Part shown: positions 1-64,000 of the stretch, one piece after another
Position numbering within the stretch: position 1 is the first letter of the stretch
How the letters are laid out: every line of letters begins with the position of its first letter
Origin: Mustelus asterias
Lineage: Eukaryota
Length of the DNA stretch: 64,000 nucleotides
Assembly: GCF_964213995.1 (NCBI RefSeq)
Contig: NC_135830.1
Span: 1,612,001-1,676,000 of the forward strand
Direction of reading: 5' to 3'
The notes under the pieces: generated by a model
The model's database searches: none
What the model was told of the DNA's origin: nothing
The model's input: the letters and a program-made list of their open reading frames with translations, nothing else
Program-made: the position numbers and the translations under genes

Positions 1-239
1 ATTTCGCCCATTGCTGCCCTGGTTTCCACTCAGAGACACGTTCTGTCAGTTTCTTTAAGTTTATTCAACAATATCTTGCTCAAGTTCTAGTTCTTGTTCT
101 CTGAGAACTCTGTCTTCCGAAGACTTCTCTTTTCCTTTTCTGAATTCGAGATCTCTCCATTCTTCAGCCTATGTTATTTTTTTCAGCTCCTGGCTCCATT
201 CCCCTAATTTTCAGCTCGCAGTTTCTGTGTGAGCTGCTT

Positions 240-625
240 TATTCACAGATATGAGGAAGGAGATGCCATTAAACTGAGACACATTGGATTCTCAAAGGCT
301 TGACATCATGGATACTGAGGACTTTTTCCCCTTGTGGAAGAGAAACTGAGTGCCAATTTAAGACAGAGATGAGGCAGAATTTCTTCTCTCAGCGGGTAGC
401 GACTGTGGGTGTTTTTACAGCAGAAAGCGATAGACACTGAGTTGTAAAGTTTATTTACGGTTTAAAAAGACAGATTTGCAATCAGTAAGGGAATCAAGGG
501 TTATAGGTATAAGACAGGGAAGCGTGGTTGAGGAATATCATTTCAGACCAGTCATGATCTGATTGTAAAGCGGAGCAAACCCGATGGAACAAATAGCCAA
601 CTTATGTTAGTATGTTGCCTGGTCT
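240..625 (+). mobile_element. Old CR1-type LINE 3' fragment
   Basis: tttaagacagagatgagg...ttcttctctcagcggg...gggaatcaagggttat...catgatc; homologous to the other CR1 tails in the window. Confidence 0.65.
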
Positions 626-1450
626 TGCGCTAGATTCCCAATTCCCCTTCAACCACAGGAGCTTATGCTTTTCAGCATTGCTCCCTTGTTGCTAAGCAAT
701 AGCCTAGTCTTTCTTCAACATTGTTTGGTTTCATGTCAGAAACCCTTAACTACAATCCAATTACATTTTTAAGTGAAACCAAAATCCACAGACATAGAAG
801 CACCTTTTTAATGTTCGTTAACTGAAGTTTTTACCCCATATTTTACAGAAAAAAACACAAAATCATACTAATTTAAAGCTATACCTCATGTAGATTAATT
901 AAATCTAATTGTTCCCAAAAACAACAGTTGTTCAGCTGAGAGAAGAAATTCTGCCTCATCTCTGTCTTCAATTGGCGCCGTGTTTCTCTTCCACAAAGGA
1001 AAAAATGCTGAGTTTGCTGAAGCTACTTCCATTGGAAAATAGCATTAATGAAGATGATATCTTTGCATCGCCTAAACTGAGTACAGTTCCTGATTAAATG
1101 GATCGCGAACTACAAAACTAATGTGGCTGTGATCACTGGACTGGAAGTTGTGGCCATGCGAGGGAAACACGAACGTGACTTTTGTGATGGTACTTTGCCT
1201 TTCAGAAAAAAATGTTTTAAAATCATGTACTCAGCTGTTTTTTTCATTGTTTCGACCTGTCTTCTTAGATGTCCTTTATTGCTGCTTAAATGGTTTAGGT
1301 GGGATAATGTTTACGTGTAATTTGGACCTAATGCGACGTCCTGGAGTTCAACAAGTTCAGGACCCTTTTAAATTGGCCGGGGGAAGAATGATTGACAGTT
1401 CAGGGGAGAAGTGCCTTCTTACTTTCAGTTTCGCTGTTGGCTGCTGTTTG

Positions 1451-1735
1451 GGGTGGCACAATGGCACAGTGGTTCGCACTGCTGCTTCACAGCGCCAGGG
1501 ACCCGCATTCGATTCCCGGCTTGCGTCACAGTCTGTGTGGAGTTTGCACATTCTCCCTGTGGTTGCATGGGTTTCCTCCAGGTGCTCCATTTTCGTCCCA
1601 AAGTTTCAACGATGCGCTGGTTAGGTGCATTGACCCGACAGGCGCCGGAGTGTGGCGACTAGGGGAGTTTCACATTAACTTCATTGCAGTGTTAATCGAA
1701 GCCTTACTTGTTGCTCATAAATAAACTTTACTTTT
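1451..1735 (+). mobile_element. HE1-like V-SINE, tail type 2
   Basis: tRNA-derived head (ggcacagtggtt..gttcgattcc-type A/B boxes), V-domain, tail ...ggagtgtggcgactagggg...ttcattgcagtgttaat...aaataaacttta. Confidence 0.85.
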
Positions 1736-2669
1736 TAAGCAAGAAGATGTGTGCAATCCTGGGTGAAGGCAGTGTGTGTGTGTGTCTCTCTCCCTGTTAT
1801 TAGATGTTCTGCTATGTTGGAAGCAGCTTTTCCTGCCTTCTTGGAGTGAAAGCTTTGCTGTAAGTGGTTTGCTGGCTGAAAATTAGAGGAGAGCAGTGGC
1901 TTTTTTTATACCTCGAAGTCTGCTGGAAGTTACAAGGCTGCAAATTCAGAGTTTCAATTCTCCAACCAAAGGACTAAGTGCCAATATCGTGTGAGCATTT
2001 TTATTTTCTGTGTTAAATCTGTGACAGGTGTATGTTTATCAGGAGTCTTGTTATGTTAGAACAGCGCGTTTAGTTGTTCAGGTTCATACAATATCATGTT
2101 TTATTTCTTGTTTGTAATTGGTAAAAGTTATTGCTAATTTTCTTTCCTTGTGTCAACTGTATTCTTAATTAAACTTTGTTTGATAGAAGCTCCCTAGTAG
2201 TTGATGTAGTGAGACATGTTATGCTTACACGCGCTAAATTCAAAGTGCACAACTTGTAGTCTAGGTTGACTTCAAACAACAGCTTGGAGTTAAAGGTTTA
2301 GAGTTTCTGACCTGGATTATAACACCTCCTCAAAGCGGTTCAATAAAAATGTAACTGTTGGGAAGACAGACATTTAGGATTCGCATGAGTCAGTTGACGG
2401 TGTGTTGTCATGTACGAGTTCGAGAATGATTTCTGCGATATTGATATGGCATTCAATATCAGTTTCAAAGCCATTGCTGCCAATGTTAGAGTGAAGAATA
2501 GTCAACTGGCAGGAGGGAGTGAAATCGTTGAGCGGCATCTTCTTGATGGCTCCTTAATGAGGACCTTGAGTCACTAGGCACCAAGAAGGATATTATGGGG
2601 ATATTCAAGAGCGAGTATATTCAGGGTTGGATGGGGAGATGGGTGAAGCTGAAGAACGCTGTTCTTGTC

Positions 2670-3005
2670 CAACTTTCTTTTATTAATCATTTTTACGGGA
2701 TGTGGGCGTCACTGGTTGGGCCAGCATTGATTGCCCACCCCCTAAGTGACCTTGATTTCAGAGAGGACATGAGAGTGAACCGCAATGCTGTGTGTTTGGA
2801 GTCACTTGAAGGCCAGACCAGGTAAGGGCAGCAGAGTTCCTTCCCTAAAGGCCATTAGTGAAACACTTGGGCTTTTACGACAGTCAACAATATTTTTATG
2901 GTTAACATTCGATTTTTAATTCCATATATTTATTGTATTCAAATTGCACCATCTGCCGTGGTGGCATTCGAGCCTGTGTCCCCAGAGCATTGCCCTAGGT
3001 CTCTG
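2670..3005 (-). mobile_element. Second, older SINE family (related copies ~34990-35250 +, ~40480-40630 +, ~41745-41935 -)
   Basis: Shared blocks: ggagtcac..g.aggccagaccaggtaagg..gcag..ttccttccctaaagg.cattagtgaa and tggtggcattcgagcc. Confidence 0.55.
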
Positions 3006-3812
3006 ATTGCTCGTCACCTCATTGCTCGAAATGAGGATTCATGGCATGCATCACACTGAAAAAAATAACCATCATTAGAGCAGATAGTATTTTCAGCACC
3101 TTATAATTGGATGGATTAAGAAGGGACTTCCAGCTGGGAGGAAGTTATCGCTCATGATTGTGGAACAACCAGGAAGTAAATAGCAAAGTGGAGACTGTTG
3201 TGGGGAAATTGTAAAAGGTGGGAAATTGTGTCTTAAACTAAGACAATTCAAAACTCTCAAAGCAAGTATCTCTATGCAAACACGTCACAAAATGTATTTA
3301 ACATGAAACACAGAACAAGGCCATACAAGCATAAAGCCGGTCGGAGTCTCACAAAGGGTTAAATAGCTCTGGAACAGAGCAACAGAAAGTCTGTGAAAGA
3401 TCTGAAGTACAGAGTTAAATACAGATCAGCTATACTTTATTCTAATCAATAATTCCGCCTTTCATTAGCTTAAGATCAATCTCATTCAACAGTTATACAT
3501 CAGTACATATCTCTGTCAAGGACATCAGCCAACCATATGATACTTAATAGCATGGTGATGTCTTATTTGTCTTTCTAATTCCGGATGTAATCTCTCCTCT
3601 TGGCATTAACTACATCCCCATTGTCTGGTAATGGCAGATCCTACCACAAGGTCAAAATGGACGTTCCCAACGGCTCACTGCCAAGTTTAATAGATATGCT
3701 TTCCTGCATCCAGGGATATATCTATCCTTGCGTCTGGGCAGTGAATGGATCTATTCATTAAAATTGCAACATTCGTACCCTCATAGGAATTTCGTATGCT
3801 GACTAATCAGTT

Positions 3813-4431
3813 ATGATGTGGAGATGCCGGCGTTAAACTGCGGAAAACACAATAAGAGTTTCAGCAACACCAGGTTAAAGTCCAACAGGTTTATTAGCTT
3901 TCGGAGCGCTGCTCCTTCGTCAGATGGAGTGGATATCTGCTCACAAACAGGGCATACAGAGACACAAAATCAAGTTACAGAATGCTGATTAGAATGCGAA
4001 TCTTTACAGCTAATCAGGTCTTAAAGATACAGATAATGTGAGTGGAGGGAGCATTAGGCACAGGTTAAAGAAATGTGTATTGCCTCCAGACAGGACAGCC
4101 AGTGAGATTCTGCAAGTCCAGGAGGCCTGCTGTGGGGGCCTCCTGGACTTGCAGAATCTCACTGGCTGTCCTGTCTGGAGGCAATACACATTTCTTTAAC
4201 CTGTGCCTAATGCTCCCTCCACTCACATTGTCTGTATCTTTAAGTCCTGATTAGCTGTAAGGATTCGCATTCTAATCAGTATTCTGTAACTTGATTTTGT
4301 GTCTCTGTACGCCCTGCTGGTGAGCAGATAGCCACTTCATCTGACGAAGGAACAGCGCTCCGAAAGCTAATGGCATTTGCTACCAAATAAACCTGTTGGA
4401 CTTTAACCTGGTGTTGTTAAAACTCTTACTG
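3813..4431. mobile_element. Penelope-like fold-back element (near-perfect ~590-bp palindrome)
   Basis: Arms meet at a 9-nt loop (4128-4136). Each arm carries the pLTR-type ctgacgaaggagcagcgctccgaaagct...ataaacctgttggactttaacctggtgttg. TSD tgactaa(t/c)cagtt at 3800-3812 and 4432-4444. Confidence 0.8.
4338..4372 (+). ncRNA. Minimal type I hammerhead ribozyme motif in the Penelope-like pLTR (mirror copy 3893-3926, minus)
   Basis: CAT-CTGACGA-AGGAAC/AGC/GCTCC-GAAAGCTA-ATG: stem I, CUGANGA core, stem II, GAAA, palindromic AGCU stem III, UA cleavage site. Confidence 0.6.
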
Positions 4432-5335
4432 TGACTAACCAGTTCCCAGACTTTGGATTTAAGCTAATGACTGTTACCACCATGCCGTTCGGTATCTTTG
4501 TTTGACCAAAGTGAATAGTATATTAAAATATATTTAAAATATCAGTATATGTTTTAAAATCATAACCACTTTTTGATTGTCTTATTGCATCCACGTAAGT
4601 GAAAAAGAGTTTATTTAGCTGTCTTAAGAATAATTTAACATCTTACTGATTTCTTCTCCTCTGAAAGACTGCATTCTGCATATAAATCTTATTACACTGG
4701 TTAAGAATCCCCTTCCACAGCTCAGGAAAAGAAGCACGCTGTGTTCAAGAAAAGATGATATTACGGTGTGCACCAGTGGACAATTCGATCTTCAAATGAT
4801 GAGTGGGGAAGCGCGCACACTGCCCAATCATTGTTCTCTCTCTTGCAAAGCGTGAACAAGAACAGCTGAGCCTGAACAAATTATTCTAACTCGGAGGCGA
4901 ATACATACATGTCTGAAAGCGCATATCAAATAATATCCTGCACTACCATTAAAAGCGCAGATCTATTTGAACCAGTACGTGGCGGCACGGGAGAAGTAAC
5001 AGGGTCACAATACAGACTGGAAAGCACAAAAACATTCGAGCAGCTGAATGAGGCAGAACAAGTTATGTCCATTCACGTTTCAAGACTGAGAGAGGACCTG
5101 CTATTGATCATCTTCAGATCGATGACACGACTCTGGAGTCATCAACAAGACTGCAAATGCAGATGCTGCGTTGGGAGCTAGTTGGCCGACTGGCACCTCG
5201 AGAATGTGAATGGAATCAGTTTATGCTTTGAAAGTAGACAGGACACTGGCCTGAGTAGGGGAATTGGGGATTGACCACGAGTGCTACACTTCACAGCACA
5301 GCTCTCACCCCATGGAAAAAAACAAGAAAGAAGGG

Positions 5336-5376
5336 AAGAAGAAGAAGAAGAAGAAGAAGAAGAAGAAGAAGAAGAA
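5336..5376 (+). repeat. (GAA)n microsatellite
   Basis: About 13 perfect GAA units. Confidence 0.95.
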
Positions 5377-5392
5377 AGAGAAAATTAAGTTG

Positions 5393-5716
5393 GGAGGCAC
5401 GGTGGCACAGTGGTTAGCACTGCTGCCTCACAGCGCCAGGGACCCGGGTTCACTTCCCGGCTTGGGTCACTGTCTCTGTGGAGTTTGCACGTTCTTCCCG
5501 TGTCTGTGCGGGTTTCCTTTGTGTGCTCCGGTTTCCTCCCACAGTCCGAAAGATGTGTGAGTTATGTGGATTGGTCATACTAAATTGCCCAATAGTTTCA
5601 GGGGCAATAGCACGGTAAATATAAGGGTTTACATGGATACGGCTTGGGGGGGATCATTGTTGGTGCAGGCTCGATGAGCCAAATGACGTTCTTCTGCACT
5701 GTAGGGATTCTATGGA
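5393..5716 (+). mobile_element. HE1-like V-SINE, CR1-type tail (type 1)
   Basis: Head and V-domain, then tail ...gcaggctcgatgagccaaatg...ctgtagggattctatg. Confidence 0.88.
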
Positions 5717-5959
5717 TTGCATGGTTAAGGCTGCGATGCAGAAGGAAAGGTTGAAGAAGAGAAAGGAGGAGAGGGAGATAAAGGCTCACAAGATGTCAAT
5801 TTTGACTCTATACTGGCCTCCAGCCCTCTCGAACCTGAATGGAATTCAAAAGACCTGGGATATCAAAATTCAAGAAAAATGAAAACGAATACAGAACGGT
5901 TTAGAAACTGACTCGTGCATATCTAAATGTGCACATCGGATTTAAAAACGAGTGCACCA

Positions 5960-6260
5960 TGGAACATAGAACATAGAATATTACAGCGCAGTACAGGCCC
6001 TTCGGCCCTCGATGTTGCGCCGACCTGTGAAACCAATCTAAAGCCCATCTAACCTACACTATCCAATATCATCCATATGTTTATCCAATGACAATTTAAA
6101 TGCCCTTAATGTTGGCGAATCCACTACTGTTGCAGGCAGGGCATTCCGCGCCCTTACTACTCTCTGAGTAAAGAACGTACCTCTGACATCTGTCCTGTAT
6201 CTATCACCCCTCAATTTAAAGCGATGTCCCCTCGTGCTAGCCATCACCATCCGAGGAAAA
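5960..6260 (-). mobile_element. CR1/HER1-type LINE 3' end
   Basis: Encodes TRGHRFKL...FFTQRVV..NALP, with a (ttctatg)n tail. Confidence 0.85.
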
Positions 6261-6341
6261 TGGAAGCAAGCATATATGTGGCATGGACAACACAAGACAA
6301 CAAAAATAATCTGCAATTCATTTTGGGGCATCTTATTTACA

Positions 6342-7249
6342 TTATCTTGATATTGTAACAAGGGGCCTCAGTGGATATTTCAGACCATTAATTAACTGGG
6401 CTCTGATTTTTCTCTGGGTCACAGCATAAATAAACGGGTTGATGCAGGAACTCAATAGTTGGAGCATATATCCACTTTCTTGCAGAGCAAAGTTAGAATT
6501 ACTGAAATTGGAACCCGAGAAATAAGTAACTTTCGAAATTCGAACATATACAATGTTTACAAAAGAGATCACGTATGACAGCATGAAAGTGCCCGAGATG
6601 GCAAAGAGTAAAACAATAGACCTTTTCCGGTTCTCCATTTCTGCGTCACAATGATCCTCCTGATTGTTTTGGTCCCGGACTCTCTTGCGGGCTCTGTTGG
6701 CCTCTAGAATGTGTCTGACAGTCATTGAGTTGAGCACTAATATCAAGATGAATGGGAGAGAAGGGTTTAAAAGTAAACGCGTCCAGCTATAGGCTATCCA
6801 TGCCGGCGATGTATAAATTATTCCCCTAATCACACAGAACCAAGGTATATTACTAATTATGTTCATAGGTTTAATTTGCAAATATATGAAGATATTCTTT
6901 ACACAGGCGAATACAGACACAATAAATATAACACGTGTTGTCATCTTCTCGGTGCAGTAAGTTATTTTCAGTTTCTGGCAGGAAATAGCCACAAATCGAT
7001 CAAAGGTGAAAGCGACTGTTAACCAGGCAGAGCTGTCAATGGCTGCAATGTTTAAGGCAGCTCGCAAACTACAAACTGGTGTAATCGACAGGAAACTTGT
7101 AGGAAAATAGATCCCAGCGATGCGGTTCAACATGACTGCCGTGATCATAACCAAGAGATCTGACACTGCCATGGACAACAGGTAATAAGTAACACATCCG
7201 GAGAGACCGCATCTTCTTCGAGACAATATCACAATGACTGCCACGTTAG
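6342..7249 (-). CDS. GPR139-like class A GPCR gene A, exon 2 (intact; 325 aa spliced)
   Basis: Acceptor ccatacaatag|CT AAC gives GIP-A-N-V in TM1. Has MAVSD (TM2), FTFDRFVAI (DRY-type), ECL2 Cys (PWFC), LPF (TM5) and CINPFIY (NPxxY). Seven hydrophobic segments and no disablements. Family assigned by recalled similarity to the expanded elasmobranch GPR139-like receptors. Confidence 0.88.
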
Positions 7250-7396
7250 CTATTGTATGGGCGAGACACAGAGAGAAATTAAATACGTTAATTTTGGACT
7301 GCCGTCAGGAAAAAATCAGTCTCATGGATTTACTGCGAAATTTAAAGGTTTACGACTTAGTCAGAACGTCTTATTTTAAGAATTGCAACAATTTAT

Positions 7397-7718
7397 ATAA
7401 TCCTACAGTGCAGAAGGAGAGCATTCGCCTCATCGATTGTGCACGGACTACAATCCCACCCAGTCTCCATCGCCATAACCTCATGCCAGGGAATTGCCGT
7501 AGCGAGTCCCCCTGACACTAAGGGGCGATTTACGATGGTCAATCTACCTAATCCGCACATCTTTGGACTGTGGGAGGAAACCGCAGCACCCGGAGGAAAC
7601 CCTTCGCAGACATGGGGAGAACATGCAAACTCTGCACATTGATCGAAGATGGGAAGCGAACCCGAAGCCCTGGTGCTGTGAGGCAGCAGTGCCAACCACT
7701 GTGCCACCGTGCCGCCCT
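7397..7718 (-). mobile_element. HE1-like V-SINE type 1 (intron of GPCR gene A)
   Basis: Reverse complement of the same head, V-domain and tail. Confidence 0.85.
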
Positions 7719-8414
7719 ATTTACTAGTTTACTAGTTTACTGTTTACTAGTTTTCACAAAGTCATCCAGTTTAAAATAACTATTTCAAATAATCGCTTTA
7801 CCATCAATTCAATATAATATGGCTCTGCAAAAGTCAATAATAGATCGAATTTACATTGCAACAGAAAAAAAGCATAAATACAAAAATCTATCATGGGAGA
7901 TGAAACAAAAATATTGATGCAGATACACGACAACACAGTCAACAATGGGGTTGGCAAATAGCAAAGAGTCCAATATATCCCACTAAGAATGTCATGGGGT
8001 TCATTTCTATGAAATGCTGAAAGCGCTCTCAATTGGAAAATTTGGAATGGCACTTGCTCAGAAAATATGGAATTGAATGGGCCGTTTGGGTTTTCTCCCA
8101 TTTTGCAGAGGACATTTTGGATGGAAAACAGTGATAAATCACTTGATAATCAATTGGGGTATACTGTGCCGATCTGCAAATTTACGAATAGCAAATGGTG
8201 ATGTCTTGTGATAGAAAGACCGTCCAATTATGCCGCAATTCCCGCAAGCTGCACAGCCCTTTCGAACAAATATTCGACTTTTTAGCATAGTGGATATTTG
8301 AGAGAGGATCCCAGCACCTGAAAAACGAATGCAGTCATTACTTCAGGGAATTCATTCTTTGTTTCGTAAAAAGCGAATATGAGAACAGTCCAAGAAATTG
8401 CCGAGTGTTTTTTC

Positions 8415-8703
8415 TTGTATTCGTGCCACAAATAGGCTGATAGTAACACTGCAATGAACTTAATCTGAAAATCCCCCCAGTCGCCACGCTAGTGTTCAGG
8501 CACCCTGAGGGAGATTTTAGCATGGCCAATGCACCTAAACACGTTTTACAGATAGTGGGAGGAAACGGGAGCACCCAGAGGAAACCTATGCAGACATGTG
8601 GAGAACGTGCAGACTCCACAGGAACAGTGACCAAGCTGGAAAATGAACCTGGATAACTGGCACTGTGAGGCAGCAGTGCTAACCACTATGCCACCGTGCT
8701 GCT
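8415..8703 (-). mobile_element. HE1-like V-SINE type 2 (intron of GPCR gene A)
   Basis: Head plus type 2 tail. Confidence 0.85.
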
Positions 8704-9627
8704 CGTTCATAGTGGAAGTAAAAAACAACTCCCACACTTAACACTCACGAATTTAGAAACATCAGCAGTGGCGAATGTAGAATAGAAATGGATTGATTCA
8801 TTGAGTGTGAGAGACTAGAAACAGGAACACTGCATTTGAACTTAAGGTAATGAACATCTATCAATTAACCTGAAGCGACATCACTGTTTGTATATCTGTC
8901 AAGTTATTCGTGCTCAAAAACATTCCTTTAATAAAAATGTTATTTATATTTGGTCTGGGTTATTCAATTGCTCGATCGTCTCAAACTATGAATTGTTCAT
9001 TGAAATCAAATGTCAAAAGCAGAAGCAGAAAAATGTTTATATGTTAACCGTGATAACAAGGACAATGGCACGATAAAGATTAATTTAAATTGTGATATCC
9101 ATGTGAGAATTCACCCACACGGAGCGTCTCAGTGCCGAAATGGAACACAATTTTTAACACACTCAAGTGATTAAAAGTCGAGAAGTTAGAATTGGCCATA
9201 GTTCATTTGAATTAAATTTGCACGCTAATAACAGGAAAATAATTCCAGCACCATACCAATACAAACAACACAACTAGAAAAAAAAACATTCACATCATGA
9301 CTTGTTAACTGTAGACGGTATCAATGATGTGACTGTCGTGAGGAATAGTACCTGTCACAGAACAATAGAATGCTCTTAACGTTTCTAAGTTATGCAGGCA
9401 AATGAAAAATCCATGCAGGTAAATGGGAGAAAATGTAATGTGAAATGGGGAAATTGCAGTATAATTGGGTGAAATTATCCAATAAGCAGAACAAGTTTAT
9501 TAAATGTAACATTATTACAGAATGCATATCAATTGTCAATAGCATAGAAAGGTGACACTGGTAAAATGAGAAAATTATTATATTAACCAATGGCTAAAGC
9601 CACAATTAAATCAATAAAATCATTTAC

Positions 9628-9697
9628 CTGGAATGCCGATAGCTGCAATGAATGGATAGTAAATTGCAAACACCAGACCTTTTGGTATTGCATGCAT
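9628..9697 (-). CDS. GPR139-like class A GPCR gene A, exon 1
   Basis: ATG at 9697, 70 nt, MHAIPKGLVFAIYYPFIAAIGIP, donor CCAG|GTAAAT in phase 1. Not in the ORF track; joins exon 2 in frame. Confidence 0.88.
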
Positions 9698-9746
9698 TTC
9701 TAATAGAAGCTGTCAGTTCCCTCTGCTCGTCGCTGAAATGATTGCA

Positions 9747-9752
9747 TTTATA
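9747..9752 (-). promoter_or_regulatory. Putative TATA box of GPCR gene A
   Basis: TATAAA 50 nt upstream of the ATG, inside a block conserved with the upstream region of paralog C. Confidence 0.45.
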
Positions 9753-10036
9753 CATGATGTCAGGCTCGAGAGACGTAATTAGTTGCTTTGATATGTTGCA
9801 ATTATTAAAATTACTGTAGCAAACAGATTAGTGCAACTGCTGCTCAGCTGGAGTTCATACTTTGATTGTTTGCAATAAGATCTGATGTGGCAATGAAGCG
9901 AACTGTCCTGAGATAACAGACAGATCGGAGTTGCAATTCTTTATTAAAAGACTCAATAACTGCCTCTAATTCTGGAGTCTGCACGTTCTCCCCGTGTCTG
10001 CGTGGGTGTCCTCAGGGTGCTCCCGTTTCACCCACA

Positions 10037-11330
10037 TAAGAACATAAGAAATAGGAGCAGGAGTAGGCCATCTAGCCCCTCGAGCCTGCCCCGCCATTCA
10101 ATGAGATCATGGCTGATCTGAAGTGGATCAGTTCCACTTACCCGCCTGATCCCTATAACCCCTAATTCCCTTACCGATCAGGAATCTATCTATCCGTGAT
10201 TTAAACATATTCAACGAGGTAGCCTCCATCACTTCAGTGGGCAGAGAATTCTAGAGATTCACCACCCTCTGAGAGAAGAAATTCCTCCTCAATTCTGTCC
10301 TAAACTGATCCGCTTTATTTTGAGGCTGTGCCCTCTAGTTCTAGCTTCCTCGCTAAGTGGAAAGAATCTCTCCACCTCTACCCGATCCAGCTCCTTCATT
10401 ATCTTATAGGTCTCTATAAGATCCCTCCTTAGCCTTCTAATTTCCAAGGAGTACAAACCCAATCTTCTCAGTCTCTCCTCATAATCAACATCCCTCATCT
10501 CTGGTATCAACCTGGTGAACCTTCTCTGCACTCCCTCCAAGGGCAATATATCCTTCCGCAAATAAGGGGACCAATACTGCACACAATTTCCCAGCTGCGG
10601 CCTCACCAGTGTCCTGTACAGATGCAGCAAGACATCTCTGCTTTTATATTCTATCCCCCTTGCGATATAGGCCAACATCCCATTTGCCTTCTTGATCACC
10701 TGTTGCACCTGCAGACTGGGTTTTTACGTCTCATGCACAAGGACCCCCAGGTCCCTTTGCACAGTAGCATGTTGTAATTTTTTTCCATTTAGATCATAAT
10801 CCAATTTGCTATTATTTCTTCCAAAGTGAATAACCTCGCATTTGTCAACGTTATACTCCATCTGCCAGATCCTCGCCCACTCACTCAGCCTGTCCAAATC
10901 TCTCTGCAGACCTTCTACGCCCTCTACACGATTCACTTTTCCACTTATCTTTGTGTCATCTGCAAACTTTGTCACCCTACACTCAGTCCCCTCTTCCAGA
11001 TCGTCTATTTAAATGGTACCGATCCCTGCGGCACGCCACTAGTTACCATCTGCCAACCAGAAAGGCACCCATTTATTCCGACTCTCTGCTTCCTGTCGGA
11101 TAGCCAATCCCCAATCCACGCTAACACCCTACCCCCAACTCCGTGTGACCCAATCTTCTTCAGCAACCTTTTGTGAGGCACCTTATCAAACGCCTTTTCG
11201 AAATCCAAAAGCACCGCATCCACCGGTTCCCCTCCGTCAACCGCACTCGTCATATCTTCATAAAAATCCAACAAGTTCGTCAAGCACGACTTTCCCCTCA
11301 TGAATCCCTGCTGCGTGTGCTTAATCTCTG
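10037..11330 (-). mobile_element. CR1-type LINE, 5'-truncated RT fragment
   Basis: ORF pieces LDFEKAFDKVPH, SGVPQGSV, KFADDTK, QRRFTRLIP; (ttcttatg)n tail. Confidence 0.92.
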
Positions 11331-11343
11331 CCATTCCGGAAGG

Positions 11344-12352
11344 TAGAAACACAGAAACGTAGAAAAACTACAGCACAAAAAGGCCCTTCGGCCCACAAGT
11401 TGTGCCGAACACATCCCTACCTTCTAGACCTACCTATAACCCTCCATCCTATTAAGCTCCATGTACTCATCCAGGAGTCTCTTAAAATACCCTATTGAGT
11501 TCGCCTCCACTACCACTGACGGCAGCCGATTCCACTCGCTCACCACCCTCTGTGTGAAAAACCTCCCCCTAACATCACCCCTGTACCTACCCCCCAGCAC
11601 CCTAAACCTGTGTCCTTTCGTAGCAGACATTTCCACCCTGGGAAAAAACCTCTGAGAATCCACCCGATCTATGCCTCTCAACATCTTATACACCTCTATT
11701 AGGTCTCCTCTCATCCTTCGTCTCTCCAAGGACAAAAGACCGAGCTCCCTCAGCCTATCCTCATAAGGCATACCACTCACTCCAGGCAACATCCTTGTAA
11801 ATCTCCTCTGCACCCTTTCAATTTTTTCCACGTCCTTCCTCTAGTGTGGCGACCAGAACAAAGCACAGTATTCCAAGTGGGGTCTGACGAGGGTCTTATA
11901 TAGCTGCATCATTATCCCCGGACTCCTAAACTCAATCCCTCGATTGATAAAGGCCAGCACACCATACGCCTTCTTAACCACCTCCTCCACCTGCGGGGCC
12001 GATTTTAGAGTCCTATGGAACCGGACCCCAAGGTCCTTCTGATCCTCTACTGTACTAAGAGTCTTTCCCTTATATTGTACTCCTTCATCCCATTTGACCT
12101 GCCAAAATGGACCACTACACATTTATCTGGGTTGAAGTCCATCTGCCACTTGTCCGCCCGGTCTTGCATCCTATCTATGTCCCTCTGTAACTTCTGACAT
12201 CCCTCCAGACTATCCACAACCCCACCAACCTTCGTGTCGTCGGCAAACTTAACAACTCATCCCTCCACTTCCTCATCCAGGTCATTTATGAAAATGACAA
12301 ACAGTAAGGCTCCCAGAACAGATCACTGGGGCACACCACTGGTGACCGACCA
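11344..12352 (-). mobile_element. CR1-type LINE fragment (same subfamily as 28603-30377)
   Basis: RT C-terminal ORF pieces (YKTLVRPHLEYC; ERVQRRFTRMLP); near-identical to 28603-29620. Confidence 0.92.
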
Positions 12353-12354
12353 GT

Positions 12355-13372
12355 GGTGTGCTGGATAGCTGCATTTGCCATGCTAAATTCTCCCTCAGTG
12401 TACTCGAACATGCGCTGGAGTGTGGCGACGAGGGGATTATCACAGGAACTCATTGCAGTGTTAATGCAAGCCTATTTGTGACACTAATAAATACACTTTA
12501 AAAACAACGAGTGCAATCGCATTTTTGAGATGATTCTAAGTGTCATGCAATTTCCCAGTTTAAGTTAGATATTGCGCACAATTACCCTACAAATCCTTCC
12601 CTGTAAAATTCCGAAGATTGCCTTGGGTTGCCTTCCAAAACAGCTCGGAAGCTGAGATGTTTTGCCCTTTTATTCAATGTGGATGGACATTGTCCTGCAA
12701 AGATACGTTCAGTGAGGGCGCATCCATTTCATTACAAAAACATATAAAATAGGAGCAGGAGTAGGAAATTCGGCCCGTCGAGCTTGCTCTGTCATCCAAC
12801 GTAATCAGCACAGTGGCACAGTGGTTAGTACTGCTGCCTCACAGCGCCAGGGACCTGGGTTCAATTCCCGCTAGGGTCACTCTCTGTGTGGAGTCTGCAC
12901 GATCTCCCCGTGCCTACTCCGGTTTCCTCCTACAGTGTGAAAGATGAGCTGGTTAGGTGCATTGGCATTGGTAAATTCTCTTTCTGTGTACCCGAACTGG
13001 CGCTGGAGTGTGGCGACGAGGGTATTTTTACAGTAACTTCACTGCAATGTTAATGTAAGCTTACTTGTGACACTAATAAATATACTTTATAAACAACGAT
13101 TTCAAATGCATTTTTGTGATGATTCCAAGTGTCACCCAATTCCCCAGGTTAAGTTAGCACTTGCGCACAATTACCCTGCAAATATTTACCTGCAAAAGGG
13201 TGCCTTGAGAAACCATCAGGAAGCTGAGAGGTTTTGTCCTTTTCATTCAATATGGAGGGATACTGTTCAGCAAAGTTAATTTCAGTGACGGCACATCCAT
13301 TTCATAAAGAAAAATACAAAATAGGAGCAGGAGTCGGACACTCCGCCCATCGAGCTTGCTCCATCATCCAAC
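12355..13372 (+). repeat. Old diverged direct duplication (units ~12355-12800 and ~12945-13372)
   Basis: Both units read SINE tail, then aaacaacga..gcatttttg.gatgatt..ttgcgcacaattaccct..ggaagctgaga..catccatttcat, then CR1 tail aaataggagcaggagt..cgagcttgct. Confidence 0.8.
12808..13090 (+). mobile_element. HE1-like V-SINE type 2
   Basis: Head plus type 2 tail ending gtgacactaataaa. Confidence 0.85.
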
Positions 13373-13889
13373 TTATTCGTTGCTGATACTATATCTGGGC
13401 ATCGTACTCCCATGTGCACCCCATACTCCGTGGCACCATATAAATCAACCTGTTTCCTTCTTCGATATATTCAGTTATTTCTCATCCACGGCCTTCTGTG
13501 CTAGATAATTCTACATGTTCACCAATCTTTCAGTCTGTGTGCACTTTGTTCAGGCATACAAACTTCCTCATCTCTCATGAGCACTTGCTGGATGGAGACC
13601 TAGTCCGGCGAGCACTGTGTGGTCATGCAATTCCAACACCTGCATGGAGTGTAAACAGTCATGCATTCTCACCCCCATATTCTTGATTCATCAGGCCCAC
13701 GTGCAGAATTCAGAAGGGCGCCTGCATAAAGTAGGTGGCATCGAAAGCTGACCACATTCCCCATGGTGGCGGGTAAAAACATCCTACATGACTGGGTGTG
13801 CTGGGCGGAACAGGAAGCCGCTACATGCAGCAAAGATGTTGTTTGTAGCCAGCTCTGTCTTAACAAGTCACAGCAATTGTTTTATTCCT

Positions 13890-13991
13890 TGATGTGGAGA
13901 TGCCAGTGTTGGACGGGTGTGGGCTGTTACAGAAGTCTCAGAACAATTCACCTGACTCACCTGATGAAAGCACGTGATCCAAATAAACCTG
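13890..13991. mobile_element. Penelope-like mini fold-back remnant
   Basis: gatgtggagatgcc... end plus inverted cacctgatgaaagc...aaataaacctgttg. 13-bp TSD ttgttttattcct at 13877-13889 and 13992-14004. Confidence 0.7.
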
Positions 13992-14739
13992 TTGTTTTAT
14001 TCCTCCATATAGGTAGGCATCAGAAGAAGTATTCAGGAGCTGAAGATTTACAACACATTGCAATTGCCCACAGGAAGTTTGCAAGCCCGGGCAGCTGCGA
14101 ATACATAAATGCGAATTTCCCAGAAGGATTTTTCCCCGCAAATGCAATGATACCCAATGCAATGCTGGGAGCCCTTAAGTTATCGCCCAATTCAACTGTA
14201 TTCAATTCGCCTTGAGAATAAGGCCAACACTCCATTTAGTTCCAAGTTGTCAGCTGCCTGACCATGTTCGCTTTAAGTGACTCATGAACAAGGATATATA
14301 GGTCCCTTTGGGCACAGCCACTTCCCAAATTTCTCACTATTTAAAAGATACCTAAACTTTCCGTTTTGTTTTGTATTAATGCTGATAACTTCACGCTCAT
14401 TGGGAGAATATATCATCACCCAAATGAGTCATTTAGACTGCCCAAATCCACTTGAAGCTCCGTTGCATCCCACTCAATGTAAATTCCTAACTCAGAGCTC
14501 AGTGTTTCTGCTCTCAATCTCTACAGTTAAGGTTCCAGCGCCTTGCGTCATCAATATTCGCTGATATTTATGGCTCTAATTTAATGAACTGTGAGGTGGG
14601 GTGGGGGGGGGGGATTCTTCTGCTATCAACATCGGACAAGGTGTCGGATGTTTACACCTACACCACTTTCTGCAGAATGACAGAGGCTCATAACTGGTTA
14701 TAACTTTCATAACCAATGCCGATGTTTACTACGCCTTCA

Positions 14740-15575
14740 TCTACAAGATGATATAGATGTAATGGTCAAATCGGCAGATAAGTGGCCAATGGAATTTAAC
14801 ACTGAAAAGTGTCAGGTGGTAGGAGTAATTTGACAAGAAAGTACTCAATGAATGGTCGGACACAAGGAAGTTCTGTGGTACAAAAGCACCTTGGCGTCTT
14901 TGTCCAGTGATCACTGAAAGCGGAAGGGCATGTTAGTCGGTGGTGAAACAGTCATTTGGGACACTTATCCTTATCAATCGAGGCATAGATTGCAAAAGCA
15001 GGGAATTCATGTTGGAGTTCTACAAATCTTTGGTGAGGCCACAGCTCGAGTTCTGTGTATAGTTCGAGTCTCAAAATTATAGGAAGAAAGTGATTGGGCT
15101 GGAGGGGGTGGAAAGGAAATTCACCAGGATGTTGCCTGGGATGGACCACTTAAGTTATGAAGAGAGGTTGGATAGGCTTGGTTGTTTTCGTTGAAGCAGA
15201 GAAGACAAATGGGCGACCTGGTCGAGATATGTAAGATTTCAAGGGACATGGACAGACCGAATAAGGAGCAGCTGTTCCCCTTAGTTGAAGGGGCAATTTC
15301 GAGAGCACATAGGTTCAAGGTGAGGGGCAGGAGGTTCAGGGGTGAGATAAAGAACATTTTTACCCAGAGGGTGGTGACCGTCTGGAATACGCTGTCTGGG
15401 ACGGTGACAGAGATGTGTTGCCTCACATCCGTTCAAAAGCACCTGGATGAGCATTTGGCACATCATAACATTCAAGGCTATGTTCTGGTAAATTGGAATA
15501 GGTGGGAATTCAGGTGTTTCTAATGTGTCGGTGCAGACTCGACGGGCCGTAGGGCCTCTTTTGCACTGTATTATT
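14740..15575 (+). mobile_element. CR1-type LINE 3' fragment (degraded)
   Basis: RAHRFKVRG...FTQRVVTVWN. Confidence 0.8.
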
Positions 15576-16019
15576 TTATCCAGTGCAAGATAAAGTTAAT
15601 AATTTATCCCGCCAGAGGAGAGCAACCTGGAATAAAGGATGGATGTTTGGGGCCAGGGAGGTGTTTCTTCGCAGCAAACCGCATCAACTTACTTTGCTTA
15701 TGTTTCTGATGGACACTGAAGATGTTCGAGGTATACCTGCATGATATAGAATGCGAATAGCTGCTGTATTAAGCTATTTGTTACAATAAAAGGTCAAACC
15801 AACTCATTGCCTTTCTAGAGCTTGGATAGAGGGATTCTTGTGGGCGCATACTCTGCAAAAGGCTAATTATCCATTCACCTCTGTCTCTGTTCGAGGACAT
15901 TTTCAAGCAGATTGAATGCAGAGATCTTGAAAACTAAATATTTTTTACAATAGTTCATTAAATGGAACAACTTTGAATCCTCAGAAATAAATCTTTGGGT
16001 AAGCAGAACGGAGGGCAAC

Positions 16020-17205
16020 CGTGTTCAATATATATGACCAGTGGACGTGATTTATTTAGATTTCCAGAAGGCACTTGGCAAGGTGCCGAATAGGAGACTG
16101 TTAAATCAGTTAAGTGCCCATGTTGTAAACGGTATGATCCTGGCATGGATAGAGGATTGGCTGACTGGCAGAAGGCAGAGAGTGAGGACAAAGGGGTCTT
16201 TTTGAGGATGGCAGCCGGTGACTAGTGGTGTGCCTCAGGGTCAGTGCTGGGACGACAACGTTTAACCGTATACATTAACGATTTGGAGGAAGGAACTGAA
16301 GGCAATGGTACTAAGTTTGCAGATGATACAAAGGTATGCAGAGGGATAGGTGGTATTGAGGAAGCAGGTTAGGAGAGTGGGTAAAGAAGTGGTAGATGGA
16401 ATACAATGTGGAAAAGTGTGAGGTTATGCACAATGGAAGGAGGAATTAGGTTTAGACTATTTTTTAAATGGGAACATGCTTAGGAAATCAGAAAAAAACA
16501 GGGACTTGGAAGCCATTGTTCAAGATTCTGTTAAGTTTAACGTGCAGGTTCAGTCGGCAGTTAGGAAGGCAAATGCAATGTTAGCATTCATGAAGAGAGT
16601 GCTCGAATACAAGAGGAGGGATGTACTTCTGAGGCTGTATAAGGTTCTGGTCAGACCCCATTGGACTATGTGAGCAGCTTTGGGCCCTATATCTAAGGAA
16701 GGATGTGCTGGCTTTGGAAATGTTCCAGAGGAGGTTCACAGGAATGATCACTGGAATGAAGAGCTTGTCGTATGAGGAACGGTTGAGGACTCTAGGTCTG
16801 TACTCGTTGGCGTTTAGAAGGATGAAGGGGGATCTTATTGAAACTTACTGAACATTGCGAGGCCTGGATAGAGTGGACGTGGAGAGGATATTTTGCCTAG
16901 TAGGAAAAACTAGAACCAGAGGGCACAACCACAAGCTAAAGGGACGATCCTTTAAAACAGAGATGAGGAGGAATTTCTTCAGCCAGAGAGTGGTGAATCT
17001 GTGGAACTCTTTGCCGCAGAAGGCTGTGGAGGTCAGGTCATTGAGTGTCTTGAAGATATAGATCGGTTCTTGATTAATAAGGGGATCAGATGTGATGGGG
17101 AAAAGGTAGGAGATTGGGGATGAGAAAAATATCAGCCATGATTGTATGGCGGAGCAGACTCAATTGGCCGAGTGGCCTAATTCTGCTCCTATGCCTTATG
17201 GTCTT
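16020..17205 (+). mobile_element. CR1-type LINE RT fragment
   Basis: agtggtgtgcctcaggg, aagtttgcagatgatacaaag, TRGHNHKL, FFSQRVVNLWN. Confidence 0.88.
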
Positions 17206-17529
17206 CTGCTCTTATATAAACCTTGCTTCAATGTCAATGCATTTAGCTCACTCAAACTTTAATCAGGATAATGTTAACATTGAAGATCCGATTTTAATGC
17301 AGTTCATGCCATGGCTTTTCGAGATCTAATATCTCTTTGGTTGACCTCCCTCTTTCATAGAATCATAGAATCCCCGAAGTGCAGAAGGAGGTCATTCGGC
17401 CCATCGAGTCTGCACCGACCACAATCCCACCCAGGCCCTATTCCCGTAACACTACAGATTTACCCTACTAATCCCCCTGAAACCCGGGTCAATTTAGCAT
17501 GGACTATCAACCTAAGCTGCAAATCTTTT

Positions 17530-17885
17530 CATTCACCATCTACATTTCCGCTGCCTCGGAAAAGTAGCCAGGATAATCAAGGACCCCACGCAGCCCAGAC
17601 ATACCCTCTTCCACCTTCTTCCGTGGGAAAAAGATGCAAAAGTCTGAGGTCAGGCTCCAACGGACTCAAAAACAGCTTCTTCCCAGCAGCCATTAGACTT
17701 TTGAATGGACCTAGCTGACATTCAGTTGATCTTTCTCTACACCCTAACTATGACTGGAACATTACATTCTGCACTTTCACCTTTCCTTCCCTGTGTATGT
17801 TATGTTTTGTCTGTTTTGCGTGCAAGAATCAATGCTTTTCACTGTATACTAATAAATGTGACAATATTAAATCAAATCAAATCAA
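17530..17885 (+). mobile_element. Rex1/Babar-like non-LTR 3' end
   Basis: Encodes NSFFPAAIRLLN; (aatca)n tail. A second copy lies at 59985-60197 on the minus strand. Confidence 0.6.
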
Positions 17886-18496
17886 AAACCACTATCTGCT
17901 TTCACCAGGCAGGCAGACTTTCTAAGGAAGCACCAGGGCAACGTTAACCAATTGTAGACGACCACAAGGCAACTTGCATTTGCAATGTTGACCAGGCTAG
18001 CTGGTTTGTCGGTCTTCTAGAGAAGGTTGCCTTCGGATATCATACGGGGAATCGATGAAAACACAGCCGTTATGTGTGTGGACCTCCTCGGTGTAGGCCA
18101 AGGAAAAGCTTGCAATGTTTGTATATTGGCTGGCGACTGCTTGGGAGATGGATCATGAATGCGACTCAGGTGCATTTCCCGAGAACACTCAGCATCCCTG
18201 CCCCGGGTTCCAATTCAGTGGTGATCATGGAAAACATGAAATTGGTGGTGCTGGTGAGTCCATCCGCAGCACTTCTGCAACTCTCCACCCGTTTGAGACC
18301 CTCTTCCAAGCGGCATTCTTATCCAAAATGCAAATTCAAGAAAGTATAAATTATTCTGTATTACCACATAGGACTGTTGTTTAAATTGTTCCAGTTTAAC
18401 TTCCAGTTCTAGTGTCCGTTTTGATTTGGGAGTTGTATTTCCCCATCAGCCTCGAAAGTTCTTGAGGGACAGTTAGAGATGGTCAGTTTAAGAGTT

Positions 18497-18795
18497 GGCG
18501 ACCTCGCAGCGCCAGGGACCCGGGTTCAATTCTGGCCTCGTGTGAATGTTTGTGTGGAGTCTGCAGGTTCTCCCCGTGTCAGGGTGAGTTTCATCCAGGT
18601 GCTTCGGTTTCCTCCCAAAGTCCAAAGATGTGCGTGTTAGGTGGATTGGCCATGATAAATTGCTCCTCAGTGTTAGGGGACTAGCATTGTAAATGCGTGG
18701 GGTGATGGGGATAGGACCTGGGTGGAGTTGCTGTCGGTGCAGCCTCCATGGGCTGAATGGCCTCCTCCTGCACTGTAGTAATTCCATGATTCCAT
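18497..18795 (+). mobile_element. HE1-like V-SINE type 1
   Basis: V-domain plus CR1-type tail. Confidence 0.82.
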
Positions 18796-19324
18796 GGAAT
18801 GATGAGTCAAGCCGATAAGATTCATGTCATGAGATATTTTGGATTCTTTTTACAATGCCAATCACCTCGCACTTCCTTACATCATACTCCATTCACCGAC
18901 TTCCTTCTTTACTTAATCTGTCTATGTTTCTTTACTCCATGTCATTGTCCACTTCACATTTTATGCAAACACATGCAGTCAAATGAATTCGTAGAAAGGT
19001 AGGCCATTCGGCGCCTTGATTCTCTCCCGCCAACAGTAACACCATGGGTGACTATTCTGTGGGCTCTACTTTCATGCCTACCTCTTGTACACTTGGAATC
19101 CATTTGTCAAGCAACAATCAATTTATATCACGCTTAAATTGTTCAATGGCCCTCTATGCATTCCCAACTGGGGAAAACAATCAAACGGACTAATGGTCAT
19201 CTGAGAGAGCACACACCTGTATTTATCGGTATTAAATGGGAGAACTATTATTTGGAAGGAGTATCCACTCGTTGTAGCATCATTCACAAGGGCAGACATC
19301 CTTTCAGCATTCGCCATGTTGAAG

Positions 19325-19625
19325 CTTATTTATTAATGTCACAGGTAAGTTAACATTAACACTGCAATGAAGTTACTGTGAAAATTCCCTCGTCGCCATA
19401 CTCCGGTAACTTGTCGGGTACACTGCGGAAGGAGTTAGCATGGCCAATGCACCTAACCAACCCGACTAAAGACTGTGGAAGGAATCCGGAGCCCCCGGAG
19501 GAAATCCACGTAGACATGGGGAGAACGTGCAGACTCCGGACAGACAGTGACCCAAGCTGGGAATGGAAACCCGGTCGCTGGCGCTGTGAGGCAGCAATGC
19601 TAACCATTGTGCCACCGTGCTGCCC
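19325..19625 (-). mobile_element. HE1-like V-SINE type 2
   Basis: Head plus type 2 tail. Confidence 0.85.
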
Positions 19626-19892
19626 AGGTCAGCTCAGAACGTTACATCACCAAATATAATCATCTCTGATTATTGTAAACCCCAATAACAGCATATCCAA
19701 CCTGTCAACATATTCCACATCTCTATCACAGAAAAGAGTCGAATAAGCCTCGTCCAAACTGCTTTCAATACAATCATTCATTATTCTTATATTAGGAGGC
19801 GGGAAGCGTTCACAATACTTCAGGGGTGGTCTCACCAGCAGTGGAGAAATATTCAACTTGACATTGAATTCACCTTGCAATTAACAACAACG

Positions 19893-20185
19893 TTAGCGCT
19901 GCTGCCTCACAGTGCCAGCGACCCGGGTTCAATTCCCGGCTTGGGTCACTGTCTGTGTGGAATTTGTACATTCTCCCTGCGTCTGCGTAGGTTTGCTCTG
20001 GGTGCTCCGGTTTCCTCCCATGGTCCAAAGATATGCGACTAAGGTGGAATTGCCATGTTAAATTGCCCGTTGGTCTCAGGGGGATTGGCTACGATAAATA
20101 CATGTGGTTCTGGGGATGGGCCTGTGTGGGGTTGTGGTTAGTGCAGTCTCGATGGACCGAATGGCCTCCTTCCGAACTGTAGCAT
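19893..20185 (+). mobile_element. HE1-like V-SINE type 1
   Basis: Head, V-domain and tail. Confidence 0.82.
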
Positions 20186-21169
20186 GCCATGTTCCATTTG
20201 CCTTCATCATACTTCCTGTATATGCAGGCTTACGTCCAGTGATTCATGCATTATAATATTATGATCCAATTCTGCTGCAGTGTTCTTCAATGTCTCAGTT
20301 TCTCAGCACATTATATTCGATGTACTCGCCTGTCTCTTACCAATCGACTCAGTAAATATACATTGGTTCGCCATATTCAAGTATTTGATACAGTTTGTAA
20401 ATAGTTGAGAACGCAGCACCGATCCCTGTGGTACTCCAGTCATTCCATTATACCAACTTGAAAATAATCAATTAATCTTTCTGTTTCCTGTCAGGGCAAG
20501 AATTATCCATGCATACTAACGTCTCCATTAAAGCATGAGCTCTGATTTTCTGTTGTAACCTTTAATGTTGCACTTTGCCAATTGCTTTGTGGAAATACAG
20601 GTACATTGCATCTACAGATTACAGTTTAGTTGCAATTTTCAAGTAACTGATTCTAATTGTGCTGTCATAGTAAGAGGTGGAATCATGCATTTCAGATATC
20701 TATGTAAGACTAATAGTTGTTTCACGTAACCACCAAGCTAACGTAAACCGGTTTCTACCCTCTGTCTCCTGGTGGAAAGGAATGTGTGCTTCCAAACCAG
20801 CTGAAGAAAGTTTCGGTCTTGCTGTGACTTTACCGTGATATAAGGGCTTTAAGGCAGTGGAACTGTGATTTCTCATTGACTCCTTTAGAAATAGATATGA
20901 GCATATTCCATTGATTAACATCAGCAGAATGCCCTTTAAGATATTGATATTTACATCCTGTACAGCCATTTGCAATAAATAACCGAAGGGGCTGCAGTGA
21001 TTGTCACCTCTCCTAATCCTTGTACTGTGGCAGAAAATGAAAATTCCTAATTCATCAATAGGCAGTGATTGGTTTATTGAAATGTTTTCCATTTCATATG
21101 GAATTCTGTCATATTCGTTTCAATATGGCTAAATGTGAGGTGCAACTTTTCGTTGGCAGAATAAGTTTA

Positions 21170-21430
21170 AAAGTTTTTAGGCTTACCACAATGAGGTCAC
21201 TATGAAAATTCCCTAATCGCAACACTCCAGCGCTTGAGGGAGAATTTACCATGACCAATACAACTAAGTAGCACATCTTTCGGATTGTGGGAGAAAACCA
21301 GAAGACCCAGAGGAAAACCACGAGACACAGGGAGAATGTAAACATTCCACAGAGACAGTGACCCAAGCTGGATATTGAATCCAGGTCACTTTCGGGTCAG
21401 GCAGCAGTGCTAACCACTGTGCCACCATGC
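21170..21430 (-). mobile_element. HE1-like V-SINE type 2
   Basis: Diverged head plus type 2 tail. Confidence 0.78.
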
Positions 21431-22839
21431 AGTGGTACTGTTGCAAAATTGCGTGGATAATAATTATTTGAAAAGGGAACATTAATATTTAGGGATTGAG
21501 ACAAACAAAACATTAATATTAACTGCAGATTGGTAAGCCCATGGCAGAGCAAGCAAATGCATTTACACCCTGAGCAACTGAGAAGCAGACACGTTGTGTT
21601 ACAATCGTAACAGATTTGGCAAACTGACACTGAAAAGACCTGCTGCCCACATTATATGCAAAACAACGTATTTATATCGGTACTGGAAGATGTGATTCGT
21701 CAGTATTATGTTTGAAAAGAGAGGGAGAACTCAAAGTGGTGTGAAACTGAGGAATTCTGTACCGTTTACAGCTATTGGGGCTAGATCGTTTGATATGTTG
21801 AAGAGGGAACTGGGCGTGGCCCTTGCGGCTAAAGGGATGAAGGGGTATGGAGAGAAGACAGAAATGAGATACTGGAAGTGCATGATCAGTCATGGTCATA
21901 TTGAATGGTGGTGCAAGCTGGAAGGTCCGAACGGCCCACTCCTTACATGTTTCTATGTAACTAAGATGAAGTACTTATCAGCAAAACGTGAAAAGGCTAT
22001 GGTTGTTCACTCCACTAAATACAATGTGGATCGGCCACTGAAATAAGTTTTAAAGGTTAGTTAATTTATTTATAGGTGAATGAAGAATAAAATGTTTCCA
22101 CTTGTGGGATATCAGAACCATGGGGCATCACTATAAGATCATCAATGATGTATTGATAGAAATTCAAGGACAATCTCTTCGCACAAAGTATGTGTACTTC
22201 ATTTGGACCAGGAGTTTTCTTTTAACAGAAAATCATATAAGGTTTGAAGGAAAAGTTCGGCAAGATTTTAGAAATATTCATAATAGCAGGTCATGTTACT
22301 CAAATGACTACTAAAGCACACAGGATTCTGGGTTTTAAAAGTAAAGAGTAAAATTATAAAATCAAAGATGTCAAGGTGAAACTTTATAAAAATTGGTCTG
22401 GGCACAACTGCAGTATTTGGCAAAAATCTTTAGGAAGAATGCTTCAGAGAGGGAGTAGAGAAATTTACAATGATGGTTGAAGGAAAGAGGGACGTCCGTT
22501 AAGGCTATTGATGAACAATTCTCCCTAAAGAAGGAAAATGTTGTATGGAGATATTGAACACAACGTGTCTGCAGTTATGCAGCAGTTGTTCCCTGTTGCA
22601 TCACGAACCAGAACTCACCGAATTGAGGTGAATGACAAAGGAACGTAACGCAATAAGGAAAAGCAAGTGGGTAGGATCTGCAATGCACTGGCTGAAAATG
22701 TAATGAAGGTAAATTCAATCGTCCTTCACCAGGATGTCCATTAAGTATTTGAAGATACAAAAAATGCATGGTTGCGACGTAAAGCCAGGCTGATATTCTC
22801 TTGAAAACAGTGGTCGCGGATGAGCTGAATGTCCTCCTA

Positions 22840-23097
22840 TGCTTACATTCACAGTGCAATGAAGTTACTGTGAAAATGCCCGAGTCACCATACTCCGGTG
22901 CCTGTTTGGGTATACTGAGGGAGAATTTAGCATCGCCAGTTCACTTGACCTGTACATCTTTGGACTATGGGGGTAAACCCACGCAGCCAGTGGGATAAAC
23001 TACAAATTCAACACTGACAGTGTCCCAAACTGGGAATCGAACCCAGGTCCCTGGTGCTGTGAGGCAGCAGTGCTAACATTGTGCCAGCGTGCCGCCA
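22840..23097 (-). mobile_element. HE1-like V-SINE type 2
   Basis: Head plus type 2 tail. Confidence 0.8.
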
Positions 23098-23223
23098 ATT
23101 ATATACTTCTATAACCTAAATAAGTAAGTAAAAAATGTTCCTATCAAGAGGCGGCTGGATATTGCACTTGGGGCGAATGAAATCAAAGGTTAAGGGGGAA
23201 AAGCAGGATTAAGCTATTGAGTT

Positions 23224-24405
23224 TAGTAAGGCATTTGACAAAGTCAAAGGCATTCAGTAAGGCATTTGACAAAGTCCCACAAGGCAGGTTGGTTAAGAAG
23301 GTTAAGGCTCATGGGATACAAGGAGAAGTGGCTAGATGAGTGGAGAACTGGCTTGGCCATAGGAGACAGAGGGTAGTGGTCGAATGGTCTTTTTCCGGCT
23401 GGAGGTCTGTGACCAGTGGTGTTCCGCAGGGCTCTGTACTGGGACCTCTGCTATTTGTGATATATATAAATGATTTGGAAGAAGGTGTAACTGGTGTAAT
23501 CAGCAAGTTTGCGGATGACACGAAGATGGCTGGACTTGCGGATAGCGAAGAGCATTGTCGGGCAATACAGCAGGATATAGATAGGCTGGAAAATTGGGTG
23601 GAGAGGTGGCAGATGGAGTTTAATCCGGATAAATGCGAAGTGATGCATTTTGGAAGAAATAATGTAGGGAGGAGTTATACAATAAATGGCAGAGTCATCA
23701 GGAGTATAGAAACACAGAGGGACCTAGGTGTGCAAGTCCACAAATCCTTGAAGGTGGCAACACAGGTGGAGAAGGTGGTGAAGAAGGCATATGGTATGCT
23801 TGCCTTTATAGGACGGGGTATAGAGTATAAAAGCTGGAGTCTGATGATGCAGCTGTATAGAACGCTGGTTAGGCCACATTTGGAGTACTGCGTCCAGTTC
23901 TGGTCGCCGCACTACCAGAAGGACGTGGAGGCGTTAGAGAGAGTGCAGAGAAGGTTTACCAGAATGTTGCCTGGTATGGAGGGTCTTAGCTATGAGGAGA
24001 GATTGGGTAGACTGGGGTTGTTCTCCTTGGAAAGACGGAGAATGAGGGGAGATCTAATAGAGGTGAACAAGATTATGAAGGGTATAGATAGGGTGAACAG
24101 TGGGAAGCTTTGTCCCAGGTCGGAGGTGACGATCACGAGGGGTCACGGGCTCAAGGTGAGAGGGGCGAAGTATAACTCAGATATCAGAGGGATTTTTTTA
24201 CACAGAGGGTGGTGGGGGCCTGGAATGCGCTGCCAAGTAGGGTGGTGGAGGCAGGCACGCTGACATCGTTTAAGACTTACCTGGATAGACACATGAGCAG
24301 CCTGGGAATGGAGGGATACAAACGATTGGTCTAGTTGGACCAAGGAGCGGCACAGGCTTGGAGGGCCGAAGGGCCTGTTTCCTGTGCTGTACTGTTCTTT
24401 GTTCT
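23224..24405 (+). mobile_element. Young 5'-truncated CR1-type LINE (RT ORF 23340-24263)
   Basis: 307-aa ORF with SGVPQGSVLGP and KFADDTK; (gttcttt)n tail. TSD-like ttgagtt; inserted into an older CR1 tail (23140-23223 and 24406-24510). Confidence 0.93.
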
Positions 24406-24919
24406 TTGAGTTGGATGATCAGCCACAATCGTTATTAATGGCGGAGCAGGCTCGAAGGGCCAAATGGCCTCCTCCTGCTCCTATCTTCTATGTTTCAATG
24501 TATCTATGTAAATTGACAGCAGAGTTAGAGAAAAATCAGTGACTGTGCTGTGGAACAACTTTGACATCGACCTCTTGAGCTGCAAGGCAGAATTGTGTTG
24601 TGCCTTTTGTGCTACAAAATCTATCCATTTCCAGCTCTTTAACTATGCATAGAGCCAATACTCTGTTTCACCATGTCAAATGAATTGCATTCGCTTGTGA
24701 GCATATAATTGCTTTGGTTTTATTTTTGTCTGGATGTTTGCATGAGATTTTAATCATGGTCTTCTTCAGGAAATGCCCTCACCAAAGTAAATTATTTGTT
24801 CAATTTTCTGTTACTAACATGCGCACGGGGCTACCTAAGTATATCGCCACTGATAAATAAGAGATCGTGTCTGTCACAGTGCACACATTGGAAACATCTC
24901 AGATAAACAGACAGAGAAA

Positions 24920-24989
24920 ATGCACTCGCCAGCAAATGGTCCTTTATAAGTCATTTACTACCCTGTCTTTACAGCGATTGGAGTTCCAG
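24920..24989 (+). pseudogene. GPR139-like orphan exon 1 (gene B) with in-frame stop
   Basis: 70 nt, MHSPANGPL*VIYYPVFTAIGVP, donor CCAG|GTGAG. Same length and phase as gene A exon 1. TAA at 24947-24949. No matching exon 2 seen before the next exon 1. Confidence 0.8.
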
Positions 24990-25227
24990 GTGAGATTATG
25001 AAGGCAACTCTGCAGGTGATTGGTGAGCTCTCTGTGCAGGATTATTCGGAATGTGTTTTCTAAATGAATGCTTTTGGCATGTTTACTTTTTCAATGAACT
25101 AACTTTCTACTATTGATGCTGTTTTATTATTTTTTATTGTTTGGTTTACCAAAAAAAACGTTCCCCCAGAGCGGCACTATCTGCACCTTTAACATGTTTA
25201 TCTGTATGGTTGCCATATGCTATATAT

Positions 25228-25475
25228 GTACTGCTGCCTCACAGTGCCAGGGACCGAGTTCGATTCCCGGCTTGGATCACTGACTGTGTGGAGTCTGCAC
25301 GTTCTCCCCATGTCTGCATGGGCTTCCTCCGTATTCCTGTTTCCTCCCACAGTCCAAAAGACGTCCTGGTTAGGTGCAGTGGCCATGCTAAAATCCTCCC
25401 TCAGTGTACCCGAATAGGTGCTGGAGTGTGATAATTAGGGGAATTTCCTAGTAACTTCATTGCAGTGCTGATGTA
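25228..25475 (+). mobile_element. HE1-like V-SINE type 2 (5'-clipped)
   Basis: V-domain plus type 2 tail. Confidence 0.8.
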
Positions 25476-25862
25476 TATCAGTCACCATCTATGTGAGGAA
25501 ACATAGCCCCAAAACGGAATCTATAACAATCCTTCAAGCCTGACGCAGAACAAATCATTCGTCTCAAGCAGGTATTGCGTAACAATATTGCAACCTTTTC
25601 TAAGTATTGACAGAGTGGGACAGATCCATTCTGACACTGAGCTGACGATAATAGTTTGAGCCTTCTGAATACTGACTGTGACACAACACGGATCTAAAAG
25701 CGACTTGATCAAATTAATTTCACCCTGTGTAAATACTGACATATTTAACATGGTGCAGGTTAAACATAGATTGAAGTTACTACTTTAATCTAGCCGAAAG
25801 TCTGTGAATGTGTGGGTGGGGCGTGGAAACAATTTTGTTCTGACAAGGAGCTGACAATACAA

Positions 25863-26190
25863 GGGGGCACAGTGGCACAGTGGTTAGCAAAGTTTCCTCA
25901 CAGTGTCAGGAACCTGGGTTCGATTCCCGGCTTCGGTCACTGTCTATGCGGAGTTTGCACATTCTCCTCTTGTCTGTATGGGATTCCTCTGGGTGCTCCG
26001 GTTTACTCCCACAGTGCAAACTTCTGCGGGTTAGGTGGCTTGGCCATGCTAAATTGTCCCTTATTGTTAAGGGGACTAGCTATGGTAAAAACATGGAGTT
26101 ATGGGGACAAGGCCTGGGTGAGATTGTAGTCGATGTAGACTCAATGAGGCAAATGGTCTCCTTCTGCAATGTCGGAATCTATGATTCCAT
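25863..26190 (+). mobile_element. HE1-like V-SINE type 1
   Basis: Head, V-domain and tail. Confidence 0.82.
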
Positions 26191-26713
26191 GATTACTTTC
26201 ACAGAATAGAAATATGCTGTAAACCTCAGCCTCCCTGCAGTGCAACATTCCAAGTTCTATTACTCCCTTGACATTGATTTCTTTTTAAGTTAATTTCCCG
26301 TATGAACTTTCATTATATACATTCAAACATCAATGCCTTTTGCAATTCAGGCATTTACCGCCCAGTAATTCAAAGAAGTATTAGCAAACTTCCGTAAGTA
26401 GGTAAAGTGGTATGTTCTTTTATTTTCAGTTCCAAATCAGTTGATTTGTTTAAAAAACAAGAGTTTGTAACTGAACACAACCAGTGCACATTGTGTCATA
26501 TTGTATACAGAACTGAATGAAGCCTGTGTGATACGTATCGTTTATGTAGTTTAGTGGTTGCGTACCAACAAAAATTCCCCTGTTCAAAACAGAACGCAAA
26601 TATTATCAGTTGTTGCTCGTTGGTGTAGGAGCACGTTTCCCACTTGGTATTGTAATTCAGGAGGTCCTGGGTTGAAATCGCAGACGAGCTTTTTGATGTT
26701 ATTTCCTATTTTT

Positions 26714-27040
26714 TGGCGGCACGGTGGCACAGTGGTGAGCATGGCTGCCTCACAGTTTTAACGACTTGGGTTAAATTCTGGCCTTGGCTGACAGTCTACG
26801 TGGAATCTGTACGTTCTCCCCGTGTCTGCGTGGGTTTCTTCCGGGTTCTCCGGTTGCCAGCTGCATTCCAAAGCTGGTTAGTTGGATTGGCCATGAAAAG
26901 TTGTCCCTTAGTGTCCCAAGAAGTGCTTGTTAGATGGATTAGCCCTGGTTAAATTGTGGGGTTAGAGGGATGGGGTCGGCGTGGAGAGGGCCTAGGTAAG
27001 ATTCTTTATCGGAGAGTCGGTACAGAACGGATGGGCCAAA
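26714..27040 (+). mobile_element. HE1-like V-SINE type 1 (diverged)
   Basis: Head, V-domain and partial tail. Confidence 0.75.
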
Positions 27041-27344
27041 GTCGCTCAATCTTCCCCGGCTGTTCTATTATCTATTGCAAATACTTATGCGACTCATTTT
27101 TTTCCCCTAATGTTAATATTCCAGATATTGCCTTCTACAGTCAAGCATGATTTATGTTTTGCTATTCAGAACATCATTTCAAAGACCTGGGGATCCAGTT
27201 GGCTGATTAGACAGGATAAGTTAAATGTGTGTTCCTGATGACAGAAAATATTGTGGGCAGACATTAAAGATGTCGTGTAATTCAATAATCTGGCATTAAT
27301 ACTTAATGTATTGGAGAGCAAGACTAATGGCAATGTTAGAGCAT

Positions 27345-28030
27345 AAAATCATAAGAACGTAAGAACTCAGTGCTGGAGTACGCCATTTGGCCCCTCGAGC
27401 CACCTCCAACATTTCATAAGATCATGGTTGATCTTTTAGTGGACCCAGCAAAAGTTAGCTGTTAATTTCTTTACTGTTCATAAATCTATTTTTGCCTCAA
27501 AAACATTAAACGAGGTAGCCTTAACTGCACACTGAATTCCACCGATTCACAGACCTTTTGGGTGAAGAGGTTCCTCCTCAACTCAGACCTAAATCTGCTC
27601 CCCCTTCTTTTCAGTCAATGTCCCGAAGTTCGAGTTTCATCCACCAGTGGATACAACCTCCCTGCTTCTATCTTGTCCAGTGCCTTCATAATGTTTTTAT
27701 GTTTCTGAAAGATGCCCAGTCATTCTTCGAAATTTCCAACAAATATAGTCCCAGTCTACTCAGTCTGTCCTCGTACGCCAACACTCTCAACTCCAGTATC
27801 AACCAAGTGAATTGCCTCTGCATCCCCCGCAGTGCCAGTATATTCTTTCTCAAGTAAGGAGACCAACCGTTTACACAGTACTCCAGCACCTTATTCAGCT
27901 GAAAAATAAACTCCCTGTTTTTAAACTCCATCCCTCTAGCAATGAAGGATAAAATTCCATTTGCCTTCTTAATTACCCGCTGCAAACCAACATTTTGCAA
28001 TTCATGCACAAGGACATCCAGGTTATTCGG
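27345..28030 (-). mobile_element. CR1-type LINE 3' fragment
   Basis: VIKKANGILSFIARG...WSPYLRK. Confidence 0.85.
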
Positions 28031-28039
28031 CCAGGGGTT

Positions 28040-28602
28040 GAGATTAATTTGTTGATCCAGCAAAGTACTGACACGGATTAATTAAACAAAGCAAGATTAT
28101 TTGAGGATAGGAGTAAGGATGTCTTGCTGCATACAGGGCCCCGATGAGGCCACACCTTGAGTATTGTGTGCACTTTTGGTCTCCTGGTCTGAAGGAGGAC
28201 ATTCTTGCTACTGTGAGAGTCCAAACTGATTCCTGGAATGGTAGGACTGACATATGAAGAGAGATTGGATCAATTGGCGTTGTACTCGCTGGATTTGAGA
28301 AGAAAGAGAGGGGATCTCATAGAAACACGTTAAATCCTGAAGGGACTGAACAGGCTAGATGTGGAAAGAGTTTCCCAATATTGGTGAAGTTCAGAACTAC
28401 GGGCCACAGTCTAAGAATAAGAGGTATGACATTCAGGACTGAGATGAGGAAGAACTTCTTCACTCAGAGAGTTGTGAACCTATGGAATTCTCTACTACAG
28501 AAAGCTGTTGGAGCCAGTTCGTTGAATATGTTCAACATGGAGCTGGACGTAGCCCTTGTAGCAAAAGGGGTCAAGGGGTATGGAGAGAAAGCGGGAGTGG
28601 GA
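28040..28602 (+). mobile_element. CR1-type LINE 3' fragment (tail resumes at ~30395-30482)
   Basis: TTGHSLRIRG...FFTQRVVNLWN; split by the 28603-30377 insertion. Confidence 0.82.
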
Positions 28603-30377
28603 TAGAAACATAGACACATAGAAAGAAACTACAGCACAAAACAGGCCCTTCGGCCCCACAAGTTGTGCCGAACATATCCCTACCTTTTAGGCCTACCTAT
28701 AACCCTCCATCCTATGAAGACCCATGTACTCATCCAGGAGTCTCTTACAAGACCCTATTGAGTTTGCCTCCACCACCACTGACGGCAGCCGATTCCACTC
28801 GCCCACCACCCTCTGTGTGAAAAACTTCCACCAAACATTTCCCCTGTACCTACCCCCCCCCCCCCCCCCCGCCCAGCACCTTAAACCTGTGTCCTCTCGT
28901 AGCAGCCATTTCCACTCTGGGAAAAAGCCTCTGAGAGTCCACCCGATCTATGCCTCTCAACATCTTATATACCTCTATTAGGTCTCCTCTCATCCTACGT
29001 CTCTCCAAGGAGAAAACACCGAGCTCCCTCAGCCTATCCTCATAAGGCATGCCACTCAATACAGGCAACATCCTTGTAAATCTCCTCTGCACCCTTTCAA
29101 TCTTTTCCACATCCTTCCTGTAATGAGGCGACTAGAACTGAGCACAATACTCCAAGTGGGGTCTGACGAGGGTCTTATAGAGCTGCATCATTATCCCCGG
29201 ACTCCTAAACTCAATCCCTCGATTGATAAAGGCCAGCTCACCATACACCGTCTTAACCACCTCCTCCACCTGCGGGGCCGATTTTAGAGTCCTATGGACC
29301 CGGACCCCAAGGTCCTTCTGATCCTCTACTGTACTAAGAGTCTTTCCCTTTATATTGTACTCCTTCATCCCATCCCAAAATGGACCACGACGCATTTATC
29401 TGGGTTGAAGTCCATCTGCCACTTGTCCGCCCAGTCTTGCATCCTATCTATGTCCCTCTGTAACTTCTGACATCCCTCCAGACTATCCACAACCCCACCA
29501 ACTTTCGTGTCGTCGGCAAACCTACCAACCCATCCCTCCAGTTCCTCATCCAGGTCATTTATGAAAATGACAAACAGCAAGGGTCCCAGAACAGATCCCT
29601 GGGGCACACCACTGGGACTGACCTCCATTTAGAAAAAGACCCATCTATACCCACACTCTGCCTCCTTTGGGCAGGCCAGTTCTGGATCCACAGGGCAGCA
29701 GCCCCTTGGATCCCATGCCCTCTCACTTTTTCTGGAAGCCTTGCATGGGGGACCTTATCGAACGCCTTGCAAAAATCCATATAAACCACATCTACCGCTT
29801 TCCCTTCGCCAGTGCGTTTAGTCACATTTTCGAAGAACTCCATCAGGCTCGTGAGGCACGATCTGCCTTTGACAAAGTCATGCTGAGTATTCTTGAGCAT
29901 ACTAAACCTCTCTAAATGCTCAGAAATCTTTTCCCTCAGGATCTTCTCCATCAGCTTACCAACTACTGAGGTTAGACTCACCGTTCGGTAATTTCCTGGG
30001 CTATCCCTATTCCCCTTCTTGAAAATAGGAACCACATCCGCAATTCTCCAATCCTCCGGCACCTCTCCCATCTCCATCGACGACGCAAAGATCATCGCCA
30101 GAGGCTCTGCAATCTCTTCCCTCGTCTCACATAGTAACCTGGGGTACATCCCATCCGGACCCGGCGACTTATCTATCTTGATGCCATTCAAAGATTCCAG
30201 CACAACCTCTTTCTTAAAGTCCACATGCTCAATCTTTTCAGTCCACCGCAAGCCTGCGGTACATCCACCCAGGTCCTTCTTCTCTGTGAAAACCGAGGCA
30301 AAATACTCATTAAGCACCTCTGCCATTTCTACTGGTTCCGTACAGATTTTCCCACCTTCATCTTTTATTGGCCCTAT
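28603..30377 (-). mobile_element. CR1-type LINE, ~1.8-kb 5'-truncated ORF2 (RT)
   Basis: KSPGPDG, VVPIFKKG..PGNYR.VSLTSVVGK, MDFCKAFDKVPH, GVPQGSVLGP, FADDTK; several frameshifts. Confidence 0.93.
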
Positions 30378-30777
30378 AATATGTGATATTGAAAGTGCAT
30401 GATCATATTGAACGGTGGTGCAGTCTGGGAGGGCCGAATGGCCTAATCCTGCACCTAGTTCCGATGTTACTATGTTTCTATGAAAATATTCAAATACTGG
30501 AGTTTGCATAGCATATTTCAAGGGCAAATAACATCTCACATTCTTTTACAACATTTTGAGTACTTCTAAAATGATTGCTCTTGTAATGTGGGCAACTTGG
30601 TAACATATAATATCTCACATTTACCAATGTAATTGTAACAACCATGTTCTTCATTCTTAATGTGGAATGACAGATACCTTATGCAACTCGCACTTTGGAT
30701 CACTATCATTCCTTTCTTCGGAATAGTTTCAGAACAAAAAGATTTCATGCACCAGAAGAGACTGCAGCAGAATATCT

Positions 30778-31094
30778 CAGTAAGAAGTCTCACAACACCA
30801 GGTTAAAGTCCAACAGGTTTATTTGGGAGCAAAAGCCACTAGCTTTCGGAGCACTCGCTGCTCCTTTGTCAGGTGAGTGGGATTTCAGTTCACAAACAGG
30901 GCATATAATGACACAAACTCAATTTACAAAATAATGGTTGGAATGCGAGTCTTTACAATAAAAGGTCCAGGAGCAGCGAGCGCTCCGAAAGCTAGTGGCT
31001 TTTGCTACCAAATAAACCTGTTGGACTTGAACCTGGTGTTGTGAGACTTCTTACTGCGTTTACCCCAGTCCAACGCAGGCATCTCCACATCGTG
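30778..31094. mobile_element. Penelope-like fold-back element
   Basis: Head-to-head pLTR copies ending in catctccacatc. 11-bp TSD gcagaatatct at 30767-30777 and 31095-31105. Confidence 0.8.
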
Positions 31095-31479
31095 GCAGAA
31101 TATCTTACCAGAAAAATGACATTACCAGCAGTGCAGCATTCCATTAGCACTTCAGTGATGTTGTTAGTTTTGATTACATTTCTCAAGCTGTGGAGTGGGA
31201 GTTCAAACCATAGCCAAATGAACCAAAGTCGAGCTCGGTGTGACAAGCAAGGCCACTTTTTGTGCTGCAGTCGTTTCTTTGATTTCATTTTGTTTGAATC
31301 CAGGACGATAGTTCTGATCGATGCATTTTTCGCAATAAGTTAGATCACTGAAAAAGGTGAACAAGAGGACCGTTCCCAAGTAACCTCTGCTTCTTTCCTA
31401 ATTCGATCACATTTTACGTGCCCAAATTGAAATTATGGCAAGAAATTTATCAGCTGGTGTTGATATAAAATTTAAATTT

Positions 31480-31645
31480 ATTTATTAGTGTCACAAGTAG
31501 ACTCACACTGACAGTTTAATGAAGTTACTGTGAAAATGCCCGAGTCGGTAAACACCATCGCCTGAGACAGTGTACCCAAGCCGGGAATCTAAGCCAGGTC
31601 CCTGGCGCTGTGAAGCAGCAAGTGCTAACCACTGTGCTGCCTTGT
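31480..31645 (-). mobile_element. HE1-like V-SINE type 2 with internal deletion
   Basis: Head joined directly to the type 2 tail; V-domain missing. Confidence 0.72.
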
Positions 31646-34600
31646 CGCAATGCCGTAATTCAAAATAAAAATGTAAATGCGATTGCATTAAGGTTCAGAC
31701 ATAACAAGGCAGTTCAATTCCTGTAATAAAGACGCTCTCAATATCCTAGATATTGGAAGATGGTCATACCACAGCCTAATGTCCAGTTCCATGACCACAT
31801 TTCCAGCATCTCTCCATATTATTGACACTTCTATTGCTTATATCCTCTTCATTGAGTCCCAGTCACTCACCGATCACCCTGTCCTCACTTACCCACAGAG
31901 GCTCCTGGTTGAACAGCAACTCAATTTAAAATTCTCATCCATCCTGTCATATCTCTCCATGACATGATTTTTCCCCTTTTCCAGTCATACAGATGTTTGA
32001 ATCTTTTTCCGCAGGCACACTTATAATCATGAAATCCTTACAGTGCGGAAGGACGCCATTCAGCCCACTAAGTCTGCACCAATAGAGCATTTTACCCAAG
32101 TCCTTTCTTCATAACCCCACTTATTTACCCTGCTAAATCTCCCTAACCTACACATCTTTCGATGCTCGTGGAAATTTAGCATGACCAATCAACCTAACCC
32201 ACAATGTTTGCTTTGAGCTTTCCATATTTAAATCCTGATCTTCTAACATCCTGTAAATCCTAAGTCCAAGATGAAATTCAATTCATTCAATATTTCATCT
32301 CGACATGGAACAGTGAGACTCTCCATTGAACTGGTGATAAACTTGAGTTTATCTGAATTCATGTCCTCTGCACTGAGTCCCATTGCATGTGATAGATATT
32401 TCTATCACATGCATTAAGCGCATAATCTCACATAGCGGCTACAGGGCATTTCTTTTGTGTAAGATGAACTCTGGGAATAACGGGATAGTCGGAATAGTGA
32501 TGGGCTTCTGAAAGCAAACTTGAGTCTGTCGGTTACTTCCTCTCTCAGCTCGTTCTGGGTAACAGCTTTTTCCTTTTTAAAGACAGATGCAAATTTCTCG
32601 TTTCATATATTGGCTACTTCTCATGTCTGCCAGTCCAAATCTGCCTGTACATCCCGAACGTGCCTTACGCTTTGTTTTTTTTTTCAAACCACCCTTTTGT
32701 TAATTATATGCTTAGAACAGGCTTTCGTATTCTATTCTTCTTTTTCAGCTGTCAATTTATTTTCATTCCCCCTCCTTGCTGTTCTTATAGGTTCATGCAC
32801 ATCCCCTCTGTTCCTTCTGTATTCATCTGTATTTCCTCTGCATTTTCGACCTAAACCTCGTCGTACACGACTTCTTCCTTTTCATCTTCATCTCTATCTC
32901 TCGCGTCATTCAGGGCATTCTGGCTTTATTTGCCCTTCAAGGAAAAAAGTCTTGATATTTCTTGCAAAACATGTTTGCAAAAAAAGATGGCCCATTGTTC
33001 TGCCACCATTTTATTTCCCAACAATTGATTTCACCACGCTTGACACAGATGCATTTTGATGCCATCGATGTTGACTTCACCTCAACTGATTATCCCTGTT
33101 CATGGTTGTTTCTTGACTGTTTGCATGGTCAACAGAAACGTTGTGACTCAATGACCAGTGTCAACTAAATACTCTGCTGCTCAAATTTGATGCAATGGAG
33201 CTAACTGTTCGACATAATTATGTCCAACAGCACAGTAGCGGTCTTGTTAGAGAGAAGTCATGCTGCTGCCGAAAATAATATCTTGAACACATTCCAGGAA
33301 ATCACTCTTGTCATCTTGTATGATTCCTATGCAGTCCAGATTTGGATAATTGAAGTGCCCCTTTATAGTTAACTTTCAATTCATACAGCTCCGGGTAATT
33401 TATTTTCAAATTCGTAACGATACTATTCATGAATAGTATCGCACAGCAGAAACCTCACCCAGGAAGCCGCTATAAACGAAAAAAAAATAGAATTATTTTG
33501 CATTTACAAAAAAGACAACACCCAGAGAGTCCCACTTGTGCTTAAGAACCAAGACTATAAGGGATATCTAAAATAATCGATTTCTCCAGAACATTGAAGG
33601 TGAGGAGCTGGTCAATTCTGTTACAAAAATGAGGCTATGGAAAGGAAAGACTGATGTAAATGTTACTCAAGCTAAGTGACATTGAATGTCACCTGGCAAT
33701 CCAAGAGGCGGCATTCATACAGAATTCAGGCCATTTCTTACCTCAGGATGTATTTACTTCTGCGTTGTTTAGTGTTTTAAAAGTAAGTAAAAATGGGTTT
33801 CAAATAATTAAGGTTTTAAACATCCTACTGTGCTCTAAAGTATTCAAAACCTCTTAGAACACCCATGTGCCCTTCAAGAGGCTTTTACCTTCTCTCAGAG
33901 GATCGTGCATCTCCGGAGCTGTGCTCCTCAAAAGGCAGTGGAAGAAGTGTCAGAATACCTTTTAAGGTAGGGCTAGACAGATTCTTGATAAACATCGTGG
34001 TTTAGATTAGCCATGACCTTACTGAATGGTGGAGCAGGCACGGGACGCCGAGTGGCCTATTCCTGGCTCTAAATTTGTATGTTCGTCTGAATTCGCAATT
34101 GACTCCAATGGGCTACGAGTGAGGCTTCTCATGTGGCTGGGGGAGCAGCTTCCTTGGAACCTCACCATCCAGCTCTGGCTAACAGATTATTCTGTTCCTG
34201 GGGCATGCTGCAGTCAATGGTTGAAATGATGCCACAAACCATTGAATTAGTAATATCTGCATATTTAACAGCAGTTGAGTTTGAAATACCTTTGATTCAC
34301 CCCTGCCCGCAAAATCCAGGTCAAATGTGTTGAGCAAGAAAGACAGTTTGTATCCTATGGCAATATTCAGGTTTTCCACTTGAGACCTGTCAAACTCCCT
34401 GAAAAATATTGCATTCCAGCAAAACATAAACACTAGTCATGAGGCAACTGTATTAATCTGTCTCCCGCTTTTCAATTGAAGTAAAAATATCCAATGAGCT
34501 AATTACATCCCTGCAGCATGACATAGGATAAAAAATGTGCCAATCCTTCAGTGTTGTGCAGATCACGCTCAGAGTCTCCTATAGAAATGCACGGATTACC

Positions 34601-35264
34601 AACAGGCATTTGTTATTTATTACCCAATCCTTGCAGCTATCGGGATACCAGGTAAAGTATTGAATTTAATTATCGGGATGGGAATCGCCTGGAAACTGAC
34701 TAATTTCTACCATTTCAGAGGATCGCAATTCCACCACATGGGGCATCCTTTCTTCCATTTACAGGAATACATTTTCCATTGCACTTTATATTGCTCATCA
34801 GTTTATGGACAAAACCGGAATATAATTTTCGGCACACACAGCATTGATCATTCCAATTTCTTGGTATAAATTCTTAATTTTATCCATATACTTTGTTTCC
34901 TTTGCTACCATTGTTTTCCGTTGTGTTTGGTGCAATTTTAGCAAGTTACCGGCATTACATTTCGTTGTTAGTGCAATTTCAGGTTTTAGTGGGAGCCGGT
35001 GGCGTAGTGGTATTATCGCTACTATTGCAAACACCCAGTTTAATGGTTTTGAGGGGTCGGGGGGCGGCGGTCGGGGTTCGAATCTACGTGCATATCGCGA
35101 AGTCTGAATGCTTGGAAATAATGTAACTTTTCTTTCTTGCTAATAAAAACCCATCTGGTTCGCTAAAGCAAAGGAAACTTGTCACACTTAACTGTCCTAC
35201 ATGTGATTCCAGACTCGGAGAAATGCCCTCTGAAAGAGCCTGGCGAAGTTTATGTTAAAGTTTA

Positions 35265-35490
35265 AGTTTATTTCTTAGTGTCACGAGTAGGCTTACATTC
35301 ACACTGCGATGAAGTCACTGTGAAAATCCCCTAGTCACCACATTCCACCGCCTGTATGGTACACTGATGGAGAATTTAGCATGGCGAATGTTCCTAACCA
35401 GCAATTCTTTCAGACTATGGGAGGAAACCAGAGCACCCAGAGGAAATCCACGCAAACATGGTCAGAACGTGCAGATTCCGCGCAGACATC
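35265..35490 (-). mobile_element. HE1-like V-SINE type 2 (headless)
   Basis: V-domain plus type 2 tail. Confidence 0.78.
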
Positions 35491-35699
35491 TAGCCACTGA
35501 GTTGCAGGGCAAAATTAGAGTTAGGCAATAAATGCTGCCTCAGCCAGCGAAGACCACGTCTCCTGAACGAACATATATATATATTTTAAAATCCTGTTGA
35601 TATAGTTTTTTGTATGTTAGTGGCATAATCTTACCATATTGATAGTGTAATTTCTCGCTATTCGTGCTGGAATATTTTACGCTGTTAACCCTGCAATGT

Positions 35700-35885
35700 A
35701 TCCAAAGTTGTGCGAGTTAGGTTGATTGGCCATGCTAAAAATTGCCCTTAGTGTCCTGGGATGCGTAGGTTAGAGGGATTAGTGGGTAAATATGTAAGGA
35801 TGTGGGGATACGGCCTGGGTGGGATTGTGGTCGGTGCAGACTCGATGGGCCGAATGGCCTCTTTCTGTGCTGTAGGGTTTCTTTC
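35700..35885 (+). mobile_element. HE1-like V-SINE type 1, 3' half
   Basis: Very similar to 48330-48500. Confidence 0.82.
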
Positions 35886-36480
35886 TTTCTAAGTATCCTC
35901 TTTAACTTAACATCCCTTGCATATACTTAATGCTTTCTCTGTATACATTCTTCTTTGAATCCGTTGTCATTTTCTCACATTACTCTTTTAATTTCACCGA
36001 ATTACTTTTAGCATAGCATCGTGTCATTCTGTTGGTATAGAATGTTGTATAGATTATTGTGGATGAATTGCCCAACTGATATCGCCATGATAATGTATTT
36101 CAAGTTTTATTATTGTCACCTTTATTGTTGGTTAACATGATGTGATTAAGGTGCAAATATAATTCTGTTCTGCCTTTGTACTGTTATTGTGTGTGCTTTC
36201 TCCCACTGTTACCGCAATGCAACTGTCTTTGTAGAATGTTGACTGCAGAAAATTTTCAACAGCGAATTATTTTGCTCTTTTCTGTAATGACTTAACTTTT
36301 TGGGTTATTCCACGCTTCTATGGTAGTTTCCCTGTGATTTTAATATGGTTTTATTCTCTGTCAGTTTTCATTCTATGATTTAACATTTCTGTTATTGATC
36401 TGCTTTCTTGTTAATTCTGCTGACGATACAAAAAACAGAAATAATTACCCATGACAAATGCCAAAGTTGGCAACATGTGA

Positions 36481-36978
36481 CAGATGAGATTGAAAGAGTG
36501 CAGAGAAGGTTCACAAGGATGTTGCCGGGACTTGAGAAGCTGAGTTACAGAGAGAGATTGAATAGGTTGGGACTTTATTCCCTGGAGCGTCGAAGATTGA
36601 GGGGAGATTTGATAGAGGTGTATAAGATTTTGATGGGTATAGATAGAGTGAATGCAAGCAGGCTTTTTCCGCTGAGGCTAGGGGAGAAAAAACCAGAGGG
36701 CATGGGTTAAGGGTGAAAGGAGAAAAGTTTAAAGGGAATATTAGGGGAGGCTTCTTCACGCAGAGAGTGGTGGGAGTGTGGAATGAGCTGCCGGATAAAG
36801 TGGTAAATGCTTTTACCATTTAAGAACAACTTGGACGGGTTCATGGATGAGAGGGGTGTGGAGGGATATGGTCCAAGTGCAGGTCAGTGGAACTAGGCAC
36901 AAAATGGTTCGGCACAGACAAGAAGGGCCAAAAGGCCTGTTTCTGAGCTGTAATTTTCTATGGTTCTATGGTTCTATG
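36481..36978 (+). mobile_element. CR1-type LINE 3' end in the intron of pseudogene C
   Basis: ERVQRRFTRMLPG...; (ttctatgg)n tail. Confidence 0.88.
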
Positions 36979-38185
36979 TGGATTGCATGCAGGATCCTGT
37001 AAAGTTGATAATTTCTCTTAGAATTCGAGCTTTAACTCTTAAGGCACGCATTCTGTCAGTCTCTACCCCTTCTCTCTTTGTTGCAGCTGACGTGGTGGTG
37101 ATTTGATTCTGTCCCAAGGAAAATGCAATCTCTCCAAATGTCTAACTTACCACTTGGTGTCAATGGAAGTAATAGATCTGCTCGTCAATATAACAGCTGT
37201 GATACTGAACGGAATTGCTGGTATTTATTTTCCATTCAGTACCCTGTCGATCACTCCAATATGCAGTCTCTGTATTGCACCAATATATTCAGCAATGGAT
37301 GGTTCTACTTGGTTAACTGTGGCTTTCATCTTTGATCGATTTGTGGCCATTTTTTTGCTCGAAGGTTAAAACTAAAAAGTGCTCCATCAAAACGGCAGCA
37401 CAACCGATAGGGCCTGTCTGCTCACTGAGCCGTCGAAAGAACATCTTCTTATACTTTATTCATGAACCATTGTACACAATGAGTGATGTACCCCGCTGCT
37501 GCGACATAAAACAGATATTTAATACTTTGTCTGCATGGGTCACCTGTGAGTGGATACATCACATTTTAACCCCTTGCTTTCCATTGATTCTGATTCTATT
37601 GCTCAATGTCTTGACTGTCAGACACATTCTGGCAGGAGATTCCGGACCCAGAAGAATGAAAAGAGTCAGAGTGACCCAGAGATGGAGAAGCAGAGAAAGT
37701 CCATCGTTTTACTCTTCTGTGTGATAGGAAGTTTCATTCTGTTATATCTGTTGTTTCTTATAACTTTCCATTGTGTTCAATTTACCAGGCTCCGAACACG
37801 GTGAATCAGCATTCATTCCAGAGGAAAATGAATATATACTTCAGCGTTTAAGTTCCTGTATGAATGCATGTTATATGCAGGGACCCAGAGGAAACTCAGA
37901 GATGAGTTAAAGAATGGGGTAAAATATCTACTATGGCCAACTATTAAAATTGTTCAGTGATGAATATTAAAATCCAGCATGATTTTCACACCAGATTCCA
38001 TCCTGTGTTTTTCTTGCCCAGGTATACATGGTCTTCCACATTTTGTACACAGTGACACAGTTTGAGAAACATGACCACTGTCTAAATTTAAGATCTTTAT
38101 CAATTAAGGGGTGATGCGTCAGTGTAAAACGCGTGCAGAAAACTGTTCAGTTATTTGTAATTTTCGATCTTTGAAGTGAATGATG

Positions 38186-38362
38186 AACAAAGCATCATAG
38201 CTGTGAGGGACAGCTCGGTGGATAGGATATTGGTATGTAGATAGGCTGGAAAATTGGGCGGGGATCCTGGATTCAGGATTCAATCCTGGACCGGGGAGCG
38301 GCGCGGGCTTGGAGGGCCGAAGGGCCTGTTCCTGTGCTGTATTGTTCTTTGTTCTTTGTTCT
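38186..38362 (+). mobile_element. Short CR1-derived element sharing the 3' end of the young LINE at 23224-24405
   Basis: ggcttggagggccgaagggcctgttcctgtgctgta..(gttcttt)n is nearly identical to 24355-24407. Confidence 0.7.
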
Positions 38363-38557
38363 TGAAGCTGGAATGCTTAATGCATGTCAAGGAGCAAATT
38401 CATACACTTTCTGCAAACATCAATTTTATTCCTGCAATATGGACCTTGCAGCAACGTTCCATATGTGCCTTGCAACCTTAGTACCAGGAAACGTAACTTT
38501 CAGGGCTTCTGATTTTGCAACTTATGTAAGTGCCTTGTATTGCTTTCTTATTTTAGT

Positions 38558-38710
38558 TTGTGTGTGTGTGTGCGTGTGTGTGCGCGCGCGCGTGCGCGTG
38601 ATTGTGTGTGCGTTTGTGTGTGTACGTGTGTGTTTGTATGTGGCATGATTGTCTGCATGTGCTTGTTTATGTGTGTGTTTGCATGTGCGTTTTTGTGTGT
38701 GTGTGCGCGG
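38558..38710 (+). repeat. (TG)n/(CG)n degenerate microsatellite
   Basis: Alternating purine-pyrimidine tract; a similar tract lies at 47230-47430. Confidence 0.9.
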
Positions 38711-41374
38711 AGGGGTGGATCTCAGAGAGAGGATCTCTGGGGTAACGTGCCGTGAGTTCATGGGAGGGGCGGGGGGGGGGTGGGTCCGTGGGATCAGTGG
38801 GAATAGAGCAGGGAGAGAGGATCCTTTCGGCGTTGCTTTGTATGTTCTGGTAGTGGTAACGGAGGGCATGGAGCAGGGAGGGAGGATCCCTCGGGTGATG
38901 TTCCGTAAGCTCTGGCTTTGGTAATACAGAGGATGGAACTTTTAAGGTAGAAATTCGTCACCGAAACCAGAAGGTGAGGGAAACGTAATTAGCATCTCAT
39001 AAAATTGGAAGCAGACATTCAGTACCTACCTGACATACAGTGGTTTATTTGCATCGACAGAACAAAGGTTCTGTGTATTTGAAGCAATTTTGAAGCTACA
39101 ATTCTTCTATCTGATAGGCTCCCTTCTGTGGGGGAAAATTCAATTTTAAAGCTTGCTTGTTGATGCCAGACATCCACAGTCATCCATTATTCTTGATGGA
39201 TCACACACTGTGTGAATCAACGACTTTCCACTCGATAACATGTGTCCGATCGATAGTTGTTTCAGGGTATTATCCCACTGTTTGTGTTATTTCTGAGTAA
39301 CATGTTTCGAATGTGAGGTCAGTGCCTTTGTATGTGTTCAGTGAAACAAGGCACAGAGAATTTAGTCGAACGTTGTGGGGGCAGAGTGAAATCCCAAAGT
39401 GGTAGCTTTGAAATTCGAATTCGATCAATATAATCTAGAAAGGAAATGAGGCACAATAATATGGCCATGACAATTGTTGTGAAGTTGAGTTAATAAAGGT
39501 GAAAAAAATATCTGTAAAGAATGTAAGATACTCGAGGGGAAACAACAGTACATGGTCACTTTAAAAGCTGTTTTTTTGTCATTATCTTTAAAAGCTGGTT
39601 TTGTGTCAATGCCTTCAAAAACTGGTTGTGTTCAATGCTTGAATGTTCACATACAAGGCAAACAGGGTAAAAAAGAGTGCAACATTGTTGTACCAAAAGC
39701 CAGACAACAGGGTAGCGTTGGTAACAGACTCTGCAGGTTTTTGCATATTGTTATCCTATGAGTTTAAAGAAAACACTCAGCTAAAGGGAACCTTTCAGAT
39801 CTGAATTTGCTGTTGTTGACAGCATCAAACCAATCCAGATGTAGAAAATGCATTGTTCATCAGGAATATAAATATAGGAATTCAACTGCCTGCCTTCAGT
39901 GACTCCAGTTTAGTCTGTGAGAACATCACTCGGGCCAAGCCAGAGTCAGATCAGCGGAAGCAGTTAAAGGCAGTCAAGAGCAATTATATCAATTGGAGCA
40001 GTTAGTTTATAACGCTGCCAGCTTCGGATAGTCTGAAGATAACTCACGCTCTAACCAGTGAAAGGTTCCAAATTAGGCATTGCTTACCGAAAAACTCCAA
40101 AACTTCTGCACGCTATAAAACCTTGTTGCATAATTTATTTGAGAGTGACCAAAAATTATGTTATTACTGTTTTGGTAATGAATGTTCCGTGCGTTTATTT
40201 GAACAGCATTTCAGTCGGAAATGTCCGTTAATTAAAATGTTATTTGTTCAGTTAAAGTTTCGGTTGGTTAAATAAAATAACTTGTTAATTGCTCACTTTA
40301 AGCGAGTGTCAGGTCTTTATATTAATGAACATCTAAACGTTAAGGTAGAACAGTTAACATCTTGTGAAACACTTCTGTCAGATTACGAAGCGCAATAAGG
40401 GGGATTAACCTCTGTGTTGAAACACAATTATCAGCGATTATTGTAACATTCCTTGTGGTCCTGTTTGAAGATAGTAATCTGCCAAACTTCTGGCCTGGCT
40501 TGCAAAGGACGCCAGATCCACAATAATGCATGTGATTGCCACATGGCCGCTGAAAGGGCCGAGAAAGCCAGGCAGTACAAGGACAATTAGTAATGGCCCT
40601 GCCAGAAACATCCGCATCCCATAAAATGCAAGGAAAAGAAATGCATCACTCTGTACCGACTCTGGGATTGATAACTAGAATAGTGTTCAGGAAGAGGTAT
40701 TCTTCCACATTCTACATATCTGCATCCGGCAAAGCAATGCCTCTGCTGCTGAATTGTCTGACAGAGTGTGACAGACAATAGTCTCAGTAAAATCACGGGC
40801 GTTTTCTTCGCTGTTCAATCGTTCTTTCTCTGGAGTTTACCATTAAAAGGCCAAGGTAACGGTGCCTTTACACGGCTGAGTGGATCAGTGAATCTTTCAC
40901 TGAAGACCCTGGATTTTCAACACATCCGAGACTGGACCGATGAAATGCACATCCCTGGCAATGTGGGGAAAACCGCTTAGGAGGTAAAATTGAGCTCTGT
41001 CGATGAATCATGCAGGAAGGGCTTCAGTACAGCCATATTTAATAGATCCACATCATTGCAGACTGGCCCCTGTCAAAATTCGGCGGAGGGGTCAGAGGAG
41101 TCAGTTTAGCCACCTTGGACCCTGACGCGGTGAATGCTTCACGCATAAGTATTCTAATAGTTCAGTTCATATCAAGCTTTATTAAAATTGCAGTGAACAT
41201 TTCAAAGTTAACTAAAATGAGTATAACATTTAAGCATCGATCTGAGAACATAAAGCGTGTGCGCTGAGCTGACAACACTATGGAGAACCGTAACCAACAC
41301 CAGAAAGAGGAAGCAGGATTCCCAAATAAAGAGAAGTGAATACCTGTGAGGCAGTAGTGAAACAAGTTATAATC

Positions 41375-41742
41375 ATAGAAATAAAGAATCCCTAAAGTGG
41401 AGAAGAAGGCAATTCGGCCCATCAATTCTTAGAATCTTAGAGAACTTTAGAGAGGCCATTCGGCCCATCGAGTCTGCACCGACCAGAATCCCACCCAGGC
41501 CCTATCCCCATATCCCTACAATTTAAGCATCCCAGGACACTAAGGGCAATTTTAGCATGGCCAATCAACCTAACCCGCACATCTTTGGACCGTGGGAGGA
41601 AACCAGAGCACCCGGAGGAAACCCACACAGACACGAAGAGTCGTGCAAACTCCACACAGACAGCGACCCAAGCCGGGAATCGAATCCAGGTCCCTGGAGC
41701 TGTGAAGCAGCAGTGCTCACCATTGTGCTACCGTGCCGCCCT
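41375..41742 (-). mobile_element. HE1-like V-SINE type 1 (young subfamily, with an extra tail fragment)
   Basis: Very similar to 48175-48512. Confidence 0.88.
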
Positions 41743-41947
41743 AGCAGATTTCGTTCCCATGGGAACATTACTGAGTCAAGGGTTTTTTCCAACAATGGAC
41801 TGCGGATTCATGGTCATCAGTGGATTTTTCCTTCCAGATCATTTTTTGTTGGTTGAATTCAAATTCTACCAGCTGTCATGGCGGGTCCCCAGAACATCAG
41901 CTGGTTTAGCGATAATACCACTAGGCCATCATCTCACCGAAAACATT

Positions 41948-42042
41948 TGCTGTAGGTGAGACTCGAACTCACAACCTGGGCATAGTGCACTGGCAGCACT
42001 GCTGTATAAGTACCACACACTAACCAATTGTGCCACTGAAGC
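41948..42042 (-). tRNA. tRNA-Ile(UAU) pseudogene retaining its intron
   Basis: GCTTCAGTGGCACAATTGGTTAGTGTGTGGTACTTATA-[cagcagtgctgccagtgcact]-ATGCCCAGGTTGTGAGTTCGAGTCTCACCTACAGCA. Collinear with vertebrate tRNA-Ile-TAT, intron after position 37. Most differences are CpG decay; the acceptor stem is mismatched. Confidence 0.85.
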
Positions 42043-42059
42043 ATTGCTACACGGACTCT

Positions 42060-42345
42060 GCACAGACTCTGCACAGACTCTGCAACAGAGCATCTCACCC
42101 AGGCCCGATCACAATAACACCTGTTGATACCCCACTAATCCCCTAACCCACACAACAATTTAACAAGGCCTGGGCACCTAACCTGCACATTTTTGGGCTG
42201 TGGGAGGAAACCAGAGCACTCGGAGGAAACCAGCGCAGAGACATGGCGAACGTGCAAACTCCTCACAGATAGTCACCCAAGGCCAGAATTGAACCTGGCT
42301 TCATAGCACTGTGAGGCTGCAGTGGTACCCACTGTTACGCCCCCA
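42060..42345 (-). mobile_element. HE1-like V-SINE type 1 (diverged)
   Basis: Head and V-domain, just downstream of TM2. Confidence 0.75.
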
Positions 42346-42569
42346 TATTTACAGATGCAATTGGAACAGGAAAATTATAAGCTACCCTTATAAAATGACC
42401 ATCAGCATCTCGCACATTTCAAACATGAAGAAAAACATAATTATAGTCCATTATTGTTTCAGTTACACATCGAAATCGTAAATGAAAGGCATTTTGCAGT
42501 CAGAGGAGGCAAGAGCTAATATTCCATTTGTATCATGTAGAGAACTTGAAACTTCAAGCTGAGCAAAAT

Positions 42570-42602
42570 TCACGAAATGTAAAAATCAACTGACCATTTG
42601 AC
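42570..42602 (-). CDS. IGHM: IgM cytoplasmic exon TM2, extended (VKWSVDFYIS*)
   Basis: After a 140-nt intron, strong acceptor tttatctctcccttacag followed by GTC AAA (VK), then TGG where a stop is expected. The frame runs to TGA at 42572-42570. Confidence 0.75.
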   Translation of the reverse strand, partial: VKWSVDFYIS

Positions 42603-42742
42603 CTGTAAGGGAGAGATAAATTACTGAAGCAGATGTGTTTAATTTGGGGCATTTTCACAACGAATATTAATCATTGAAACTTTCAGAGATTTTTCAAACC
42701 GACTCAGTCAGTTTGAAGTGTGGGTCGATTGCATCTTCTCAC

Positions 42743-42870
42743 ATTCATCAGGGTGAGGGCCGCACTGTAGGACATGCTCAGGAAGAACAGGATGATGAAT
42801 GTGAATGCGGTTGTCCAGCCTTTACCGTTATCTTCTGGATATTTTTCCATCCAGGTTTGGTCTGTTAAAT
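42743..42870 (-). CDS. IGHM: IgM transmembrane exon TM1
   Basis: Acceptor tatccttgtag, phase 1 matching the CH4 internal donor. (D)LTDQTWMEKYPEDNGKGWTTAFTFIILFFLSMSYSAALTLMN, with the conserved antigen-receptor TM motif (W..A.TFI.LF.LS..YS). Donor AAT|GTGAGA. Confidence 0.92.
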
Positions 42871-43619
42871 CTACAAGGATACAAGACAATATAATTAGAT
42901 TGATTATTAATCACAGCCTCTTATTGTTTAGTTTATGTTACACTTTCTTTTTCTAAAGATATTACTTTATTTTCTAAGTTAAATTTCAGTGTATATCTAC
43001 TTTTAAATTCCTGAGATTCCAGATTCCTGGTGTCGTTTACATACTAATAACTTCCTTGACTGAAGGTGTGGCAAAATTTCTTAATCATAAGTTTATTTTC
43101 GACCAGTTTCATGAAATCATTAAGCAGAGCGTATCAAGAAGAATATTGAGGGACCTGCACTCAGCTACATATTTTCAAACTGTGAATGTTGGCATAGAAG
43201 TTTTTTCCATTCTTGCTAGTTTATTTGTGATGGATTTGCTTGACCCGTCATGAACTAAAATCAATCTCTTAGTAATAACGTTACTTCAGTATTTTTGTTG
43301 GTCGTTATGTAACAGGGACATTTTTGGCGAATATGTCCGTTAAAAAGTTACATTCCAATTATACTTTCAAAAATAGCCTGGTGTTCATATTGTTTCTTTC
43401 TGCATTTTTTGTGTGTGTTCTCAAGTCTCCCCTCAGTTGTTCTTTGTCTGTGCCTCCATATGTGTGTTTGAGTGTTAATGTGTTTGTCGAGGTGCCAATG
43501 TTGATTTATGTGTTTTTGTGTGTACAGCTCTCGTTATATTTTGTCTTTGAATCAATTTGTACAAAATAATATGACTCTGAGCGTTTGTGTCTTTATGTCT
43601 ATGTGCATGTATTCATTGT

Positions 43620-43925
43620 GGGCAGCACGATGGCACAGTGTCTCAGTGATTAGCACTACTTCCTCACAGCGCCACGGGTCAGGTTCGATCCCTGGCTTGG
43701 GTCACTGTATGTGCAGGCTCTGCACGTTCTCCCTATGTATGCATGCGTTTCCTTCAGGTCGCTCCCAAAGTCTGAAAGACGTGCTCATAGGTGCATTGGT
43801 CATGCTAAATTTTCCCTCAGTGTACCCAAACACGCGCCGGAGTGTGGCGACTAAGGAATTTTCACAGTAACTTTATTGCCTTGTTAATGTAACCTACCTG
43901 TGAAGCGAGCTAACAAACTTTAAAT
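43620..43925 (+). mobile_element. HE1-like V-SINE type 2
   Basis: Head plus type 2 tail. Confidence 0.8.
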
Positions 43926-44559
43926 CATGCATTTCTTAATTGGTGTTCTTGCGTAAATGTCTGCGAACGTGCGTTAAAGTGACTCCTTGTGTCCCACATG
44001 TGCGTCGCTATATCATTGTCTGTCTCTTCTTGGCGCAGATGTGTGTGAATATGTGTGTGTGCGCATATGCATGCAGGCATTCCTCTGAGCAGAAAAAAAA
44101 TTGAATTGATGACGCAAATAGAAATTAGTAAGTACAATCTGATCACTAATACACAGATATTTCCGACGGATCCAAAGGACTGGGATCTGTATAGTTTTTA
44201 GGAAGATATTTAGGAAGGGGAATAAGTTAAAAAAAGTTGGAGCGATAGCTCTGTTAATTACGGATCGTGTTAGCATATCAGAGAGGAATGGCCTATTTCC
44301 ACAAATTCAGATGTAGAAGGAGTTTGGACTGAGATGAGGAACAATTCAGTTACTTACTCCAGAATTGTAATTGCACGGTTAGAACAGAATGTTAAAGAAG
44401 GTATAGTGGGAGCTTTTCAGAAATGTATGGACGTAACCGTGGATGATTTTACACTACATATTGATCAGAATAATCAGACGAACAGAGATAGCAGTAGGTT
44501 AGTAGTTCATGTTTTCGTGATAGTTTCTCAGACAAGCAGGTTGTGGTGCCAATCAAGAG

Positions 44560-47230
44560 GGCAGGGTATACTTACAGTATGTGACATTGTGCAACAAGAC
44601 AGGATTAACAGCAAATTTCATAGTGAAGACACCTTAGGCAGCAGCAATCATAATATGATTTATTTTACATTCAGCTTGAAGGAGAGAATGATGTGGTCAA
44701 GAATAGTTTTTAAAAAAATCTCAAATAATGGTGATGAAGGGGACATGAAAGTGGAGCTAGCTCAAGTGCACTGGCAAATGAAATTCTCGTATAGATCAAT
44801 AGTGGCCCAGTGACAGACATTTATGGGGATATTTCTGAATACAAAGAATAGACACGTTTATTTCAAAGAGATGGGCAACCATCTATTGGTGAACTAAAAA
44901 AGATGAAATGCAGTATTATACATTTAAAAATATATATTTATTTGCACAAAGACAAGTAGTAGGTCAAAATGTTGGATAGAATATAAGGCACATCAAGAAT
45001 AAGAAACGGTTTGAAAAGGACGGAACATCTATAGTACGAGAAAAAGTTGGCGACTTAAATAAAAATGGATAGTAGCAGATGTTATAGGTATTTAAATGAT
45101 GAGAAAGTTTAAAAAGTGAACGTTTGTTTTCTAGAAATAGCATCTGGGGAGTAGATAATGGAAAACAGGGCTATGGCAGATCATAGAAACAAATTCCTAC
45201 AGTGCAGAAGGAAGCTATTTGGCCCACCGAGCCCGCAGCGACCACAATCCCACCGAGGCCCTACCCTCTTAACCCCACATATTTACCCTATTAATCTCCC
45301 AACATCCCCCGTAACACTAAGGGGCAATTTAGCATGGCCAATCAACCTAACCCATACACTTTTGGACTGTGGGAGGAAACCGGAGCACCTAGAGGAAACC
45401 CAAGCAGACACGTGAAGAATGTGCAGACTCTACACAGACAGTGGCCCAAGCCGGGATTCGAACCCGGGTTTCTGGCGCTTTGAGGCAGCCGTGCTAACCA
45501 CTGTGTCACCCTGCCGCCTTTCAGGTGAGCTTAAAAAGTTTTGCATTGTCTCCACTGCAGAGGATACAAGTCCATTTCACAGGAGGTGGAAAAGAGGGGG
45601 AAACTTAGTAAAATAGTAATCTCCGGGAAAGTGGTATTGAGGAAACTGCTGGCAAATCCCCAGGTACGAATGGACTTCACAATAAGTTCTCGGAAATCAT
45701 TGGCAGTGAAATAGCTGATGCATAAGTTTTAATCATCCAAAATTCCTTTGACTGTGGGAAGGTTAAATTAAATTTGGAGATAGAATTTGCAACTTCTTTA
45801 ATGAATAATGGAGGGAGATAGAAAACAGGAAGCATCAAGCCAGTTAGCGTAACATCTCTCATGAATAAAATGTTAGATGATATTTGCAAAGATGGTATAG
45901 CAGGGCATTTGGAGAACCATCAAGACAATCCGGCAGAGCAAAGTACTTTTTAGTAAGGGAAGTCATGGTGGTTCACCAGTTTATTGGAGTTTTTGATGGA
46001 GTCACATGTGCTCCAAAAAAGAAAATAGAAAGGAGAACCGGTGGATGTTAGATTTCCAGAAGAAACTTGTTAACGTGCCACATGAAATGTTAATGTGTAA
46101 AACAAAAGCTCGTGGGTTAGAGGCCAACATATTCACATGGACTGAAAATTGGCTAGTAAACAGGACATAGAAAGTTGGCATAAATTGGTAATTCATGGTT
46201 GGCAGAGTATGACGAGTGATTTGCCAAGAGGATCCATGCTGGGAACACATTGTTATTTCAGATTAATATAAATGACATTGCTGAAGGAACAAATGCCATG
46301 GTTGCTATAATAGCTAACAGCACAAACATAGGTGGGAAAATAAACTGTAAAGAAGCAATAAAGGGGCAACAAAGGGACATAAAAATGTTAAGCACTTGGG
46401 CAAAACTCTGGCAAATGGAGTATAATGTATGACAATGTGAATTTATGACAATGCCCATTTTGGTTGGAAGAAAATAGAGCTTATTATCTTAAACTTGAGA
46501 GATTGCAGAGCTCGGAGGTGCAGAGGAGCTTAGAGTTCCAAGTGCATGATTCGCAAAAGGCTAGAATGCAGTTAATTAGGTGAGCTAATAGCACGTCTTT
46601 TTACTTTTAGCAGAGTTAATTACACGAGTAAGGAGGTTATGTTTCAGTTGTGCAAGGAGTTGTTGATCCACACCTGGAGTAAGGTGTACAGTCGTCGTCT
46701 CCTTCTCCAAGGAAAGTTGCCAATGGGTTAGAAACAGTTCAGAGAAGGATTACGAGGTTAATTCCACGAATCAAGGCGTTTTCTTAACGGGAAATGTCGG
46801 AGAGGTTAGATATTTACTTATTAGATTTGAAGAGTGAGAGTTGACTTTAACCGAAACCTTTAAGATCCTGAAGCATTTCGACGTGATGAATATGGAGGTC
46901 CTGTTTCCTCTTGTTGGAGAATCTAGAACTAGGGACCACTGTTTAAAAATAAGGGGTCGCACAATTTGGACGTAGATTGGTTGATATTATTTCCTTCAGT
47001 GGATCATGAGTCTCTGGCAATTGCTTCCACAAAAGACAGTGGAAGCCGATCTTTGAATATTTTAATGCAGTGCTAGATAGTTTCTTGATTGACAAGGGGG
47101 TGCAAAGTTCTTGGAGGTATGCTGCAATGTGGGGTTGAGGTTACAATCAGATCTCCGTTCATCTTATTGAATGCAAATGCAGAATCGACGGGCTGAGTGG
47201 CCTAACCCTGCTTCAAACTCCTACGTTTTT
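44560..47230 (+). mobile_element. Old degraded CR1-type LINE in the CH4-TM1 intron
   Basis: Decayed ORF2 motifs (LGSSNHNMI.F; WAKLWQMEYNV; tagaactagggaccactgtttaaaaataagggg) and 3' tail. Confidence 0.75.
45181..45518 (-). mobile_element. HE1-like V-SINE type 1 inserted in an old CR1
   Basis: Full head and tail, interrupting the LINE at 44560-47230. Confidence 0.85.
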
Positions 47231-47829
47231 ATGTTTATATGTATATTTGCGTGCGTGTGTTTGTTTGTTGCTCGTTGTATTTATGTTCTGCTGAAGGTTT
47301 GCAACTGTGTATTGATGTATGTTTATGTCTTCGTATGTATGTTGTGTCTGTATACGCATCTCTGTGAGTGAATATGTATTTGAGCGTGTGTTTCGGCGTG
47401 TGTCTGTGTGCGTGTGTGTGTGTGTGTGTTTTATGTCAGTTGTGTACAGATTAATAAATTCCATGCATTTACTCTATTCAAAGATCTCCTGACAATACCT
47501 GACAATGTGAATTATTTAGAATATTTTCAGTTTTCAGCGAACATATATGTTTCTTGTCAGACACAATTTGACATCAGGGAACCAATGCAAAAATCTAACA
47601 CTGCAATTAATAAAAGTCCGGAATGGAACTTTGTTAACCCCAGAAAAATTCAATCACACGCTTCGATTTGAATTGCCTAAAATCAATATTCTCAAACGAT
47701 TAACAGGATCAAGCGTGGTAAAACTTTCTAAAATTATGTTGCATAAATATATATTTTCCAACGTGTTTAGCCGTATGGAGATGTAAAACTTTCAGCCAAT
47801 AAGCTAATAGCTAACGTATTATGTGGACA

Positions 47830-48700
47830 GCTGAGCCCTTCTGGTAGGGGTCGGTTCCCTCCCAGACTCCCTCCTCGGGGAGTGGGAAATCGTGTGTACT
47901 AAGCAATTTCCCTTTGGGTTGCTGTTGCCGAGGAATTGGGGGCATAATGGATTAACTGATGATCTTGTTCGATTTTTCAATGGAGCAATGGAGGTAAAAT
48001 TTGTTAATTCACTTTCAGTTTTCTCTGATTGGTAAGTGGAGGAACATTGGTGATCTGATCCCCCCCCGCCCCCCCCACCCCCTCCACCCCCTCCCCCTCC
48101 CCCTCCCACCGCCTTGTTTTGGAAAGGATCAGGTACAGTGTTAACTCGTGCCCTGCCCATCTATTTGAAGATAGGGCGGCACGGTAGCACAGTGGTTAGC
48201 ACTGCTGCTTCACAGCTCCAGGGTCCCGGGTTCGATTCCCGGCTCGGGTCACTGTCTGTGTGGAGTTTGCACATTCTCCTCGTGTCTGCGTGGGTTTCCT
48301 CCGGGTGCTCCGGTTTCCTCCCACAGTCCAAAGATGTGCGGGTTAGGTTGATTGGCCAGGTTAAAAATTGCCCCTTAGAGTCCTGGGATGCGTAGGTTAG
48401 AGGGATTAGTGGGTAAATATGTGGGGGTAGGGCCTGGGTGGGATTGTGGTCGGTGCAGACTCGATGGGCCGAATGGCCTCCTTCTGCACTGTAGGGTTTC
48501 TATGATTCTATGAAGATGAAATAGGCGTACTGAGAGCGACAAAATATCCCCCGCCTTCTTGTTAGGGAAGACGGGGTACAGTGGATTAACTAATGCCGTT
48601 CCCCCTCTCTTTGTTGGGAAGTGCGGTACAATGGATTGACTAATAGCCTCCCGCTTCTCTTTGTTGTGGGAGTGGATGAACTGTGAATTAATAATATCCA
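47830..48700 (+). repeat. Degenerate ~50-bp minisatellite split by a young SINE, with C-rich tract 48060-48110
   Basis: Units of the form ccccc..cttt(c)ttgttgggaag..cgggtaca(g/a)tggatt(a/g)actaat at ~48550, ~48600, ~48650, with weaker units at ~47910 and ~48105. Confidence 0.6.
48175..48512 (+). mobile_element. HE1-like V-SINE type 1, near consensus (young)
   Basis: Intact A/B boxes, CpGs preserved, tail ...ctatgattctatga. Confidence 0.92.
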
Positions 48701-49105
48701 TTTCCCTTCTTTCTGATTGTGTACTGTTTGCTCATGTGTGCGTTTGAGGCTCACTCCAGTTCCCAGTAGGGTAGATGCAGCTACAAAAGCTGACATAATT
48801 TTATGGACAACAAGAGAAGCAGGAAAACGGTGAGCCAATTGACTGTGGCTGTTTGTCAGAAATGGGAAATTGTAAGAATTATTTTCAGCAGAAGGAAAGT
48901 TGGGCTACTTATTTTACAGAATGCTGTATTGAATGAATTACATTCTGTTTCTTGCGCAGGATATGTCTGAGCTGGGACCATTGTTTTTAGAAGAAACGTG
49001 TACGAGATCTGTAAATATCCAGCTTTACCTGAACAAGTCTAACATTAACAAAGTGGACAAAACATGAAGTCTGTGGATGCTTAAACGACTTTGGTGGAAA
49101 AGGCT

Positions 49106-49120
49106 TTTATTACTTTTATT
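49106..49120 (-). terminator. Tandem AATAAA polyadenylation signals of the secreted mu mRNA
   Basis: Plus-strand TTTATT at 49106-49111 and 49115-49120, about 40-50 nt downstream of the secretory stop. Confidence 0.8.
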
Positions 49121-49156
49121 GATGTTCAAAGTATAACTGACAGATTTCCAATGACA

Positions 49157-49539
49157 TTAATTCACTGTGTCCATCAGTGCAAGGGAAATGTTCACAAAAC
49201 TCGGTTTACCAGTGGATTTATTCAGCGTGCTGCTGATAATCTTCAGGGGAAGAGCTTCATGTCCCACCACACAGGAGTAAGAAGCGCCGCTGGCCCACTC
49301 CTCTGATGCAATGGATAACAGGCTGTACATGACGAAGGTCCGATTGCCGTTCTCCGCCATCACCTCAGTGTTCTTATAGTTTCCGGGATTCAACAACGTG
49401 TCATTGATGGTCCACTTGACGAAGATTTCTCGGGGGAAGAAGCCTCTCACTAAGCAGCTGAGGGAGATAAATCTCTGAGAGGAGACTTCTTGTGCCGAGG
49501 GCAGCAGCAAATACACAGAAGGTTTCAGCGGGTTTTTTG
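49157..49539 (-). CDS. IGHM: IgM heavy chain CH4 with secretory tailpiece, truncated before the penultimate Cys
   Basis: Acceptor atttcctgcag. [43 protein letters not shown]...[40 protein letters not shown]. Internal donor G|GTAAAC at 49210/49209 for the membrane form. Stop TAA 49159-49157 is followed directly by TGT. Confidence 0.95.
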
Positions 49540-50989
49540 CTGCAGGAAATTTAAATTCAATGTCAATTTAAAAAAGAGTATTAGGCAAAATTAAACCGAT
49601 GCTTAAAGGTGAGAGAAATTTGAATGGTCTTTGAAGGAGGGTAATATCAAGTTTACTGTATAAAAGCCCCTCATTTTAAATTTACTATGATAAGTAGACA
49701 AGGTGCCTTATATCTGAAATAAGTTTTCACCGTGTGTCTAATATTATATGCAAAAGTCTTGCCTGTGCAATTACAATTTAACCAGGTATTATGACATTAA
49801 ACTGTATTCTCGTCTCGTGAACCTTGGTCAACATGCGATTTAACTGCTCAGCATGATGGGAATTAGAAAGTAATAGACAGACCAAATTCTTTTGAGAATA
49901 TCAAGTATAGAGAGAGCAGTTCTCTTTATCAGCTTGAGGCAGGCAGCTCAAGTTAATCAGGGCTTTGGAATGTACGGGAATGCATTAGCTCATGGTTAAC
50001 GAGGTTGGTGCAGTTTCTGATGCTGATAATGAGACTGGACATAGGCAAGGGAATTGACTCCCCTTACCAATTAAAATTTGCATATGATAACAATACATTT
50101 GAATCTATCAGATTTACGTAATTAGGTTTCCTCATAAGGAGGGAAGGCCTTTCAGGTGTCATGGAATAATGAGCTGTTAAGCCCACTGACAGTTCGAGCG
50201 CTATGGCCAACGTTATAATCTGTAATACTGTAAACTGATTCTTCAGTGGGTGACTAGCTGGGTGGGGAATCGACTTGCTCAAAACAGTATATCAATCTCA
50301 TACTTGGACTATTACGTCAGAAAGGGTGACTGGTGCTTTCTGACTATCTTTTCTCCTGATGCACGCATTCGTAATGTACTTCTTTTCGCTCCATAACAAT
50401 ATGTTGTCCTTCTTAGACTCTATACTGGTTGCTTTCAGCTGAGTATAAGAACCCCCATCCCCCCTCCCTCCGCTCCACACACACACACAGATGGACACTC
50501 TGGGAAATTCCTCTTACAGCGTTGAATTTTGAGGGTTTCTATTTCCCATTTTGGGATATACCCGGTTTTGCCACTCGGAACAGTGGTGAATGCAACCCAT
50601 TCTCTCCGAAAACTTACGTGATTACATTAGATCGGTTTGCAGCACTGATCCAGGTCATTTGCTTCAACTGATCGTGTTATTGTTTACTCTTAAAATCTGT
50701 CTCATCCCAACTTAATCAACTTAAATCCAGGAGCATTGCCATTCATTCAATGTCCATTCATCTACTTTCAATTTGCCCCTTAAAGTCTGCAGACCCAGTT
50801 CACTTACGTTTTCAACCGTTATACCTGCTTTTCTGGCGCAAAATAACAAGAAGAAATATGCCCAGCCATGAGTTATAAAATAAGTTAACGATCATATAAG
50901 ATCTAAGGAGTAGACGAATATCTTTTCCAGAGAAAGTAGCAAACTTGAGGATTGGGAGTATTTCAGTGCACAAGAACACAATAAATTTA

Positions 50990-61982: not shown

Positions 61983-62330
61983 AGGGCGGCACAGCGGCAC
62001 AGTTGTCAGCACTGCTGCCTCACAGCGTCAGGGACCTTGGCTTAGATTCCCAGCTTGGGTCACTGTCTGTGTGGATTTCGTACGTTCTCCCTGTGTCTGC
62101 GTGGATTTCCTCCGGGTGCTCCGGCTTCGTCCCACAGTCCAAAGATGTGCGGGTTAGGTACATTGGTCATGCTAAATTGCCCATTCGTGTCCCTGGATGC
62201 ATAGGTTTTAGGGATTAACGAGGTAGATATGTGGGATTACGGGGTAGGGCCTAGGTGGGATTGTTGTCGATTCAGGCTCGATGGGCCTAATGGCCTAGTT
62301 TTGCACTGTAGGTGTTCTGTGATTCTATGA
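61983..62330 (+). mobile_element. HE1-like V-SINE type 1
   Basis: Full head, V-domain and tail. Confidence 0.85.
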
Positions 62331-62420
62331 ATTAATCAGCCATCAACAAAATATTTGAGACAAAACATCTGAACGAGAAAACAGCGAAAAGACATGTTAT
62401 ATCTTCGTAATTCAATAAAT

Positions 62421-62614
62421 CTCAAAACACGAGGTTGAAGTCCAAGAGGTTTATTTGGTAGCACGAGCTTTTGGAAGGCTGCCTCTTCACCAGGTGAATC
62501 AGGGGCAGCGCTCCGAAAGCTCGCGCTACCAAATAAACCTGTTGGTCTTTAACCTGGTGTTGTGAGACTTCTTACTGTGCCTACCCCAGCCCAACGCCGG
62601 CATCTCCACATCAT
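62421..62614. mobile_element. Penelope-like fold-back element
   Basis: Inverted pLTR halves (...ggtttatttggtagcacgagct / agctcgcgctaccaaataaacc...) ending in catctccacatcat. TSD not clear. Confidence 0.75.
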
Positions 62615-63100
62615 TTCTAAATTCAGTGCAGATATTATTAGTAAAGCCTTAGATATTTTGCTCGCCAGTAAACTACCTAATTGTATGAGGTAATTAGCGC
62701 TTAATTAATTAAGAGCAATAATATATTGCAAGTTATTTTAATTACTAGTTAGTTGTCTTGTTAGCCGACTTCGACCCCACGTAAAAACATTTTTTCTAGT
62801 TTTCAATAATTCGAAAGTTTGTTTCTGCCTGTCAATTTGTGAAATATTTGGAACTCAATTCGGTCAACATGACCTATCGTCTTAAATATAAAGTTCAAAT
62901 CATTATTCAGATGCGCATATTATTTTTACGTAAATTTGATTCCACTTTAGTGTTGAACTTGTGCTCCAACTGCCCTGTTTGAAACAACTGAAGTGGTAAA
63001 ATATGCAAATTTCTGAAAACACTTTAAAATCATAAATTCCAACGATTGTCAGCAAGCAATTCACGTGATGATTTGAATGGTTTTTATACTGTCGTGTTTA

Positions 63101-63318
63101 TATGCGGAGATGCCGGCGTTGGACTGGGGTAAACACAGTAAGGAGTCTAACAACACCAGGTTAAGGTCGAACAGGTTTATTTGGTAGTAAACGCCACTCG
63201 CTTTCCGAGCGCTGTTCCTTCGTCGGTGAGTGGGAGAGCAGCGCTCCGAAAGCTAGTGGCGTTTGCTACCAAATAAACCTGTTGGACTTAACCTGGTGTT
63301 GTTAGACTCCTTACTGAG
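63101..63318. mobile_element. Penelope-like fold-back element
   Basis: Same architecture. Flanking direct repeat gtttatatgc at 63096-63105 and 63318-63327. Confidence 0.78.
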
Positions 63319-64000
63319 TTTATATGCCGCCATAACTCAAAACTACCTATGTAAATAAATACAATCGTTGGCAGGTTGTGGTCAATAAAAGTGGTTCTAT
63401 ATATAATGACAAGGCAATCTCTATAACCTAATAATATATTTAATTCAATCAGATTCAAATTAATTCTCCTGCAACATAATGAGAACAATTCGCTCAGATT
63501 ATCTATAACATGGAAACAGAATCAGTAACAGAAGTGTGATTTTGTTGGTTAATGTCACATTTCATAAAAAAATAAGCATCATGCTCATAGATAATCAGTT
63601 CATTTATTCATTGAGATTTTCTCCCCATAATTCTATCCTGTGTACAGTACATCCATTGGAGAGAGGATGTTGCTATTAAGTGCAAAACTAATATTAACCT
63701 TTTGCAATTAAATGTACCTGTTTGAATTTTAAGCTTATGCTTGTTATGTGCAGTTTGTAACTTCTTACACATGAAATAAAAGCACACGAGCAATCCATTC
63801 ACTGTCAGCGTTTCCACCTCTCGGACAATGTTTACCATTACTGTAGGGACAATTATCCCGCTATCAAACTGCAGATGACATTGAATGGATATTTTAACTG
63901 TGGCTGCATGGAAAAGATGTCATAACCGGAAACATATATTGCCGAAATTCACTAAATAAAATACTGATTTAATTGAATGCAAACTTAATCACGGATAGAA

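Follow-up and report, generated by a model that had tools for sequence, protein, structure and literature searches.

Few features of the B-cell receptor (BCR) are as constant as the cytoplasmic tail of membrane mu chains, which is three residues long. An IgM heavy-chain gene on the minus strand of the window (the whole stretch of 64,000 nucleotides of Mustelus asterias DNA that was analysed) is predicted to end its membrane form in a longer tail that contains a tyrosine. This raises the question of where such a tail comes from, whether the gene that carries it is alive and the tail is joined to its receptor by splicing, and whether the tail has a role of its own.

Membrane exons and the origin of the extension

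The TM1 exon (42743..42870, minus strand) encodes a divergent connecting peptide and a conserved helix with a YS motif, and it ends in LTLMN at the donor AAT/GTGAGA (42743/42742), its last codon being AAT (Asn) where AAG (Lys) is usual. After an intron of 140 nt (42603..42742, minus strand), which closes with the acceptor sequence CCTTACAG directly ahead of the next exon, the coding part of TM2 (42570..42602) is translated on the minus strand as VKWSVDFYIS-stop; it comprises VK, TGG at the codon of the old stop (42596-42594), former 3'UTR sequence, and TGA at 42572-42570. The predicted tail is N followed by VKWSVDFYIS, i.e., 11 residues with one lysine. These exon readings agree with the original prediction, and the YS motif, which it had described as retained, aligns with the mu TM segments of human and mouse in solved BCR structures. 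The 3'UTR of the membrane transcript contains an insertion block of approximately 0.93 kb (41415..42345, approximate boundaries) that we take to be SINE-like from its tRNA-derived pattern. Homology to the paralogs returns beyond this block, and the first AATAAA 3' of TM2 (41178..41183, minus strand) lies within sequence homologous to the paralog polyadenylation region, close to the site used there.

TM2 of this gene aligns codon for codon with TM2 of its paralogs, with TGG where they have TGA, and the extension continues without a gap into the first 3'UTR codons of those paralogs. Because of this alignment, the extension is former 3'UTR read after a TGA-to-TGG stop loss, as had been proposed for the eight added residues. 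If the stops of the paralogs are hypothetically read through, 27 of 29 loci give 7-13 extra residues (0 and 66 in the remaining two), and six of these UTR frames would stop at the same codon as the tail described here; the length of the tail is therefore what the UTR offers.

Among paralogs such a tail is rare. The TM region is single copy, with approximately 70% identity to the best paralogs among the 40 of 339 candidates that were scored. All 29 paralog loci fetched combine a TM1 end AAG/GTGAGA with a TM2 that reads IK-stop, which makes KIK the common tail. When the exact pattern was counted genome-wide, TGA followed the lysine in 250 TM2 exons and was missing from three, namely this gene and two fragments that have no TM1; the pattern omits divergent copies, and many of the 250 matches are probably fragments or duplicate haplotypes. 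In a set of 27 aligned loci picked for divergence, TM2 has two or three codons in 24 (IK in ten, VE in nine, and VK, LK, FE, VG, and AGD in one each), and three read through by small deletions. No C exons are present in the 10-20 kb checked upstream of these three loci, and two of them lack TM1.

Outside this genome, seven of seven retrieved elasmobranch membrane-mu proteins end in three residues, KVK or KIE. The paralog count and these proteins speak against the possibility, raised beforehand, that the extension is the normal state of shark mu genes; the typical three-residue tail (K-V/I-K/E) was lost here through a point mutation. The assumption that KVK is the usual mu tail stood in part: three residues are the norm, but in this genome the usual form is KIK (29/29 loci). 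Four automated elephant shark models (P0034, P0035, P0041, P0043) have longer tails, two of them with Tyr, but were set aside as likely mis-spliced because a further model, P0050, ends in KVE. Titles and abstract openings of the papers retrieved describe no extended shark mu tail; these do not establish its absence from print, and the main primary papers may show tail variants.

There are far more TM2-type matches (250) than Cmu4 matches (approx. 100), and many of the former are on contigs that have no C exons. This excess points to an amplified repeat in which a TM2 fragment is included (e.g., L090 and L091, which lack TM1). TM2 exons of IgW or IgNAR were not identified with confidence. The divergent TM loci L113, L117, L119-L122, L126, L128, and L130 end in KVE, L121 and L122 being without an acceptor AG, and at L116 one TM1 is followed by two TM2-like exons (IK-stop and VK-stop) approximately 480 nt apart.

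That the tail is an assembly or sequencing error is extremely unlikely. The gene is single copy in an assembly in which many clusters occur twice, and the supporting contigs are of low depth (3-5), which would suit such an error; however, a contig from another sample of the same species (X3, record 2) covers 42503-42765 with 0 differences, and one from a third sample (X4) covers 42463-42613, also with 0 differences, although it reaches just 19 bases past the TGG on one side. Moreover, a related species (organism B) is identical at TGG. One contig of organism B, at a depth of 3.2, spans all 656 bases compared, with 29 differences and no gap; 23 of the 29 differences are placed by position, and the list is complete over TM2. 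TGG, the Tyr codon, the final stop, and the length of the extension are all kept. Two of the 24 extension bases differ, and both differences change a residue (codon 6, Asp to Glu; codon 10, Ser to Pro). Position 42743 is not among the 23 placed differences of 29, which implies that organism B probably also lacks the G of the paralogs at this donor base. Intron divergence between the two species is 4.6% (152/3312 bases). Sharing with organism B dates the stop loss but shows no selection. An orthologue-like contig of organism C covers the 3'UTR only; a protein search with TM1 alone gave 15 candidates, none of them scored, and searches with Cmu4 and Cmu3 found no close orthologue (best 79% and 69%).

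Splicing and motif content of the tail

Since the last codon of TM1 has changed from Lys to Asn (AAG to AAT), the donor has T instead of G at -1, a base that is kept as G in 29 of 29 paralogs, while positions +1 to +6 equal theirs. T at -1 is also found in the Cmu1 donors of this shark IgM family, there together with GTAAGT. A T in this position weakens a donor, and it is conceivable, though improbable, that the membrane form mostly ends otherwise, either because the donor is skipped (tail NVRRCNRPTLQTD) or because an acceptor further downstream is chosen. The read-through frame stays open over 12 codons with no later junction, so that such a transcript would presumably escape decay, and a second acceptor-like site lies in the SINE-like block at 42197. 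On the other hand, all paralogs share donor positions +1 to +5 (GTGAG), organism B keeps both the 140-nt intron and the acceptor, and the read-through frames of the paralogs vary freely, i.e., without visible constraint. The TM2 acceptor is the only strong one in the first 400 nt past the donor. It had been foreseen that skipping the donor would not yield KVK, and the read-through product is indeed VRRCNRPTLQTD, with its stop ending at 42704. No second TM2-like exon exists within 19 kb, and no splice route examined gives VK-stop, which speaks against the concern that transcripts might reach this ending through another TM2 acceptor. We infer that the predicted junction 42743/42602 is still used despite the weakened AAT/GTGAGA donor.

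The tyrosine lies two residues from the end of the chain (Y-I-S-stop) and lacks the YxN core of an ITT. ITIM and YxxPhi motifs are defined by a hydrophobic residue at Y+3, and an ITIM also by S/I/V/L at Y-2; here the protein ends at Y+2 and Y-2 is Asp. The original prediction was right to caution that the tyrosine fits none of these three motifs. Tails of mIgG, mIgE, and mIgY likewise exceed three residues and contain a tyrosine; however, YxN is reported to be kept in all known ITTs (PMC4263166), and an ITT tail needs YxN within approximately 28 residues (PMC4263166, PMC11789056), whereas the tail described here has 11 residues, ends in Y-I-S-stop, and shows no sign of conservation. IgM and IgG tails are described as having 3 and 28 residues with a common KVK, and IgA and IgE tails as lacking KVK (PMC11789056); for the latter reason, loss of KVK alone does not stop a receptor.

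Compared with nine paralogs, 44-56% of the extension sites differ, against 26-38% in the intron, 32-59% in the UTR that follows, and 12-22% in the TM helix; the divergence of the extension is not significantly faster than that of non-coding sequence (Fisher p 0.19). In a neutral simulation at the local divergence of 4.7%, length and Tyr were kept in 72% of runs. There is no sign of selection on the extension, although both species retain the Tyr and two substitutions are too few to decide against selection on it. A selected role in signalling or trafficking, which would make the extension a parallel evolved independently in sharks to the tails of IgG, IgE, and IgY, is very unlikely. Stop loss, length, and Tyr are common to two species, an acidic and an aromatic residue precede the Tyr in both, and purifying selection on the gene together with loss of the tailpiece cysteine (see below) makes an IgG-like combination; but YxN, the Y+3 residue, and the ITIM context are absent, both changes between the species are non-synonymous, neutral drift keeps length and Tyr in 72% of runs, and the sequence derives from UTR and is conserved no better than UTR. 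The parallel with IgG and IgE signalling tails that had been implied is not supported, both for want of a sign of selection and on account of similar read-through in dead fragments.

A divergent but intact IgM cluster

The gene has the layout of an IgM cluster, in which four Cmu exons are preceded by V, D, and J segments and their recombination signals. The variable part lies at locus L031, where a leader just past the window end (L031:1916-1871) is followed by a V fused to both D segments (L031:1750-1428), with a 12-bp-spacer signal behind it, and by a J (L031:1032-985) with a 23-bp-spacer signal, 395 nt from V-D-D. Six other clusters align well with its promoter region. At -1 of the leader donor, C replaces the G of the paralogs, and FR2 (L031:1750-985 region) reads WLRY versus WIRQ in the paralogs, a change at a VH-VL contact position. 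An assignment of the V to the IgW type was rejected, since its identity to V segments of mu clusters in this genome reaches 76%. In accordance with the mu class, Cmu4 and the tail are 67-82% identical to most mu clusters versus 44-47% to a more distant class, and in a tree of C domains the gene is nested among shark mu sequences, nearest to those of catshark and houndshark with weak support, a placement that points to a shark host, probably carcharhiniform.

The V-D-D join is likely germline. VDD-J joins have also been described as formed somatically in lymphocytes (PMC2435157), and partly joined shark IgH clusters (VD-J, VDD-J) are known (PMC5192425). The present gene is of the same kind as these partially germline-joined clusters, and its layout recurs in 3 of 29 other V loci examined. 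It resembles membrane mu of horn shark (P0007), catshark (P0004, P0010, P0055), and bamboo shark (P0009, P0013) in having four Cmu exons, the TM1/TM2 layout, and the YS helix, with a TM1 identity of 48-67%; these chains, however, end in KVK or KIE, whereas the window gene ends in N-VKWSVDFYIS and lacks the tailpiece cysteine. Nurse shark IgM1gj (P0017) is also divergent, with germline-joined variable segments, and is reported to be low-copy, to occur as monomer and dimer, and to be convergent with IgG (PMC5192425, PMC4279169). It differs in being fully VDJ-joined, without Cmu2 in the protein and with the tail cysteine kept, whereas the window gene has a VDD-J arrangement and its Cmu2 exon is intact. 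The two share 52-71% identity per domain. The best C-region tree does not pair them, although pairing is not rejected (AU p 0.09, 5000 replicates). Identity with IgM1gj was not supported; D and J of the window gene lie 395 nt apart with signals.

Many further IgM clusters are found on the contig, together with more distant heavy-chain genes, which resembles the elasmobranch antigen-receptor complex as described (PMC12227049). At L039-L041, approximately 75-110 kb beyond TM2 on the opposite strand, an intact divergent IgM cluster has a KVK tail and falls in the tree with catshark P0010 and the mu chain of horn shark. The part of the window downstream of the IgM gene holds an open 320-codon frame (7304-6345, minus strand) that is seven-transmembrane receptor-like by its motifs and broken pieces of a similar gene (34585-37800, plus strand). 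Upstream of Cmu1, 55940-57060 is purine-rich, G-rich on the minus strand. A database entry labelled Aeromonas veronii (P0011) is a shark IgM Cmu3-Cmu4 fragment and likely represents host contamination.

All on the minus strand, Cmu1 (54649..54948), Cmu2 (54130..54447), and Cmu3 (52475..52783) have open frames, and Cmu4 (49210..49539) runs to the internal donor CTG/GTAAAC of the membrane form. Over 392 codons of the C region, dN/dS on the branch leading to the window gene is 0.34 versus 0.37 in the background, with a value of 1 rejected (p 8e-9), in a tree of 13 sequences that leaves out loci with broken or missing exons. The TM helix, too, is under purifying selection (0.20; 25 codons, p 0.026), while the connecting peptide gives 1.5 (16 codons) and all 41 TM1 codons together 0.54, not different from 1 (p 0.23). 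Branch dN/dS averages over a branch that is approximately 10 times as long as the period after the split from organism B and, for this reason, cannot show that TM1 was still selected after the stop loss. Without selection since that split, the chance of 1782 coding nt and splice sites remaining intact is 0.02-0.11 (with a rough indel rate). The two contigs of organism B that hold Cmu1-3 show 80 differences, where 88 are expected under neutrality and 68 under constraint (neutrality p 0.23), and one single-base gap in the organism B contigs over the C region is unplaced.

With its single copy, open exons, and purifying selection, the gene is probably alive. The membrane form may nevertheless have decayed, leaving a gene that mainly or only secretes a semi-fixed antibody, or a young pseudogene in which tail, donor, and connecting peptide drift unread; such a state is unlikely, though several changes on the TM side do coincide: the G at donor -1 and the stop are lost, the acidic spacer is partly replaced (dN/dS 1.5), approximately 0.93 kb of insertions lie in the 3'UTR, and the leader donor is also without a G at -1. 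The count of differences from organism B in Cmu1-3 does not reject neutrality either. Against decay stand the low dN/dS of the TM helix on the branch of this gene, the kept acceptors, donor GT, and polyadenylation signal in a homologous region, the lack of any indel in 656 nt versus organism B, and a D-J join that is open with good signals, which would fit selection through a surface receptor. Signalling has been found to depend on the mu TM (PMC2119374), and sharks are reported to have CD79a (PMC4034164).

The secretory tailpiece and the two ends of the gene

A change that the original prediction missed lies in the secretory tail of the same gene. The tailpiece (49157..49210, minus strand) ends in MDTVN at a premature TAA (49159-49157; TCA in paralogs), which removes three terminal residues and with them the penultimate Cys; the old secretory stop beyond it is now TGG (49150-49148), and two AATAAA signals of the secreted transcript follow at 49106..49120 (minus strand). 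The penultimate Cys is kept in 18 of 21 paralog tails read and absent in L101, L105, and L047; these three include two broken clusters, the stop of L105 lies at the matching place, and the tail of L101 is shortened. The organism B contig over 49060-49196 has five differences, and the TAA and TGG positions are not among the two that are listed, so that this species probably shares both changes. According to published work, all shark isotypes conserve the tailpiece cysteine, which is critical for multimers (PMC8692893), and human IgM without it is reported to shift, incompletely, to monomers with less J-chain linkage (PMC11161108). Because the polymerisation cysteine is lost, the predicted secreted form of the gene is probably monomeric. 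Both ends of the gene have drifted from the pattern of the IgM family.

Taken together, the two ends might be read as an undescribed shark IgM subclass converging on IgG, with a monomer-only, cysteine-less tailpiece, a recruited Tyr tail that tunes BCR signalling or internalisation, and a semi-fixed, pre-joined V; this combination seems quite doubtful. It is rather likely, instead, that the tail is tolerated as a passenger and that the divergent IgM bearing it still works, with signalling through CD79. According to this preferred reading, a single-copy, divergent shark IgM gene has lost its TM2 stop by a change from TGA to TGG, and its membrane form would then carry eight residues from the old 3'UTR, provided that the weakened AAT/GTGAGA donor is still used. 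The receptor would reach the surface and signal with CD79, to which the kept helix and YS motif point, while the Tyr, two residues from the end, would presumably bind no SH2 domain. The same gene would secrete mainly monomers without the tailpiece cysteine.

Sharks possess monomeric and pentameric IgM, which are thought to come from the same genes. Monomeric IgM would have a genetic route in a cluster hard-wired without the polymerisation cysteine, and the cysteine-less secretory tail carries as much weight as the tyrosine. As it stands, the membrane tail looks unselected, and its value is accordingly moderate; nevertheless, a living cluster with a longer tail would indicate that a cytoplasmic tail can start through one base change that opens the 3'UTR.
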